Shown in pieces: positions 1 to 64,000 of a stretch of DNA of 64,000 bases. How positions within the stretch are numbered: position 1 is the stretch's first letter; each line of letters starts with the position of its first letter. Source of the stretch: Actinomycetota bacterium. GTDB taxonomy: Bacteria; Actinomycetota; UBA4738; HRBIN12. Under the pieces are notes generated by a model. That model searched no databases, had not been told where the DNA came from, and saw only the letters and a program-made list of their open reading frames with translations. The DNA lies in assembly GCA_036556805.1 (NCBI GenBank), contig DATBIS010000026.1, positions 31,382-95,381 of the forward strand, written 5' to 3'. Both the position numbers and the translations under genes were made by a program.

Positions 1-607
1 GAAGCGCGGCGCGCAACGCAGACAGGAAGTCCCTCGTGTCGTTCCCGACCTCGCGCTGATTGATCTCCGCGAGCGCATCGCGGTGCAGCACCTCGATGGG
101 GTCCTCGATCGTCACGATGTGCACCGGCTTCGTCCTGTTGATGTGGTCGATCATCGCCGCGAGCGTGGTGGTCTTGCCCGAGCCCGTCGGCCCGGTCACG
201 AGGATCAACCCGCGGTGCTCGTCGGCGATCGTCCGCACGGCCTCCGGGAGACCGATCTCCTCGAACGACGGGCCGCCGAAGCGCAGCTTGCGGAGCACCA
301 TGCTCACCGAACCGCGTTGCTTGAAGACGTTCGCGCGAAACCGCCCGACGTCGGGCAGTGAGTACGCGAAGTCGACCTCGCCGCTCTCGACGAACTTGGC
401 CTGGCGGTCGGAGGGGATGATGCTTTCCGCGATCGCCATCGTCTCCATCGACGTGAGCGAGTCGCGCTCGAGCCGCCTGAGGCCGTCGGGCATGCGGATC
501 ATCGGCGGGGAGCCGACCTTCACGTGCAGGTCCGATCCCTCCCCGACCACGAGTTCCTTCAACCAGCCATCGAACTCGGCTACCGGAGCCGGCTTCGTGC
601 CTTCCAT
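1..607 (-). CDS. pilT: Type IV pilus retraction ATPase PilT family (3' end cut by window edge)
   Basis: Minus-strand frame open to the left edge, absent from the ORF track. My translation: MEGTKPAPVAEFDGWLKELVVGEGSDLHVKVGSPPMIRMPDG...LILVTGPTGSGKTTTLAAMIDHINRTKPVHIVTIEDPIEVLH. It has the Walker A GPTGSGKTTT and PilT-type N-terminal layout. ATG is at 607-605. Confidence 0.85.
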   Translation of the reverse strand, partial: MEGTKPAPVAEFDGWLKELVVGEGSDLHVKVGSPPMIRMPDGLRRLERDSLTSMETMAIAESIIPSDRQAKFVESGEVDFAYSLPDVGRFRANVFKQRGSVSMVLRKLRFGGPSFEEIGLPEAVRTIADEHRGLILVTGPTGSGKTTTLAAMIDHINRTKPVHIVTIEDPIEVLHRDALAEINQREVGNDTRDFLSALRAAL

Positions 608-702
608 CCCATCCCTCGATCGCCGTCGACCGGTGCGGGAACGAAGGTTCCCGGCGCTTGGCTATCCCATCGGACGGTCTCGAAGCCGACTTCAGTCGGG
701 GG

Positions 703-1386
703 TCACGATTTCCCGCCGACGCGGGCGACGAGCCGGCACACCTCGCGCTCGCCCAGGGGCTCGAACTCGGTGAGGTGCAAGGGCGGCTGGGAGCCGCTCA
801 GCATCCCCTCGAGCAGGCCACGGTGGATCGTGCACACGAGCTCGCGATGATCGTCGAGCATGTCCCGGAAGGGACAGTCCCGCAGCGAGATCTCGACCGT
901 GCGGGAGCTCCTGCGCCGGAACCTCGGGTCGAACCCCGCCTCGGCGAGCGCCTCCTGCAGCTGTGCGAGGTTGGGTCCCGCCCGCCGCCGAGCCCCCGGC
1001 TTGGGCACGCTTCGGCCGACGAGGTAGATGCCCCAGTCGCGCGCGAGGCTCGCCGCGCGCTCCCGGGCACGCGTGCCCGACACGAGCGCGGCGAGGATGT
1101 CGGCGAGGAGCCGGTGGTCGCGCCCCTCCCGATCCTCCCGCTCGAGCGCCTGATACATCGTCTGGGGCCGTCCCACCGACGATCCCTTGCTCGTCGACGC
1201 CGAGACCAGGCCCGCCTCCTCGAGGCGGCGAAGGTGCGGCCGGAGCGTGTTGGGGTGCAAGGACAGGCGCACCGAGAGCTCGCGAACGGACACGGGACGC
1301 CCCGACAGACGGAGGAATCGGTAGAGACGGTGTCGCGTGTCGTCCGCGAGCGCCTTGTGAACCTCGAGCCCGGACGGCTCAGGCAT
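703..1386 (-). CDS. ArsR-type winged-HTH regulator with Cys-containing C-terminal domain
   Basis: ORF 703..1407. HTH region: LADDTRHRLYRFLRLSGRPVSVRELSVRLSLHPNTLRPHLRRLEEAGLV. C-terminal part has Cys in RDCPF, LVCTIHRG and EVCRL. Start chosen at the ATG at 1386, with GGAG 5 nt upstream. Divergent from mrp/apbC. Confidence 0.75.
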   Translation of the reverse strand: MPEPSGLEVHKALADDTRHRLYRFLRLSGRPVSVRELSVRLSLHPNTLRPHLRRLEEAGLVSASTSKGSSVGRPQTMYQALEREDREGRDHRLLADILAALVSGTRARERAASLARDWGIYLVGRSVPKPGARRRAGPNLAQLQEALAEAGFDPRFRRRSSRTVEISLRDCPFRDMLDDHRELVCTIHRGLLEGMLSGSQPPLHLTEFEPLGEREVCRLVARVGGKS

Positions 1387-1460
1387 CGTGCTCCGTGGCC
1401 GTATCATGGATAAGCACGGTTCTCACCGTGTTTATCACGAAATCGACGACGGAGGACCGA

Positions 1461-2597
1461 GTGGTCACCGAGGCACAGGTTCGCGAAGCGCTCCGCGGCG
1501 TCCTGGATCCCGAGATCGGCAAGCCGATCGAGGACATCGGGATGTTGCGCTCGATCGAGGTCGACGGGGGCGCGGTCCGCGTCCAGGTACTGATCACGAT
1601 CGAGGGATGCCCGCTGAAAGACCGCATCACGCAGGACGTCACGGCGGCGGTCTCGCCGCTCGAGGGCGTCTCCGCCGTCGACGTGGAGCTCTCCCCCATG
1701 AGCGGCGAGCAGCGCGAGGCGCTCGTGCAGCAGCTCCGGGGAGGCCACGCGGCAGCGCCCCCGTCGAAGATCTCGTTCCCGCCGACCACCTCGGTGATCG
1801 CGGTCGCTTCCGGCAAGGGCGGCGTCGGCAAGTCGAGCGTCACGGTGAACCTCGCGGTGGCGCTCGCGGCCGAGGGCCATCGCGTCGGCGTGCTCGACGC
1901 GGACGTGTGGGGCTTCAGCGTGCCCAGGATGATGGGCGTCTCGGGCAAACCGGTCGGGTTCAACGACATGATCCTGCCGCTCGAGGCCTACGGCGTGAAG
2001 GTCATCTCGATGGGGTTCTTCGTCCCAGAGGAAACCCCCGTGATCTGGCGCGGCCCGATGCTCCACAAGGCGATCGAGCAGTTCCTCGGCGACGTGTACT
2101 GGGGCGAGCTGGACTTCCTCCTGTGCGACCTCCCGCCCGGCACCGGCGACGTGTCGATCTCGCTCGCGTCGTTCCTGCCTGGAGCTGCGATGCTCGTGGT
2201 GACGACGCCGCAGGAGGCCGCGCGGAAGGTCGCCGAGCGCGCGGGCCGCATGGCCGAACGCACGAACCTGCGCCCGCTCGGCGTCATCGAGAACATGAGC
2301 TTCTTCGTGTGCCCGCACTGTGGCGAGGCGGAGCCGATCTTCGGCACCGGCGGCGGGCTCGAGGCCGCGGAGACGCTCGGCGTGCCGCTGTTCGCGCAGG
2401 TACCGTTGCTCCCGGCGCTCCGGGCCGGCGGCGACACGGGCCGGCCGATCGTCGTGACCGATCCCGACGCGGCGGCGAGCGTCGCGCTCGTGGAGGCGGC
2501 ACGCGCGGTCGCGAGATCCTCCAAGACGAAGGTCGGCAAGCCGCTCTCGTTGATCGCGGGGCCGGGCGCGACGGCCGCCGGCCACCATCACCACTGA
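1461..2597 (+). CDS. apbC: Mrp/ApbC-family Fe-S cluster carrier ATPase
   Basis: In frame with ORF 963..2597; the real start is probably the GTG at 1461 (VVTEAQVREAL). DUF59-like N-terminus, deviant Walker A ASGKGGVGKSS, CPHC motif, His-rich tail. The part upstream of 1461 is Arg/Pro junk overlapping the divergent regulator gene. Confidence 0.9.
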   Translation: MVTEAQVREALRGVLDPEIGKPIEDIGMLRSIEVDGGAVRVQVLITIEGCPLKDRITQDVTAAVSPLEGVSAVDVELSPMSGEQREALVQQLRGGHAAAPPSKISFPPTTSVIAVASGKGGVGKSSVTVNLAVALAAEGHRVGVLDADVWGFSVPRMMGVSGKPVGFNDMILPLEAYGVKVISMGFFVPEETPVIWRGPMLHKAIEQFLGDVYWGELDFLLCDLPPGTGDVSISLASFLPGAAMLVVTTPQEAARKVAERAGRMAERTNLRPLGVIENMSFFVCPHCGEAEPIFGTGGGLEAAETLGVPLFAQVPLLPALRAGGDTGRPIVVTDPDAAASVALVEAARAVARSSKTKVGKPLSLIAGPGATAAGHHHH

Positions 2598-2620
2598 GGT
2601 GCCGGGTCCGACGGACCGAG

Positions 2621-2812
2621 CTACTGGCTGAGGGGAGGGCGCGTCGAGGGCTCCGCGTGCATCCAGCAGAGCGTCGACGCGTTGTAGATCGACAGGACGG
2701 TCGAGCAGCCGGGCTCCAGGCACACGCGCCCGGAGGATGATTGCGACGCGACATCCTTCCCTCGAACCGGCGTTCCGAGCTGAGCGTTGCCCCTGGTGCT
2801 CCGAGCCGCCAT
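2621..2812 (-). CDS. Small (63 aa) putative zinc-binding protein
   Basis: ORF 2621..2812. C-x4-C-x13-C-x2-H pattern (CLEPGCSTVLSIYNASTLCWMH). ATG preceded by GAAGGGA. Lies downstream of lgt on the same strand. No family recognised with certainty. Confidence 0.4.
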   Translation of the reverse strand: MAARSTRGNAQLGTPVRGKDVASQSSSGRVCLEPGCSTVLSIYNASTLCWMHAEPSTRPPLSQ

Positions 2813-2922
2813 CTCGATCCCTTCGCGCGATGGATCGCGTCGATTCGATGGAGCGAAGGGACGGGATGTGGAACGCCACCGGTCGACCGCTCGAGCGAAT
2901 CCTCGGGTGGCACCCGAGACAA

Positions 2923-3972
2923 TCAGCCTAACAGTCCGCCCTCGTCGTCGTCGTCGGCCGCGCGCGACGCGGCATCACCGTCGTCGGGCGATCGCTCCCC
3001 TTCCGACGCCGCGACGGGCTCGAGCGCCGGACCCGGACCTTTCCGGATCGCCCACACGGCGAGCGTGATGCCCGAGAGCAGCGCGACGGTCGCGCCGGTC
3101 CACTGCGAGCCGGTCAGCCCGAAGAATCGCTTGTCGATACGCAAGGAGTCCTCGACGACGCGCATCGTCCCGTACCAGAGGCCGAACGTGAGCGTGAGCA
3201 CGCCGAGCCGCCGCGGCTTGCTCACGAGGAACCAGAGCAGCGCGAACAGGAGCCAGGCGCTGATCATGTCGTAGAGCGCGGTCTGGTGGACGCCGACCCC
3301 CTGCGCCAGCAGCCGACCGTGCGCGTCGACGAGCGTCGCCGCCCCGCGCGTGATCGTTTCGATCGAGCCGTCCTGCAGCGTCGCGCTGCACGCGCCGTTC
3401 GCGCAGACCCACGGTGGTGCAAGCGTTCCCCCGTGATAGGTCCACGCGAGCAGCCAGCTCGTGGGCTTCCCGAGGTGATCGCCGATGATGAGGTCGCCGA
3501 CGCGTCCGATGCCGATCCCGAGCGCGATGCACACGACCGCGGGATCCATCGTTCGGAAGAAGCCCCAACCCAGCCGGCGCATCCGCGGGACGTTGATGAG
3601 CACCGCGCCGGCGATGCCTCCCAACAGCGAGATGCCGCCCCTCCAGATGGCGAGCATGTCTCCGAGGCCGTCGAACTCGGAGTAATGCGCGATGACGTAG
3701 AAGAGGCGGGCGCCGATGATCGTGCCGACCAGCGCCCAGAAGATCATCTTCTCGAAGGTGGCGCGGACCTCCGCACGCCGCCCGGCGAGCTCCTCGGGCG
3801 TGAGGGTGCCGTCGTCGGGAACGAGTCGCGGCGGCCCGATCCTCGTGAGCAGCGAGGCTCCGATCAGGAAGCCGATCGCGATGCCGAGGCCGTGCGGGGA
3901 GATCGCGATCGAGTCCCCGAGGCGGATGCGATCGAGGACCGGCCAGCCGATCGAGCCGAGCGCGGGGATCAC
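2923..3972 (-). CDS. lgt: Prolipoprotein diacylglyceryl transferase
   Basis: ORF 2923..3972. Multi-TM protein with Lgt-type motifs (GLGIAIGFLIG, LAIWRGGISLLGG, GIGRVGDLIIGDHLGKPT). Acidic C-terminal tail. Confidence 0.9.
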   Translation of the reverse strand: MIPALGSIGWPVLDRIRLGDSIAISPHGLGIAIGFLIGASLLTRIGPPRLVPDDGTLTPEELAGRRAEVRATFEKMIFWALVGTIIGARLFYVIAHYSEFDGLGDMLAIWRGGISLLGGIAGAVLINVPRMRRLGWGFFRTMDPAVVCIALGIGIGRVGDLIIGDHLGKPTSWLLAWTYHGGTLAPPWVCANGACSATLQDGSIETITRGAATLVDAHGRLLAQGVGVHQTALYDMISAWLLFALLWFLVSKPRRLGVLTLTFGLWYGTMRVVEDSLRIDKRFFGLTGSQWTGATVALLSGITLAVWAIRKGPGPALEPVAASEGERSPDDGDAASRAADDDDEGGLLG

Positions 3973-3982
3973 GCGGCCGAGT

Positions 3983-4567
3983 CTAGCGACCGTCGTCGAA
4001 GAGCTCGGCGACCCCCCTGCCGAGCAGGATGCCGCCCGAGACGTCCGAGGGGTAGTGCACGCCGAGGTAGACGCGCGACATGCCCACGGCGTTCGCGAGC
4101 GCCGAGAGCAGCGCGCGCGCCGTCCCCGGCAGATCGAGGTCCCGCCCCGCGACCGTGAGGAACGAGACGAGCACGGCCGGATGGCTGCTCGGCCAGCTGG
4201 TGCCGTTCGGCTTGCCGATCAACAAGCGCGTGCCGTCGGGATCCGCGTCGTACGGGCGGGGGCGGAGGAAGACCTTCTTGAGGCCCTGGCCGGCCGCCCA
4301 CGTGATCGATGCGGCCGCGAGCGCCCGCGCGGCCGTCCGCCGGTGACCGGCGAGCGCGAGAGCGCCGGCGGCGGCGCCGGCCGCCCACCACGAACCCAGC
4401 TCGGTGATCGTCTCGTAGACGCGGTCGGCGCCGCCGCCGGCGCGGTCGTTCACCCGCCGGAACGCCTTCGCGTCGCGCTCGCGTCCGTCCTCGGTCGAGC
4501 TCCATGCGCCGATCGCGAGCGAGGCTCCGCCCAGCACGAGGCCCTTCACGACGGTGCGCGCGCGCAT
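3983..4567 (-). CDS. PAP2-family phosphatase (membrane)
   Basis: C-terminal 194 aa of ORF 3983..4993, starting at the ATG at 4567 (MRARTVVKGL, TM helix follows). PAP2 motifs: KKVFLRPRP, SSHP, SRVYLGVHYPSDV. Confidence 0.8.
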   Translation of the reverse strand: MRARTVVKGLVLGGASLAIGAWSSTEDGRERDAKAFRRVNDRAGGGADRVYETITELGSWWAAGAAAGALALAGHRRTAARALAAASITWAAGQGLKKVFLRPRPYDADPDGTRLLIGKPNGTSWPSSHPAVLVSFLTVAGRDLDLPGTARALLSALANAVGMSRVYLGVHYPSDVSGGILLGRGVAELFDDGR

Positions 4568-4596
4568 GGTGCGCGATGATAGGCGACGGCGACGAT

Positions 4597-5043
4597 TCAC
4601 GACGGCGCGGACTCGATCTCGCGCTTTTGCGCGAGGATCCCCCGCCGCAAGGCGAGCTGTGAGCCGCCGACCGCCGCGAGGCTCTTTGCGGCAAACGATC
4701 CGAGCAGCCCCTTGAACGTGTAGTCGACCTCGTGCCGCAAGAGCGACCGCTCGAACGGCAGCGACGCGATCGAGGTCGTCACGGTGCCGCTGAGGATGCC
4801 GCTCAGCCGGAAGCGCGCGAGCCAGGGCGGCTCCCATTCGAGCACCTCGGCCTGGACGTCCGATCGCGCCGCCATGAACCGCATGCGGATCGAATAGTGC
4901 GCGCCGGGCCCCAGTCCCTTCGAGGGCAGCCACACGCGTTCGATGTGGCGGTCCCAGTGCGGAAGGTTGACCGGATTGCTCGTGACCTCCCACACGCGCT
5001 CCGGGCTCGCGTCGACCTCGACCGAGGCTTCGACGATCGTCAC
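4597..5043 (-). CDS. SRPBCC (START/Bet v1-like, polyketide cyclase/dehydrase-type) protein
   Basis: C-terminal part of ORF 4597..5520 (VTIVEASVEVDASPERVWEVTSNPVNLPHWDRHI...). The GTG at 5043 overlaps the upstream stop (GTGA). Confidence 0.75.
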   Translation of the reverse strand: MTIVEASVEVDASPERVWEVTSNPVNLPHWDRHIERVWLPSKGLGPGAHYSIRMRFMAARSDVQAEVLEWEPPWLARFRLSGILSGTVTTSIASLPFERSLLRHEVDYTFKGLLGSFAAKSLAAVGGSQLALRRGILAQKREIESAPS

Positions 5044-5984
5044 GCCGCGGCGCTTCCGCTCGACCAGCCGTGCCACCACACGAGGCGCGACGGCGCGATC
5101 CGCACCAGCGCGTCGAGGCCGGGGCCGATCGACTTCAAGATCGACTTTGCTGATCGCGCCCCGGATTCGAGCGCGGCGAGCGTGTAGACGGAGCCGGCGC
5201 CCTGCACCATCGCGCCCACCATCTCGCGCGCGCGCCACGCGCTCGCGCGATCGACCGTGAGGGCGACCGCAACCTCGGGGCCGGCGTCGGCGAGGGCGAG
5301 CGTCTCCACCGGAAGCCCCGCGTACAGCGCTCCCCCGTCCGCGAGCCACCGGCAGGGCACGACCGTGGGGCCCTGTGGGCCGGCGAGGGCGAGCGCACCC
5401 TCGCCGCTTTCGCCCATCGCCGACCGAACGTCGAGCGGAAGGGGATCGAACGCGGCCTTGCCCTTCCTCGTCGCGGTGAACGCCGTGTGCGAGGAGACCT
5501 CGCCGCCCCACCGGCTCCACCCCTCCTGCACGCCCTCGTCATCGACGAGCGCCGTGCGGCCGACGTCGATGCCGACGAAGACGCGTCCCGGGGGTGTCCA
5601 CGCGAACGGCACCTGCTTCGCGTCGACCGCGTAGCCCGCGAAGAAGCGTGCGTTCTTCCGGCTGAACTTCACCGAGGCGCGCGCGAGCTGCGGCGCGTCG
5701 GAGACCGTCGCCCCCCACGTGCCGCGATCCAACAGGTCGAACGTGCGCACCGTGCCCGTGAACGTGACCGCGAGGTCGCCGTGACGCACGAGCCCCGCCA
5801 TCGACGGATCCAGAGCCCACGAGCGCGCCTTCACCGATCGCCGCGAGGTCGTGAGCCACAGGCGCCCGCCCGACAGGGCGAACACCAGCGGCGTGCAGTG
5901 GGGCCCGTTCGGGGTGAGGCTCGCCACCGAGCAGAACTCGCCGTGCTCGAGCACGTCCTGGATCGCCGTCGACAGGAAGCTCAC
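5040..5984 (-). CDS. Pyridoxamine 5'-phosphate oxidase-like (split-barrel) family protein, apparently two tandem domains
   Basis: C-terminal 314 aa of ORF 5040..6353. The segment LEHGEFCSVASLTPNGPHCTPLVFALSGGRLWLTTSRRSVKARSW resembles PPOX/FMN-binding split-barrel proteins. A second similar segment is GPTVVPCRWLADGGALYAGL. The GTG at 5984 overlaps the upstream stop (GTGA). Confidence 0.6.
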   Translation of the reverse strand: MSFLSTAIQDVLEHGEFCSVASLTPNGPHCTPLVFALSGGRLWLTTSRRSVKARSWALDPSMAGLVRHGDLAVTFTGTVRTFDLLDRGTWGATVSDAPQLARASVKFSRKNARFFAGYAVDAKQVPFAWTPPGRVFVGIDVGRTALVDDEGVQEGWSRWGGEVSSHTAFTATRKGKAAFDPLPLDVRSAMGESGEGALALAGPQGPTVVPCRWLADGGALYAGLPVETLALADAGPEVAVALTVDRASAWRAREMVGAMVQGAGSVYTLAALESGARSAKSILKSIGPGLDALVRIAPSRLVWWHGWSSGSAAA

Positions 5985-6595
5985 GGCCGCATCATCTCCC
6001 CATCGACGGCCGGTGGGCGAACCAGCATGAGCCCGGTCCACACGACGTGGCTCGCGATCGGCGCGAGCACGCCGCCGCTCCACCACGCGAGGCCGCTCCA
6101 GACGGCGCCGCCCACGAGCGCCGCCGCCACGATCGGGAGCCGGCGGCTCGGAAGGTTCACGGCCACGCCGACCGCGACCGCCGCGGCGGCGGCCGCGGCG
6201 GCGCCGGCCGTCACCTGCTCTTGGATCAGCCCGCGCAAGAAGAGCTCCTCCCCCGGCGCGGTGACGAGCAGCGCGAGCACCAGGCGTCGTGCGAGCGGTT
6301 CCTCGTCGGCCACCGCGTACGCAGCAACGACGTGACGCCGGAATCGCTCCCACGGGCCCACGAGGCGCACGAACGCGAGCGTTGCGACGTAGAAGGCGAC
6401 TCCCGCGATTGCGCCGACTGCCGCCGAGGCTCCCGAGCCGAACGAAAGATCCGAGCCCAGGATTGCGATCGTGCCGGCGCCGAGCACGACGTACACGGCA
6501 GGGAGCACGCGGAAGACCGTCGAGCGCCCGCTCGCGACCCAGGCCCAGGCGGTGGCGATCGCGAGCCCGCCGCCGATCGCGAAGGCCACGCGCAC
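5981..6595 (-). CDS. CPBP-family intramembrane glutamic endopeptidase (CAAX protease-like)
   Basis: C-terminal part of ORF 5981..7294. Multi-TM protein with the EExxxR motif (PGEELFLRG) and a later His-containing helix (IASHVVWTG). Start GTG at 6595 or 6589, just after the stop of the upstream membrane protein. Confidence 0.7.
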   Translation of the reverse strand: MRVAFAIGGGLAIATAWAWVASGRSTVFRVLPAVYVVLGAGTIAILGSDLSFGSGASAAVGAIAGVAFYVATLAFVRLVGPWERFRRHVVAAYAVADEEPLARRLVLALLVTAPGEELFLRGLIQEQVTAGAAAAAAAAVAVGVAVNLPSRRLPIVAAALVGGAVWSGLAWWSGGVLAPIASHVVWTGLMLVRPPAVDGEMMRP

Positions 6596-6597
6596 GG

Positions 6598-7377
6598 CTA
6601 CCTCGGGAGGAACCGCACCTTCACCGCCACCTCGGCGGTGAACGCGGTGACGACCGCGAGGTAGAAGAAGCCGGTCGCCGATTGCACCGCGGAGGCCCTC
6701 GTGCCCGCGAGCGCGGCCTTTACGAGCACCGCGATGAGCGCGGTGGTCCCCACCATGCCGAGGGCGATCCACGGCGCGAGCGCGCCGGCGGTGAGAAGCG
6801 GGTTGAACTGCGACGAGGCTTCGACGCGGCCGAACCCCGCCGAGAGCACCGCGGCGGCCTCCAGCACCACGGCGGCGAGCAGCACCGTCGTGTACCGATT
6901 GATCGGTCCGCGCGAGAGGCCGCGGTCGGTGAGGTACCAGTGACCGAGCAGCAGTCCGTCCAGCACCGCGCCGAGGAACGCCGCCCCGGCGAAGAGCTGG
7001 AACAGCGCAACGGGCTCGGCCTGCCGAGCGGTGCCCGCCATCGCGACCACACCCGCGATCGCGACGGGTACGCCGGCGAGGCCCATCCAACGAGCCGCCG
7101 TCTCTCGTCGCGCGAAGAACAGGACGGTCCACCCCGCCACGATCAGCGTGCTCGCGAGCGCGAGCCTCACGGCCCACGTTCCCGCGGCGTTTCCGCCCAC
7201 GACGCCGGCGGCGGCCGAACGCCACCACCCGAACGCGAGCACGGCGAGGATGGCGCCGGAGAGCTTGAAGTAGCCGCGCTTCACCTCGTTCCACAGCGGC
7301 GTGAGCCAGAGCAGCGCGGCGGCGCCCGCCACCGTCTGCCCCAGGACGAGCGCCATCACCCCCGCCGATCCCTCCAT
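6598..7377 (-). CDS. Polytopic membrane protein, unknown function
   Basis: ORF 6598..7425. About 8 hydrophobic helices. Conserved-looking segment LLLGHWYLTDRGLSRGPINRY. Start chosen at the ATG at 7377 (MEGSAGVMALVLG). Confidence 0.6.
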   Translation of the reverse strand: MEGSAGVMALVLGQTVAGAAALLWLTPLWNEVKRGYFKLSGAILAVLAFGWWRSAAAGVVGGNAAGTWAVRLALASTLIVAGWTVLFFARRETAARWMGLAGVPVAIAGVVAMAGTARQAEPVALFQLFAGAAFLGAVLDGLLLGHWYLTDRGLSRGPINRYTTVLLAAVVLEAAAVLSAGFGRVEASSQFNPLLTAGALAPWIALGMVGTTALIAVLVKAALAGTRASAVQSATGFFYLAVVTAFTAEVAVKVRFLPR

Positions 7378-7423
7378 GCTCGTCAGCCTACCGGCGCCGC
7401 CCCGCCCGGTACCCTGTTCGCCC

Positions 7424-8215
7424 ATGCGGGACTGGCGCTCCTACGACGACGTCGCCGAGACGTACGAGCGCGTGCACGCGCCGCGCTTCGCGGAGCTCGC
7501 GCGCGACCTCGTCGAGCTCGCCGGCGTCACGAGGGGTCAGCGCGTGCTCGACGTCGGGACGGGCACCGGCGTGGGCGCGGAGGCGGCGATCCTCGCGGGG
7601 GCGGCGGTGGTGGGACTCGACGCGTCGACCGGGATGCTCGAGGTCGGAAGACGACAGCGGGCCACGATCCCGTTCGTCGCCGGCAGGGCGATCGACCTGC
7701 CGTTCACCAACGCGCGCTTCGACGTCGTCACCGGCAACCTCGTGATCGGGCACTTCACGAAGTATCAGACGGCGCTGTTCGACATGATCCGCGTCTTGAA
7801 GCCGGGTGGCCGGCTCGCGCTCTCGGCGTGGGCCGACCGTCGCGACAACCTCCAGGATGCGTGGATCGAGCTCGCCGAGTCGGTCGTGCCGCGCGACGTC
7901 CTGCGCTCGGCGCTCGACAAGGCGTATCCCTGGGGCGATCACTTCGCGGACCGCGAGCGTCTCGAGCAGGCGTTGGTCGACGCCGATCTCCGCCACGTGC
8001 GAACCGAGAAGCGGCGCTACCAGTTCCGCTACGGTCGCGACGAGTACGTCGAGGGACTGTCGACGTTCACGGTCGGGCGCTTCCTCCGGGAGATGCTCGG
8101 CGAGGAGGGGTTCGCGTCGTTCATGGATCGAGCAAAGGCCGCGTTCTCGGAACGGTTCGCCGATCCGCTCAACGACTTCCGCGACGCCACGCTCGCGATC
8201 GCGACGAAGCCCTAG
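7424..8215 (+). CDS. Class I SAM-dependent methyltransferase
   Basis: In frame with ORF 7301..8215, ATG at 7424 (MRDWRSYDDVAETYERV). Motif I VLDVGTGTG; post-I GLDAS; LKPGGRLAL. Confidence 0.85.
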   Translation: MRDWRSYDDVAETYERVHAPRFAELARDLVELAGVTRGQRVLDVGTGTGVGAEAAILAGAAVVGLDASTGMLEVGRRQRATIPFVAGRAIDLPFTNARFDVVTGNLVIGHFTKYQTALFDMIRVLKPGGRLALSAWADRRDNLQDAWIELAESVVPRDVLRSALDKAYPWGDHFADRERLEQALVDADLRHVRTEKRRYQFRYGRDEYVEGLSTFTVGRFLREMLGEEGFASFMDRAKAAFSERFADPLNDFRDATLAIATKP

Positions 8216-8294
8216 CCCCAGGTAGTGGACTCGCCAACGACCGCACCAATGGCGAAGATGAGCACATGAAGGCACCTGATCCATTCGCGTTGGT

Positions 8295-8630
8295 GTGGCG
8301 TGGACTGAGCCGGGGCGAGCGACGAGCAGTCATCGTGACGGCCCTTCGGGGTCGTCAAGCACAGAACCCATTCGCTTCGTCGTGGAGTTCGCGAACAGGA
8401 GACTGGAGCCCTCCTGGCGCTGGCGTCTCGCGATCTCGATCCTGCTCGGCGACGTGGGTATCGCCGCTTTCGCATGGATCGCCTACGAACGGATCGCTTG
8501 GGGTCCTTTGATTGGTCTCTGCATCGCGGTTCCGCTTGGGCTCTTTGCGATCGTGCAGTACCGTCGAGCACGAACGGTCAATCAACCGTTGGCTCAGACT
8601 CACGACCGCGGTCGGCCGGCTGATTCCTAG
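8295..8630 (+). CDS. Hypothetical small membrane protein (two TM helices); start uncertain, possible frameshift
   Basis: ORF 8295..8630 in a locally lower-GC patch. TM segments: WRLAISILLGDVGIAAFAWIA and LIGLCIAVPLGLFAIVQY. An ATG at 8266 opens a plausible N-terminus (MKAPDPFALVWRGLSRGERRAVIVTALRG) in a different frame. Confidence 0.3.
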   Translation: MAWTEPGRATSSHRDGPSGSSSTEPIRFVVEFANRRLEPSWRWRLAISILLGDVGIAAFAWIAYERIAWGPLIGLCIAVPLGLFAIVQYRRARTVNQPLAQTHDRGRPADS

Positions 8631-9376
8631 CTCAGATCGAGGACGCGGAACTCCTCGGCGAGGCCCACGCCGATGCGCTCCCCGGCGACCTTCGCCTCGG
8701 CGCGCATCCACTCGTCCCACAGACGGATGCCCTCGGTGATCTGACTCACGTGTTCGCCGAGTGCGGCGACCTTCGCATCGAAGTGATCCGTGACGTCCTC
8801 GAGGTGGTTCGGCTCGTTCGTCCAGCCGAGCCAGACGTCGTGCACCTCGCGCACCTCGAGCCCTTCGGCGAGGTGCTCCGAGAAGAAGTGCGGGTTGCCG
8901 CTGCCGGGAAAGACCGCGTCGAGCGCGATCGCGCCGGCCGTGCGGTGATCCGAGTGGTTGTACGCGGTCTTCGGCTCCTTCCCGTCCTCGGCGGGGACCT
9001 GGACGAACACCGCCGTGGGATCGCACGACACGACCGTCTCCGCGCGCACCTCGCGGATCCGGCGCACGACGGCCTCCCGCGCCGCCGGCGAGTTCTCGAG
9101 CTCGCCGTCGTGCACGTCGAGCGAACGAGCGCTCGACAGCCCGAGCTTCGCCGCGGCGGCCTCGGTCTCCGTCCGGCGGGTCGCCGCGAGCGCCGCTCGA
9201 TCGATCGCGGGGTCGCTCGAGCCGCGGTCGCCGTTCGTGAGGATGAGCAGGTGAACCTCCCGGCCGGCCGCGATCCATTTCGCGAGGGTTCCGCCCGCGC
9301 AGATCTCCGCGTCGTCGGGATGCGCGAACACGGCGAGCACCGGGCCCGACCCGGAAGCGGCCTCGACGTCGGTCAC
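8627..9376 (-). CDS. PIG-L/LmbE-family N-acetylglucosaminyl deacetylase
   Basis: C-terminal 249 aa of ORF 8627..9634. Motifs: VFAHPDDAEICAGG, NHSDH. The GTG at 9376 overlaps the pepA stop (GTGA). Confidence 0.8.
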   Translation of the reverse strand: MTDVEAASGSGPVLAVFAHPDDAEICAGGTLAKWIAAGREVHLLILTNGDRGSSDPAIDRAALAATRRTETEAAAAKLGLSSARSLDVHDGELENSPAAREAVVRRIREVRAETVVSCDPTAVFVQVPAEDGKEPKTAYNHSDHRTAGAIALDAVFPGSGNPHFFSEHLAEGLEVREVHDVWLGWTNEPNHLEDVTDHFDAKVAALGEHVSQITEGIRLWDEWMRAEAKVAGERIGVGLAEEFRVLDLS

Positions 9377-10851
9377 GTCGTCGCAGCGGCCTCGTCGGCC
9401 CGATCGAGCACGTAGCGCACGAGCGACCGCACCGGCACGCCGGTCGCACCCTTCGGGCCGAGGTCGTTTCCGTTCTCCGAGAACGCCGTGCCGGCGATGT
9501 CGAGGTGCACCCACGGCGTGTCCCCGACGAACTCCGACAGGAACAGCGCCGCCGTGATCGCGCCGCCGTAGCGGTTGCCGATGTTCTTCACGTCGGCGAT
9601 CGGGGAGTCGATCTGCTTCCGATAGCCCTTCCACAGCGGCATCTGCCAGTACGGCTCACCGACGGCATCGCCCGCCGCGCGCAGGTCCTCGACGACGCCG
9701 TCGTCGTTGCCGAACGCCCCGCTGATCTCGTCGCCGAGCGCCACCATGCACGCGCCGGTGAGCGTCGCCGTGTCGATGATCACCTGCGGCTTCTGTTCCG
9801 CGAGGTACGCGAGGGCGTCGGCGAGGATGAGGCGCCCCTCCGCGTCGGTGTTCAGGACCTCGGACGTCTTGCCGCCGCGGTGCGTGAGCACGTCGCCCGG
9901 CTTGGTCGCGGAGCCGCTGGGCATGTTCTCGGACGAGGGGATCGCCGCGATCACGTCGATCTTCGGCTTCAGCCGCGCGATCGCCTTCATCGTCGCGAGG
10001 ATCGAGGCCGCGCCGCCCATGTCATCCTTCATCGTCTCCATGCCCTTGGCGTCCTTGATGGACAGCCCGCCCGAGTCGAACGCGACGCCCTTGCCGGTGA
10101 GCGCGATCGGCCGGCCGTTGCCGGCGCCCCGGTACTCCAGCTCGATGAGGCGCGGCGGGTTCACGCTCCCCTGGCCGACTCCGAGGATGCCGCCGAATCC
10201 GCCCCGCTTGAGCTCGGCCTCGCTCCACACCTTGCAGCGCAGACCGACCTCGTTCGCCATCTGCTGCGCCTCGCGCGCGATCTCCGCCGGCGGCATGTCG
10301 CCGGCGGGCGTGTTCACGAGGTCGCGCGCCCACCGGACGGCATCCGCGACGATCGAACCGCGGCGCACCGCCGCGCGGCCCGACTTCGCGTCGCCGCCCA
10401 GCACGATGATCTTCGAGAACCCCTTCGCCTCCGGCTTCTTCGTCTTGTAGCGCTCGAAACGGTACGAGCCGAGCGCGAGGGCCTCGGCGGCGGCCTGCAC
10501 GGCGTCGGGGTTCGAGTCGAGCGCGAGCGGGAACGCGGTCGCGACGGATCCGAACCGCGCGAGCGACCCGGCCACCCGGCCGAGCGACCGGCGAAGCGCG
10601 GCGACATCGAACTCCTTGCGATCGCCCACCCCGACGAGGAGGACTGCGCCGGAGGCGAACTTGTCACCGCTTCGCCGCGGCACGAGCAGGTTCTCGCCCC
10701 TTTTGCCCTTGAGCTTCGAGGCGGCGTAGGTGCGATCGAGCCCCGCCTCCCTGACGCCCGGCCCCGGCGTCGGTCCCTGAAAGACCGGCAGCACGAGCAC
10801 GTCGGCCTTGACCTTGGTGGGCGAGTCGGCGGCGAACGAGAACTGAACCAC
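9373..10851 (-). CDS. pepA: Leucyl aminopeptidase (M17)
   Basis: ORF 9373..10851. M17 signature NTDAEGRLILADAL, plus VAFDSGGLSIK and GAASILATMKAIA. Confidence 0.92.
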   Translation of the reverse strand: MVQFSFAADSPTKVKADVLVLPVFQGPTPGPGVREAGLDRTYAASKLKGKRGENLLVPRRSGDKFASGAVLLVGVGDRKEFDVAALRRSLGRVAGSLARFGSVATAFPLALDSNPDAVQAAAEALALGSYRFERYKTKKPEAKGFSKIIVLGGDAKSGRAAVRRGSIVADAVRWARDLVNTPAGDMPPAEIAREAQQMANEVGLRCKVWSEAELKRGGFGGILGVGQGSVNPPRLIELEYRGAGNGRPIALTGKGVAFDSGGLSIKDAKGMETMKDDMGGAASILATMKAIARLKPKIDVIAAIPSSENMPSGSATKPGDVLTHRGGKTSEVLNTDAEGRLILADALAYLAEQKPQVIIDTATLTGACMVALGDEISGAFGNDDGVVEDLRAAGDAVGEPYWQMPLWKGYRKQIDSPIADVKNIGNRYGGAITAALFLSEFVGDTPWVHLDIAGTAFSENGNDLGPKGATGVPVRSLVRYVLDRADEAAATT

Positions 10852-10933
10852 GTCGAAGCTCCTTTGATCGCGCGAGGTCCTTGCAGTCTATCGGCCCGGT
10901 CCCGCGGGCTGTCCGCTGAGTAGGCTGGGCGCC

Positions 10934-11269
10934 GTGAAGAGGCGCAACCTCACGGACCTCGTGCACTTCTCCGAGGACGACGTGCGGCGCGAGGTGCTGT
11001 TCGATTCGGACCGGTTCTTCTCGCAGGTCGCCTGCCTGCAGGGCAACCAGATGATGGGGCCGATCTCGGATCCCACGGCGGAGGCGATGGTGACGGTGCT
11101 CACCGGCGAGGTCGCCGCCCAGGTCGACAAGGGCCGCGCTCGCATGAAGCAATGGGAGACCGTCCTGGTGCCGGCCGGATCCGAGCTCACGCTGCGCAAC
11201 GCCTCGGCCGAGCCCTCGGTCGTGCTGCTCGTGATCGCGCCGCCGCCCAGCGACGGCGACGCCGCCTGA
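10934..11269 (+). CDS. Cupin-domain protein
   Basis: ORF 10934..11269 (GTG start). Small beta-barrel-like sequence (VTVLTGEVAAQVDKGRARMKQWETVLVPAGSELTLRN). Confidence 0.6.
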   Translation: MKRRNLTDLVHFSEDDVRREVLFDSDRFFSQVACLQGNQMMGPISDPTAEAMVTVLTGEVAAQVDKGRARMKQWETVLVPAGSELTLRNASAEPSVVLLVIAPPPSDGDAA

Positions 11270-12655
11270 TCAGCGGCGCCGCAAGACGACGAGCGACAGA
11301 AGGAACGCCACCGCGAACGCGGGCGCGCTGCCGCCCAACGCCGACCCACCGATGAGCGGGAACGGCAGGTGCAGGCCGTCGAAGAAGCGTCCGACCGCGT
11401 CGGTCCAGCCGGCGGGGCCCGTCGGCAGGCACCACTGGTACGTCACGAAGCCGGTCACCCACGGCGCGAGGGCTCGGGCGCGAAGCCCGGGCCGCGCGTC
11501 CTCGAACAGGTCTCGTTCGGTCGTGCGCCCGCGACGCAGGACGAAGTAGTCGGCGGCGAACACGCCGAACAGCGGCACGAACACCGAGCCGATCAGGAAC
11601 AGGAAGTACTCGAACGTCGACGCGGACCGCTCGATGAGCGTCGCGAGCACGAGGCCGACCGCGCCGACCGCGACGATGAGCCAGCGCTGTGAGAGCTGCG
11701 GCCGCACGTTCTGGATCGAGACCGCCGAGGAGTAGATGTTCGCCATCGCCTGGTCGCTCTCGCCGACGAGCAGCACCACGAGCACGACCGCACCGCCCGC
11801 GAGCGCGGCGATCTTCGTGCCGATGTCGAGCACGTCGGGCGCCGAGCCGGCCGCGAGCACCATGAGCGCGCCGAGCGCGTAGAACCAGACGTTGCCGGCC
11901 GCGTACCCCCAGTAGGTGCCCGCGAACGATCGGCTCCCTCGCTTCGCGAAGCGGTTGAAGTCGGCGACGAGCGGCAGCCACGAGATCGGCATCGCGATCA
12001 CGAGGTCGACGGCCGCCCAGAACGGCAGCCCGCCCGCCCCACGCTCCCGCCAGATCGCGCCGAGCTCGCCCGCGGACGCGACGCGGATCGTGATCCAGAC
12101 GCCGGCGGCGAGCACCACCCAGAACCCGAACCGCTCCAGCCAGCGGCGCACCACCAGCACCGGACCCCCCAGCGCGAGGGCCGTGCAGACGACCGCGACG
12201 ACGACGATCCAGAACCGGTACGAGTCGAAGCCCAGCAGGTCCTTGCCGACGGCGTTCGCGACGAGCCCCATCGCCCAGAACTCGAACGCGGTCCATCCCA
12301 CGAGCTGCACGAGGTTCACGAACGACGGGAGGAACGAGCCGCGCAGGCCGAGCACCGGTCTGAACAGCACCATGCCCGGCACCCCCTCGCGCGCGCCGGC
12401 GAGACCGACGAGCGCGAGCGGCACGCAGCCGATCACGGAACCGACCACGATCGCGAGCAGCGCGGTTCGCGTGCCGAGCGCCGGTACGAGCAGAGCACCC
12501 GTCACGAGCACGAGCAGCCCGATCGAGAGGTCGCCCCAGAGCACCGCGAGGTCGCGACCGCTGAGCCGACGGAGCTCGTCGGGGACGGGGCGGATGCCCC
12601 ACGCCGGCGCCTCGCGCGCGATGACCGTTTCCAGGCGCTCCGTGACGCTCGCCAT
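11270..12655 (-). CDS. NCS1 (purine-cytosine permease) family transporter, probably thiamine-precursor (HMP/CytX-like) uptake
   Basis: ORF 11270..12655. 12-TM permease resembling the CodB/CytX family. The functional call rests on the TPP riboswitch immediately upstream. Confidence 0.85.
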   Translation of the reverse strand: MASVTERLETVIAREAPAWGIRPVPDELRRLSGRDLAVLWGDLSIGLLVLVTGALLVPALGTRTALLAIVVGSVIGCVPLALVGLAGAREGVPGMVLFRPVLGLRGSFLPSFVNLVQLVGWTAFEFWAMGLVANAVGKDLLGFDSYRFWIVVVAVVCTALALGGPVLVVRRWLERFGFWVVLAAGVWITIRVASAGELGAIWRERGAGGLPFWAAVDLVIAMPISWLPLVADFNRFAKRGSRSFAGTYWGYAAGNVWFYALGALMVLAAGSAPDVLDIGTKIAALAGGAVVLVVLLVGESDQAMANIYSSAVSIQNVRPQLSQRWLIVAVGAVGLVLATLIERSASTFEYFLFLIGSVFVPLFGVFAADYFVLRRGRTTERDLFEDARPGLRARALAPWVTGFVTYQWCLPTGPAGWTDAVGRFFDGLHLPFPLIGGSALGGSAPAFAVAFLLSLVVLRRR

Positions 12656-12657
12656 CT

Positions 12658-12752
12658 CGCTCCCTCCGCCGGTACGAGCCGGATCAGGTTCGAAGGGTCG
12701 CCGGCCCGCGCCGGCCTCTCAGCCCGTTGCGACGGGCTCCCCTGCTGCGTGC
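12658..12752 (-). promoter_or_regulatory. TPP (THI-box) riboswitch
   Basis: Minus-strand RNA: ACGCAGCAGGGGAGCCCGUCGCAACGGGCUGAGAGGCCGGCGCGGGCCGGCGACCCUUCGAACCUGAUCCGGCUCGUACCGGCGGAGGGA. It contains the conserved GGGGxGC, CUGAGA, ACCCUUxGAACCUGAUCxGG and GGGA blocks in canonical order. GGAGGGAG (a likely SD) sits at the aptamer 3' end, 5 nt before the permease ATG. Confidence 0.85.
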
Positions 12753-12786
12753 CACTGTACGCCGCCGCGCTACGACCGGGCGGGCC

Positions 12787-13227
12787 CTAGGGCTCGGCGG
12801 CGAGCGCGGCCGCGAGGTCGCGCAGCGCCCTTCCCATGAGCGCGCGCATGAACGGCCGGTACACGAGCAGCGCGAGCTCGCCGAGCGCGGGGATCGGAAG
12901 CGAGAGGATCTCGGCCCACCGGAACCGCGTCTGGTCGCCGACCTGCTCGAACGTCCACACGCCGTCGCCCCGCACGAACCCGCGGTGCGCGACCACCAGC
13001 CGTTCGGGCGGACGCCACTCGGTGACCTCGAGCACCTCGGTGAACGCCGGCACGCCCAAGACGAGCGTCTTCACCGCCAGCCGCACGCCGATCCCCTCGC
13101 GTTCGGCCGAGAGCACGCGCACCGATGCGGCGTCGCGCATCCACTCGGCCTGGCGCTCCCAGTCCGTGAGCACGCGCCAGCACGTCGAGGGCGAGACCGC
13201 GAACAGCGCCTCCGACTCGACCCGCAC
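12787..13227 (-). CDS. SRPBCC-family protein
   Basis: ORF 12787..13227 (GTG start). START/polyketide-cyclase-like sequence (VSPSTCWRVLTDWERQAEWMRDA...). Confidence 0.7.
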   Translation of the reverse strand: MRVESEALFAVSPSTCWRVLTDWERQAEWMRDAASVRVLSAEREGIGVRLAVKTLVLGVPAFTEVLEVTEWRPPERLVVAHRGFVRGDGVWTFEQVGDQTRFRWAEILSLPIPALGELALLVYRPFMRALMGRALRDLAAALAAEP

Positions 13228-13330
13228 GACGTCCTCCCTCTCGCAACAGGCAAGTGTAGGGAGCAGCCTCCGCCCGGCGCGCTCGCGAGGTTACGCTTGC
13301 CCCCGCCGGCAACACGAAGCGAGGGGCACG

Positions 13331-14581
13331 GTGGGTGAGACGGGGCGCGGGGCGGCGGTCGCGGCGGCGCTCGTGACCGCCGAAGGGCCGTTGCCCTTGC
13401 GCGGCGCCGCCGCGGCCGCCGCCAACCTGACCCACGCCGGGCTCGCGTGGGACGACGAGGGCACGATCGTCTTCGTCGGCCCCGCCGAGGACCTTCCCTG
13501 GCCGGCCCGCGTGGGCTCGCCCGACATCGGCTGCCTGACACCGGGTTTCGTCGACTGTCACGTACACCTGCCGTTCTTCGGGTGGCGTGCGGACGAGTTC
13601 GAGGCGCGCGCGAAGGGCGTCTCGTACCGCGACCTTCACGGCGAGGAGGGCGGCATCTTCCGGAGCTCGCGGATGCTCGCCGAAGCCTCCGATAACGACG
13701 TGCTCGCGTTCTGCGAGCCGCTCCTGGCGGAGATGGCCGCCCACGGCACGACCGCGCTCGAGCTGAAGACCGGCTACGGGCTCTCGGTCGAAGGGGAGCT
13801 CCGGCAGGCGAGGCTCGCGCGGCTCCTCGCGGGCCGCGTGCCGCAGACGTGCAGGGTGACGCTGCTCGCCTGTCACGCGGTGCCCAAAGACGTGAACCGC
13901 TCCGACTGGGTGCGGCAGGCGTGCGACGAGCTCATCCCGGAGGCGGCGCGCCAGGGCCTCGCGGACGCCGTCGACGTCTACGTCGAAGACATCGCCTTCT
14001 CGATTGATGACCTCGCGCGCGTCGGCGATGCCGCAAACGCCGCAGGGCTCCCGTTGCGCGTGCACGCCGATCAGCTCGGCGGATCGGGCGCGGCCGAGGC
14101 CTCCGTCGCGCTCGGCGCGCGGAGCGCCGATCACCTCAACCACGTGAGCGAACAAGGTGTGCGAGCGCTGGGCGCCGCCGACGCCACCGCGGCCGTGCTG
14201 CTGCCCGCGTCGACCTTCATGCTGCGGGCTCAGCCGTCACCGGTCGCGTCCCTGATCGAGGCCGGCGCGGCCGTCGCGATCGCGACCGACTTCAACCCGG
14301 GCACGTCGCCCGTGCTCTCGATGCCGGAGGCCCTCGCGATGGCCTGCACCGTCTACGCGATGGAGCCGCTCGCCGCGCTCGCGGCCGCCACGGCGAACGC
14401 CGCGTGGGTGCTGGGGCTCGGCGAGACCCACGGGACGCTCGAGGTTGGGAAGCGCGCGGACTTCGTGCTGCTCGAGGAGCCCGCGTTCGCGCAGGTCCCG
14501 TATCGGCCCGGCCACAACCCGGTCGTCGCGACGTTCGTCGGCGGGCGGCAGGTGGCGGGTCGCGGCCGTACTAGTCCATGA
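13331..14581 (+). CDS. hutI: Imidazolonepropionase
   Basis: In frame with ORF 12836..14581; GTG at 13331. Amidohydrolase HxH (GFVDCHVHL), HADQL, ATDFNPGTSP. The portion upstream of 13331 overlaps the SRPBCC gene antisense. Confidence 0.9.
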   Translation: MGETGRGAAVAAALVTAEGPLPLRGAAAAAANLTHAGLAWDDEGTIVFVGPAEDLPWPARVGSPDIGCLTPGFVDCHVHLPFFGWRADEFEARAKGVSYRDLHGEEGGIFRSSRMLAEASDNDVLAFCEPLLAEMAAHGTTALELKTGYGLSVEGELRQARLARLLAGRVPQTCRVTLLACHAVPKDVNRSDWVRQACDELIPEAARQGLADAVDVYVEDIAFSIDDLARVGDAANAAGLPLRVHADQLGGSGAAEASVALGARSADHLNHVSEQGVRALGAADATAAVLLPASTFMLRAQPSPVASLIEAGAAVAIATDFNPGTSPVLSMPEALAMACTVYAMEPLAALAAATANAAWVLGLGETHGTLEVGKRADFVLLEEPAFAQVPYRPGHNPVVATFVGGRQVAGRGRTSP

Positions 14582-14585
14582 TGGA

Positions 14586-16118
14586 CTAGTCCAGATCCCT
14601 CAGGATCCTGTCCAGTCGCGTTGGCAGCTCGTGGTCGCGCATCAGCTCGACCATCGCGTCGATATCGGGCCCGAGCTCGCGGTCTTCGGTCAAGAACGGC
14701 ACGCGTGAACGGATCACGTCTCGCGCCGCTGCGGTGGGCGGCCCGGGCTCGAGGGGCGAGCGGAGATCCAGCGCTTGCGCTGCCGCGAGCGCCTCCATCG
14801 CAAGCACGAGCTCGGTGCACCGCACGATCTCGCGAAGGTGTCGCGCCGCGGTCATCCCCATGCTCACGTGGTCTTCCTGTCCGGCGGAAGATGGGATGGA
14901 GTCGACCGACGCGGGATGCGCGAGCGTCTTGCATTCCGACACGAGTGATGCCGCCGTGTACTGCATCAGCATGAACCCGGAGTTCAGCCCGCTCCCCTCG
15001 ACGAGGAACGCGGGGAGGCCGTTCGAGAGCGTCGGATCCAGCATCCGGTACAGGCGGCGTTCCGAGATGCTCGCGAGCCCGACCGTTGCGAGTGCGAGCG
15101 CGTCGAGCGCGACGGCCACCGGCTGGCCGTGGAAGTTGCCCCCGGAACGAACCTCCTCGTCCTCCGGCAGCACGATGGGGTTGTCGCTCACGGCGTTCAG
15201 CTCGGTCGTCAGCACCGTGAGCGCGTGCTCGACCATGTCGCGCGTGGCGCCGTGCACCTGCGGCGCGCAGCGCAACGAGTACGCGTCCTGCACGAGGTGC
15301 GGGCTGTCGCGATGGCTCGCGAGGATCGGCGAGCCGTCGAGCAGCGCGCGCAAGTTCGCGGCGCTCGCGGCCTGACCGGCGTGCGGCCGCAGTCGCTGCA
15401 GTCGTTCGTCGAACGGCGCGTCGGTGCCGAGCAGGGCCTCGATCGTCATCGCGGCGACGAGGTCGGCCGCCTTGAGGAGGTCCGTAAGCTTCAGAGCCGC
15501 AAGCAGGCCGATGGCGAGCATGCCCTGCGTGCCGTTCACGAGCGCGAGACCCTCCTTGGCTTCGAGCCTGAGCGGTTCGAAGCCCGCCGCGGCGAGCGCA
15601 GGCCCAGCCGGAATGGTGATGCCGGCATCGCCCTCGAGGAGCGCACCGCCGCCGATCAGCGGCAGCGCGAGACACGCGAGCGGGGCGAGATCGCCGGAAG
15701 CTCCCAGCGACCCCTGCTCGGGAACGGCCGGGATCAGGTCGCGGTTCAGCATGTCCACCATGCGCTCGATGACGACGGGCCGCACGCCCGAATGACCGAG
15801 CGCGAGCACGTGCGCGCGCAGCAGCAGCATCGCGCGCGCCTCCCTGCGTGAAAGCGGTCGGCCGACGGCCGTCGCATGCGATCGCACGATCCGGTGCTGG
15901 AGCTCCGCGGCCTCGTCCGGCTCGATGCGCGTGTCGGCGAGCGCACCGAACCCGGTCGTGATGCCGTACACGGTGCGTCCCTCGGCCACCACGCGTTCGA
16001 CGACCTCGCGCGCGGCACGCACGCGCGCGGCTGCCTCCTGCGGAAACACGACCTCCGTGCCGCCCGCGACCGACGCCACGTCCTCCGGCGAGAGTCGTTC
16101 CCCGATCTGGATCGGCAC
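14586..16118 (-). CDS. hutH: Histidine ammonia-lyase
   Basis: C-terminal 510 aa of ORF 14586..16322; GTG at 16118 (VPIQIGERLSPEDV). MIO-forming ASG in GSLGASGDLAPL. Also YGITTGFG and NFHGQP. Confidence 0.92.
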   Translation of the reverse strand: MPIQIGERLSPEDVASVAGGTEVVFPQEAAARVRAAREVVERVVAEGRTVYGITTGFGALADTRIEPDEAAELQHRIVRSHATAVGRPLSRREARAMLLLRAHVLALGHSGVRPVVIERMVDMLNRDLIPAVPEQGSLGASGDLAPLACLALPLIGGGALLEGDAGITIPAGPALAAAGFEPLRLEAKEGLALVNGTQGMLAIGLLAALKLTDLLKAADLVAAMTIEALLGTDAPFDERLQRLRPHAGQAASAANLRALLDGSPILASHRDSPHLVQDAYSLRCAPQVHGATRDMVEHALTVLTTELNAVSDNPIVLPEDEEVRSGGNFHGQPVAVALDALALATVGLASISERRLYRMLDPTLSNGLPAFLVEGSGLNSGFMLMQYTAASLVSECKTLAHPASVDSIPSSAGQEDHVSMGMTAARHLREIVRCTELVLAMEALAAAQALDLRSPLEPGPPTAAARDVIRSRVPFLTEDRELGPDIDAMVELMRDHELPTRLDRILRDLD

Positions 16119-16129
16119 GGGCGCTAAGG

Positions 16130-16684
16130 CTACTCGGTCGAGGACTCTTGCTTCCCGCCGGGCGCGAACGACTCGAACACGACGAGGCCGTGCCCATAGG
16201 CGGGGTGCACCGTGTCGAGCCACCGGTGCATCCCGAGCTTCTCCGCCACGCGGATCGAAGCCGTGTTGTCCGGATGGATGACCGAGACGATCCGGTCGAG
16301 CCCGAGCTCCTCGAACGACCAACGCAGGACCTCGGTCGCGGCCTCGGTGGCGAGTCCCTGCCCCCAGACATCACGCGCGAGCCGCCACCCGATCTCCACC
16401 GACGGCATGACCTCCGGGAGGAACACGGGATCCTCCACGCCCACGAAGCCGATGAACGAGCCGGTGGTTCGAAGCTCCGTCGCGAACAACCCGTAGCCGC
16501 GCTCGGCCCAATGGTCCCGCATGTGCGCGAACCGCTCGAGCGAGTCCTCTCGCGTGTACCCGTTGCCGCCCCGAAGGAACCGCGTGACCTCGGCGTCGTC
16601 GTTCAACGCGACGAACGGTTCGAGGTCCTCGTCGCGCCATTCCCGCAAGAGAAGCCTCGACGTCTGCAGGCGGGGCGGCCTCAT
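16130..16684 (-). CDS. GNAT-family N-acetyltransferase (RimJ/RimL-like)
   Basis: C-terminal 184 aa of ORF 16130..17047. The ATG at 16684 overlaps the upstream stop (ATGA). Sequence: LQTSRLLLREWRDEDLEPFVALNDD..., GWRLARDVWGQGLATEA. Confidence 0.8.
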   Translation of the reverse strand: MRPPRLQTSRLLLREWRDEDLEPFVALNDDAEVTRFLRGGNGYTREDSLERFAHMRDHWAERGYGLFATELRTTGSFIGFVGVEDPVFLPEVMPSVEIGWRLARDVWGQGLATEAATEVLRWSFEELGLDRIVSVIHPDNTASIRVAEKLGMHRWLDTVHPAYGHGLVVFESFAPGGKQESSTE

Positions 16685-17385
16685 CGAAGGAGCCGGGTCG
16701 TCACCGGCTCCTCGATCGACCCGCCGTCGTCGTCGGTCGTGACGCGGTACACGGTGGCGCCCTGCTTCGAGGCGATCGCCTCCGTGAACGTCTCGCCGGT
16801 GAAGTGCACCGCCGCGTAGTCGTCGGCGGCGTACCCCGGTGGCAGCTCGCCCGAGGCAACCTGCCGACGGTACTCGGGCCGACGCGACTCCTCGCCGTCG
16901 TAGTGCGGACAGAAGCTGCCGGGAAGGAACGCGAGGCCGTCGCGCAGCGGGTCGGCGCGACCGATCAGGTAGGAGTCGGTCGTGCTCGCCTCGAACCAGC
17001 AGTTGCCGCCGGCGGAGATGCCGCAGCACACCACGCCCGCCTCCCACGCGCGACGGAGGGCGGCGTCGACGCCGTGGATGCGCCAGATCGCGAGCATGTT
17101 CGCGGTGTTGCCGCCGCCGACGTAGATCACGTCCTGCTCGCCGAGGAACGCGTCGACGTCGGCGACGGTTCGCGCGAACAGATCCAGGTACGTCGGTTCG
17201 AACCGCGACGCCGGGAACGCGTTGAGGAAACGCGTGACGTAGAGCGGCAACGCCTGCGACGCGGTGGGGAGCAGGCAGATCTTCGGGCGTGGCGAGTCGA
17301 CGAGGTCAAGGACGTAGCGATCGAGCAGCGGGTCCTCCATCGAGAACCCGCCGCCGCCCATCGCGACGATGTGGCGCTCGGTCAC
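16681..17385 (-). CDS. Peptidase S51 family (dipeptidase E-like)
   Basis: ORF 16681..17385. [13 protein letters not shown] and the nucleophile-elbow-like [10 protein letters not shown]. The GTG overlaps the hutU stop (GTGA). Confidence 0.8.
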
Positions 17386-19037
17386 GATTCGCGCATCGGG
17401 ATGCGGACGCCCCGTTCGTCGGCGACCTCGATCGCGCGCTCGTAGCCGGCATCCACGTGGCGGACGACGCCCATCCCGGGATCGGTCGTGAGCACCCGCT
17501 CGAGCCGGCCGGCAGCCTCCTCGCTGCCGTCGGCCACGACGACCATGCCCGCGTGGATCGAGTAGCCGATGCCCACGCCGCCACCGTGGTGCACGCTCAC
17601 CCAGTGCGCGCCGGCGGCCGTGTTCACGAGCGCGTTGAGGATCGGCCAGTCCGCGATCGCGTCGGACCCGTCCTTCATCGCCTCGGTCTCGCGGAACGGG
17701 CTCGCGACGCTACCGCTGTCGAGGTGGTCGCGGCCGATGACGATCGGGGCCGCGAGCTCGCCGCTCGCGACCATCTCGTTGAACCTCGCGCCGGCGAGGG
17801 CTCGCTCGCCGTACCCGAGCCAGCAGATCCGCGCGGGCAGCCCCTGGAACGAGACCCGCTCCCCGGCCATCCGCAGCCATCGCGCGAGCCGCTCGTTGTC
17901 GGGGAAGAGCTCGGCGACCGCCCTGTCGGTCTTCTCGATGTCTTCGGGATCGCCGGAGAGCGCCGCCCACCGGAACGGGCCCTTCCCCTCGCAGAAGAGC
18001 GGCCGAACGAACGCCGGCACGAACCCCGGATACGAGTACGCGCGTTCGCGATCGAGCCCGCCGAGCTCGGCCCCCGCACGGAGGTTGTTGCCGTAGTCGA
18101 ACGTGACGGCGCCGGCTTCCTGGAACGCCACCATCGCGCCGACGTGCTCGGCCATCGACGCGTACGCGCGGCGTTCGTACTCGCCGGGGTCGTCACCGCG
18201 CAGCCTCGCGGCTGCCTCCAGTGACAGTCCCGCCGGGACATAGCCCCCGAGTGGGTCGTGCGCGCTCGTCTGGTCGGTGACGACGTCGGGACGGAAGCCC
18301 CGGCGCAACAGCTCGGGCTCCACCTCGGCGCAGTTGCCCACGAGGCCGATCGAGAGCGGCTCACCCGCGGAACGCGCCTCCTCCGCCCACGCGAGCGCCC
18401 GGTCGACGGAGTCGGTCTCGCGATCGAGGTAGTTGGTCTTGATGCGACGCTCGATCCGTGCCGGGTCGACGTCGATGCAGAGCGCGACGCCGTCGTTCAT
18501 CGTCACGGCGAGGGGTTGCGCGCCGCCCATGCCGCCGAGCCCTCCGGTGAGCGTGACCGTCCCGCGGAGCGTCCCACCGAAATGCTGTGCGGCGCACTCG
18601 GCGAGCGTCTCGTACGTGCCCTGCAGGATGCCCTGCGTGCCGATGTAGATCCATGAGCCCGCCGTCATCTGGCCGTACATCGTGAGACCGGCGTGCTCGA
18701 GCTCGCGGAACGTGTCCCAATCGGCCCACTTCGGGACCAGCATCGAGTTCGAGATCAGCACGCGCGGCGCCAGCTCGTGCGTTCGGAACACCGCGACGGG
18801 CTTCCCCGACTGCACCAGCAGCGTCTCGTCGTCCTTCAGGGAACGGAGGCTCGCAACGATCGCGTCGAAGGCCTCCCACGAGCGAGCGGCCCGGCCGGTC
18901 CCGCCGTACACGACGAGATCCTCGGGCCGTTCGGCGACCTCGGGGTCGAGGTTGTTCATCAGCATCCGCATCGCGGCCTCTTGCGGCCAGCCCAGGCACG
19001 AACGTTCCGCGCCACGAGGTGCTCGGATCTCTCTCAT
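17382..19037 (-). CDS. hutU: Urocanate hydratase
   Basis: ORF 17382..19037. Full-length urocanase-like sequence ([41 protein letters not shown]). Confidence 0.95.
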
Positions 19038-19096
19038 TGGTCAATCTCCTCGTCGACGCGGCCGATGATACGCCCAGGCACGCGAAGGGACGCCGG

Positions 19097-20320
19097 ATGA
19101 TTGATCGAGGGCTCGGCCACGGATACGGTTCGGCCGCCGTGACGGAGGGGGGGCTCCAGCTGAGCATTCGCGTGCTGATCGCCGACGACGAACCCGAGCT
19201 TCGCGTCGCGCTCGCGGAGCTCCTCTCACACGAAGACGGCCTGGAGCTGGTGGGTTCCGCCGGCGACGCGGAGGAGGCGATCGTGCTCGCCACGGAATGC
19301 CGGCCGCACGTCGCGCTCGTCGACGTGAAGATGCCGGCCGGCGGGGGACCGCGCGCCGCGCGCGGGATCCTTCGGGCCTCGCCCGAGACGCGCGTGATCG
19401 CGCTCTCCGCGTTCGAGGACCGGCAGACCGTGCTGGAGATGATCCGCGCCGGCGCCGTCGGCTACCTCGCGAAGGGCACGGCGGGCGAGATCATCGTGCA
19501 CTCGATCGCGCAAGTCGCGCGGGGCGGCACGAGCCTGTCGGCCGGCGCGATGGACGACGTCGTGCGGGAGCTCTCCTCGCAGCTGCGCCGCGAGGAGATC
19601 GAGCTGGAGGGGCGCGTCGCGCGCGTCGAGCGCATCCGGCGGTTCGCGTCCGGCCGCGGCCTGAGCATCGTGTTCCAGCCGATCCTCGACCTTCGCACGC
19701 GCGCGCTGGTGGGCATGGAGGCGCTCGCGCGGTTCGACGCGCTGCTGCACAGGCGGCCCGACGAGTGGTTCGCCGAGGCGCACGAGCTCGAGCTCGGCGT
19801 GGAGCTGGAGCTCGCGGCGCTCCGCAAGGCCGTCGCGGCGCTCCCCCGGATGCCGGAGCTCCTCGACGGTCCCTATCTTTCGGTGAACTGCTCCCATCGA
19901 GCGGCGATGAGCGAGGACGTGGCGCTGTTGCTCGCGCCGCACGCCGCGCGCGTGGTCGTCGAGATCACCGAGCACGAACGCGTGGAGGACTACGCGCTGC
20001 TCGCGCAGGCGCTCGAGCGCCTGCGGTCCGAGGGCGCGCGCATCGCGATCGACGACGCCGGCGCCGGGTTCGCGAGCCTGCGCCATACCCTGCAGATCGC
20101 GCCGGACATGGTGAAGGTCGACATCAGCCTCACGCGCGACATCGACAAGGACCGGGCGAAGCGAGCGCTCGCGTCCGCGCTCATCTCGTTCGCCGACGAG
20201 ATGGGCATGCAGATCATCGCGGAGGGCATCGAAACCAAGGCCGAGCTCGACACGCTCATGGAGCTGGGGGTGGCGTTCGGCCAGGGCTTCTACCTCGCGA
20301 AGCCCGCGCCGCTCGACTGA
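19097..20320 (+). CDS. Response regulator (REC) fused to an EAL c-di-GMP phosphodiesterase domain
   Basis: In frame with ORF 19019..20320; ATG at 19097. REC: RVLIADDEPELR, acceptor Asp in VALVDVKMP. EAL: MEALAR, EITE, DDAGAGFASL, KVDISL, AEGIET, GQGFYL. Confidence 0.85.
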   Translation: MIDRGLGHGYGSAAVTEGGLQLSIRVLIADDEPELRVALAELLSHEDGLELVGSAGDAEEAIVLATECRPHVALVDVKMPAGGGPRAARGILRASPETRVIALSAFEDRQTVLEMIRAGAVGYLAKGTAGEIIVHSIAQVARGGTSLSAGAMDDVVRELSSQLRREEIELEGRVARVERIRRFASGRGLSIVFQPILDLRTRALVGMEALARFDALLHRRPDEWFAEAHELELGVELELAALRKAVAALPRMPELLDGPYLSVNCSHRAAMSEDVALLLAPHAARVVVEITEHERVEDYALLAQALERLRSEGARIAIDDAGAGFASLRHTLQIAPDMVKVDISLTRDIDKDRAKRALASALISFADEMGMQIIAEGIETKAELDTLMELGVAFGQGFYLAKPAPLD

Positions 20321-20321
20321 G

Positions 20322-21290
20322 CTACGAGGTTCGCCGGTCCACGGCGAACGACGACCCGGGCGTGGTCTTCGTGAAGGCCTTCATCTCCGTTGCGATCGCC
20401 ACGGCCTCCGCGTAGTGCGCGTACGTCCGCCGTTCGGTCGTCGCGATGCCGATCGAGATCGCGAGCAGCGGGAACTCCTGGAGCTCGCCGCGGCGGTTCG
20501 TGACCTCGAGGTGACCGCGGTCGCGGTCCTCGTCGTCGTAGAGGTCCCCCGCTTCCCGGTCGAAGCGGTTCACGATCGCCTGCGCGACGCGCTCGGCGAG
20601 CGCGGGCGCCGTCACGACCACGAAGTCGTCGCCGCCGACATGGCCGACGAACGCCTCGCCCTCGGCGACCTCCCGCGCGACCTCCTCGATGAGCCGCGCG
20701 GTGAACTGGATGACCTGGTCCCCCCGCATGAACCCGTAGTGATCGTTGTAGGCCTTGAAGTGGTCGAGGTCGGCGTACAGGATCGCGAACTCGGCCTTGC
20801 GCGCCACGCGGCCCTCGATCTCCTCCTCGATGCGCACGTTGCCGGGAAGCCCCGTGAGCGGGGACTGCGCCCGCATCTCCCGCGCGCGACGAAGCACGCC
20901 GCGGATGCGCGCGAGCAGCTCGGGGGTGTCGAACGGCTTCACGATGTAGTCGTCCGCCCCGATCGCGAAGCCCTCGAGCTTGTCCGCCGACAGGCCGCGC
21001 GCGGTGAGCATGATGATCGACACGGCGGCCGTGCGAGGGTCCTGGCGCAACCGGCGCGCGAGCTCGAACCCGTCCATGTTCGGCATCATCACGTCGGCGA
21101 GCACGAGGTCGGGGCTCCGCTCCTGCGCGAGTCCCAGCGCCGTCATGCCGTCGTTCGCCACCCTGACGTCGTAGCCGGCAGCCTTGAGCTCGATCTCCAG
21201 CAGGCGCGCGATGAACGGGTCGTCGTCGACGACGAGCACGGCTTCGCCGGCCATCGAGCCGTGGTCGTCGACGTAGTCGGAGCCGCCCAT
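20322..21290 (-). CDS. Response regulator (REC) fused to a GGDEF-type diguanylate cyclase domain (motif variant GGDDF)
   Basis: C-terminal 322 aa of ORF 20322..21674; ATG at 21290 (or 21254). REC: VLVVDDDPFIARLL, VLADVMMPNMDG, DDYIVKPF. GGDEF domain: YADLDHFKAYNDHYGFMRGD, GHVGGDDFVVV. No RxxD I-site seen upstream of the motif. Confidence 0.85.
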   Translation of the reverse strand: MGGSDYVDDHGSMAGEAVLVVDDDPFIARLLEIELKAAGYDVRVANDGMTALGLAQERSPDLVLADVMMPNMDGFELARRLRQDPRTAAVSIIMLTARGLSADKLEGFAIGADDYIVKPFDTPELLARIRGVLRRAREMRAQSPLTGLPGNVRIEEEIEGRVARKAEFAILYADLDHFKAYNDHYGFMRGDQVIQFTARLIEEVAREVAEGEAFVGHVGGDDFVVVTAPALAERVAQAIVNRFDREAGDLYDDEDRDRGHLEVTNRRGELQEFPLLAISIGIATTERRTYAHYAEAVAIATEMKAFTKTTPGSSFAVDRRTS

Positions 21291-21443
21291 GTCCCCCTCG
21301 AGCGCCCACCGAGGGCCGCCCGTCCTGGGCCGGAGCTTACTCCGGCAGGCGGCGCGAGCTTCGCAGGCCGAGGGTCGTTTCCGCAGGTCGGATGTCTCTC
21401 CACCGTGGCACGATATGGCTCCGCGACTTCGAAGGAGACGCCG

Positions 21444-22817
21444 ATGCAGGTGCTCGAGACGTTCCTGGACGCCATGGGCAACACGCCCCTCGTCCGGCTC
21501 CGCAACGTCACGCGAGGCGTCCGCCCGACGGTGCTCGCGAAGCTCGAGATGCTCAACCCCGGCGGGTCGGTGAAGGATCGCATCGCGCTCCCGATGATCG
21601 AGGCGGCCGAGCGAGACGGCCGGCTGAAGCCCGGCGGCACGATCGTCGAGCCGACCTCCGGCAACACGGGCCACGGCCTCGCGATCGCAGCGGCGATCCG
21701 CGGCTACAAGTGCATCTTCGTGATGCCAGACAAGATGAGCCAGGAGAAGGTCGCGCTCCTTCGCGCGTACGGCGCGGAGGTCGTCATCACGCCCACCGCG
21801 GTGCCGCCCGAGTCACCCGAGAGCTACTACCGCGTCGCCGACCGCCTCACCGAGGAGATCCCCGGCGCCTTCCAGCCGAACCAGTACTTCAACCAGGAGA
21901 ACCCGAACGCGCACTACGCGACGACCGGCCCGGAGATCTGGGAACAGACCGAGGGGCGCATCGACGTGCTCGTGGTCGGGGTGGGCACCGGCGGGACGAT
22001 CACTGGGACGGCGCGGTATCTGAAGGAGCAGAAGCCCGAGGTCCTCGTCGTGGGCGCCGACCCGGAGGGCTCGCTGTACTCCGGCGACGAGGTGAGGCCG
22101 TATCTCACCGAGGGCATCGGCGAGGACTTCTGGCCGGCGACGTTCGACCCCTCGGTGGTCGACCGCTACGTACGGGTGTCCGACCGCGACGCGTTCCGCA
22201 CCGCGCGCGCGGTGACACGGCAGGAGGGCATCCTCGTCGGCGGCTCGTCCGGCACGGCCGTGTTCGCGGCGCTCGAGATCGCGCGCGAGCACGACGAGCG
22301 CACGACGATCGTCGTGGTGCTGCCCGACACCGGCCGGAACTACCTCTCGAAGGTGTACTCGGACTCGTGGCTCCTGCAGTACGGGCTGCTCGAGCAGCGC
22401 GAGACGATCCGCGTGGAGGACGTGCTGATGGCGAGGAGCGGGCCGATCCCGCCGCTCGTCACGGTTCCGGCGCAGGGAAAGGTGCGCCAGGCGATCGACC
22501 GGCTGCAGGAGTTCGGCATCTCGCAGGCGCCGGTCACGCGCGACGCCTCGACGGACGTGTCGCATTTCGTGGGATCGATCCGCGAGCGGGAGCTCCTCGA
22601 TCGCATCTTCCGCGATCCCGACGCGCTGCAGGCCGACGTCTCCGAGGTGATGGGCCCGCCGATTCCGATGGTCGAGTTCGACGATCCGATCGAGACGGCG
22701 TTCGCCGAGCTGCAGCGCGACCCGGCGGTGCTGGTGACGAAGGCCGGCCAGGCCCTCGGCGTCGTGACGCGGAGCGACCTGCTCGAGTTCCTCGCCCACC
22801 GCCGGCAGACGCCCTGA
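21444..22817 (+). CDS. Cystathionine beta-synthase (PLP fold II plus tandem CBS domains)
   Basis: In frame with ORF 20415..22817; ATG at 21444 preceded by GAAGGAG. NPGGSVKDRIA (PLP Lys), SGNTGHGLA, GGSSG. The C-terminal 130 aa look like a CBS-pair regulatory domain. Confidence 0.9.
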   Translation: MQVLETFLDAMGNTPLVRLRNVTRGVRPTVLAKLEMLNPGGSVKDRIALPMIEAAERDGRLKPGGTIVEPTSGNTGHGLAIAAAIRGYKCIFVMPDKMSQEKVALLRAYGAEVVITPTAVPPESPESYYRVADRLTEEIPGAFQPNQYFNQENPNAHYATTGPEIWEQTEGRIDVLVVGVGTGGTITGTARYLKEQKPEVLVVGADPEGSLYSGDEVRPYLTEGIGEDFWPATFDPSVVDRYVRVSDRDAFRTARAVTRQEGILVGGSSGTAVFAALEIAREHDERTTIVVVLPDTGRNYLSKVYSDSWLLQYGLLEQRETIRVEDVLMARSGPIPPLVTVPAQGKVRQAIDRLQEFGISQAPVTRDASTDVSHFVGSIRERELLDRIFRDPDALQADVSEVMGPPIPMVEFDDPIETAFAELQRDPAVLVTKAGQALGVVTRSDLLEFLAHRRQTP

Positions 22818-22820
22818 CGC

Positions 22821-23657
22821 GTGCTCGCCCTCGGGATCGACGTCGGGGTCGGCAAGGGGCTGGACCTCGTCCTGATGGACGAGCGTCGCGTGCCGCTCCG
22901 CGTCGTGTCGCGCGTGGGCATCGGCCGCCTCGGGACACTGCTCGACGAGCTGCGGCCGGAGGTCATCGCGATCGACGCCCCGCCTGGGTGGGCGACGAAC
23001 GGGCGATCGCGCCGCACGGAGCGCGAGCTCGCGCAGTTCAACCTCCGCGCGTTCAACACGCCCGCCGACGGGCGAGGCAACGCGTTCTACGACTGGATGC
23101 AGGTCGGGTTCCGCGCGTTCCGGATCGCCGCGAAGGCCGGCTTCCCGCGGTACGGGGCGGGGAACCCGCGCGGCACGGCGATGGAGGTCTTTCCCCACGC
23201 GAGCGCCGCGACGCTCGCGGGCTGCCTCCCGCGCAAGGGCATGCGGAAGAAGGCCTGGCGCGAGACGGTGCTGCGCGCCCAGGGCGTCTGGACCGACGAG
23301 CTCACCACCGCCGACCGGATCGATGCGGCGCTCGCCGCGCTCACGGGCGTGCTCGCGCTGCAGGGCAAGCACTTCGCGCCCGGCGATCCGCGCGAGGGCG
23401 TGATCGTGCTGCCGGTGACCACGCTGCCAGCCCGCCCGTTCCGCCCATGCCCCGACGAGGGCGACGGCGCCCCGCCGCCGCTCTTCACCTACTGCCGGTG
23501 CGGTGACCCGACGTGCGCGGAGCTCACCCGCGCGGAGTTCGCCCCCGGTCACGACGCGAAGCGGAAGTCCATGCTGTGGCAACGCGCCCGAGACGGGCAG
23601 GACGCGACCGACGAGCTCAGGAGACGAGGATGGGAGATCCCACCGGAGATGCGATGA
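22821..23657 (+). CDS. DUF429-like (RNase H-fold) protein with Cys/His-rich C-terminal tail
   Basis: ORF 22821..23657 (GTG, 3 nt after the CBS stop). N-terminus VLALGIDVGVGKGLDLVLMD...VIAIDAPPGW resembles DUF429. Tail: YCRCGDPTCAELTRAEFAPGHDAKRK. Its stop overlaps the next start (ATGA). Confidence 0.65.
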   Translation: MLALGIDVGVGKGLDLVLMDERRVPLRVVSRVGIGRLGTLLDELRPEVIAIDAPPGWATNGRSRRTERELAQFNLRAFNTPADGRGNAFYDWMQVGFRAFRIAAKAGFPRYGAGNPRGTAMEVFPHASAATLAGCLPRKGMRKKAWRETVLRAQGVWTDELTTADRIDAALAALTGVLALQGKHFAPGDPREGVIVLPVTTLPARPFRPCPDEGDGAPPPLFTYCRCGDPTCAELTRAEFAPGHDAKRKSMLWQRARDGQDATDELRRRGWEIPPEMR

Positions 23658-24778
23658 GGTTCGAGACGCGCGCGATCCACGCGGGGCAGGACCCCGAGGC
23701 GCTCTACGGAGCGGTGAGCGTGCCGATCTACCAGAACTCGACGTACGCGCAAGAGGAAGTCGGGAAGTTCAAGGTCTGGGACTACGGGCGCGGTGGCAAC
23801 CCAACCCGCGCCGCGTTCCAGACGGCGCTCGCGGCCCTCGAGGGCGGCGCGCGCGGGTTCGCGTTCGGCAGCGGGCTCGGGGCCGAGACCACGCTCCTCC
23901 TCACCTTGCAGCCGGGCGACCGAGTCGTGCTCGGCGACGACGTGTACGGCGGCACGTACCGGCTGCTCACGAAGGTGCTGGCGCCATGGGGCCTCGAGGC
24001 CGTGACCGTCGATCTCACGGATCCGAACGCGCTTCGTCGGGCACTCACGCCCGCCGCGAAGATCCTGTGGGTCGAGACCCCGTCGAACCCGATGCTGAAG
24101 ATCGTCGACCTCGCGGGGGTGTCGGCGATCGCACACGAGGCCGGCGTGCGCGTCGTGGTCGACAACACCTTCGCGACGCCCGCCCTGCAACGGCCCTTGG
24201 AGCTCGGGGCCGACGCGGTCGTGCACAGCGTCACGAAGTACATCGGCGGGCACTCCGACCTCGTGGGCGGCGCGATCGTCACGAGCGACGCCGAGTGGGG
24301 TGAGCGGCTCGAGTTCCTCACGAACGCGGTCGGCGCGGTGCCGGGGCCGATGGACTGCTACCTCGCGCTCCGCGGGCTCAAGACGCTCTCGGTACGGATG
24401 CGCGCGCATTGCGACGGCGCGCGCGCGGTGGCCGCGTTCCTTCGCGTGCACCCGCGTGTGGAGAGGGTGCACTATCCCGGGCTTCCCGACCATCCGGGCC
24501 ACGAGCTCGCCGCCGCGCAGATGAGCGACTTCGGCGGGATGGTCTCCTTCGAGATGCCGACCGCCGACGAGGCGCTCGACGTCGCGCGGAAGACCGAGGT
24601 GTTCTTCCTCGCCGAGTCGCTCGGGGCCGTGGAGTCGCTCATCGAGGTGCCGGGCCCGATGACGCACGCGAGCGTTGCCGACTCGCCGCTCGAGGTACCC
24701 CCGAACCTCGTTCGGCTCTCGGTGGGCATCGAGCACCCCGACGACCTCGTCGCCGACCTCGAGCGCGCGCTCGGCTGA
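23654..24778 (+). CDS. Cystathionine gamma-lyase / gamma-synthase family (Cys/Met PLP enzyme)
   Basis: In frame with ORF 23513..24778. Start at the ATG at 23654 (MRFETRAIHAG), or at 23630. PLP Lys in HSVTKYIGGHSD. Also YGRGGNPTR and ESLGAVESL. Confidence 0.88.
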   Translation: MRFETRAIHAGQDPEALYGAVSVPIYQNSTYAQEEVGKFKVWDYGRGGNPTRAAFQTALAALEGGARGFAFGSGLGAETTLLLTLQPGDRVVLGDDVYGGTYRLLTKVLAPWGLEAVTVDLTDPNALRRALTPAAKILWVETPSNPMLKIVDLAGVSAIAHEAGVRVVVDNTFATPALQRPLELGADAVVHSVTKYIGGHSDLVGGAIVTSDAEWGERLEFLTNAVGAVPGPMDCYLALRGLKTLSVRMRAHCDGARAVAAFLRVHPRVERVHYPGLPDHPGHELAAAQMSDFGGMVSFEMPTADEALDVARKTEVFFLAESLGAVESLIEVPGPMTHASVADSPLEVPPNLVRLSVGIEHPDDLVADLERALG

Positions 24779-24781
24779 GCC

Positions 24782-25405
24782 CTAGGTCAGCACCAGCTCG
24801 GTGCTGTCGGCGGTGGCGACCGCCACCGCGCGCACGCGGGGCTCGCCCTCGACCACGCGGAGCGGCACGTCGACGCCGCCGAGCCAGCCCGCAAGCCTCG
24901 CGGGGTCGCCCGCGACCTCGACCCAGGCCACGCCCGTCGGCGTCGTCCGGTGGGCGGCGGTCGCGCGGCCGGGATGGAGCTCCGGCGGCACGTCCCACTC
25001 GATGAAGAACGGGAGCGAGGGATCGCGCTTCGGGTCGTCGAGCCCAGCGCTCCGCCAGCGCACCTCGGTCCCATTGGGCCTCACGCGCGAGCCTGCCGAG
25101 ATCTCGAGCCCGAGCCTCGCGGCCGTCGCGTCGAGCTGCTCGTCGGCGAGGCACACGACGAACCAGTGCTCGCCCGCCGCGACGTGGCGCAGCATCGCGC
25201 GCCCGAAGTCGGATCGCTCGGCGGTCGTGCGGTCGACGACCGAGAGCAGCTCGAGGTAGTCGTTCCCGAGCGGGATGACGCGGTTCGCCGTGCCCCACCC
25301 CGGATGGTGGCCTCCGGCGACCGACGCGAGCCCGGAGTTCGCGAGGACCCGCGCGGCGGCCTCGTCGAGGTCGGGAACCACGCGCACGACGTGGTCGATG
25401 TGCAT
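24782..25405 (-). CDS. VOC/glyoxalase-like domain protein
   Basis: ORF 24782..25438. Start chosen at the ATG at 25405 (MHIDHVVRVVPDLDEA); 25438 is also possible. Glyoxalase-like pattern IPLGNDYLELLSVVD. Confidence 0.65.
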   Translation of the reverse strand: MHIDHVVRVVPDLDEAAARVLANSGLASVAGGHHPGWGTANRVIPLGNDYLELLSVVDRTTAERSDFGRAMLRHVAAGEHWFVVCLADEQLDATAARLGLEISAGSRVRPNGTEVRWRSAGLDDPKRDPSLPFFIEWDVPPELHPGRATAAHRTTPTGVAWVEVAGDPARLAGWLGGVDVPLRVVEGEPRVRAVAVATADSTELVLT

Positions 25406-25497
25406 CCGGGAGGATCCCTCGGTGGTCGACTTCAGCATGGCCGGGACCCTACGGGTGGCGGAACCGGTGGGTCAACGGTGGTGTGTAGAGTCGCGAG

Positions 25498-26637
25498 ATG
25501 GCCCGCCTGGCGCTCGTTGCGCTCGTCCTGTTCACGTTCACCGCGAACCCGGCGTCGGCTGCCGGCGACCTCGGTACCCCCGAGCCCTGGCTCACCGGCG
25601 TCCGGTTCCCGTCGAACATGGCCTGGTCGCCGGACGGCCGCCTCTTCTACAACGAGAAGGACACCGGCAACGTGCGCGTCGTGCAGGACGGGAAGCTGCT
25701 GCCGGAACCGTTCCTGCACCTCGACGTCCAGTCGGGCGGCGAGATGGGGCTCCTCGGGCTCGCCCTCCACCCCGACTTCCCCCAGCAACCGTGGGTGTAC
25801 GTGTACTTCTCGAGCGCGGCCGATCAGCGCAACGAGGTCGCGCGGTTCCGCGCCGACGGCAACGTCGCGACGGAGATGCAGTTCATGATCGACGGGCTCG
25901 AGCTGCGCGGCATCCACAACGGCGGCGATCTCGCGTTCGGCGCGGACGGCACGCTGTTCATCACCGTCGGCGAGGCGGCGCAGCCCGAACGCGCGCAGAA
26001 CGCGAACGACCTCGGCGGCAAGGTGCTGCGGCTGAACGCGGACGGGACGATCCCCGTCGACAATCCGTTCGGGGACAACCCGGTGTACTCGTTCGGCCAT
26101 CGCAACTCGTTCGGCATCTGCGTCGATCCGTCCACCGGCGACGTCTGGGAAACGGAGAACGGCCCGACGAGCGACGACGAGGTGAACCGCATCGTCCCCG
26201 GCGCGAACTACGGCTGGCCGCTGCACCTCGGCGCGAACGGCCCGGCGGGCTTCGTCGATCCCGTGCTCGACTTCCCCACCGTGATCGTTCCCACCGGCTG
26301 CGCCGTGTGGAACGGCGCGCTGTACTTCGGGGCGTACAGCGGGGCCGTTCGCAGGATGGAGCTGCCGCCCGGCGACCCGGCTCGCGACGAGGAGGTCGCC
26401 GACGTCGGGTCGGGCATCACCGACCTCGAGGTCGGCCCCGACGGCGCGCTGTACGTCGCGACCGTCGACACGATCTACCGGATCGCCGGCCCGGCCGGGA
26501 GCGAGACGCCCGGGCCCACGATCCCGGCGCCGGTAGACGGCGGCGGGACCTCGCCGATCCTGTGGGTCGCGCTCGGCGTGGTGGCGGCGGTCCTGGTGGG
26601 TCTCGCCGCCGCGCGCGCCGCGCGGCGGCGACGCTAA
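25498..26637 (+). CDS. PQQ-dependent sugar (glucose/sorbosone) dehydrogenase-like beta-propeller, secreted and membrane-anchored
   Basis: ORF 25498..26637. Signal peptide MARLALVALVLFTFTANPASA. Motifs GLLGLALHPDF, HNGGDLAFG, GHRNSFG, NYGWP. C-terminal TM helix plus RRRR. Confidence 0.8.
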   Translation: MARLALVALVLFTFTANPASAAGDLGTPEPWLTGVRFPSNMAWSPDGRLFYNEKDTGNVRVVQDGKLLPEPFLHLDVQSGGEMGLLGLALHPDFPQQPWVYVYFSSAADQRNEVARFRADGNVATEMQFMIDGLELRGIHNGGDLAFGADGTLFITVGEAAQPERAQNANDLGGKVLRLNADGTIPVDNPFGDNPVYSFGHRNSFGICVDPSTGDVWETENGPTSDDEVNRIVPGANYGWPLHLGANGPAGFVDPVLDFPTVIVPTGCAVWNGALYFGAYSGAVRRMELPPGDPARDEEVADVGSGITDLEVGPDGALYVATVDTIYRIAGPAGSETPGPTIPAPVDGGGTSPILWVALGVVAAVLVGLAAARAARRRR

Positions 26638-26798
26638 CCCTTCGGCCGCATCAGGTACGCGATCGTGGAGGTCCCACCCGCGGGCGTCTGCTGCTGCGTG
26701 ATCGAAACGAGCTGCCAACCGTCCTCGCCGAACGCGTTCAGGATCTCGCCGGGGTTGTGCTCGAGCAACGGTGCCACGAAGTACTCCCATTGCTGCAT
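26634..26798 (-). CDS. Small DUF4177-like protein (54 aa; below ORF-track cutoff)
   Basis: My translation: MQQWEYFVAPLLEHNPGEILNAFGEDGWQLVSITQQQTPAGGTSTIAYLMRPKG. The WEY...LN.xGxxGWxLVS pattern is typical of DUF4177. The ATG is 1 nt after the upstream stop, with GAGGAGGA just before it. Its stop overlaps the stop of the convergent dehydrogenase gene. Confidence 0.5.
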   Translation of the reverse strand: MQQWEYFVAPLLEHNPGEILNAFGEDGWQLVSITQQQTPAGGTSTIAYLMRPKG

Positions 26799-26799
26799 C

Positions 26800-27240
26800 T
26801 CAGTCCTCCTCGTCCTCGGTCCCGTCGAAACGTTGCCTCGTCTGTCGCATGCACAGGCCCATCACGACGTCCAGGCCGCCCTCGATCGCGATACGGGCCG
26901 CCTCGTCGTTCACGATCCCCTCCTGCAACCACATGGCCTTTGCGCCGATCGCGACCGCGTCCCGGGCGATCGCCGGCGTCTCCTCCGCCCGGCGGAACAC
27001 GTCGACGACGTCGACCTCGATGTCCGAAGGGATCTCTGCGAGCGACGCGTACGCGCGCTCCCCGAGCACGCTCACCTCGTTCGGGTTCACCGGGATGATG
27101 CGGTAGCCGGCCGCCTGCAGATAGGCCGCCACCTCGTGCGAGGGACGGTGTGACTTCGACGAGAGTCCCACTACTGCCACGACGCGCGCCGATCCGAGGA
27201 GCGCGCGGAGCTCGCGGTCGTCGGCGCTCAGATCAGCCAC
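26800..27240 (-). CDS. CoA-binding domain protein
   Basis: C-terminal 146 aa of ORF 26800..29010. ARVVAVVGLSSKSHRPSHEVAAYL...GYRIIPVNP...VDVFR is typical of the CoA_binding_2 fold. GTG at 27240; start uncertain. Confidence 0.8.
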   Translation of the reverse strand: MADLSADDRELRALLGSARVVAVVGLSSKSHRPSHEVAAYLQAAGYRIIPVNPNEVSVLGERAYASLAEIPSDIEVDVVDVFRRAEETPAIARDAVAIGAKAMWLQEGIVNDEAARIAIEGGLDVVMGLCMRQTRQRFDGTEDEED

Positions 27241-27803
27241 GGCGCCTGCGTTCGAAGGACCTCGAGCAGCTCGTGGAGCATCCGCCCGGTCGCGCCCCAG
27301 ACGGTGGCGCCCTCGACCTCGTAGACCCAGCCGGTCCACGATCGCCCGCCCGCGAGCGGGTACTCGACCTGGGCCTCCACCGACGCGAGCCGCGCGATCG
27401 GCGCCACGACGACGCGCTCGATCTCTCGGTCGCTCGGCGTGAGGGCGGGGAGCTCGCCGACGACGCCCACGAAGGGCACGACGAGGATGCCGCTCACGGT
27501 CGTGTGCACCGGCGACAGCGCGCCGAGCAGGATCGGCGTCGACGGGTCCAGCCCGATCTCCTCGTGCGCCTCGCGGAGCGCCGTCCCGGCGAGCGACTCG
27601 CCGGGATCCTGGAGCCCGCCGGGGAACGAGACCTCCCCCGCGTGGCGGGAGAGCTCGCTCGAGCGCACCGTGAACACCAACGCCGGCTGCGGCCGCTCGA
27701 CGAGCAACGCGAGCACGGCCGCAAGCCTGTCCCCCGCGGCGACGGTCGGGGTCGGCGCCGGATCCAGGGCGAGGCGGAGGGGCCGGTGGAGGTCCGAGTA
27801 CAT
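27228..27803 (-). CDS. NUDIX hydrolase (CoA pyrophosphatase-like)
   Basis: ORF 27228..27950. Start at the ATG at 27803 or 27812. Nudix box GGLQDPGESLAGTALREAHEEIG. Confidence 0.75.
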   Translation of the reverse strand: MYSDLHRPLRLALDPAPTPTVAAGDRLAAVLALLVERPQPALVFTVRSSELSRHAGEVSFPGGLQDPGESLAGTALREAHEEIGLDPSTPILLGALSPVHTTVSGILVVPFVGVVGELPALTPSDREIERVVVAPIARLASVEAQVEYPLAGGRSWTGWVYEVEGATVWGATGRMLHELLEVLRTQAPWLI

Positions 27804-27810
27804 TGACGCC

Positions 27811-28995
27811 ATGGTAGAGGAGGGCGCGCAGCGGGCCGCCGCCGCGGTCGACCCGGACGAGGTGCTGCGGTTCGCGCGAGCGCTCATCGCGGCGCCGTCG
27901 GAGAACCCGGGCGGCACCGAGGACGAGGCGGCGGCCGTCGCCGCCGACATCCTCGCCGAGCTCGGCGCGACCCCCGAGATCGTGCGATCGGACGAGGGCC
28001 GCCCGAGCGTCGTGGCCTCGATCGGGGCGGCCGAGCGACCCCGGCTCGCCTGGAACGGTCACCTCGACGTGGTGCCCGCCGGCTCGCTCGACACGTGGGC
28101 GCATCCCCCGTGGGAAGGCGTGGTCGACGCGGGTCGGCTCGTCGGCCGCGGCGCCGCCGACATGAAGGGCGCGATCGGCGCGGCGCTCGCGGCGGCGTCG
28201 GCGGTGCGGCGCGCCGGGATCGAGCTCGGCGGCGCGCTCGACGTCCACCTCGCCGCGGACGAGGAGCTCGCCGGCACGCACGGCACCCGCGTGCTCCGCG
28301 ACAAGGGGCTCCTCGATCAGGACGCGTGCATCGTCGGCGAGCCGACCGAACTGCGGATCGGGCTCGCCGAGCGGGGCGGCGCCTGGATCACGGCCGTCGC
28401 GCGAGGGAAGGCCGCGCACGGTTCCCGGCCGCATCTGGGAGTCAACGCGATCACGTCGATGGCGCGGTTCCTCCTCCGCCTGCCGGAGGCCCTGCCGGAC
28501 ATCGAGCACCCGCTCGTGGGCCGCCCCACCGTGAACGCCGCGGTGATCGCCGGCGGCAGCGCTCCGAACGTCGTGCCCGACCGCTGCGAGGTCGACATCG
28601 ACCGCCGGCTGATCCCGGGCGAGACCTCGCCGGAGGAGGTCCTCGCCCCGTTCCATCGACTGCTGTCGTCGATCCGCGGGGACCACCCGGAGGTCGAGCT
28701 CGACGTGTCGATCCGTGAATGGACGGACGCCGCCGAGGCCGACGCGGACTCGCCGATCGCAATGGCCGCCCGCGAGGCGATCCAAGCCGTGCTCGACAGG
28801 GACTCGGAGGATGTGGGGTTCACGGGCATCACAGACGCACGCTTCTACCTCAACGACGCGAAGATCCCCACGGTCATCCTCGGACCCGGGTCGCTCTCGG
28901 TCGCGCACACCGCGAACGAGTCGGTGGACGTCGACGAGCTCGTGGCCGCCGCGCGCGTGTACGCGATGATGTTCGTCGGGTTCCTCGGCGCCTAG
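27811..28995 (+). CDS. M20-family metallopeptidase (ArgE/DapE/ACY1-like)
   Basis: In frame with ORF 27439..28995; ATG at 27811. NGHLDVVP, GRGAADMKG, ADEELAG, and a C-terminal H in SVAHTANE. Confidence 0.85.
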   Translation: MVEEGAQRAAAAVDPDEVLRFARALIAAPSENPGGTEDEAAAVAADILAELGATPEIVRSDEGRPSVVASIGAAERPRLAWNGHLDVVPAGSLDTWAHPPWEGVVDAGRLVGRGAADMKGAIGAALAAASAVRRAGIELGGALDVHLAADEELAGTHGTRVLRDKGLLDQDACIVGEPTELRIGLAERGGAWITAVARGKAAHGSRPHLGVNAITSMARFLLRLPEALPDIEHPLVGRPTVNAAVIAGGSAPNVVPDRCEVDIDRRLIPGETSPEEVLAPFHRLLSSIRGDHPEVELDVSIREWTDAAEADADSPIAMAAREAIQAVLDRDSEDVGFTGITDARFYLNDAKIPTVILGPGSLSVAHTANESVDVDELVAAARVYAMMFVGFLGA

Positions 28996-29018
28996 GCGGT
29001 CGAAGCCCACTCGCCGGT

Positions 29019-29378
29019 ATGCTGGACGTGATGGACGTTCGCACGACCGACCCGATCACCGTGACGCCGGCCGCGTCCGCGAAGATCCGCTCGCTCTCGG
29101 TACGCGAGGGCCGCGCGGAGGCACTGCTGCGCGTGCGGGTCACGGCCGGTGGCTGCTCTGGCTTCCGCTACGAGCTCTCGTTCGAAGACGCCCCCGCAGA
29201 CGACGACCACGTCGTCCCCGGCGCCGACGGCGTGCGCGTGCTCGTGGACGAGCGGAGCGCCCCGATCGTCGAGGGGTCGACCCTCGACTTCGTCGACGCG
29301 ATGCTCGGCGGCGGCCTCAAGATGCTGAACCCGCGCGCCACTCACGAGTGCGCGTGCGGCGACTCGTTCGCGATCTGA
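29019..29378 (+). CDS. HesB/IscA-type Fe-S cluster insertion protein
   Basis: In frame with ORF 28719..29378; ATG at 29019 (or 29031). GGCSGFRY and the C-terminal CACGDSF motif. Confidence 0.88.
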   Translation: MLDVMDVRTTDPITVTPAASAKIRSLSVREGRAEALLRVRVTAGGCSGFRYELSFEDAPADDDHVVPGADGVRVLVDERSAPIVEGSTLDFVDAMLGGGLKMLNPRATHECACGDSFAI

Positions 29379-29390
29379 GCCGGCTCCTCC

Positions 29391-29885
29391 TCAGCTCCAG
29401 AAGTCGATCTGCGGCAGTCCGCGCGCCCCGAGCGTCTCGTTGAGCTCGGCGGAGTGATACACGTCGTGGCTGAACATCCGCAACAGGACCCAACCGCGCC
29501 GGTGCACCCGGCCCCAGCGACGGATCTCCTCGTCGACAATCTCGAGGGTCCATCGGTCCAGACAGCCCTCCACGATGCGGAACGTCGAGTCCAGCGCCTC
29601 GGCAAGCTGCTCGGCGTTCAACACGTGCTCGAGGTCGTCGTCCCCCGGGCAGTCGAAGCCCGCGTTCGTGAACCGCGTGGTCTCGGCGCCCGGCTCGCCC
29701 GCGAAGTCGCAGAGCCAGAACACGCGCTGGCAGGCCAGGTGGCCGATCGTGGCCCAGAGCGGCCATCGGTCGGGTGAGGGCTGCATCGCGAGCTGCTCGT
29801 CGGTCATGCCCGCGACGACGTCGCGCAGGCTCCGGTTGAAGTCGGGCCACACGCTGAAGGCGGGCCGGATCGTGGCGTCGGTCAC
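29391..29885 (-). CDS. DinB-family protein
   Basis: ORF 29391..29885 (GTG). DinB-like His positions (TIGHLACQ, FSHDVYHSAEL). Confidence 0.75.
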   Translation of the reverse strand: MTDATIRPAFSVWPDFNRSLRDVVAGMTDEQLAMQPSPDRWPLWATIGHLACQRVFWLCDFAGEPGAETTRFTNAGFDCPGDDDLEHVLNAEQLAEALDSTFRIVEGCLDRWTLEIVDEEIRRWGRVHRRGWVLLRMFSHDVYHSAELNETLGARGLPQIDFWS

Positions 29886-29932
29886 GAGCCCACGCTACCG
29901 CCCGGGGACGGCACCGACCCGACAACGCACAA

Positions 29933-29966
29933 CCGCCGCCGGCTCGCGGGCCCGAGCCGGCGGCGG
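29933..29966 (-). terminator. GC-rich stem-loop downstream of the cupredoxin gene
   Basis: Perfect 14-bp inverted repeat: CCGCCGCCGGCTCG (29933-29946) pairs with CGAGCCGGCGGCGG (29953-29966), 6-nt loop. It lies 18 nt after the stop at 29984. No clear U-tract. Confidence 0.45.
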
Positions 29967-29983
29967 CCGAGGGCGCCCTGCGC

Positions 29984-30346
29984 CTAGGAGACCGTGATGG
30001 TCCCCTTCATCTGATCCGGGTGGTATTCGCAGTGCCAGCCGATGCCATCGGTCAAGTTGATCGTGACCGTCGCGCTCTCACCGGCTTCGACGTCCTGGCC
30101 CACGCTGTCGTCGTCGAGCGTGAAGCTGTGCTCGACGGCGCCGTCGTTCGTGAGCGCGATCGTCACGTCCTGACCCGACGGGACCGTGAGCGTCGTTGGG
30201 CTGAACGAGAAGTCGGCCATCGTGACGGTCTGATCGGCGCTCCCTCCGCCCTCCGGGGTCGAACCGCTCTCGTCGCTGCTACAGGCGGACATCAAGACCA
30301 CGAGCGCGAACAACGCGGCGCCCGCGCCAAGGCTCCGTCGGCGCAT
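29984..30346 (-). CDS. Cupredoxin (plastocyanin/amicyanin-like) lipoprotein
   Basis: C-terminal 120 aa of ORF 29984..30463; ATG at 30346. Lipobox LMSAC. Type-1 Cu ligand pattern H...C-x2-H-x4-M ([15 protein letters not shown]). Confidence 0.75.
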
Positions 30347-30443
30347 GCTCCCTCCCTCTTCCGGTTCGAGTTCGGAGGTAGTACGGGCGGACCCGCGAAA
30401 CGGCTTGCACCGACGAGAGCGGCCGCTCCTATACTCGGCGGGC

Positions 30444-31571
30444 ATGCCGTCTTCGGCCGACAAGACCCAGTGGCGCGAGCTCTACCACGAGGTGGTCATG
30501 ACCGGCCTCTGCACCGGCTGCACCGCCTGCATCGTCTCCTGCCCGTTCCACGTGCTCGGGTACGAGAACGACCTGCCGGTGCAGCTGCAGGAGGACGGCC
30601 CCGACGTGTGCCTGCACGGGGACAAGGGCTGCGACATCTGCACGCGCGCGTGCCCGCGCTTCCGCGAGTGGGAGGGCGAGATCGACGAGACGCTCTTCGG
30701 CCACACGCGCAAGCCGGAGGAGCTGATCGGCTCCTACCGCGACATCGTGCTCGCGCGGGCCACCGACGCCGAAGCCCTCGCCCAGGGTCAGGACGGCGGC
30801 GTGGTGTCGGCCCTGCTCCTGTGGGGTCTGCGAACCGGAGAGATCGACGGCGCGTGCACGTCGAAGCTCTCCGACGAGCGGCCGTGGGACGCCGAGCCCA
30901 CGGTCGTCACCGACGCCGCCGGCGTGCTCGCGACCGCGGGGTCCCGGTACACCTACTCGGCGAACCCGCTCGCGTTGTTGAAGGCCGCCGAGATGGGCCT
31001 GTCGAAGGTCGCGCTCGTCGGCATGAGCTGTCAGGCGAGCGTCACCGGTGCACTGGAGTCGCGGCGCGTGAACAAGTGGCGGCGCAAGATCGCCTGGACG
31101 TTCGGCCTGCTCTGCTCGAAGTCGTTCACGTACGACGGGCTGATGGTCGAGATCGCGCAGAACCAGATGGGCCTCGCGCTCGACGACCTCGTCCGCGTGA
31201 ACGTGAAGGGAAAGCTGCTCTTCTACACGCGCAACGGCGACGAGCACGTGTACTCGCTGAAGAAGGCCCACGAGTTCACGCGCCCCGGCTGCCTCCACTG
31301 CCCGGACTTCGCCGCCGAGCACGCCGACATCTCCTTCGGCGGGCTCGGACAGTCCGACGGCTGGTCGCTCACGATCATCCGGACCGAACGGGGGCAGGAT
31401 CTCTGGCAACGCGCGGTCGCCGACGGCATCGTCGAGTGGCGGCCCGGCTCCGAAGATCCCGACGCGGTCGCGCTGATGTTCAAGCTCGCCGGCAGGTCGC
31501 GCGAGCGCTGGCCGATACAGGACGGTGCGGCCGCTCACCCGGGGCCCGGCGTGGTCCCCGATCCAGCCTAG
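30444..31571 (+). CDS. FrhB/FdhB-family (coenzyme F420 hydrogenase/dehydrogenase beta-subunit-like) iron-sulfur flavoprotein
   Basis: In frame with ORF 30345..31571; ATG at 30444. Two ferredoxin-type Cys clusters ([21 protein letters not shown]). FrhB-like C-terminal part ([14 protein letters not shown]). Confidence 0.75.
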
Positions 31572-31707
31572 GCGGCCACGCGAAAGAAGCTGCGCTCCAA
31601 CGCTTCTCGGCGTGGGCTCAGCATGAGACGTGAGCCGCCGATAACCGGTAACGACGACCCCCTCACGGGCCGTGCGTTGGCGCGCGCCCGGAGGAAGGAG
31701 ACACGAC

Positions 31708-34239
31708 ATGGCGGACACGGCGAACCTGGGGGCCCCGGCCCTGATTCGTCGTGACGCGATCCTCGACGCGCTCGCCTTCGCCGCGGAGCAGCTGCTGCTC
31801 GCGCCGGATTGGACCGACGTCGTGCACGAGGTCCTCGGACGGCTCGGCCGGGCCGCCGGCGTGGCGCGGGCGTACGTCGTGGAAACCACCACCGATGCCT
31901 CGGGGTCTCCCCTAGCGCGGTGGGTGGACGAATGGACCCATCCCGGCGTCCCGCGGGTGACCGACGATCCCGAGTTCGGGGCCGCCCCCTGGATCGACTC
32001 GGGCTTCGGGCGGTGGGCGGAGGTCCTTCGTGGCGGCGGTCTCGTGATGGGGTCGATCGGCGACTTTCCCGAGTCCGAGCGCGTCGCGCTCGGACGGCAC
32101 CAGGTGCGTTCGCTCGCCTCGATCCCGATCATGGTCGACGGCGCGTGGTGGGGCTCCGTGGGGTTCGACGACTGCTGGGGCGAACGGGACTGGTCCGGCC
32201 CCGACGTCGACGCGCTCCGCGCGGCGGCGAGCCTGCTCGGCGCCGCGATCCATCGCCGGCGGACCGACCGACACGCGAGCGACGCGGAGACTCGCTATCG
32301 CGACGTGATCGACCACATCCCCGCCGTCACGTACACCGATCTCCCCGGCGACCACGGCGCCGTGATCGGCTTCATCAGCCGCCAGATCGAGGACCTGCTC
32401 GGATACCCCGCCGAGCGGTTTCGCGGCGACCCCGACTTCTGGTTCTCGCTCATTCACCCCGACGATCACGACCGGATCGACGAGGCCGCGCGGCTCGCCG
32501 GGCGGACCCATGGGCGGTTCGACGCCGAGTACCGAATGACGGCCGCCGACGGGCGCGTCGTCTGGGTGCACGACACGTCCGAGCCCATCCTCGACGCGGC
32601 GGGCGACATCCGGCACTGGCAGGGCTTCCTGACGGACGTGACCGAGCGACGCCACGCCGAAGACCTCGCGCGGGAGGCCGAGCGGCGCTTCCGCGACCTC
32701 GTCGAGCAGCTGCCGGCCGTGCTGTACATCGAGGACGTCATCCCGGGGACGTCCGAGGCCGTACGCGTGTCGTACATGAGCCCGAAGGCCGAGGACCTGC
32801 TCGGCTACCCGGCCGAGCGCTGGATGGAGTCGGACGACCTCTACCTCGAGCTCGCCCACCCGGATGACGTGGCCGCCGCGTTGGCGGCGGTCGAGCATTC
32901 GAACGCGCAGGGGACGCCGCTCGACCTCGACTACCGGATGCGCCACGCGGACGGCCGCTGGGTGTGGGTCCACGAGGAGGCCGTCCTCATCCGCGACGAG
33001 GAAGGTGCCCCCGCCTACTGGCAGGGCTTCATGTTCGACGTCACCGAGCGGAAGCGCGCGGAGGAGCAGCTGCGCGAGGCCGAGGAGCGCTTCCGCACGA
33101 TCGTCGAGCAGAGCCCGGCCGTGATCTACACGCAGGAGATCGACCCGGCAACCGGCCTGTCGGAGACCACGTACATCTCGCCGAGGAACGAGGAGCTGAT
33201 CGGCTACACGTTCGAGGACATCCTCGACAACCCACGCTTGTGGACCAGCCTCCTCCATCCGGACGACCGGGAGCGCGTGCTTGCGGCCGATCGCGACTCC
33301 AACACGAGCGGCGAAACCTTCTCGCTGGAGTACCGGATGATCGCGAAGGACGGACGCGTGATCTGGGTGCAGGACGAGGCGACGCTCGTGCAGGTGGGCG
33401 AGGGTCCGGCCTACTGGCAGGGCTACATGGTGGATGTCTCCGAGCGCAAGGCGGCGGAGGAACAGCTCGCGCGCGCGCTCGAGGTCGAGCGCGAGGCCTC
33501 GCGGCGGCTCCGCGCGCTCGACGAGATGAAGAACACGTTCCTGCAGGCGGTCTCGCACGACCTCCGAACGCCGCTCGCGGCGATCCTCGGGCTCGCGGTC
33601 ACGCTCGAGCGCGGCGACGTCGAGCTCGACGTCGACGACTCCCGCGACCTCGCGCGCCGTATCGCCGGCAACGCGCGGAAGCTCGATCGGCTCGTGACGA
33701 ACCTCCTCGACATGGACCGGCTCGCGCGTGGCATCGTGACGCCGAAGCTCCACCACACCGACGTCGGAGGCCTCGTCCGCCGGCTTCTCGCGGAGTCCGA
33801 GCTGATCGGCGGCGCGCGGTTGCACACGGACATCCAGCCGGTCTCGATCCACGTCGACACCGCGAAGGTCGAGCGCATCGTCGAGAACCTGCTCGCGAAC
33901 ACGGTGCGACACACGCCCTCGAACGCGCAGATCTGGATCTCGGTGCGGCCCCACGAGGGAGGCGCGCTGATTCTCGTGGAGGACGACGGGCCGGGCGTGC
34001 CACCCGAGCTTCGCGACACGATCTTCGAACCGTTCCAGCAGGGGCCGGAGGCGCCCCAGCACTCACCCGGCGTGGGGGTCGGCCTCACGCTCGTGAAGCG
34101 CTTCGCCGAGCTGCACGGCGGTCGCGCGTGGGTCGAGGAGCGGCAGGCAGGTGGTGCGTCGTTCCGCGTCCACCTTCCCGACGGCGAACGGTCGGCCGCG
34201 GACCGGGCGGGCGAGTTCTCGGAGGTTTCCGAGAACTAG
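31708..34239 (+). CDS. Sensor histidine kinase: GAF-like N-terminus, three PAS modules, HisKA, HATPase
   Basis: In frame with ORF 31672..34239; ATG at 31708 after GGAGGAAGGAG. Three repeated PAS units each begin with AE(T/R/E)R(Y/F)R..(I/V)..(I/L/S)PAV.Y. H-box FLQAVSHDLRTPLAAI. N/G boxes NLLANTVRHTP, EDDGPGVP, GVGVGLTLV. Confidence 0.88.
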   Translation: MADTANLGAPALIRRDAILDALAFAAEQLLLAPDWTDVVHEVLGRLGRAAGVARAYVVETTTDASGSPLARWVDEWTHPGVPRVTDDPEFGAAPWIDSGFGRWAEVLRGGGLVMGSIGDFPESERVALGRHQVRSLASIPIMVDGAWWGSVGFDDCWGERDWSGPDVDALRAAASLLGAAIHRRRTDRHASDAETRYRDVIDHIPAVTYTDLPGDHGAVIGFISRQIEDLLGYPAERFRGDPDFWFSLIHPDDHDRIDEAARLAGRTHGRFDAEYRMTAADGRVVWVHDTSEPILDAAGDIRHWQGFLTDVTERRHAEDLAREAERRFRDLVEQLPAVLYIEDVIPGTSEAVRVSYMSPKAEDLLGYPAERWMESDDLYLELAHPDDVAAALAAVEHSNAQGTPLDLDYRMRHADGRWVWVHEEAVLIRDEEGAPAYWQGFMFDVTERKRAEEQLREAEERFRTIVEQSPAVIYTQEIDPATGLSETTYISPRNEELIGYTFEDILDNPRLWTSLLHPDDRERVLAADRDSNTSGETFSLEYRMIAKDGRVIWVQDEATLVQVGEGPAYWQGYMVDVSERKAAEEQLARALEVEREASRRLRALDEMKNTFLQAVSHDLRTPLAAILGLAVTLERGDVELDVDDSRDLARRIAGNARKLDRLVTNLLDMDRLARGIVTPKLHHTDVGGLVRRLLAESELIGGARLHTDIQPVSIHVDTAKVERIVENLLANTVRHTPSNAQIWISVRPHEGGALILVEDDGPGVPPELRDTIFEPFQQGPEAPQHSPGVGVGLTLVKRFAELHGGRAWVEERQAGGASFRVHLPDGERSAADRAGEFSEVSEN

Positions 34240-34562
34240 ACGGCGGCCCAGCCGGCGACGACCGGATGGTCGGCGGTGACGGCCCCCACCTGCGCGGCGC
34301 CGCCCGGCGAACCGAGCCCGCTCACGTTGTCGGCGAAGAACTCCGCGTTCACCGGCGTGAACTGCTTCCACTCGGCGGGGACGTCGTCTTCGTAGAAGAT
34401 CGCCGTCACGGGGCACACGGGCTCGCACGCGCCGCAGTCCACGCACTCGTCGGGGTGGATGTAGAGCATGCGGCCGCCCTCGTAGATGCAGTCGACCGGG
34501 CACTCGTCCACGCAGGCGCGGTCCTTCACGTCGATGCAGGGTTCGCAGATCGTGTAGGTCAT
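34236..34562 (-). CDS. fdxA: 7Fe ferredoxin (3Fe-4S + 4Fe-4S), actinobacterial FdxA type
   Basis: ORF 34236..34562. MTYTICEPCIDVKDRACVDECPVDCIY...CVDCGACEPVCPV. Its stop overlaps the stop of the convergent kinase gene. Confidence 0.92.
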   Translation of the reverse strand: MTYTICEPCIDVKDRACVDECPVDCIYEGGRMLYIHPDECVDCGACEPVCPVTAIFYEDDVPAEWKQFTPVNAEFFADNVSGLGSPGGAAQVGAVTADHPVVAGWAAV

Positions 34563-34649
34563 GCCGTTTTCCCCTTTTCCACGGTGTGGACCTTGTAAAC
34601 CTCCTGAGAGTGTACGCGCCCGGGGCGCCGGCGCAACCCGCTCGGTCGC

Positions 34650-35585
34650 TCAGGCCCCGGGGGCGAGGGCGCGGATCGTCGCGAGGAGCGAGGCCGGCGC
34701 GGACGCGCCGCCGGCGACCGGGTAGACGACCGGAAGGTCCGCGCCGGCCTCGCGGTAGGCCTGCAGGCGCACGCGGGCCTGCTCCTCATCGCCCGGCAGG
34801 CACACCGCCGACGCGAGCGCGCTTCCGTCGCCGCCGGCCGCGCGCTCGGCCTCGCCGCCGAGCCCCATCGCACGGAACTGGCGCGCGTACGCCGGGTAGC
34901 GAGCGTACTGGGTCGAGAAGGCTGCCATCGCCGAACGCGCCCCCTCTCGATCCTCGTCGAGCGAGCCGCGCACGTACACGGCGACCGTCACGGCGCCGGG
35001 GTCGCGACCGGCCGCGCCGGCCGCCTCCCGAACGAGCTCGTGAGCGGCCGCCACGCGCTCGGGCGTGCACCAGTTGAGGATCACTCCGTCCGCGATCTCT
35101 CCCGCGAGCCGAACGGCGCGATCCCCGAGCGCCGAGATCCACACCGGCGGCGGCTCGTCCAGCTCGAGCGACACCGCGAAGGTGCGGCCGTCGAGCTCGA
35201 CCGGTTCGCCGGCGAGCAGCCGGCGGATCGCGCCCACCTGCTCCCGCAGCCGTTCGAGCGCGCCGGGCACCGCCGCTCCCGTCCCGATGCCGAGCACCGC
35301 GCGCCCGCCGCTCCGCTCCTGGACCGTTGCCGCGGCCATCGCGGTCGCGAACGGCGTCCGCGAGGTCATCGGCACGATGCCCGTGCCGAGCCGGATCGCG
35401 TGCGTTTCGCCCGCAAGTCCCGTGAGCGCGGCGAACGTGTCGCGCCCGTCGGTCTCCGGCAGGAACAACCCCGCGTAGCCGAGGCTCTCCCCCGCACGCA
35501 CGAGCCCGGAGAAGTGGCTCCAGGGCAACGGATTCCGGACCGTGAACGCGACCTCGGGTTGTCGATCGTTCGTCACCCTCGCCAT
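34650..35585 (-). CDS. Luciferase-like monooxygenase (LLM) family oxidoreductase, probably F420-dependent
   Basis: ORF 34650..35585. LLM TIM-barrel pattern (GYAGLFLPE, RLGTGIVP, LGIGTG, WISALGDRAVRLAGEIADGVILNW). Confidence 0.8.
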   Translation of the reverse strand: MARVTNDRQPEVAFTVRNPLPWSHFSGLVRAGESLGYAGLFLPETDGRDTFAALTGLAGETHAIRLGTGIVPMTSRTPFATAMAAATVQERSGGRAVLGIGTGAAVPGALERLREQVGAIRRLLAGEPVELDGRTFAVSLELDEPPPVWISALGDRAVRLAGEIADGVILNWCTPERVAAAHELVREAAGAAGRDPGAVTVAVYVRGSLDEDREGARSAMAAFSTQYARYPAYARQFRAMGLGGEAERAAGGDGSALASAVCLPGDEEQARVRLQAYREAGADLPVVYPVAGGASAPASLLATIRALAPGA

Positions 35586-35599
35586 CCTGCCAGAAGCGC

Positions 35600-36262
35600 A
35601 TGGAGCCCGTTCGCTTCACCACGGAGGACGCCGTCACCCTCGAGGGCGAGCTGCGCATGCCCGACGACCTGCCGGTGGGCTCCGCCGTCATCTGCCACCC
35701 ACACCCTCGACACGGCGGCAGCAAGGACCACCCGATCCTCTGGGCCATCCGCAACGAGCTCGCGCACCGGGGATTCGCGGTGCTCGGCTTCAACTTCCGC
35801 GGCGTGATGGGTTCGGGAGGCACCTACGGTGGCGGCCGCGACGAGGTCCGCGATGCGCGCGCGGCGATCGACGTCGCGATCGAACGAGGCGGTCCCCCGG
35901 TCTTCGTCGCCGGGTGGTCGTTCGGCGCGAACGTCGCCCTGCGGGAGGCGCTCGACGACGACCGCGTCGCCGGGCTCGCGCTCGTCGGGTTCCCGCTTCG
36001 GCCCGGCGACGTCGAGCTGCCGCCGGTGCCGGCGGCCGGCGAGCTCCGCCTGCTCTCGCGCCGGCCGATCCTGCTCGTGGCCGGCGAGCACGACGCCTTC
36101 TGCCCCGGCGACGAGCTCCGCGACCTCGGGAAGCAGCTCTCGGCAGAGGTCGTGGTGGTGCCCGGCACCGACCACTACTTCTGGCGACGCGAACGCGAGC
36201 TCGCGGCGCTCATCGGCGACTTCGCCGAGCGGCTCACGCGGTCGGGTCGAGCGCGAACGTAA
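35600..36262 (+). CDS. Alpha/beta hydrolase
   Basis: ORF 35600..36262. HPHPRHGG, nucleophile elbow GWSFG, C-terminal GTDHYF. Confidence 0.75.
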   Translation: MEPVRFTTEDAVTLEGELRMPDDLPVGSAVICHPHPRHGGSKDHPILWAIRNELAHRGFAVLGFNFRGVMGSGGTYGGGRDEVRDARAAIDVAIERGGPPVFVAGWSFGANVALREALDDDRVAGLALVGFPLRPGDVELPPVPAAGELRLLSRRPILLVAGEHDAFCPGDELRDLGKQLSAEVVVVPGTDHYFWRRERELAALIGDFAERLTRSGRART

Positions 36263-37364
36263 CCCCCTCGCGCTCGAGCTCGGCGATCATCTCGGCGGCG
36301 TCGAACGCGGACTCCGGCGGGTGCACGCCCGGCGGCACGCGACCCTCGGCCAGCCAGCGCACCGCGACCGTGATCGGGATCGCCGTGCCGAAGGCGCCTG
36401 CCGACAGCCCCTCCGGGGAGGGGTCGAAGCGCGCGAGGCATCGGGCCGTGGCCGCGGCGCCTTCGCGCATGCCTTGCACCCGCACGTCGAGGAACTCCAC
36501 GTCGTGCGGCTCGCCGTCCTCGGAGGGCAGAGCGTTCAGGACGGCGGCGAGCGCCTCCCTCGGCGCCACGGCGCCCGAGCGCGTTTGCACGGGCTCGTCC
36601 GAAGCCATCCCGATCCGCGCGAGGAACGCGAACCCATCGTGCACGGCTCGCGGCAGGGCGAGCCTCCACCGGACGTCGCGAACGCCGGGAACGGTTTTCG
36701 GAAGCGTCGCGGGCTCGGAATGGAGCGTGTACATGGACGGCTGCACGCCCACGGGTTCGGGGAACTCCCAGTCGACGACGCCCGATCCCGCGGGAACCTC
36801 CCTCAGCTCGCCGCCCTCGAACACCATCGCCGGCATCGTGAACTCGTCGAGCACGGTCTCGACCGAGTACGGCACGCCGAACGCGCCGCCGTCGGCCGAC
36901 AGATCCACCGCGCCGTCGACCATGTCGATCGAGGTCACCTCGTCGAGCCGGTCGACGCCCCACCGCGCGAGCACGTTCGTGAGCCCCGGCGCCGAGCCGA
37001 TCCCGAGCACGGCCGACACGCCGGCCTCGACCCAGCGATCGTGCTCATCCCACTGACGGAGCGTCGTGTGAAAGAGGCCGCCCAGGTCTGCGTAGTGGCA
37101 CCGCGCCGCGAGTGCGGCCTCCATCACCGCGAGGTTCAGCTTGTAGGGCAGGCAGGCCGCGACGGCTTGGACTTCACCGAGGATCCGTTCGAGCTCCCCC
37201 GACGTCGCGTCGAACCCGCTACCGTCGGCGCCCGCGAGCCCCGCGACCTCGCGCGCTCGCGACTCGTCCACGTCGAGCACCAGCAACTCGACGTCGGCGT
37301 GACGGGCGAGCAGGACGGCGGCCGCGCTCCCCATCGCCCCGGCCCCGAGCACGGCGATCCTCAT
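36234..37364 (-). CDS. Saccharopine dehydrogenase-family NAD(P)-binding protein
   Basis: ORF 36234..37364. Rossmann N-terminus MRIAVLGAGAMGS. Also GIGSAPGLTN. Confidence 0.8.
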   Translation of the reverse strand: MRIAVLGAGAMGSAAAVLLARHADVELLVLDVDESRAREVAGLAGADGSGFDATSGELERILGEVQAVAACLPYKLNLAVMEAALAARCHYADLGGLFHTTLRQWDEHDRWVEAGVSAVLGIGSAPGLTNVLARWGVDRLDEVTSIDMVDGAVDLSADGGAFGVPYSVETVLDEFTMPAMVFEGGELREVPAGSGVVDWEFPEPVGVQPSMYTLHSEPATLPKTVPGVRDVRWRLALPRAVHDGFAFLARIGMASDEPVQTRSGAVAPREALAAVLNALPSEDGEPHDVEFLDVRVQGMREGAAATARCLARFDPSPEGLSAGAFGTAIPITVAVRWLAEGRVPPGVHPPESAFDAAEMIAELEREGVTFALDPTA

Positions 37365-37383
37365 GGCGGCACAGCATAGACAG

Positions 37384-37414
37384 GGACCGGGGCGGCCCCT
37401 GGCCGCCCCGGTCC
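37384..37414 (-). terminator. GC-rich stem-loop between the secreted-protein gene and the saccharopine dehydrogenase gene
   Basis: GGACCGGGGCGGCC (37384-37397) pairs with GGCCGCCCCGGTCC (37401-37414): a perfect 14-bp inverted repeat, 12 nt after the stop at 37426. Confidence 0.45.
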
Positions 37415-37425
37415 TCAGAGCAGGA

Positions 37426-38136
37426 TCACGGGGTCACGAAGCTCACGAGCTTCGCGACCTCCTGGTCCCCCGCCACCGCGACTTCCTTCACGATCCCGAT
37501 GCCGCGCGCGTAGTACTTCTGGTCGACGACGTCGGGCTCGAGGGGCGACCACTCCATCGTGCGGAGCACGTGGTGCACGCGCCCGTACGGCACGGTGACG
37601 GCGTTGCCGAGGGAGAGCACCCAGGCCGAGTCCTCGGCGTAGCCCGCGTAGTACTCCTGCCGGTAGCCGTCGGGGACCTGGGGGTCGGCCTCCATGATGA
37701 TCCCGCGCAGCGCGCCGTCGACGCCGGCCGTCCACGAGCCCTCGGTGCTCGTCACGTGCCCGTTCGGCCCGTACGTCGCCGTGTCCTCGCCGAAGTACCA
37801 CACGGCGCCGAGGTCGTCCTGTGCATACCAGTCGAACGTCTTCTCGAGCAGCCGCGTGCCGTGCTTCGCCACGTCGCGCACGACCAGCACCGTCTCGCCG
37901 TCGACCACCTTCGTGTGCGAGGTCACCGTCACGCGGTCGGTTTGACTCACGCCGTCGCGCATACCCCGATAGACCCACGTCGCCCCGATGGGCAGCGGGA
38001 ACAAGGGGTTGTCGATCACCGTGGTGAAGGACGCGGCCGCCCTCGTCTCGCCCGACGCGGGCCCGGCAACCACCGACGCGACCGAGCCGACGACGAACGC
38101 CGTGACCCCCACCGCCACCAACCGTTTCGCCCTCAT
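37426..38136 (-). CDS. Secreted hypothetical protein
   Basis: ORF 37426..38136. Signal peptide MRAKRLVAVGVTAFVVGSVASVVAGPASG. No recognised domain. Divergent from the two-component system. Confidence 0.6.
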   Translation of the reverse strand: MRAKRLVAVGVTAFVVGSVASVVAGPASGETRAAASFTTVIDNPLFPLPIGATWVYRGMRDGVSQTDRVTVTSHTKVVDGETVLVVRDVAKHGTRLLEKTFDWYAQDDLGAVWYFGEDTATYGPNGHVTSTEGSWTAGVDGALRGIIMEADPQVPDGYRQEYYAGYAEDSAWVLSLGNAVTVPYGRVHHVLRTMEWSPLEPDVVDQKYYARGIGIVKEVAVAGDQEVAKLVSFVTP

Positions 38137-38256
38137 CGTTCCTCCTTCCGATCTCGACCGCGCGAGCCTGCCGCGACGACGATGAAAGGCCCGTGAACGG
38201 GGTTCTCATCCGGCTTTCATGGTCCGCACGTACGATCGCGGTTCGGAGGTGAGGCG

Positions 38257-38931
38257 GTGCGCGTGCTCGTCGTGGAGGACCACGCCCGGATGGCGGCCGT
38301 GATCAGCCGCGGCTTGCGCGAGGAGGGCTACGCGGTGGACGTGGCCGCGTCCGGCGAGGACGGAACGTGGCTTGCGACCGAGAACGACTACGACGCGATC
38401 GTGCTGGACGTGATGCTTCCCGGGATCGACGGGTTCGAGACCTGTCGACGCCTCCGCGACGCCGGTCGCTGGGCGCCGGTACTCATGCTCACCGCGCGCG
38501 ACGCGGTGGAGGACCGAATTCACGGCCTCGACGCCGGCGCGGACGACTACCTCACGAAGCCGTTCTCGTTCGCTGAGCTCCTCGCGAGGATTCGCGCGCT
38601 GCTCCGACGCGGTGTCGCCGAGCGTCCGCCGGCCCTGCAGGCGGGCGACCTCATGCTCGACCCGGCGCGCCGCGTGGTCCAACGCCACGGGGTCCGCGTC
38701 GACCTCACCGCGAAGGAGTTCGCGCTCCTCGAGTTCTTCCTTCGCCATCCCGACGAGGTGCTCTCGCGCTCGCGCATCATCGAGCACGTGTGGGACTTCG
38801 CCTTCGAGGGCGACTCGAACATCGTCGATGTGTACGTGCGCTACCTCCGCGAGAAGGTGGACCGTCCCTTCGGGCTGGAGTCGATCGAGACGGTGCGGGG
38901 CGCCGGGTACCGACTGCGAGTCGGGGATTGA
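38257..38931 (+). CDS. OmpR/PhoB-family response regulator
   Basis: ORF 38257..38931. REC (VLVVEDH, VLDVMLPGIDG, DDYLTKPF) plus a winged-helix output domain (LTAKEFALLEFFLRHP, ETVRGAGYRL). Confidence 0.9.
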   Translation: MRVLVVEDHARMAAVISRGLREEGYAVDVAASGEDGTWLATENDYDAIVLDVMLPGIDGFETCRRLRDAGRWAPVLMLTARDAVEDRIHGLDAGADDYLTKPFSFAELLARIRALLRRGVAERPPALQAGDLMLDPARRVVQRHGVRVDLTAKEFALLEFFLRHPDEVLSRSRIIEHVWDFAFEGDSNIVDVYVRYLREKVDRPFGLESIETVRGAGYRLRVGD

Positions 38932-38933
38932 CG

Positions 38934-40331
38934 ATGGGGGTCCGCGCGCGGCTCACCCTCGCCTTCGGCGCGGGAATGGCGGCGGTCCTGCTCGCCCTGG
39001 GTGCGTTCCTGTACGTCCGCCTGGGAACCGCGCTGCTCCAGTCTGTCGAGGCCGGACTCCGGTCCCGCGCCCAGGACGTTGCCGCGATCGTGGCGGGGGG
39101 CGACGTGCGGATCCCCGACACGAGCACGACCTTGATCGATCCCGACGAGTCCGTGACGCAGGTGCTCGATCCCGGCGCCGCGGACCCGGTGTTGTTCGCG
39201 AGCGCGGCCGTCACCGGCGCGCCCCTCGTACCGGTCGAGCGCCTCTCGCGGCTCCGGCAACCGACGTTCCTCACCGCGAAGGCTCCCGGGCTCGAGGACA
39301 ACCTGCGGCTGCTCGTCGTGCCGGTCGACGCGCCGGCCGGCACTCGGTACGTCGTGCTGGGAGCCACGCTCTCCGATCGCGAGGAGGCCCTGGATCGGTT
39401 CCTCGCGGCGTTCGCGGTCGGCGGAACGGCCGCCCTCGCGATCAGCTCGGTGGCGGGATGGCTCGTGGCCGGCGGCGCGCTCCGGCCGGTCGCACGGATG
39501 CGCGCGGAGGCTTCGGCGATCTCGGCCCTCGAGCCCGATCGGCGCCTTCCGGTTCCGTCGACGCAGGACGAGCTCGCGCGGCTCGCGTCGACGCTCAACG
39601 GGATGCTCGATCGGCTTCAGGAGGCCATGGCGCGCGAGCGGCGGTTCGTCGACGACGCGAGCCATGAGCTCCGCACCCCGCTCGGCGTCCTCAAGGCCGA
39701 GCTCGACGTCGCGCTCGCTCGCGCGCGGACGCCGGAGGAGCTCGAGGAGACGCTCCGACGGGCCTCCGCCGAGACCGATCGTCTCGCCGGCCTTGCGGAG
39801 GACCTCCTCGTGCTCGCCCGAGCGTCCGACGGACGCCTGCCGATCCGCAGGGAGGCCGTGTCGCCGGCGGCGGTGGTCGACGAGGCGTGCCGGGCGAGGG
39901 CGAGGGCGGCCGACGCCGCGGGCGTCGCGCTCGAGGCGGACGTTCCCGCGGACCCCGTTCGCATCGATGCGGTTCGGTGCAGGCAGGCGCTCGAGAACCT
40001 GCTCGACAACGCGATCCGGCACAGCCCGCGAGGCGGAACCGTTCGGGTCACCGGCGAGCAGGCCGACCATCGACTCGCGATCGTGGTCGCCGATGACGGC
40101 CCGGGCTTTCCCGATCACTTCCTGGGCGACGCCTTCGAACCGTTCTCGCGCGCGGACCGCGACCACGACGGCGCGGGGCTCGGGCTCGCGATCGCCCGGG
40201 CGGTCGCGGAGGGCCACGGCGGGAGGGCGACGGCCTCGAACCGCCCCGAGGGGGGCGCTCGCGTGGAGCTGACGTTTCGGATCGACGGCCCCGTCGGCGC
40301 CGTTACAGCGGAACGTTCGACAGCACCATGA
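38934..40331 (+). CDS. Sensor histidine kinase (2 TM, HAMP-like, HisKA, HATPase)
   Basis: In frame with ORF 38790..40331. ATG at 38934, 2 nt after the regulator stop. H-box FVDDASHELRTPLGVL. Also NLLDNAIRHSP, DDGPGFP, GAGLGLAIAR. Confidence 0.85.
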   Translation: MGVRARLTLAFGAGMAAVLLALGAFLYVRLGTALLQSVEAGLRSRAQDVAAIVAGGDVRIPDTSTTLIDPDESVTQVLDPGAADPVLFASAAVTGAPLVPVERLSRLRQPTFLTAKAPGLEDNLRLLVVPVDAPAGTRYVVLGATLSDREEALDRFLAAFAVGGTAALAISSVAGWLVAGGALRPVARMRAEASAISALEPDRRLPVPSTQDELARLASTLNGMLDRLQEAMARERRFVDDASHELRTPLGVLKAELDVALARARTPEELEETLRRASAETDRLAGLAEDLLVLARASDGRLPIRREAVSPAAVVDEACRARARAADAAGVALEADVPADPVRIDAVRCRQALENLLDNAIRHSPRGGTVRVTGEQADHRLAIVVADDGPGFPDHFLGDAFEPFSRADRDHDGAGLGLAIARAVAEGHGGRATASNRPEGGARVELTFRIDGPVGAVTAERSTAP

Positions 40332-41730
40332 TCCGCTGCTCCGTCATCTCCTCCATCGCGAACCGAAGGCCCTCGCGCCCGAACCCGCTCTCCTTCGAGC
40401 CGCCGTAAGGCATCTGGTCGGCGCGAAACGCCGATTGGTCGTTGATGATCACGCCGCCGACCTCGAGCGTGCGGTGCGCCTGAAAGGCTCGGTTGATGTC
40501 GTTCGTGAAGACGCCGGCCTGCAGCCCGAACTTCGAGTCGTTCACCGACGCGAGCGCGTCCTCGAACGTCTCGTACGGCGAGATCGTCACGACCGGTCCG
40601 AAGACCTCCTCCCGGCACACCTTCATCTCGGGGCGCACGTGCGACAGGAGCGTCGGCGAGTAGAACGGGGAGTCCGCCTTGCCGCCGGTGAGGATCTCGG
40701 CGCCCTGCGACACCGCCTCCTGCACCCAGGCGTCGATGCGGTCGACCTCCTGCGGCTGGATGACCGGCCCCACGTCGACCGTGGGGTCCATCGGATCGCC
40801 GACCTTCAGGTTCTCGACCTCCTTGACGAGCCGTGCCGCGAAGTCGTCGAAGACCTCGGCCTGCACGAGCACGCGCTGCACGCTGATGCAGCTCTGACCG
40901 GCCTGGTAGTAGCCGCCGAAGGCGATCCGCGCGGCCGCGTGATCGAGATCGGCGTCGGAGTGCACGATCACCCCGGCGTTCCCCCCGAGCTCGAGCGTCA
41001 CGCGCTTCTTCGGGTCGATGCCCTTGAGGTACCAGCCGATCTCGGCCGACCCCGTGAACGAGATCTTGCGGTAGCGCTCATCCCGCGCCATGCCGTCGGC
41101 GACCTTCGAGCTCACCGGCAGGACCTGGTACATCCCCTTCGGCAGGTCGGTCTCGGCGAAGAGCTCGGCGAGGCGCAACGCCCCCAACGGGGTCGCGCTC
41201 GCCGGCTTCACCACGATCGGCGCGCCGACGCCGAGCGACGGCGCGACCTTGTGCGCGACGAGGTTCAGCGGGAAGTTGAACGGCGTGATGCCGAGCACGG
41301 GGCCGATCGGGAACCGGCGGAGCAGGCCGATCCGGGATCCCAACGAGGCCTCGGTGTCCAGACGCATCACCTCGTCCTCGCCGTGGCGGATCACCTCGGA
41401 GGCCCAGCGGAACGTCGAGATCGCGCGCGTCGCTTCCACGCGCGACCACTTCAGCGGCTTGCCGCCCTCGCGCGCGATGAGCTCGGCGTTCTCGTCGAGC
41501 GTCTCGGCGAGCCGACGCGAGATGTGGTCGAGCGCGTCGGCGCGCGCGTGCACCGGCAGATGCCTGGACTCGGCGAAGGTCGAAGCCGCGGTCGCGGCGG
41601 CCTCCTCGACGTCGCCTTCGGTCGGCACGCCGAGCTCCGCGACGACGCTCCCGTCGAAGGGGCTCTTCACCTCGAAGGTCCCGTCGCCGGTGCGCCACTC
41701 GCCGTTCACGAGATAGGGACGTACGGTCAT
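40303..41730 (-). CDS. NAD(P)-dependent aldehyde dehydrogenase
   Basis: C-terminal 475 aa of ORF 40303..42783; ATG at 41730 after GAAGGAAGG. ELGGNAG, catalytic Cys in QAGQSCIS, FTGS, EEVFGPV. Confidence 0.88.
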   Translation of the reverse strand: MTVRPYLVNGEWRTGDGTFEVKSPFDGSVVAELGVPTEGDVEEAAATAASTFAESRHLPVHARADALDHISRRLAETLDENAELIAREGGKPLKWSRVEATRAISTFRWASEVIRHGEDEVMRLDTEASLGSRIGLLRRFPIGPVLGITPFNFPLNLVAHKVAPSLGVGAPIVVKPASATPLGALRLAELFAETDLPKGMYQVLPVSSKVADGMARDERYRKISFTGSAEIGWYLKGIDPKKRVTLELGGNAGVIVHSDADLDHAAARIAFGGYYQAGQSCISVQRVLVQAEVFDDFAARLVKEVENLKVGDPMDPTVDVGPVIQPQEVDRIDAWVQEAVSQGAEILTGGKADSPFYSPTLLSHVRPEMKVCREEVFGPVVTISPYETFEDALASVNDSKFGLQAGVFTNDINRAFQAHRTLEVGGVIINDQSAFRADQMPYGGSKESGFGREGLRFAMEEMTEQRIMVLSNVPL

Positions 41731-41798
41731 GCGAAACTCACCTTCCTTCGCGGGCGGACCACGCCGGTGCGCGACGTGGCCGTCGGTTTCCGTGTTCG

Positions 41799-43232
41799 CT
41801 AGTCGAGCGACACCATCACGTGCTTGATGTTCGTGTAGTCCTCCAACGAGTACACCGACATGTCTTTCCCGTGGCCCGACTGCTTGTACCCGCCGTGCGG
41901 CATCTCCGGCGTGAGCGGGATATGGGTGTTCACCCACACGCACCCGAACTGCAGCCGGCGCGACATCCGCATCGCGCGGCCGACGTCGCGGGTCCACACG
42001 CTCGCGGCGAGGCCGTAATCCACGCCGTTCGCCCACGCGAGCGCCTGGTCCTCGTCGTCGAACCGCTGCACGGTCACGACCGGTCCGAAGACCTCCTTCT
42101 GGATGATCTCCGAGTCCTGCGCCGCGTCGGCGACGATCGTCGGCTGGTAGAAGTAGCCGCTCGACTCCACGGGCGCGCCGCCGGTGAGCACCTTCGCCCC
42201 GGCCTCCTGCGCCCGCTCGACGAAGCCCTCGACACGCTCGAGCTGCTCCTTCGAGATCACGGAGCCGACCTCGGTGTCGTCCGCGAACGGGTCGCCCATC
42301 TTGATCGACTCGACCGCCGGCACGAGGTCGGTGAGCACGCGGTCGTACGCGCCCGAGCCCACCAGCACGCGCGTCGCGGCGGTGCAGTCCTGCCCGGCGT
42401 TGAAGTAGCCGGCGATCTTCACCCACTCGACCACGCTCTCGATGTCCGCGTCGTCGAAGACCACGACCGGCGCCTTGCCGCCGAGCTCGAGGTGCACGCG
42501 CTTCAAGGTGTCGGACGCGTTCGTGTGGATGATCTTGCCGGTGCCGACGTCGCCGGTGAGCGAGACGATGCCCACCTTCTCGTGGCGCACGAGCGTGTCG
42601 CCGACGGGGATTCCGTCGCCGGTCACGAGGTTGAACACGCCCGGCGGGAACAGGTCCGACGCGAGCTCCGCGAGCTTGATCGCCGTGAGCGGCGTGAGCT
42701 CGGAGGGCTTCAGGACGATCGTGTTGCCGGTCGCGAGCGCCGGGCCGATCTTCCAGATCGCCATCATCAGCGGGTAGTTCCACGGGGCGATGAGGCCGGC
42801 GACGCCGATTGGTTCGCGCCGGATGTAGGAGGTGAAGCCGGCCATGTACTCACCGGCCGTGCGGCCCTCCATCGTCCTTGCGGCGCCGCCGAAGAACCGC
42901 AGGTTGTCGACGATCGGCGGGATCTCCTCCGACATCGTCACCGCGTACGGCTTGCCCACGTTCCGCGCCTCGATCCCGACGATCTCGTCGGCGTTCTCCT
43001 CGATGCGATCGGCGAGCTTCAGGAGCGCGAGCTGTCGGTCCTTCGGGGTCGAGTCGTACCAGGTCTCGAACGCGGTGGCGGCGGCTTCCACGGCCCGGTT
43101 CGCATCCTCGGCGGTGCCTTCGGCGACGTTCGCGAGCACCTCACCGGTGGCCGGGTTGATGATGTCGCGCGTGCCCCCGTCGGAGGCGTCCGACCATTCG
43201 CCGTTGATGAACAACTTGTGGGTGTCTGCCAT
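41799..43232 (-). CDS. Aldehyde dehydrogenase (gamma-aminobutyraldehyde / betaine-aldehyde dehydrogenase-like)
   Basis: ORF 41799..43232. [43 protein letters not shown]. Confidence 0.9.
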
Positions 43233-43378
43233 GTTCCCTTCACCTCCGTGGAGCCGAAAACTCGCGGGTCAGACCGCCAGTATGACGGCTGTGGCGGAAA
43301 CCCCACCACCCGGCGATTCGTCCACGTCGTCGGCGCCGGACAGGACGTCTCGGCCTGAGGTGATCCCCGCGCACACGG

Positions 43379-44917
43379 TCACTCCGCGTCGACGGAGAGA
43401 AGGTCGCGCGCGCGGAGCGCGAGCCAGAACTCCATGCGATCGAACGAGCTCGCGAGGTCGCGGCCGGTGAGCTCCTCCACCTTGCGCATGCGATAGCGGA
43501 GGGTGTGCCGGTGCACGAACAGCTCGACCGCCGCCGCCTCCCAGCGGGCGTTGTGGTGGAGGAACGCCTGCAACGATCCGATCAGGTCCCCGCCCTGCTC
43601 GCGGTCGTATGCGACGAGCGGCGCCAGCAGCGAGTCGGCGAACGCGCGCAGCGCACCCTGGTCGGCCATCGAGAGCAACAGGCGATAGCTCCCCAGGTCC
43701 TCGAAGCCCGCGGAGAGCCGGCCCTCGAGCCTGCAGACCTGGAGCGCGTACCTGGCCTCCCGAAGCGACCGCCCCACCTCCATCACGGTCGCCGGTCCCC
43801 CGCCTCCCGCGAGCACGTCCGAGCCGAGCCGCTCTCCCACCGCCCGAGCGAGGAGCCCCGGATCGGCGGCGCCTGCCGGCCGCAGCACGAGCACGCCATT
43901 CGGATGGGTGGAGACCAGGAACCCGCCTCCGTCCCGCGCGCACTGTTCCGCGGCGGCCGTCGCGAGCGCGTTGGGATCGCCTCCCTCGAGCGCGATGGCC
44001 GCGACCGACCCCTCACGGTCGAAGCCGAACCGGGCGAGGTCGCGCGCCGCCGCGGCGGGCGCGAGGGAGCCGGCTGCAAGCTCGTCGAAGAAGTCGCCCT
44101 GCAGCCGGCGTTGCGCGTCGGCCACCGCGCGAGCCTTCGCGAGCTCGATCGCGAAGAGCGAGAGCGCGTGCGCCGCGACGATCCGGTCGTACTGGCTCGG
44201 CTGCTCGGGCTTGCCCACCGCGAGGAACGCCTCGACGTGACCCTGCGCGCCGACCGGCTGCACCCACACGTGGTGCCCGCGGTCGACGAGCGTAATCGAG
44301 AAGTTGGTCCCCTCCGCGCGGGAACTTCGGATCTCCTCCCATACGCGCTCGGCCCGGAGCGACGCGGCGCGAGAGGTCGCGGTGAGCGCGCCACCGTGCA
44401 GGTCGAACAGCAGCGCCCAGCCGCGCACCACGCGCGCGAGCGATCCCGCGATCCCCTCGACGCCCTTGCCGTCCATGACGGCCCGCGTGAGCACGTGCTC
44501 GGCGTCGACCGCGCGCTGCAGGGTGTCGTATTGCTCCGCGAGGATCCTCGTGAAGATCGCCTCGGTGATCGCGATGAAGGGGACGGGGAACGGCACCTCG
44601 AACACCGGGAAGTCGAGGCGATCGGCGGCTGCCACGATCGCCTTCGGGACGCGCTCGTGCGAGAACCCGAGCCCGAACCCGAGGCCCGCGAGGCCCGCGC
44701 CGGCGAGCCGCTTCACGTACGCGCGTTGGCTCGCGGGGGTCGCGCCCACGCCCATGCCGGTCGTGAGCACGATCTCGCCACCCTTCAGCCACGGCGTCGG
44801 GTCCTCGAGCTCGGAGACGTGTACCCATCGGACCTGGCGCCCGATCCCGGGCTCGCCCGCGAGCAGGCGCAACGGCAGGTCCGGCACCTCGAGCAGGTCG
44901 CGCACCGTCACGGCCAC
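43379..44917 (-). CDS. PucR/CdaR-family transcriptional regulator
   Basis: ORF 43379..44917 (GTG). PucR N-terminal domain (LLEVPDLPLRLLAGE...WVHVSELEDPTPWLKGGEIVLTTG) and C-terminal HTH (LFVHRHTLRYRMRKVEELTG). Confidence 0.85.
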   Translation of the reverse strand: MAVTVRDLLEVPDLPLRLLAGEPGIGRQVRWVHVSELEDPTPWLKGGEIVLTTGMGVGATPASQRAYVKRLAGAGLAGLGFGLGFSHERVPKAIVAAADRLDFPVFEVPFPVPFIAITEAIFTRILAEQYDTLQRAVDAEHVLTRAVMDGKGVEGIAGSLARVVRGWALLFDLHGGALTATSRAASLRAERVWEEIRSSRAEGTNFSITLVDRGHHVWVQPVGAQGHVEAFLAVGKPEQPSQYDRIVAAHALSLFAIELAKARAVADAQRRLQGDFFDELAAGSLAPAAAARDLARFGFDREGSVAAIALEGGDPNALATAAAEQCARDGGGFLVSTHPNGVLVLRPAGAADPGLLARAVGERLGSDVLAGGGGPATVMEVGRSLREARYALQVCRLEGRLSAGFEDLGSYRLLLSMADQGALRAFADSLLAPLVAYDREQGGDLIGSLQAFLHHNARWEAAAVELFVHRHTLRYRMRKVEELTGRDLASSFDRMEFWLALRARDLLSVDAE

Positions 44918-45086
44918 GGCGCGATTGTACGGGGCGTACAGTCACGGCCGCTCCGGGCAGCCCTGCGGGCGGCGCGGCTTGACACTCTGGACAAACGGCT
45001 CGCGCGGCCTTGGTCCGGCGAGCGCCTGACAGGAGCCGCGCGAGGTCGGACACTCGGAACAAGCGATCAGGAGGACGACGAGAGCG

Positions 45087-46430
45087 ATGGACATTCCCCA
45101 GGAGCGAAAGCTCGTCACCGAGATCCCGGGACCGAAGTCGAAGGAGTGGTTCGCGCGCCGTGAGGCTTCGGTCGCGACGGGTGTGTACAACATCCACCCG
45201 ATCGTCACGGCGCGCGCCGCCGGCGCGATCGTCGAGGACGTCGACGGCAACCGCTTGATCGACTTCGCGACCGGCATCTCGGTGTTGAACGTCGGCCACT
45301 CTTCGCCGACCGTGGTCGCCGCGGCTCAGCGGCAGCTGGAGCTCGACACGCACACCTGCTTCCACGTCACCGCGAACGAGCCGTACATCGAGCTCGCGGA
45401 ACGTCTGAACGCGCTCGCGCCTGGCGACGTCGCGAAGAAGACGATGTTCGCGAACTCCGGGGCCGAGGCCGTGGAGAACGCCGTGAAGATCGCGCGGAAC
45501 GCCACGGGCCGCTCCGCCGTCGTCGCGTTCGACCACGCGTTCCACGGCCGCACGCTGATGGGGATGTCGCTCACCGCGAAGGTGATGCCCTACAAGCAGG
45601 GCATGGGGCCGTTCGCGCCCGAGATCTACCGGCTTCCGTTCGCGTACCCGTACCGCTGTCCCACCGGAGGGACCGCCGAGACCTGCGCGGATTCATGCGC
45701 GGACTACGCGATCGACGAGATGCACAAGCACATCGGTGAGGACAACATCGCGGCGGTGATCATGGAGCCGATCCAGGGCGAGGGCGGCTTCGTCGTGCCG
45801 GCGACCGGCTTCGTGAAGCGGATCGCCGACTTCTGCGGCGAGCACGGCATCGTGTTCATCGCCGACGAGATCCAGAGCGGGATGGGCCGCGCGGGGCGCT
45901 GGTTCGCGATCGAAGACGAAGGCGTCGTGCCGGACATCGTGACGACCGCGAAGTCGCTCGGCGGCGGCCTGCCGATCTCCGGGATCACCGGCCGAGCCGA
46001 CCTGATGGACGCGGTGCACGCCGGCGGGCTCGGCGGCACCTACGGCGGGAACCCGGTCGCGGCCGCCGCGGCGCTCGCGGTGCTTGACCTGATCGAGCGC
46101 GACGGGCTGCTCGACCGATCGCGATCGCTGGGCGAACGGATCATGGCCCGATTCCGGGAGCTGCAGTCGCAATACGAGCTGGTCGGCGACGTGCGAGGCC
46201 GAGGAGCCATGTGCGCGATCGAGCTCGTGACCGATCGGGAGACCAAGGCACCGGCGGACGCGGCGACCGGCGCGATCGCGAGGCATTGCCTGGAGCAAGG
46301 CCTCATCGTGCTGTCGGCGGGCACGTACAACAACGTGCTCCGGCTACTGCCGCCGCTCACGATCGAAGACGGGCTGCTCGACGAGGGCCTCGGCATCCTC
46401 GACGACGCGATCGGAGCCGTCGCCGGGTAG
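45087..46430 (+). CDS. gabT: 4-aminobutyrate aminotransferase (class III PLP)
   Basis: ORF 45087..46430. FANSGAEAVENAVK, DEIQSGMGRAG, PLP Lys in TTAKSLGGG, GTYGGNP. Confidence 0.92.
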   Translation: MDIPQERKLVTEIPGPKSKEWFARREASVATGVYNIHPIVTARAAGAIVEDVDGNRLIDFATGISVLNVGHSSPTVVAAAQRQLELDTHTCFHVTANEPYIELAERLNALAPGDVAKKTMFANSGAEAVENAVKIARNATGRSAVVAFDHAFHGRTLMGMSLTAKVMPYKQGMGPFAPEIYRLPFAYPYRCPTGGTAETCADSCADYAIDEMHKHIGEDNIAAVIMEPIQGEGGFVVPATGFVKRIADFCGEHGIVFIADEIQSGMGRAGRWFAIEDEGVVPDIVTTAKSLGGGLPISGITGRADLMDAVHAGGLGGTYGGNPVAAAAALAVLDLIERDGLLDRSRSLGERIMARFRELQSQYELVGDVRGRGAMCAIELVTDRETKAPADAATGAIARHCLEQGLIVLSAGTYNNVLRLLPPLTIEDGLLDEGLGILDDAIGAVAG

Positions 46431-46500
46431 GAGGTAGACACCTCCTCGAACGCCGCGATCAGACGGCGTCGCGGCGCGCTTCGATTGTTACCTTCGAGGG

Positions 46501-47778
46501 GTGAGCGAGCCCGCGAACGACGGCAGCGAAAGGGTTTCGCTCCTCCGCCGCCTCGCGATCGACACGACCCCGCTGCGCGTCTCGCGCCAGTTTCGGCTGG
46601 TATGGGGAGGGCTGCTCGTCTCGGCGACGGGCAGCCAATTCACGGTCGTCGCGGTCTTCGTCCAGGTCACGCGACTCACCGGATCGGAGGCGGCCGTGGG
46701 CCTCACCGGCCTCGTCTGGCTCGGCGGGCTGGTGGTCGGTTCGATCGTCGGCGGGACCATCCTCGATGCGTGGGACCGGCGCCGGACGCTGATCATGGCC
46801 CAGCTCGTGATCGCGGTGGGCGTGGGGACGCTGCTCGCCGGTTCGATCGCCGGCGACCCCCCGATCGGCGTGATCTATGCCGGTCTCGCGGTGATGGCCG
46901 CCGCGAGCGCGGTCGACGGGCCGACGCGGTCCGCGATGACGCCACGCCTGGTGGGCGCGGAGCTCATCCCGTCGGCGCAGGCCCTCAACCAGGTGATCTG
47001 GAACGGCGCCGGCATCGTCGGGCCGGCGATCGCCGGCCTCGCGATCCAGCGTTTCGGCGTCACGCTCGCGTACTCGGTCGACCTCGCGTCGGTGGGCGCG
47101 ATGCTGCTCGCGGCTCTTGCCTTGCACCCGATGCCGCCGGAGGAGCACGAGGAGAACGAGACCGGCCTTCGGGCCGTGCGCCAGGGCTTCGCATACGTGC
47201 GCCGCGCGCGACTGATCCAGGCGACGTTCGCGATCGACCTGGTCGCGATGGTGTTCGGCCTGCCGCGCGCGCTCTTCACCTTCCTCGCCGTCGAGCAGTT
47301 TGGTCGCGGCGTGGGCATCGTCGGGCTGCTGTTCTCCGCGCCAGCCGTGGGCGCGATGCTCGGGGCGCTCACGAGCGGTTGGACGAGATCCGTGCAGCGC
47401 CAGGGCCGGGCCGTCGCGATCGCCGTGTCGGCATGGGGCGTCGCGATCGTCGCCTTCGGGCTGGTGGGCGACCGGTTGTGGCTCGCGCTCGCGTTGCTCG
47501 CGATCGCGGGATGGGCCGACGTCATCAGCGCGATCTTCCGCAACACGATCCTGCAGCTGAGCGTCCCCGACCGCCTTCGGGGTCGGTTGTCGGGCATCCA
47601 CGTCCTCGTCGTGACCGGTGGGCCGCGACTCGGGGACTTCGAGGCCGGGCTCGTGGCTCGCCTCGTCTCGCCGGGGTTCAGCGTGGTGTCGGGCGGGCTC
47701 GCGTGCATCGTGGGCGCCGGCGCGGTCGCGCTCGCGTACCCGGAGCTCCGGCGCCAGCGCGCGAGCGCGCGCCCCTGA
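46501..47778 (+). CDS. MFS transporter (EntS/MFS_3-like exporter)
   Basis: ORF 46501..47778 (GTG). 12 predicted TM helices. N-terminal FRLVWGGLLVSATGSQF is typical of this MFS subgroup. Confidence 0.8.
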   Translation: MSEPANDGSERVSLLRRLAIDTTPLRVSRQFRLVWGGLLVSATGSQFTVVAVFVQVTRLTGSEAAVGLTGLVWLGGLVVGSIVGGTILDAWDRRRTLIMAQLVIAVGVGTLLAGSIAGDPPIGVIYAGLAVMAAASAVDGPTRSAMTPRLVGAELIPSAQALNQVIWNGAGIVGPAIAGLAIQRFGVTLAYSVDLASVGAMLLAALALHPMPPEEHEENETGLRAVRQGFAYVRRARLIQATFAIDLVAMVFGLPRALFTFLAVEQFGRGVGIVGLLFSAPAVGAMLGALTSGWTRSVQRQGRAVAIAVSAWGVAIVAFGLVGDRLWLALALLAIAGWADVISAIFRNTILQLSVPDRLRGRLSGIHVLVVTGGPRLGDFEAGLVARLVSPGFSVVSGGLACIVGAGAVALAYPELRRQRASARP

Positions 47779-47791
47779 GTACGCTTCGCGC

Positions 47792-49477
47792 ATGGCCGAC
47801 CCGGTCGAGCTGGTGGAGCTCCGCGTCCTCGACGGACCGAACCTCTACTTCCCCCGCCCCGCCGTGAAGGTGACGATCGCGGCGCCCGGCTGGATGCGCG
47901 CGCCGACCGAGAAGGTCGAAGAGGTCGCGCGGCGACTCGGGATGCGCGCGCGGCACGGGGGCGACCCGCAGTCCGAGCACCGCCGTCGCTTCACGGCGCG
48001 CGTCGCGAAACGGTTGGTCGGCCGGGGCGCGGCCGCGACCACGACGAGACTCGCCGTTCGTTCGCGGGCAGGTCCCCAGCCCGGCGAGATCGTGGTGGCG
48101 TTCCCCTGGCGGCGCCGCGGCTCGGCAGAGGCGCTCGGGCACGAGCTCGTGTGGCTGCTCGGCGCGGTGCTCCGGCGTTCGCCCGATCGCGCGATCACCG
48201 AGGCGGTCGGCCGGGTCGCCGCCGTCGATCCCGGCGAGGAGCCCACGGTGCCGGAGCCCGAGGTGCCGGTGATCCAGGTGACCGGCACGAACGGCAAGAC
48301 CACCACGACGCGGCTGCTCGCTCACATCGTGCGCGCCGCCGGCAAGCACGTGGCGTTCTCGTCGACCGACGGCGTGTATGCGGACGATGAGCTCGTGCAG
48401 GCGGGCGACTACTCGGGGTTCGGCGGCGCCGCCACGGCGCTCGCGCAATCGCCGGACGTCGCGGTGCTCGAGACGGCCCGAGGGGGGATCCTCCTGCGCG
48501 GGATCGGCGTCGCGCACAACGACGTCGCGGTCGTCACGAACGTCACCGAGGATCACCTGGACCTGCAGGGGATCCGCACGCTCGACCAGCTCGCCGAGGT
48601 GAAGGCGACGATCACGAAGATCACGCGGCCGGGCGGCTGGGCGGTGTTGAACGCCGACGATCCGCGCGTGCTCGCGATGCGCCGCGGGTGCTCCGGCCGA
48701 GTCTGGCTGTTCTCGCTCGACCCCGATCACCCCGCGATCCGCGAGGTGCTCGCGGAGGGCGGCCGCGCGATCGCGCCGCTCGACGGGTTCGTGACGGTGC
48801 TGGACGGATCGAGCGCTCGACAGCTGGTGGCGCTCGTCGACGTCCCGGTCACGATCGCCGGTGTCGCGAGCGTGTACGTCCAGAACGCGCTCGCCGCCAC
48901 CGCGGCCGCGCTCGCCGTGGGCCTGCCCGAGCGGGCGGTCGTCAAGGGGTTGCGGACGTTCGTGCTCGACCCCGAGCGGAACCCCGGCCGCGCGAACCTG
49001 TTCCGGCTCGAGCGTCGCACCGTGGTCGTGGACTACGCGCACAACGAGGCCGGCATGAACGGCCTCACCGAGCTCTGCCGCGGACTTCGCCCGCCGGGCG
49101 GCGAGATCTGGCTCGCGTTCGGCACCGCCGGCGATCGCACCGACCGCATCCTGCACAACTTCGCGGTGGCGGCCGCGCGCGGCGCCGACCACCTCGCGAT
49201 CGCCGAGCAGCTGCGCTACCTTCGCGGCCGCGATCGCGAGGAGCTGATCGAGCGGCTCCACGCCGGCGCGCGCGACGGCGGCGCACACGAGGTGCCGGTG
49301 TACGAGGACGAGCTGCACGCGCTCGACGCGATGCTCGAGGCTTCCAAGCCGGGCGACGTCGTGGCAGTCACCGCGCTCGCGCAGCGGCCCGAGGTCTTCG
49401 CGACGATGCAGCGGCTCGGCGCCGAGCGGCTCACACCGGGCAAGGTGCGCACCTTGGTGCGGCGCGCGGCGTCCTGA
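47792..49477 (+). CDS. Cyanophycin synthetase-like ligase lacking the ATP-grasp domain (CphA N-domain + Mur-ligase M-domain only)
   Basis: In frame with ORF 47618..49477; ATG at 47792. The N-terminal ~170 aa parallel the CphA N domain (LRVLDGPNLYFPRP, EIVVAFPWRRRGSAEALGHELVWLL). They run directly into the Mur-ligase P-loop VIQVTGTNGKTTTTRLLAHIV, followed by NVTEDHLD, DYAHNEAG and GTAGDRTD. Confidence 0.8.
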   Translation: MADPVELVELRVLDGPNLYFPRPAVKVTIAAPGWMRAPTEKVEEVARRLGMRARHGGDPQSEHRRRFTARVAKRLVGRGAAATTTRLAVRSRAGPQPGEIVVAFPWRRRGSAEALGHELVWLLGAVLRRSPDRAITEAVGRVAAVDPGEEPTVPEPEVPVIQVTGTNGKTTTTRLLAHIVRAAGKHVAFSSTDGVYADDELVQAGDYSGFGGAATALAQSPDVAVLETARGGILLRGIGVAHNDVAVVTNVTEDHLDLQGIRTLDQLAEVKATITKITRPGGWAVLNADDPRVLAMRRGCSGRVWLFSLDPDHPAIREVLAEGGRAIAPLDGFVTVLDGSSARQLVALVDVPVTIAGVASVYVQNALAATAAALAVGLPERAVVKGLRTFVLDPERNPGRANLFRLERRTVVVDYAHNEAGMNGLTELCRGLRPPGGEIWLAFGTAGDRTDRILHNFAVAAARGADHLAIAEQLRYLRGRDREELIERLHAGARDGGAHEVPVYEDELHALDAMLEASKPGDVVAVTALAQRPEVFATMQRLGAERLTPGKVRTLVRRAAS

Positions 49478-49478
49478 C

Positions 49479-49814
49479 TCAGCGAGCGGCGCTGCAGGTC
49501 ACGCACAGCACCGACCACGGACGGGCCTGGAGCCGTACCTCGGGGATCTCGTTCCCGCAGGAGTCGCACCGGCCGTAGGTGCCCTCGTCGAGCTTCGCGA
49601 GCGCGCGGTCGACGTCCTCGAGCATCGCGGCGAGCGCGGTCGCCGTCCCGACCTGGTTCAGCCGCTCGACGGCCTGCGTGGTCCCGTCCCCCACGCGCTT
49701 GCCGAACGAGACCGCCTCCATCGGATCCCGCGGGACCGCGGTGAGCACCGCGAGCTCGTCCGACACCTCGCGCCGACGCGTGTTGAGCGCCTCGAGGACC
49801 TCCTCGGGCCTCAC
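49479..49814 (-). CDS. DksA/TraR-family C4 zinc-finger protein
   Basis: C-terminal 111 aa of ORF 49479..51362. The GTG at 49814 overlaps the cphA stop (GTGA). Coiled-coil-like N-terminus, then CDSCGNEIPEVRLQARPWSVLCVTC (C-x2-C-x17-C-x2-C). Confidence 0.75.
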   Translation of the reverse strand: MRPEEVLEALNTRRREVSDELAVLTAVPRDPMEAVSFGKRVGDGTTQAVERLNQVGTATALAAMLEDVDRALAKLDEGTYGRCDSCGNEIPEVRLQARPWSVLCVTCSAAR

Positions 49815-52660
49815 GTGGGGTTCGCGCTGAGTTCGAGGAAGTCGGGGTCGCCGCCGACCGCCTCGACGTGCCCGTTCCCCTCGGCGGGCAGCAGCACCGC
49901 CGGCGACGCCATCCCGCGGCGGGCCTCGAGCTCCCTGTAGACCTCGGTGGCGTAGTCGACGCAGAGCACCACGATGTCGCCGGGCCGCGAGCGATCGAGC
50001 GCGCGGCGGGCGGCGTCCATCTCGTCCACCACGATCTCGGCGTAACCGGCGCGCGCCCCGCCGGCCTCCGCGGCCTGGTGAAGGCCCTCCATGATCAACA
50101 TCGCGGTCTCGCCGCGCTCGCGGCCGCGGTTGTTGCGGTCCTCTCGCACGATCACCTCGTCGAAGTAGCGCGCGGCCACCCGACCGAGCTCTCGCATGTC
50201 CTCGTCGCGCCGGTCGCCCGCCGTGGCGACCACGCCCACCCGCAGGTTGGCGCCGCCGCCGGCGGTGTCGGCGGTGAGCCGCTCGACGAAGTCGCCGAGC
50301 GTCTGCAGGCCCGCCGCATTGTGCGCGTAGTCGATCACCACGCGGACGCCGTCCAGGTCGAACACGTTCAGCCGCCCGGGCGCCTGATAGATCGACGTCG
50401 TGAACGTCCGCAGCCCCTGGCGGATGTCGTGCAGGTGCGCGCCGGCCGCGTGCGCGGCGCCGGCCGCGGCCATCGCGTTCTGCACCATCATGCGGGCCTT
50501 GCCCTCGAACGTGGCCGGCAGCGTGTGCACCCACGCGATCGGCGACGAGCGCCGCCCCTCGCGCAGCACGATCTTCTCGCCGAGCGGGCCGCGCTCGAGC
50601 ACGACCGCCTTGCCGCCGCGGCGCACCCATCGCTCGACGAGGTCGTTGCGGTCCTGCATCGTGAAGAGGATCACCGAGCCGCTGCACGCGCGGCGCATCT
50701 CGGCGACGAGCGCGTCGTCGGCATTCAGCACCGCCCAGCCGGTCTTCGGGACGGCCTCCACCACCACCTGCTTCACGGCCGCCAGCTGCTCGAGCGTCTC
50801 GATCTCGCGGAGCCCGAGGTGGTCGCCGGTGACGTTCAGCACCACCGCGACGTCGTTGCGCCCGTAGCCGAGCCCTTCGCGAAGGATCCCGCCGCGAGCG
50901 ACCTCGAACACCGCGAAGTCCACGCGCGGGTTCTGCAGCACCATCTGCGCGGACTTCGGCCCGCTCGCGTCCACGCGCCTCACGAGCCGCTCGTCGATGT
51001 ACACGCCGTCGGTGGACGTCATGCCGATCTTCCGACCCATCCCGCGAAGGATGTGCGCGATCATCCGGGTGGTCGTGGTCTTCCCGTTGGACCCGGTCAC
51101 GGCCACGATCGGGATGCGCGCCGGCGTGCCGGGCGGGAACAGCCCGTCGATGACGTCCTTCGCGACGTACTGCGGCTCGCCCTCGGTCGGGTGCGTGTGC
51201 ATGCGGAACCCGGGCGCCGCGTTCACCTCGACGATCGCGCCGCCGGTCTCGCGCACCGGCTGGCTGATGTCGGGCGCCAGGAAGTCGATGCCGGCGACGT
51301 CGAGGCCGACCACGCGCGCAGCCTCCTCCGCGATCTCGATGTTGTCCTCGTGCGCCTCCCACGTGCGGTCGATCGAGATACCGCCGGTGGACATGTTGCC
51401 GGTGGCAGCGAGCAGCACGCGCAGGTCCTTCGGCGGGACGTCGTCGGGCGTGAACCCCTGTGCGGCGAGGAGCTCCTCGGCCTTCTCGTCGAGCTTGATG
51501 CGCGTGAGGACCTTCTCGTGACCGATGCCGCGTCGCGGGTCGGCGTTCGTGATGTCGAGCAGCTTGCGGATCGTGCGCCTCCCGTCACCGACGACGTGGG
51601 CCGGCACGCGCTCGGCGATCGCCACCATCCGCCCGCCGACCACCAGCACGCGGTAGTCGTTGCCGACGACGTAGGACTCGACCACCACGTCGCCCCGCCG
51701 CGACTCCTCCTGCGAGCGATGGAAGTTGACCCGCACCGCCTCCTCGTCGCGGAGGTCGAGGCACACGCCGCGGCCGTGGTTCCCGTCGAGCGGCTTCGTC
51801 ACGACGGGGTAGCCGATGCGCTTCGCGGCGCCCACCGCTTCGTCCTCGGTGCGAACGACCTCGCTGCGCGGGACGGGGAGCCCGGCCGCCGCGAGCAGCT
51901 GGTTGGTCATCTTCTTGTCGCCTGCGATGTCGACCGCGAGCGCGGAGGTCTTCGACGTCATCGTCGCGCGGATGCGCTGCTGGTACTTGCCCCATCCGAG
52001 CTGCACGAGCGAGGCCTCGTTCAGCCGCATGTAGGGGATGTCGCGCGAGGCGGCCTCGTCGATCAGCGCCTGCGTCGACGGGCCGAACGCGCGCCGTTCG
52101 GCGAGGAGGATCAGCCGCTCGAGCTCCGCCCGGAAGTCGAAGCCGGGCTCCTTCTTCACGAGGTGGTTCACGAGCCGGACCGCGAGCTTGCCGGCCTCGG
52201 CCCCCACGCGCTCCTCCCAGTAGCCGTAGATGACGTGGTACTGGCCGGGCGCGCCGGCGCTGCGCGTCTTGCCGCGATAGACGTGCGCGCCCGACTCCTT
52301 CTGGAGCTCGAGTGCGACGTGCTCGGCGACGTGACCGAGCCACGTCCCGTCGGTGAGGCGCTCGCGGAAGCCGCCGCGCTTGCCGAGCGAGCAGGAGTGC
52401 TCGCCGACGCCCGGCAGCGCCGCGAGGAGCCCGTCGTTGAACCCCGGGATCGTGTTCGAAGGCCAGTCCTCGAGCGAGCCCAGGTCGACGAGCAGACGGA
52501 TGCACGGCTCGTAGGACCAGAAGTTGGGCCCGCGGAAGACCTGCGTCTGCAGGATCTTGAGGTCGGGCTTCGGGCGACCGGTCCTCTGCGCCGGGGCCTC
52601 GCCCCGCTTCGCCTGCTGCCGTTCGCCGCGTGACTTCTGTTTCGCCGGTCCCCGCGTCAC
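49811..52660 (-). CDS. cphA: Cyanophycin synthetase (N, ATP-grasp G and Mur-ligase M domains)
   Basis: Within ORF 49811..52888. The GTG at 52660 overlaps the cphB stop (GTGA). N domain ILQTQVFRGPNFWSYEP. ATP-grasp region (YPVVTKPLDGNHGRGV, GIDFL). M domain (VTGSNGKTTTTRM, NVTGDHLG, DYAHNAAG). Confidence 0.92.
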   Translation of the reverse strand: MTRGPAKQKSRGERQQAKRGEAPAQRTGRPKPDLKILQTQVFRGPNFWSYEPCIRLLVDLGSLEDWPSNTIPGFNDGLLAALPGVGEHSCSLGKRGGFRERLTDGTWLGHVAEHVALELQKESGAHVYRGKTRSAGAPGQYHVIYGYWEERVGAEAGKLAVRLVNHLVKKEPGFDFRAELERLILLAERRAFGPSTQALIDEAASRDIPYMRLNEASLVQLGWGKYQQRIRATMTSKTSALAVDIAGDKKMTNQLLAAAGLPVPRSEVVRTEDEAVGAAKRIGYPVVTKPLDGNHGRGVCLDLRDEEAVRVNFHRSQEESRRGDVVVESYVVGNDYRVLVVGGRMVAIAERVPAHVVGDGRRTIRKLLDITNADPRRGIGHEKVLTRIKLDEKAEELLAAQGFTPDDVPPKDLRVLLAATGNMSTGGISIDRTWEAHEDNIEIAEEAARVVGLDVAGIDFLAPDISQPVRETGGAIVEVNAAPGFRMHTHPTEGEPQYVAKDVIDGLFPPGTPARIPIVAVTGSNGKTTTTRMIAHILRGMGRKIGMTSTDGVYIDERLVRRVDASGPKSAQMVLQNPRVDFAVFEVARGGILREGLGYGRNDVAVVLNVTGDHLGLREIETLEQLAAVKQVVVEAVPKTGWAVLNADDALVAEMRRACSGSVILFTMQDRNDLVERWVRRGGKAVVLERGPLGEKIVLREGRRSSPIAWVHTLPATFEGKARMMVQNAMAAAGAAHAAGAHLHDIRQGLRTFTTSIYQAPGRLNVFDLDGVRVVIDYAHNAAGLQTLGDFVERLTADTAGGGANLRVGVVATAGDRRDEDMRELGRVAARYFDEVIVREDRNNRGRERGETAMLIMEGLHQAAEAGGARAGYAEIVVDEMDAARRALDRSRPGDIVVLCVDYATEVYRELEARRGMASPAVLLPAEGNGHVEAVGGDPDFLELSANPT

Positions 52661-53520
52661 TCCGAGGCCTCCCGCTCCTGGAGGGCGCTCGGTCCCGCGA
52701 GCAGCTCCCGAGAGCGGAGGTCGAACCAGTATCCGGAAGGGAGCGAGTGCAGGACGGCGCCCGACACCATGAGCGGACGATAGCCCTTTCCGCGGTAGGC
52801 GTCGGACCGGACGTGCCGGCCGTCGACGATCGTGACGGCGCCCTTGCCGATGACCTGCAGCGACTGATCGGCGTGGACGACCGCGCACGTGTCCTCGTCG
52901 ACGCCCATGCCGAGCAGCGCCGGCGACTGCGCGACGAGCGCAAGCAGGCGCCCGATCCGCCCGCGCTGCTCGAAGTGCTGGTCGATCACGATGCCCTGCA
53001 AGATGCCGAGGCCCGCAGAGAGCTGCACCATCCGGTTCTTCGGCGTCGTGCCCGACTGCCCGAACGCGACCATGTGGGAGGCCATCGCGCTCGCGCCGGC
53101 CGACGTGCCGGCAAGCACGGCGCCGCGGTCGTGCGCGTTCGCGAGCGCGTCGCCGAGCCGCGTCCCGCCGACGACCTGGGTAAGCCTCGACTGGTTGCCG
53201 CCGGTGAGGAACACACCGCTGGCCTCGCGCACGAGCTCGGCGGCGGACGGCGCGTCCGCCTCCTCGCGCTCCTCCGGACGGAGCCCGCTCACCCTTCCGA
53301 TCCCGAGGCCGGTCAGGAGCTCGACGTAGGTCTGGGTGGCCACGTCCCCGAGCGCCGACGCCGTGGAGACCACGACGACGTGTCCCTCCTCGCCGCCCGC
53401 GAGCTTCGCGAACCGGGCGAGGATGTGCTTGTCGCGAAGCTTGTCCTCCGCGCCCCCGATCACCATGACCGGGCCGGCGGTCGCGATGCCGGCGAGGCGC
53501 GGCGTGCGTGGTTCGCTCAT
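52657..53520 (-). CDS. cphB: Cyanophycinase (peptidase S51)
   Basis: ORF 52657..53580; start chosen at the ATG at 53520 (MSEPRTPRLAG). VMVIGGAEDK, FLTGGNQSRL, nucleophile region LAGTSAGAS, IDQHFEQRGR. Confidence 0.88.
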   Translation of the reverse strand: MSEPRTPRLAGIATAGPVMVIGGAEDKLRDKHILARFAKLAGGEEGHVVVVSTASALGDVATQTYVELLTGLGIGRVSGLRPEEREEADAPSAAELVREASGVFLTGGNQSRLTQVVGGTRLGDALANAHDRGAVLAGTSAGASAMASHMVAFGQSGTTPKNRMVQLSAGLGILQGIVIDQHFEQRGRIGRLLALVAQSPALLGMGVDEDTCAVVHADQSLQVIGKGAVTIVDGRHVRSDAYRGKGYRPLMVSGAVLHSLPSGYWFDLRSRELLAGPSALQEREASE

Positions 53521-53610
53521 CGGGTCAGTGTAGTCCGGGGACCTGGCGGTTTTGTCGTCGATCCCGTCCATCATCGGCACACGCCACGTCGCATTGAGCG
53601 AGCGGCCCGC

Positions 53611-53883
53611 CTATCGCTGCGATGGGGCGCTGCCGAGCGGGCGAAGGACGAGCTGATCGTGCGGTTCGACCACGTCGACGAGTCCCTCGAGGCCCTGTTC
53701 GACGAACAGCGTGAACCCCTCTTGTTCGCTCACGGCGTCCGTGGGCTCGGCCTCGTCCGTGAGCTCGAAGCGGACCCCCGCGCCGGCCCTGGCGACGCGC
53801 ACGCGCGCGTCCGGGTTGAAGCGACGCGCCGCTCGGTCGGCCTTCCCGAGAATCTCGATCGCCCAATCAGTGAACTCGATCAC
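53611..53883 (-). CDS. HesB-like / Fe-S cluster biosynthesis family protein lacking the Cys ligands
   Basis: Within ORF 53611..53970; GTG at 53883 (VIEFTDWAIEILGKA...VRVARAGAGVRFELTDE...GFTLFVEQGL). HesB-like fold pattern but no CxC motif. Start uncertain. Confidence 0.5.
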   Translation of the reverse strand: MIEFTDWAIEILGKADRAARRFNPDARVRVARAGAGVRFELTDEAEPTDAVSEQEGFTLFVEQGLEGLVDVVEPHDQLVLRPLGSAPSQR

Positions 53884-53914
53884 GCGACGGATCGTACGCG
53901 CCGGAGGCGCGCGA

Positions 53915-54046
53915 TCACCCCCGGCGAGGGAGGAGCTCCTGCCAGTCGCGGCCGTCGCGCGAGTCGACACCCCAGACGCCGAGGCCCACGCCGCAGAGCA
54001 GGACGAGGATCGCGATCAGCAGCACGGCGCCGACGAGCGAGGTCAT
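53915..54046 (-). CDS. Tiny (43 aa) single-TM protein, below ORF-track cutoff
   Basis: My translation: MTSLVGAVLLIAILVLLCGVGLGVWGVDSRDGRDWQELLPRRG. GAGGTG lies 6 nt upstream of the ATG. The ATG overlaps the stop of another 59-aa ORF (ATGA). Confidence 0.3.
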   Translation of the reverse strand: MTSLVGAVLLIAILVLLCGVGLGVWGVDSRDGRDWQELLPRRG

Positions 54047-54321
54047 GTGCGCACCTCGATTCGGCCGGCGTTCGCAGGGGCGGAGCTCCGCCACCTCGTG
54101 CTCAGGAGCGCCAGCCCGGCCGACCGACGTGCGCGCCTGCGTCCGATGGAGCGTCGCCCCGCCTCATCGCGCCGATCCTCGATCCGCGACCTCGCGACCT
54201 CGTTCAGCACCATGGGGTGCATCCGCCATCACCTCTTTCGTAACCGACATCGCGAAGTATGCCGGTTTCGCCGTAACCAGTCAAGTGGTAATCGCCGGTT
54301 TCATGAGGTAGACTGCGCCAC

Positions 54322-54909
54322 GTGGAACGTCCCGAGCACGGTCACGACCCGACCATCGCCCCGGCCGCCCCGGGGGACCTCGAGCTCGTCCGCGGCTTCC
54401 TCTCGCTGCACGAACACGCCGGCGACCGCCTGCACAGCCTGCCGCCGTCGACCTCCACCCTCGAATGGTGGTTCCGCTCGCACGGGCTGCTCCGCGACGG
54501 CGAACCGGCCCCCGAGGACGACCTCGCGTGGGCGGCGACCATCCAGGACGACCTTCGCGGGAAGGTCACCCGCGACGGGGAGCACCCCGTCGACCGCGGG
54601 TCGGCCGAGCGCCTGAACGAGGCCGCCCGCGAGTCCGGGATCGAGATCCGGTTCGCGGAGGGCGGGGGGTCCGGGTTCGAGTCGCGAGCGACCGGCATCC
54701 GTGGCGCGATCGGCCGCCTGCTCGGCATCGCGTTCCTCGCCGAGCTCGACGGCACGTGGTCGAACCTGAAGACCTGCGGCAGCCATGCATGCAGGTCGGT
54801 GTTCTACGACCGGTCGAAGAACCGCTCGGGCAAGTGGTGCTCGATGCAAACGTGCGGCAACCGGGCGAAGGTCCGCGCGTTCCGCGAGCGCAACCCGACG
54901 GGCTCGTGA
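54322..54909 (+). CDS. CGNR zinc-finger (ABATE-domain) protein
   Basis: ORF 54322..54909 (GTG). C-terminal CGSHACRSVFYDRSKNRSGKWCSMQTCGNRAKV matches the zf-CGNR signature. Confidence 0.8.
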   Translation: MERPEHGHDPTIAPAAPGDLELVRGFLSLHEHAGDRLHSLPPSTSTLEWWFRSHGLLRDGEPAPEDDLAWAATIQDDLRGKVTRDGEHPVDRGSAERLNEAARESGIEIRFAEGGGSGFESRATGIRGAIGRLLGIAFLAELDGTWSNLKTCGSHACRSVFYDRSKNRSGKWCSMQTCGNRAKVRAFRERNPTGS

Positions 54910-55832
54910 CCACGACGTTCGAGCTGAGCCTGCGAGGCGCCGGCGGCGAGCCGGTCGATCTCTTCCGCACGATCAACTCGCACGGGTTCGCCGAGCTCCC
55001 GCCGATGCATCTGGACGAGTCGCATCGCACGCTCGACATCACGATCCCGATCCGAGGCGCCAGACCCCGCCGCGTGCGCATCGGTGCCGGCCGTCGCGGT
55101 CGCGCGCGGATCGACGTGACCGGCCGCTCGCCGAGCGCTCGGCACGCCGAGGCCTTGCTCGCCGCCGTCCGTCACGTCCTTCGCCTGGACGCCGACCTCT
55201 CGGGGTTCTACGCGAAGACGGCCGAGGACCGCGAGCTCGCCTGGGTCAGGACGGGTGCCGGCCGTATGCTGCGCTCCCCCACGGTGTTCGAGGACGTCGT
55301 GAAGACGATCTGCACGACGAACTGCTCGTGGGCGCTCACCACGAAGATGGTCACGGCGCTCGTGACCGAGCTCGGCGAGGCACCCGCCGGCATCCGGGGG
55401 AGGCCGCTCGAGAACGCGTTTCCCACCGCCGCGGCGATGGCCGCACGGCCGGAGCGCTTCTACCGGGACGTCGTGCGCGCCGGCTACCGCGCGCCGCACT
55501 TCGCGAAGCTCTCGAGGGCCGTCGCGAGCGGCGAGCTCGATCTCGAGCGCCTCGCGCACGTGCCCCGCGCGGAGCTCCCCGACGACGAGGTCGAGCGGGC
55601 GCTCCTCGAGCTGCCGGGCGTGGGACCGTACGCGGCCGCGCACATCATGATGACGATCGGCCGGGACTCGCGGCTCATCCTCGACTCGTGGAGCCGCCCG
55701 AAGTACGCGCGGCTCATGGGAAAGCGATCGGTGGCGGACGCGACCATCGCGCGTCGATTCGGCCGCTACGGCGATCACGCGGGCCTCGCGTTCTGGCTGT
55801 TCGTGACCCGCGACTGGATCGTGGAGCCCTGA
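54906..55832 (+). CDS. HhH-GPD DNA glycosylase (AlkA / 3-methyladenine glycosylase II-like)
   Basis: In frame with ORF 54465..55832. The GTG at 54906 overlaps the CGNR stop (GTGA). HhH-GPD: LLELPGVGPYAAAHIMM, followed by ILDSW (candidate catalytic Asp). Confidence 0.75.
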   Translation: MTTTFELSLRGAGGEPVDLFRTINSHGFAELPPMHLDESHRTLDITIPIRGARPRRVRIGAGRRGRARIDVTGRSPSARHAEALLAAVRHVLRLDADLSGFYAKTAEDRELAWVRTGAGRMLRSPTVFEDVVKTICTTNCSWALTTKMVTALVTELGEAPAGIRGRPLENAFPTAAAMAARPERFYRDVVRAGYRAPHFAKLSRAVASGELDLERLAHVPRAELPDDEVERALLELPGVGPYAAAHIMMTIGRDSRLILDSWSRPKYARLMGKRSVADATIARRFGRYGDHAGLAFWLFVTRDWIVEP

Positions 55833-55932
55833 CCGTTCGGCGGTTGCCCCGGGGGCCGACCGGGGGGATACTGCCCGGGGCCCCTCCGGCCCAGCCCATG
55901 TCGGATCGAGAGCGAACCCCGATGGAACCGTT

Positions 55933-57189
55933 ATGGCCTCCGTCCGCCGCGTGCGCATCCCGCGCCGCGCGAAGCGGCTCTTCGGCTACTGGCGCGCCGA
56001 GCGGCGCACCTTGCGCCAGGGCCTGGTCGCGCTCGCCCTCTCGACGCTCGCGGGCTTCGTCGCCGGCCTGACCCTCCAGAGCATCGGCGGCACCCTCGAG
56101 CGGCTCGACGGCTTCCTCATTCTCATTCCCGCCGCGGTCGGCATGCGCGGCACGATCTTCGGCGCGATCGGCGCCCGGCTCGGCACCGAGAACGCGGCGG
56201 GGACGTTCGAGATCAGCTTCCGCCGCGACGGCGTCCTCTACCGAAACGTTCAGGTGGCGGTGCTCACCTCGTTCTCGTCCTCGCTCTGGCTCGCCGTGCT
56301 CGCGAAGCTCGCGGCATCGGCGACCGGCCAGGCGTCGATCTCGCTCGGCGACCTCGCGACGATCTCGATCGTCGGAGGCGCCCTGGGATCCGCGTTCATC
56401 CTCGCGATCACGATCGCGCTGTCGGTCGTGTCCCATCGCCGCGGCTGGGACCTCGACTCGGTGTCGACGCCGATGGTGACGGCGCTCGGCGACATGGCGA
56501 CGCTCCCCACGCTGTACCTCGCGACGTTCCTCGTGCACCGACACGGCGTGCTCGCTGCGATCTCGGCGGCGGTCTGCGTGCTCGTCGCCGGCGCCGCGAC
56601 GATCCGCTCCTACACCGTTGCCGACCCGATCGTTCGCCGGATCGTGTTCGAGATGACGGCGGTCATCCTCCTCACGCCGCTGCTCGACATCGCGTCGGGC
56701 GCGGTGCAGCAGGCACGGCTCGGCGAGCTGCGCGCGGCGCCGGTGCTCTTCGTGCTGATCCCGCCGTTCGTGTCCCAGGCCGGCGCCCTCGGCGGCATCT
56801 TCTCGTCGCGGATCTCGTCGAAGCTCCAGCTGGGCGTCGTGACGCCGCGGGGCCTGCCGGAGGTTCCGGCGCTCGTCGACGCGTCGATGGTGTTCGGCCT
56901 CGGCGTGGTCGTGTTCGGGATGATCGGGCTCGTCGCCGTGGGCCTCACGACGCTGACCACGGCGGGGGTGCACGACGCGGCCCTCGTCGTCGCGTCGACG
57001 ATCCTCGCGGGACTGATCGCGATGCCGATCACGATCGTCACGAGCTACTACCTCGCGATCGTGAGCTATCGCTTCGGACTCGATCCCGACAACCAGACCG
57101 TGCCGATCATCACGAGCGTGATGGACCTCGCCGGGGTCGCCACCCTCTTGTTCGTTATGTCACTATCGGGAGTGCTGCCGCATGGATGA
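55933..57189 (+). CDS. Divalent-cation (Mg2+) transporter with two MgtE-type membrane domains, no cytosolic MgtE N/CBS domains
   Basis: ORF 55933..57189. Two repeats of the MgtE TM-domain pattern (PAAVGMRGTIFGAIGARL...DSVSTPMVTALGDMATL, and PPFVSQAGALGGIFSSRI...DNQTVPIITSVMDLAGV). Confidence 0.8.
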   Translation: MASVRRVRIPRRAKRLFGYWRAERRTLRQGLVALALSTLAGFVAGLTLQSIGGTLERLDGFLILIPAAVGMRGTIFGAIGARLGTENAAGTFEISFRRDGVLYRNVQVAVLTSFSSSLWLAVLAKLAASATGQASISLGDLATISIVGGALGSAFILAITIALSVVSHRRGWDLDSVSTPMVTALGDMATLPTLYLATFLVHRHGVLAAISAAVCVLVAGAATIRSYTVADPIVRRIVFEMTAVILLTPLLDIASGAVQQARLGELRAAPVLFVLIPPFVSQAGALGGIFSSRISSKLQLGVVTPRGLPEVPALVDASMVFGLGVVVFGMIGLVAVGLTTLTTAGVHDAALVVASTILAGLIAMPITIVTSYYLAIVSYRFGLDPDNQTVPIITSVMDLAGVATLLFVMSLSGVLPHG

Positions 57190-58378
57190 GGAACAACCTC
57201 AGAACGTCAAGGACCTGCTCGTCGCGTCGAAGGACGCGTCGGAGCTGATGGTCGACCTGGCCTACGCGGCGGTCTTCTTCAACGAGGAGAGCCTCGCCGA
57301 GGAGGTCGAGGAGCTCGAGGAGAAGATGGCCGGCTACCTCCGCCGGCTCCGGATGATGGCGATGCTCGCCGCGAGGAGTCCCGAGGACGCGGAGGGGATG
57401 GCCGGCGTGCTCTGGATCGCGAGTGCGATCGAGAAGATCGGCGACGCGGCGAGCGACATCGGCCGCGTCGTCGGCGCGAAGCTCGGGATCCCCGACAGCC
57501 TTCGCCCCGACCTCCGCCACGCGGACGAGGTGAGCGGGCGAGTGAAGGTGCGCGAGGAGGCGCCGGCGATCGGTCAGACGCTACGTGACCTCTCGATCCC
57601 CACCGAGACCGGCATGTGGATCATGGCGATCCGTTCGGGCTTCGACTGGGAGTTCGACCCGGGCCCCGACGACATCGTGAGCGAGGGCGACGTCATGCTC
57701 TTCCGAGGACCCGAGGACGGGGTGAACCTCATCCGCGCGCTCGCCGGCGCGCCGCCGCTGCCGGAGGCGCCCGAGTCCGACGCGCCGCCGCTGTCCGAGC
57801 TCGACCGCGCGGTCGACATCCTCGTGGAGCTGAAGGACTCGGCGGAAGCGGCCGTCGGGCTCGCGTACTCGTCGCTGCTCTTCAACAACCGCTCGCTCGC
57901 GGCCGAGGTGGGCACCATCGAGGCGCGGTCGGACATCCTGCACGACGAGCTCGAGTCGTGGGTGCTGCGAGCCGCACCCGAGGCGCGCAACCCGGACGAC
58001 CTGCGAGGGTTGCTGCGGATCGCGAGCGCATCCGAGTCGATGACCGATGCCGCGCGCGACATGACCTGGTACGTGGAGAGCGGCGAGCCTCTGCACCCGG
58101 TCGTGCAGATTGCGCTCGAGGAGACCGAGGAGACGAGCGCCGAGACGCTCGTCGAACGGGGGTCGCCGGCCGACGGAAGGTCCCTCAAGGAGCTGCGCGT
58201 CGAGACGGAGACCGGCATGTTCGTCCTCGCCATCCAGCGAGGGTCGCGTTGGATCTACCGGCCTCGGGCGGGCGTCGTCCTGCGCGAGGGCGACCGCCTG
58301 ATCTCCGTCGGGCCCGAGGAGGGCGAACAGGAGCTTCAGGCCTTGTGCGGCGTTCCGGTGGCCCTCGGCTCCGAGTAG
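57182..58378 (+). CDS. Cytosolic regulator: two PhoU-like helical units, each followed by a TrkA-C (RCK_C) domain
   Basis: ORF 57182..58378, overlapping the transporter gene by 8 nt. RCK_C-like segments: GQTLRDLSIPTETGMWIMAIRSG...GDVMLFRGPEDG, and GRSLKELRVETETGMFVLAIQRG...GDRLISVGPEEG. Confidence 0.75.
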   Translation: MDEEQPQNVKDLLVASKDASELMVDLAYAAVFFNEESLAEEVEELEEKMAGYLRRLRMMAMLAARSPEDAEGMAGVLWIASAIEKIGDAASDIGRVVGAKLGIPDSLRPDLRHADEVSGRVKVREEAPAIGQTLRDLSIPTETGMWIMAIRSGFDWEFDPGPDDIVSEGDVMLFRGPEDGVNLIRALAGAPPLPEAPESDAPPLSELDRAVDILVELKDSAEAAVGLAYSSLLFNNRSLAAEVGTIEARSDILHDELESWVLRAAPEARNPDDLRGLLRIASASESMTDAARDMTWYVESGEPLHPVVQIALEETEETSAETLVERGSPADGRSLKELRVETETGMFVLAIQRGSRWIYRPRAGVVLREGDRLISVGPEEGEQELQALCGVPVALGSE

Positions 58379-58432
58379 ACGCGAACCGATCCGGTCGTTG
58401 CCCCGACCCCTCCCCGGGCTTACCGTCGTGCC

Positions 58433-58984
58433 GTGGAGGCCTTTCTGTACGTGCGCGCGAGACCGGGGACCGTCGAACGGGTTGCCACCGAGGTGGCCGG
58501 CACGGCGGGGGTCCGCCGGGCGACGATCGTGGTGGGCGACTGGGACGTGCTCGCGCTCGTCGAGGGTTCGACCATGAGCGCGATCGCGTCGGCGGTGCTC
58601 TCGCAGGTGCACGGGATCGACGGCGTGCAGCGCACGCTCACGGCACCGCTCGTTCCGCCCGATCGCGTCGGGATGGGCTTCGGGGCGCCGCCGCAGCCCT
58701 CGCTCGCACCGGGCGAGGCCTGCTACGTGCACGTGCGCGCCGAGGCGGGCGCGGTGGAGGGCCTGCTCGAGCGCCTCGCGGAGATCGAGGAGGTGTCCGG
58801 CGTGGCCGTGACCGGCGGCCGGTTCGACCTGGTCGCGGAGATCCGTCAGCCGTGGGAGCTCGCGAGCGGCACGGTGATCTCGGTTCTTCGCGCGTTGCCC
58901 GGCGTGAGCGCGACCACCACCATGGTGGGCGTCGCCTACGAGGAGCCGGAGGAGGACCGGGACCAGTTCAGCTCGTGGACCTGA
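58433..58984 (+). CDS. Tandem Lrp/AsnC ligand-binding (RAM-like) domain protein without HTH
   Basis: ORF 58433..58984 (GTG). Two repeats: [43 protein letters not shown], and [41 protein letters not shown]. Confidence 0.6.
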
Positions 58985-59936
58985 GCGTCGCCGGGGACAC
59001 GGGAAGGGTTCGCACGCCGGCGGGAAGCGAGAACCGCACGCTCTCCTCCGCGAGCGTGAGCGTCTCGACGTCGCGGTAGCCCTGCTCCGCGAGCCACGCG
59101 AGCATGCGGTCCACGAGCCACTCGGGCGCCGACGCGCCGCTCGTGAGCCCCACGGTCGATGCGCCGGCAAGCCAGATGGGATCGACCTCGGTCTCGTCGT
59201 CCACCAGGTGAGCCTGCGTGCCGAGCTGTCGCGCGACCTCGGCGAGCCGGTTCGAGTTCGACGAGTTGTCCGAGCCGATCACGAGCACCACGTCGGACCT
59301 CCGGGCGATCTCCTTCACCGCGTCCTGACGGTTCTGCGTCGCATAGCAGATGTCCTCGCGGGGAGGTCCCTCGATCGACGGGAACCGTTCGCGAAGGACG
59401 TCGATGATCTCGTTCGTCTCGTCGACGGAGAGCGTGGTCTGCGTGAGGTAGGAGACGTTCGACGGATCGGGCAGCTCGAGCGTTCTCGCCTCCTCGGGGG
59501 TCTGCACGAGCACGGTTCGCGAGGGAGCCTGCCCGGTGGTCCCCACGACCTCCTCGTGGCCGGCGTGGCCCACGAGCACGATCGTCCGATCCTCCGAAGC
59601 GAACCGGCGCGCCTCGAGGTGCACCTTCGTCACGAGCGGACACGTGGCGTCGATCACCTGCAGGCCGCGCGTCGCGGCGTTCGCGTAGACCTCGGGGGCG
59701 ACGCCGTGCGCCGAGAGCACCACGACGGCGCCCTCGGGCACCTCGGTCTCCTCCTCGACGAACACGGCGCCCTTCGACTCGAGGTCGCGCACGACGTGGA
59801 GGTTGTGCACGATCTGCTTCCGCACGTAGACGGGAGCGCCGTGCTTCGCAAGCGCGCGCTCGACGGCCTCCACCGCGCGCTCGACGCCCGCGCAGTAGCC
59901 GCGCGGCGCCGCGAGCAGGACCTTCGAAGGTGTCAC
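58968..59936 (-). CDS. ispH: 4-hydroxy-3-methylbut-2-enyl diphosphate reductase
   Basis: C-terminal 322 aa of ORF 58968..60221; GTG at 59936 ([21 protein letters not shown]). Three conserved Cys contexts ([22 protein letters not shown]). Also SSNSNRL. Confidence 0.92.
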
Positions 59937-60309
59937 GCAGCCATGGTAGACCGCCTGGGACCGTCCTCGGCGGGCCTCCACATGGTCTCCACGCCAACGT
60001 GACCGGGGGTCAGGGTCGGTTTGTCGGATGTCGGAGGGCCCCGCTAGGGTGGTCGGGCCGAACCGGACGATGCGTCCGATCCTCTCCGCATGCGGCGTGC
60101 GGGAACCCCGACCTTCCAGCGCGGATCTCGTACGTCCACGCGCGGAGAGGGGCGAGGAGCCCCGGTCGGCGAGGTCACCAAGCACGGTTCGACGACATGA
60201 GGAGGTGATGTGAACACCCACGACCTACCGCGGGTCGATCGGGAACCCCCCGGCGCCCGATCGCGCGGCGGAGCCGCCAGCTCCCGTCACCGCGGGGGTG
60301 AGATCAACC

Positions 60310-60759
60310 ATGACGACACGCACATCCTGGCGCCGCCGCTTCCCGGCCGCGCTTTCCATCACCGTGGCGCTCCTGTTGGCGCCGGCGTTGCTCCCTCAAA
60401 CGCCTGCGCTCGCGGTGACCACCACGGCGAACACCGTTCCCGACCGGGTCTGCGACTACCACTGGAAGAAGGGGACCTGGCAGCTGAAACAACTCATCCG
60501 ATGCTCCGCCCGCCGCTGGCAAGTGGCGGGCGGGCCCGACAAGGCCGTCGCGGTCGCACGATGCGAATCGAACCTGAACGCGAAGGCCTACAACCCCGGC
60601 GGCTACGCGGGGGTGTTCCAACAGGCCGTGAACTACTGGCCCGGTCGCTCGAAGACCTTCGGGTTCAAGCACCGGTCGGTGTTCAACGGTCGGGCCAACA
60701 TCATCGTCTCGATCCGGATGGCCCACCGGTACGGCTGGAGCGCGTGGGGCTGCGCCTGA
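60310..60759 (+). CDS. Secreted lysozyme-like / transglycosylase-like domain protein
   Basis: In frame with ORF 60298..60759; ATG at 60310. Signal peptide RRRFPAALSITVALLLAPALL...ALA. ARCESNLNAKAYNPGGYAGVFQQ resembles the catalytic-Glu region of transglycosylase-like domains. Locally lower GC. Confidence 0.7.
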   Translation: MTTRTSWRRRFPAALSITVALLLAPALLPQTPALAVTTTANTVPDRVCDYHWKKGTWQLKQLIRCSARRWQVAGGPDKAVAVARCESNLNAKAYNPGGYAGVFQQAVNYWPGRSKTFGFKHRSVFNGRANIIVSIRMAHRYGWSAWGCA

Positions 60760-61093
60760 CGCGTTCGCGGATCGGACCGCCCGGGCGGGGCAGCTCCTTC
60801 ACCAAGCCCCGGACCTCGCTCAGCGAGGTCGCCACCGCGGTGGCCCCGGGAAGGTCCCGGTCCGCGACGATCCGAACGGCGGGGAACCGCTCCGCCACCA
60901 GCGCCACCAGGCGGTCGAAGGCACCGAAGACCACCACCACGTGAGGCCGTTCCGCGTCGATCGCGCCGATCGCGTCGGCTTCGGTGAGAGCTCCCGGCGC
61001 GAGCTCCCACTCGGCGGAGACGGCGGCCCGGCGAAGCTCCGCGAGCGACGCCTCGTCGGGCGCGACGCACAGCACTCGGAGCGCCCGGCACAC
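60701..61093 (-). CDS. Receiver-like (pseudo-REC) protein lacking the phospho-acceptor Asp
   Basis: ORF 60701..61093; GTG 1 nt after the corA stop. LRVLCVAPDEASLAELRRAA...HVVVVFGAFDRLVALV has a REC-like beta-alpha pattern, but VFGAF stands where the D is expected. The C-terminal ~30 aa overlap the convergent gene and look low-complexity. Confidence 0.45.
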   Translation of the reverse strand: MCRALRVLCVAPDEASLAELRRAAVSAEWELAPGALTEADAIGAIDAERPHVVVVFGAFDRLVALVAERFPAVRIVADRDLPGATAVATSLSEVRGLVKELPRPGGPIRERVRRSPTRSSRTGGPSGSRR

Positions 61094-61094
61094 G

Positions 61095-62072
61095 TCAGAG
61101 CCAGTCGTTCGACTTGAAGACCTTGTAGAGGATCCCGGCGGACAGCGCCATCATCCCGAGCGCGAGCGGATAGCCGACCTGCCACGAGAGCTCCGGCATG
61201 TGCCGGAAGTTCATGCCGTAGATGCCCGCGATGAGCGTGGGCACCAGGATGATGCCGGCCCACGACGTGAGCTTCTTCATGATCTCGTTCAGGTGGTTCG
61301 CCTGCTGCGCGATGCGCACCTCGATGAGCGAGGTCAGCAAGTCGCGGACGTTGTCGCCGAACTCGAGCGCGCGCGTGACGTGGTCGGACACGTCGCGGTA
61401 ATAGGGCTGCAGCGCCGGCGTGACGAACGACGTCTCCTCGAGGAGGTGGTCGAGCACTCGACGAACGGGCATCACGTGCCGCCGGTACTCCACGATGCCC
61501 CGCTTCACGCGGAAGAATCGCTCCTGCAGCTCCCGCTTGTCGGCCGCCGTGTCCTCCTCCGAGAAGACCTCGTCCTCGAGGCGGTCGGCCATATCCTCGT
61601 ACTGGTCCACGATCTCCAGGTAGTCGTCGACGATCTCGTCGAGGAGCACGTAGAGAAGGAAGCCGGCCCCCTCCGTCGTGAGCTCCGCCTGCCGCTCCCA
61701 CCGCTTCAGCACCGTGTCGAGCTCGAAGACGGGCGAATAGCGGATCGTCACCAGCGAGCTACGTCCGATCAACAGGTGCACCTCGCGCGCCTCGAGCTCT
61801 CCGTCCTCCGCGAGGGCGAGCGGCCGCGTCACGACGAAGAGATACCCCTGGAACGCCTCCACCTTGGGGCGCTGCCCGCGGTGGCGAATGTCCTCGATCG
61901 AGGTGTCGTGGAGCCCGAACTCCTCCTTGAGCACCGCGAGGTCATCCTCCGTCGGGTCGACGACGTCGAGCCACACCCGCGCTGCGTCGCCGTCGAGATG
62001 GGCGCTGACTTCGGCCGAATCGAACGTCGTCGTCTCGAGCGAGCCGTTGCGGAAGAGGTGGCAGTCGATCAT
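61095..62072 (-). CDS. corA: CorA-family Mg2+/Co2+ transporter
   Basis: Within ORF 61095..62144; ATG at 62072 (MIDCHLFRNG). YGMNF signature and two C-terminal TM helices. Confidence 0.9.
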   Translation of the reverse strand: MIDCHLFRNGSLETTTFDSAEVSAHLDGDAARVWLDVVDPTEDDLAVLKEEFGLHDTSIEDIRHRGQRPKVEAFQGYLFVVTRPLALAEDGELEAREVHLLIGRSSLVTIRYSPVFELDTVLKRWERQAELTTEGAGFLLYVLLDEIVDDYLEIVDQYEDMADRLEDEVFSEEDTAADKRELQERFFRVKRGIVEYRRHVMPVRRVLDHLLEETSFVTPALQPYYRDVSDHVTRALEFGDNVRDLLTSLIEVRIAQQANHLNEIMKKLTSWAGIILVPTLIAGIYGMNFRHMPELSWQVGYPLALGMMALSAGILYKVFKSNDWL

Positions 62073-62118
62073 CGGCGGGAGCGTAGCGCATGGCCAGGCG
62101 CCGCTAGACTCGCGCGCC

Positions 62119-62895
62119 GTGACGCGCCTCCCCGACGAGCTCATCGCCTTCTGGCGAGCGCTGGACGAACAGCTGGATCGAGTGTCGCCGACGCCGTGGG
62201 GCGCGGTGGTGTCCGACGCGCGCTTCCCCTCGATCTGGGACGCGAACTACGCGCGCGTCGACGGTCGGGTCGAGAACCTCCGTCTTCGCGACGTCGAGGA
62301 GGCACTGGTTCCCGAGCTCGAGCGAGTCGGAGGGTCGACCTTCCACGTGGTCTCGTTCCTCCCCGAGGAGACCGGCGAGCTCTTCGCCGAGCTCTCCGGG
62401 CTCGGCCACGTGCTGTCGTGGGACGTCGCGATGCGGTTCGAGGGCGCCCCGGGTCGGGACCCCTCCGTGATCCGGGTGGAGCCGATCCGGCCGGGTCCGG
62501 AGCTCCGCGCCGCGGTGGCGGCCACGTTCCCCTTGTTCGAGATCGCGGACCCCGAGGTGATCCGGCAGCTGTCGGCCATCGAAGATCTGCTGGTCGAACG
62601 GGGAGCGAAGCGCTGGTTCGGCGTGCGCGACGAGGGCGCGTGGGCATCCGTGGCCGCGCTCGTCGAGCTCGCGGGCGTCGCGTACGTGGACAACGTCGCG
62701 ACGCTGCCTCGTGCGCGGGGAAGGGGATACGCGAGCGCGGTGACGGCCCACCTCCGCGACGAAGCGCTCACGGCCGGAGCCCGCGCGGTGTACCTCCTCG
62801 CAGAGCCGGCGGGGCCGATCGCCCTGTACGCCCGGCTGGGCTTCCGCGAGATCGGCCGGATCGGGAGCACGCGCGGCCCCATCCCGGGTCGCTGA
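62119..62895 (+). CDS. GNAT-family acetyltransferase
   Basis: In frame with ORF 61864..62895; GTG at 62119. C-terminal acetyl-CoA-binding pattern VDNVATLPRARGRGYASAV...LYARLGF. Confidence 0.7.
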   Translation: MTRLPDELIAFWRALDEQLDRVSPTPWGAVVSDARFPSIWDANYARVDGRVENLRLRDVEEALVPELERVGGSTFHVVSFLPEETGELFAELSGLGHVLSWDVAMRFEGAPGRDPSVIRVEPIRPGPELRAAVAATFPLFEIADPEVIRQLSAIEDLLVERGAKRWFGVRDEGAWASVAALVELAGVAYVDNVATLPRARGRGYASAVTAHLRDEALTAGARAVYLLAEPAGPIALYARLGFREIGRIGSTRGPIPGR

Positions 62896-62907
62896 CCGAG
62901 GAGGGCC

Positions 62908-64000
62908 TCAGGCCGATCGGTCCGGGGCCTTGCCGGTCGCCGCCGACTCGAACACCTCGACGCCCACCTCGACGTCGAGCGCTTTCGAGAGCACGTCGGC
63001 CTGCTCCTGAGCCTCCGCGGCGGCCGCCTGCGGGTTCGACGAGCCGCGGACCCCGATCGAGAGGATGCCCTTGCGCGCCGTGACGTCGATGGCCTCCACG
63101 TCGAAGTCCCCGCCGCGACGCAGGGCATGCGCGATGCGAAGGAGCCCGATCAGCACGGACGCGGCGTGACGGTCGTCGTCCGCGAGCGCCGCGAACGAGG
63201 AGAAGCTCGACTTCGGCGATCCGCCGCGATGGAAGCGAACGAGCGAGCTCATGATCGCCACCTCGTCGGGAGAGAAGCCGCGAAGGCCGGCGTGGTCGAT
63301 GAGGTACGCGCCGTGCTTGTGATGGTGGTCCGGCGAGACGCGCACGCCGATGTCGTGCAGGATCGCGGCGTGCGCGAGCAGCTCTCGCTCGCGATCGCCC
63401 AGCCGGTGGAGCCTGCGCGTCTCATCGAACAGCAGCAACGCGATCGCGCGCACGCCGCGCGCGTGGGCCTCGTCGAGGCCCCACAGACGCACGAGCCGGC
63501 CGATCGAGGCCGACCTGAGCTCCTCGGGGGTCGTCGCCAGCTCGAGGTTCAACTCGTCGATCACGACGCCCTCGCGGAGTCCCCATTCGGAGTGCACGAT
63601 CCGACGCACGCCGAACGTCGACGCGGCGGCGACCAGCACCACCGACCCCACGTGCAACAGGTCGGCGCGGCGGGCGTCCATCCCGGTCATGGCGAGGCGC
63701 TCCTCGAACGAGGCATCGCAGAGGACGCGCGACAGCGCGCGGAGGTCCGCGAGCTCGATCGTCGCCTGGTTGAGCGATGCGGGCACCGGGCTCCACCGCT
63801 TGGCGGCGAGAAGTCGCGCGAGTGCGCCCGTCGTTCCGCCCGCCGCCACGCATCGCACCGGACCCAACCGGGCAACGGTTTCGGCGAGCGGCTGCAGCAG
63901 CTCCACGACCAGCGCCTTCACCTCTCGGCGCTCCCCCCTCGACATCGGGTCGTGGCGCGCGATCGCGGTCGTGAGACGGGCGGCGCCGAGCGGAAAGCTC
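62908..64000 (-). CDS. ppx: Exopolyphosphatase / guanosine pentaphosphate phosphohydrolase (Ppx/GppA), N-terminus beyond window
   Basis: ORF 62908..63945; the frame stays open to the right edge. Ppx/GppA actin-like part (VAAGGTTGALARL) and HD-type C-terminal domain (AAILHDIG, HHKHGAYLI). Confidence 0.85.
   Translation of the reverse strand, partial: SFPLGAARLTTAIARHDPMSRGERREVKALVVELLQPLAETVARLGPVRCVAAGGTTGALARLLAAKRWSPVPASLNQATIELADLRALSRVLCDASFEERLAMTGMDARRADLLHVGSVVLVAAASTFGVRRIVHSEWGLREGVVIDELNLELATTPEELRSASIGRLVRLWGLDEAHARGVRAIALLLFDETRRLHRLGDRERELLAHAAILHDIGVRVSPDHHHKHGAYLIDHAGLRGFSPDEVAIMSSLVRFHRGGSPKSSFSSFAALADDDRHAASVLIGLLRIAHALRRGGDFDVEAIDVTARKGILSIGVRGSSNPQAAAAEAQEQADVLSKALDVEVGVEVFESAATGKAPDRSA

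Follow-up and report, generated by a model that had tools for sequence, protein, structure and literature searches.

Cyanophycin stores nitrogen and carbon, and it is also a candidate biopolymer feedstock. To our knowledge, cyanophycin synthetases are known in two types only, CphA1 and CphA2. In CphA1, which combines N, ATP-grasp (G) and Mur-ligase (M) domains, it is the G domain that extends the poly-Asp backbone. At the CphA1 M site, the chain is flanked by the N domain on one side and the M core on the other (PMC9427784), and about 83% of CphA1 carry a Cx19HxxEH zinc site in the N domain, which makes the site typical and not obligatory (PMC9262961). A literature search covering CphA3, truncated or ATP-grasp-less synthetases, and Mur ligases in combination with cyanophycin returned nothing relevant on a protein with N and M domains and no G domain, and a cyanophycin bioinformatics paper does not mention such an architecture. 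Here, we describe a CphA paralogue of this kind, termed N+M, in a window of 64,000 nucleotides from an Actinomycetota bacterium. N+M represents a conserved and abundant third architecture, in which M is kept and G is absent, tied to cphA1-cphB in two soil-dominant phyla. Hence, an unrecognised enzymatic step in cyanophycin metabolism is implied.

Domain architecture and spread

The N+M gene (47792..49477, + strand) is an unbroken open reading frame with a GC3 of 0.92 and a 561-aa product. Its ATG lies 13 nt past the stop of an MFS transporter gene, at the start position (M1) that the homologues share when aligned. A longer reading frame from a GTG at 47618 overlaps the MFS gene and was rejected as spurious, given that the homologues start at the same M1. 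All motif strings quoted in a preliminary description of this DNA were found in the sequence exactly as given. The architecture read from them, N and M without G, is real. Pfam detects Mur_ligase_M (82.6 bits, gathering cut-off 24) and Mur_ligase_C (52.3 bits, cut-off 28.4) but no ATP-grasp family, compared with five ATP-grasp families in the neighbouring CphA1. NCBIfam TIGR02068 matches at profile positions 477-847 only (372 bits, E 5e-111), which leaves N+M below the curated cut-off of 850 bits and the neighbouring CphA1 (1171 bits) above it. Aligned with CphA1 7lgj_A by Foldseek, the full-length model reaches a TMq of 0.75 over 874 columns, with N and M placed and G skipped. Given that the approximately 330-aa G domain is absent, N+M cannot extend the Asp backbone.

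The approximately 560-aa architecture is shared by 7982 scored homologues, and N+M occurs in at least 584 species-representative genomes (Actinomycetota, Dormibacterota) and in thousands of metagenome proteins. This recurrence rules out an assembly deletion as the cause of the missing G domain. M-domain identity is 41-68% among N+M members and 31-40% to any CphA1, and by sequence N+M is a single old clade of fixed architecture, separate from CphA1. Database labels for its members read 'cyanophycin synthetase' (JGI) or 'Mur ligase family protein' (NCBI), and the family is currently mis-annotated or under-annotated.

The M domain consists of a Mur_ligase_M core (residues ~158-395, 48263..48976, +; PF08245 E 5e-23) and a Mur_ligase_C lid followed by a C-terminal helix (residues ~396-530 plus the helix, 48977..49477, +; PF02875 E 1e-13). 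By BLASTP, N+M is 42% identical to the product of 49811-52660 (-) over 400 columns (E 2e-69), with residues 158-540 aligned to CphA1 516-912. This bears out the pairwise similarity proposed earlier, strongly in the M block and weakly (E 0.17), though colinearly, in the N block (residues 5-131 against CphA1 34-172). Among PDB sequences, N+M matches CphA1 7lg5 at E 3e-70, compared with about 1e-17 for MurE. The features of the Mur ligase superfamily are all present, namely both Pfam domains, a GxxGKT P-loop, and D-x-A-H-N/T and GDR motifs. The core contains the P-loop G165-T172 (48284-48307, +) and residues T192, E227, N250, D254/H255, K271 and N287 (within 48263..48976, +). The lid keeps R400, D414, H417, N418 and G447-D448-R449, and adds the family-specific E419 (AHNE) and Y476 (YLRGR). 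Across 95 N+M members, K169, T170, T192, E227, H255, K271, R400, H417 and D448-R449 are at least 95% conserved, and the core residues listed are at least 95% conserved in CphA1 as well. Their equivalents in TeCphA1 include the ATP/Mg ligands K499, T500, T522 and E558 (PMC9427784). The family alignment thus confirms that the ligase motifs are intact, and the M domain is CphA-type and complete and looks active.

The N domain (residues 1-157, 47792..48262, +) was less easily recognised. The profile-HMM scan proposed in the preliminary description found the Mur domains and no ATP-grasp match as expected, but it missed the CphA N domain: PF18921, present in the neighbouring CphA1, gives no match to residues 1-157 even at E 10, at which Pfam reports only a chance DUF6074 match. 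A profile of the N domain searched against 1.84 billion representatives gave 330 matches. The best 150 of these are fragments or ~560-aa proteins, with no protein of CphA1 length (~900 aa), so that HMMER gave no sequence bridge to the CphA1 N domain among the matches listed. Almost all full-length proteins among them are 557-585 aa, and one of 745 aa (P0137) bears a TPR extension. The claim of a CphA-like N domain is nevertheless supported by profile-profile alignment and fold search. With hhalign, an 83-sequence profile of the N+M N domain aligns with a 51-sequence CphA1-N profile over 104 colinear columns (P 0.0011). An AlphaFold2 model of the N domain alone has a pLDDT of 92.9, and its top 15 Foldseek matches in the PDB are all CphA1 or CphA2 N domains (E 2.8e-5 to 5e-2, TMq 0.50-0.63), while subsequent matches fall to E > 0.3 and TMq <= 0.3. 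At ~13-17% identity to the CphA1 N domain, this region is confidently modelled with the CphA N fold, predicted to dock on M as in CphA1, and too diverged for Pfam.

The conserved ELRVLDGPNLYFPRPA loop belongs to this domain, in which GPNLYF is the most conserved motif and matches the SuCphA1 loop (Y14, I17) that touches the M domain (PMC9262961). That both domains flank the chain at the CphA1 M site explains the retention of N alongside M. The Cx19HxxEH zinc-peptidase motif is found in none of the 83 N+M N domains, compared with 50 of 51 partner CphA1s. Net charge of the N domain ranges from -14 to +18 across the family, with close members basic (mean +7.5) and distant members between -14 and +7. 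With the sign varying in this way there is no uniform electrostatic argument about the polymer, and electrostatics was dropped as a family-wide argument.

Gene neighbourhood

The convergent partner of the N+M gene is a full-length cyanophycin synthetase 1 gene (cphA1, 49811..52660, -). TIGR02068 and Pfam identify its product as N+G+M, with both Mur domains and with Cx19HxxEH in the N domain. Its start is overlapped by 4 nt by the stop of a cyanophycinase gene (cphB, 52657..53580, -; TIGR02069 255 bits, cut-off 127; PF03575). A 111-aa DksA/TraR-type zinc-finger gene (49479..49814, -; PF01258 E 4e-12) has a start that overlaps the cphA1 stop (GTGA) and a stop 1 nt from that of N+M, and it is conserved beside cphA1 in 38 of 90 loci.

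Downstream sequence of at least 9 kb is available for 50 close loci, 42 of which have cphA1-cphB within 10 kb. Three further close loci carry the cphA1-linked dksA-like gene at the flank edge, and cphA1 is not within 10 kb in five to eight of the 50. In Dormibacterota-type loci N+M and cphA1 are tail-to-tail, with overlapping ends where checked (L067). The distant lineages (M-domain identity 41-55%) include three convergent N+M/cphA1 pairs (L083, L086 and L088) and one co-directional cphB-x-cphA1-(N+M) arrangement with a 25-bp gap (L085). In L089, a Mur_ligase_C fragment directly upstream of N+M probably represents the cphA1 3' end. The pairing is conserved across several lineages and occurs in two orientations, which strongly backs the functional tie to the adjacent cphA that had been suggested from this locus. 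Genes inserted between N+M and cphA1 are trehalose genes (otsA, otsB and a gene for a GH15 enzyme), which are uninformative on function. The LysE exporter seen near Dormibacterota locus L067 was likewise discounted, because no other locus has it.

On the other side of N+M lies a putrescine/GABA catabolic unit (41799..46430, mixed strands) with genes for an aminobutyraldehyde dehydrogenase (41799-43232, -), a PucR regulator (43379-44917, -) and GabT (45087-46430, +). The MFS_3/EntS-like transporter gene (46501..47778, +; PF05977 E 1e-32; NF007792 221 bits, below the cut-off of 324) comes after gabT, within this unit. It is upstream of N+M in 49 of 72 close loci, which represent one actinobacterial sub-lineage only, and MFS and gabT genes are in none of the Dormibacterota-type or distant loci. 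An exported product, considered conceivable in the preliminary description because of this transporter, is therefore not a family property, and the MFS gene belongs with the gabT unit.

Proposed function and alternatives

Several residues expected near the substrate are changed family-wide from CphA1 to N+M: S542 to G212, A/E567 to R236 and P/A750 to E419. The charged lid motifs RRDxD and (K/R)ED, invariant in CphA1, are lost in the N+M clade and Y476 is gained; the CphA1-invariant acidic lid residues D781, E800 and D801 (SuCphA1 numbering) are lost in every N+M lineage. From the DNPR and GDR sites of MurE, we take the changed motifs to lie at the amino-acid pocket. They could instead belong to the charged surface of the lid along which the polymer is guided (PMC9427784). 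Either the substrate of N+M or its binding mode appears to have changed, and given that the substrate-contact motifs differ from those of CphA1, the residue added may not be arginine. Plain (re-)arginylation of poly-Asp seems slightly disfavoured, because the M domain of the partner CphA1 is still intact and because N+M has lost the lid motifs and gained R236, E419 and Y476.

Most likely, N+M is a free-standing and active amide ligase that depends on ATP and works on cyanophycin-type chains. Since it is almost always beside a complete cphA1, it probably provides an extra step in making or modifying cyanophycin. N+M would act on the chains together with its neighbours CphA1 and CphB. As the CphA1 M domain does, it would bind ATP-Mg and phosphorylate a carboxylate left free on the chain, most likely the beta-carboxylate of a C-terminal Asp that the CphA1 G domain has just attached. 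That carboxylate would then receive an amine or amino acid, with release of ADP and Pi. The residue added, or the chain context accepted, is probably not identical to that of CphA1 arginylation, and N+M may diversify side chains, or cap chains and thereby control their length. As a whole, the explanation of an N-M module that works with CphA1 and CphB and ligates an amine or amino acid to the chain with altered specificity has, in our judgement, an even chance of being correct. No missing step in canonical cyanophycin synthesis requires a second side-chain ligase, since the partner CphA1 has its own intact M domain. If N+M does add a different side chain or cap chains, this would explain control of composition or length and provide a tool for tailored poly-amino-acid materials. 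The stand-alone N-M module would also offer a simpler system for the poorly resolved side-chain-ligation half-reaction.

A more far-reaching version is possible, although we lean against it: N+M may be a third type of cyanophycin-pathway ligase that adds a non-arginine residue or uses another carboxylate, for example the alpha-carboxylate of Arg side chains, or it may descend from an N-M ancestor that predates the fusion, CphA1 having arisen by later insertion of the ATP-grasp domain. If the third-ligase reading is true, the cyanophycin-like polymer of soil Actinomycetota and Dormibacterota would be chemically distinct, or else end-capped and controlled in length.

The chemistry could also be unchanged, with N+M acting in trans as an auxiliary arginine (or lysine) ligase that speeds the M step, rescues chains with an unmodified terminal Asp, or uses free Asp and Arg to make beta-Asp-Arg or short primers. 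The nearest relatives of its M domain are indeed CphA1 M domains, no catalytic residue has been lost, N and M keep the arrangement that creates the chain-binding site of CphA1, and the cphA1-cphB synteny is conserved. Moreover, another primer route is conceivable, given that N+M is without the primer-generating zinc site. However, there is no obvious need for such help when the partner M domain is intact and all but one of the 51 partners keep the primer-generating motif, and the acidic lid residues lost from every N+M lineage are plausible guanidinium partners, which makes an auxiliary arginine ligase unlikely in our view. Less probable again is a non-catalytic role for N+M, in which it would bind to cyanophycin or to CphA1 and serve as scaffold, regulator or hetero-oligomer subunit. 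There is a precedent in CphA2, whose inactive M and non-catalytic N domains are retained for purely structural reasons (PMC10273328); the TPR extension on P0137 suggests protein-protein contacts, and the N+M gene is tightly paired with cphA1. Still, CphA2 has a truncated, inactive M domain and N+M a complete one, and ATP/Mg and acyl-phosphate residues that stay at least 95% conserved while identity between lineages is only 41-68% give a pattern typical of an active enzyme.

It is equally improbable that N+M is unrelated to cyanophycin and only incidentally next to cphA, for example as a small-molecule or peptide ligase with an MFS-exported product or a tie to putrescine/GABA. The co-directional gabT-MFS-(N+M) order, the 13-nt gap, the frequency of the upstream MFS gene in close loci, and seven loci with MFS but no cphA1 within 10 kb all point that way. 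Yet where MFS and gabT are missing, in Dormibacterota-type and distant loci, cphA1 is still adjacent in varied orientation, three of the loci counted as being without cphA1 show its linked dksA-like gene at the flank edge, and a small-molecule ligase would have no evident reason to retain a CphA N domain. The NCBI label and weak matches to MurE models could suggest a peptidoglycan Mur ligase (MurE/MurF/MurT-like), and a cphA pseudogene or assembly artefact might also be considered. We regard these as highly improbable, as they are contradicted by Mur model scores, gene context and the intact reading frame: the highest score from a MurE model is 113 bits (cut-off 373), MurF is also far below its cut-off, MurT NF052464 reaches 42 bits against 800, and Pfam finds neither a Mur N-terminal (UDP-binding) domain nor DUF1727. 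In the loci examined, the neighbours are cph, gabT and MFS genes, and neither dcw nor GatD genes occur among them. A pseudogene or artefact is at odds with the GC3 and the number of species that share the architecture. The preliminary description thereby holds at its most vulnerable points, with a CphA-like N domain, a cph gene context, catalytic residues kept and no assembly deletion.

Comparison with known systems

MurE and other peptidoglycan Mur ligases resemble N+M in the central and C-terminal domains (Foldseek TMq ~0.5, E ~1e-19) and in the acyl-phosphate mechanism, but N+M has a CphA N domain in place of the UDP-MurNAc-binding N domain and no cell-wall context. Fuser and Steinbuchel reportedly described, in 2007, tandem cphA/cphA' pairs in beta-proteobacteria, in which the second copy is full-length N-G-M. 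As with N+M, a second CphA-like gene is next to cphA, which suggests two-component cyanophycin synthesis, although the second gene here is without G altogether.

CphA1 (TIGR02068; PDB 7LG5, 7LGJ, 7LGQ, 7WAC) has the same N fold and M domain (core and lid) at 39-42% identity, the same ATP/Mg residues and the same predicted N-M arrangement. N+M differs in that it has neither the G domain nor the Cx19HxxEH endo-cyanophycinase site, and in that the CphA1-invariant SGPxS, RRDxD, (K/R)ED and AHN(P/A) motifs are replaced. CphA2 (PDB 7TA5, 8FXH) is, like N+M, a simplified CphA with a non-peptidase N domain, one catalytic domain and cyanophycin gene neighbourhoods. However, CphA2 is cyanobacterial, keeps G, has a truncated and inactive M domain and polymerises beta-Asp-Arg (PMC10273328), whereas N+M is found in Actinomycetota and Dormibacterota. 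The distinction from CphA2 drawn in the preliminary description therefore stands: with no G domain and a full-length M domain that has its lid and all motifs, N+M is the mirror image of CphA2.

Domain architecture and identity of the N domain

The 561-aa product of the target gene (47792–49477, + strand) contains complete Mur-ligase central and C-terminal (M) domains and, in the domain scan, no ATP-grasp (G) domain, which bears out the architecture proposed from sequence reading. Against TIGR02068, the cyanophycin synthetase equivalog (cut-off 850 bits), it matches only profile positions 477–847 (E 5.5e-111, 372 bits); the neighbouring full-length CphA1 matches end to end (1171 bits). Its closest solved structures are CphA1 (7lg5, E 3e-70), with MurE next at ~1e-17. 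The N domain that the preliminary description also expected the scan to find was missed by Pfam, as PF18921 gave no match to the N-terminal region even at E 10. By BLASTP against the neighbouring CphA1, both of the predicted blocks align, the M domain at 42% identity (E 2e-69) and residues 5–131 with CphA1 34–172 in a colinear but weak match (E 0.17).

A profile of 83 N regions aligned with one of 51 CphA1 N domains (partner CphA1s plus Synechocystis and Trichodesmium sequences) over 104 colinear columns (P 0.0011), in the register first read by eye. An AlphaFold2 model of the N region only, made without templates, reached a pLDDT of 92.9, and its best 15 PDB matches were all CphA1/CphA2 N domains (E 2.8e-5 to 4.7e-2, TMq 0.50–0.63), followed by matches with E > 0.3 and TMq <= 0.3. 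The AlphaFold2 training set is older than the CphA1/CphA2 structures matched, which became available only in 2021 or later. The full-length model (pLDDT 83.7) aligned with CphA1 7lgj_A over 874 columns, skipping G, at a TMq of 0.75 versus ~0.5 for MurE, and hence N and M are predicted to lie in a CphA1-like mutual arrangement. On these three independent lines (profile comparison, N-only model and full-length model), the N-terminal region is a CphA N domain.

The most conserved N motif of this N+M family, ELRVLDGPNLYFPRPA, is the counterpart of the SuCphA1 RGPNYWSI loop, in which Y14 and I17 touch the M domain (PMC9262961). The zinc endo-cyanophycinase motif of the CphA1 N domain, Cx19HxxEH (PMC9262961), is present in the window's CphA1 and in 50 of 51 partner CphA1s, and in none of the 83 N+M family N domains.

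Family extent and genomic context

A word-indexed search with the target scored 7982 homologues, the best 120 of which (553–596 aa, 97–100% query coverage, 66–100% identity) carry the name ‘cyanophycin synthetase’ at JGI or ‘Mur ligase family protein’ at NCBI. When each GTDB species was represented by a single genome, at least 584 species proved to carry a relative; every one of the 80 best genomes is a MAG, most of them bearing the label Actinomycetota and one group that of Dormibacterota or Chloroflexi. This recurrence disposes of an assembly deletion as the reason for the absent G domain. The N-domain profile gave 330 matches among 1.84 billion representatives: the full-length ones among those listed were nearly all 557–585 aa, with one exception of 745 aa, and no ~900-aa protein was among the best 150. 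The 745-aa protein, the divergent member P0137 from a Logan contig, ends in a TPR_5 domain (E 1e-23), a hint of protein–protein interaction. NCBI places divergent members in MAGs of Microlunatus and Antricoccus. M-domain identity is 41–68% between N+M proteins, 31–40% between N+M and any CphA1, and 46–69% between CphA1s, which indicates, at the level of sequence comparison, a single old clade and not recurrent recent G-domain deletions.

The gene order in the window (G+C 69–74%) was derived from a GC3-based gene call and an ORF listing. Genes for an aminobutyraldehyde dehydrogenase (41799–43232, −), a PucR-type regulator (43379–44917, −) and GabT (45087–46430, +) form a putrescine/GABA catabolic unit (41799–46430) directly upstream of an MFS_3/EntS-like transporter gene (46501–47778, +) and the target, an order kept in most close actinobacterial loci; through this unit, the breakdown of cyanophycin-derived arginine may be tied to the N+M locus. 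The target ATG follows the MFS stop by 13 nt and is not preceded by an obvious Shine-Dalgarno sequence. On the opposite strand, cphB (cyanophycinase, 53580–52657), cphA1 (52660–49811) and a 111-aa DksA/TraR C4 zinc-finger gene (49814–49479) share 4-nt overlaps (GTGA) at each junction, coupling the zinc-finger gene translationally to cphA1 and cphA1 likewise to cphB. Only 1 nt separates the stop of the zinc-finger gene from that of the convergent target, so that terminators cannot fit between them. A DksA/TraR homologue occurs in 38 of 90 loci and adjoins cphA1 wherever positions were compared, suggesting a dedicated regulator of the cyanophycin genes. A CGNR zinc-finger protein gene (54322–54909, +) is divergent from the cphB-cphA1 operon, a position kept in many close loci.

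Window proteins were compared with 82 loci by tblastn. A full CphA1 (N+G match) was found on the opposite strand in 42 of the 50 loci whose downstream flank was 9 kb or longer, with cphB nearly always next; three of the other eight (L035, L037 and L080) have the cphA1-linked dksA-like gene at the extreme end of the flank. In Dormibacterota-type loci N+M and cphA1 lie tail to tail with overlapping ends (in L067, 11704 and 11682, respectively). The pairing is also kept at only ~41–55% M-domain identity: the genes are convergent in the distant loci L083, L086/L087 and L088, and co-directional in L085 (cphB-x-cphA1-(N+M), 25-bp gap). In L089, also distant, N+M directly follows a fragment ending in Mur_ligase_C, which is probably the 3′ part of cphA1, and is overlapped downstream by an M20 peptidase gene. 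The expected tie to cph genes thus persists in distant lineages and in both orientations.

Several loci hold further genes. Where N+M and cphA1 are 2.7–5 kb apart, both inserts examined consist of trehalose genes (L018 11717–13977; L031 11775–15958), namely otsA GT20 and otsB phosphatase, with a GH15 trehalase-like gene also in L031, placing two storage or stress systems side by side. Between cphB and cphA1 in L085 is a co-directional 280-aa ORF (6215–7057, +) with no Pfam match and no homologue in the other loci. In several loci without adjacent cphA1 (L001 11893–13467, +; L023; L048; L009), N+M is followed by a gene for a conserved protein of ~524 aa that matches no Pfam family. An M20 metallopeptidase gene adjoins N+M, in three arrangements, in five loci without the MFS gene: L085 (13098–14264, +) and L089 (2266–3237, +) by scanning, and L039 (4674–5798, −), L068 (6415–7101, −) and L078 (7927–9072, −) by tblastn (47–48% identity). 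The nearest model for the L085 and L089 copies is ‘glutamate carboxypeptidase’ PRK06133, scoring below its cut-off; the enzyme could be a dipeptidase of N+M clusters, or a clue to the residue added.

Catalytic residues and proposed function

Across 95 N+M family sequences, the residues that hold ATP-Mg in CphA1 and other Mur ligases, namely K169/T170 (P-loop), T192, E227, D254/H255, K271, the lid residues R400 and H417, and G447-D448-R449, are all >=95% conserved, so the Mur-ligase catalytic residues are intact, as anticipated. TeCphA1 equivalents in ATP-Mg roles are K499, T500, T522, E558, R731 and H748 (PMC9427784). This conservation argues for the N+M protein as a likely active ligase.

Other positions, invariant in all CphA1s compared, are changed in every N+M lineage (SuCphA1 numbering): S542 to G212, A/E567 to R236 (GGILxRG) and P/A750 to E419 (AHNE). 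The charged motifs ‘GDRRDxD’ and ‘(K/R)ED’ are lost, and Y476 in ‘YLRGR’ is a gain with no CphA1 counterpart. Judging by the MurE DNPR and GDR sites, some of the changed positions would presumably line the incoming-amino-acid pocket; alternatively, they may be part of the charged lid surface guiding the polymer (PMC9427784). Under either reading, the substrate or its mode of binding appears to have diverged from that of CphA1. The partner CphA1s have intact M domains, and the N+M protein would not simply copy CphA1 M activity.

In CphA1, the chain at the M site has an obligatory unmodified terminal Asp and is flanked by the N domain on one side and the M core on the other (PMC9427784), which would account for N and M being kept together. 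Together with the conserved ATP-Mg residues, this points to an ATP-dependent amide ligase as the simplest model; its substrate would be a cyanophycin-type chain from the neighbouring CphA1, modified at a carboxylate. Auxiliary arginylation or primer synthesis is possible, although no visible defect of the partner enzyme demands it. The conserved catalytic residues make a non-catalytic scaffold unlikely, and scores, gene context and conservation rule out both a cell-wall Mur ligase and an artefact.

The preliminary description also considered an exported product, from the adjacent MFS gene. That gene, which in the window follows gabT of the putrescine/GABA unit, lies upstream of N+M in 49 of 72 close loci, but in no Dormibacterota-type or distant locus (tblastn plus the distant loci). 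Pairing with cphA1 spans lineages, and hence cph linkage is a property of the family and MFS linkage is not; this phyletic pattern contradicts an exported product unrelated to cyanophycin.

Place among known systems

No published description of N plus complete M without G was found in the literature searched, the coverage of which was partial. The family is abundant and conserved and of interest for specialists, with a function that we infer. It belongs to the Mur-ligase superfamily and is neither CphA1, given that it lacks the G domain and scores below the HMM cut-off, nor CphA2. CphA2 combines N and G with a truncated, inactive M, leaving G as the sole catalytic domain (PMC10273328), whereas the N+M family represents the complementary simplification, N with a complete M and without G.
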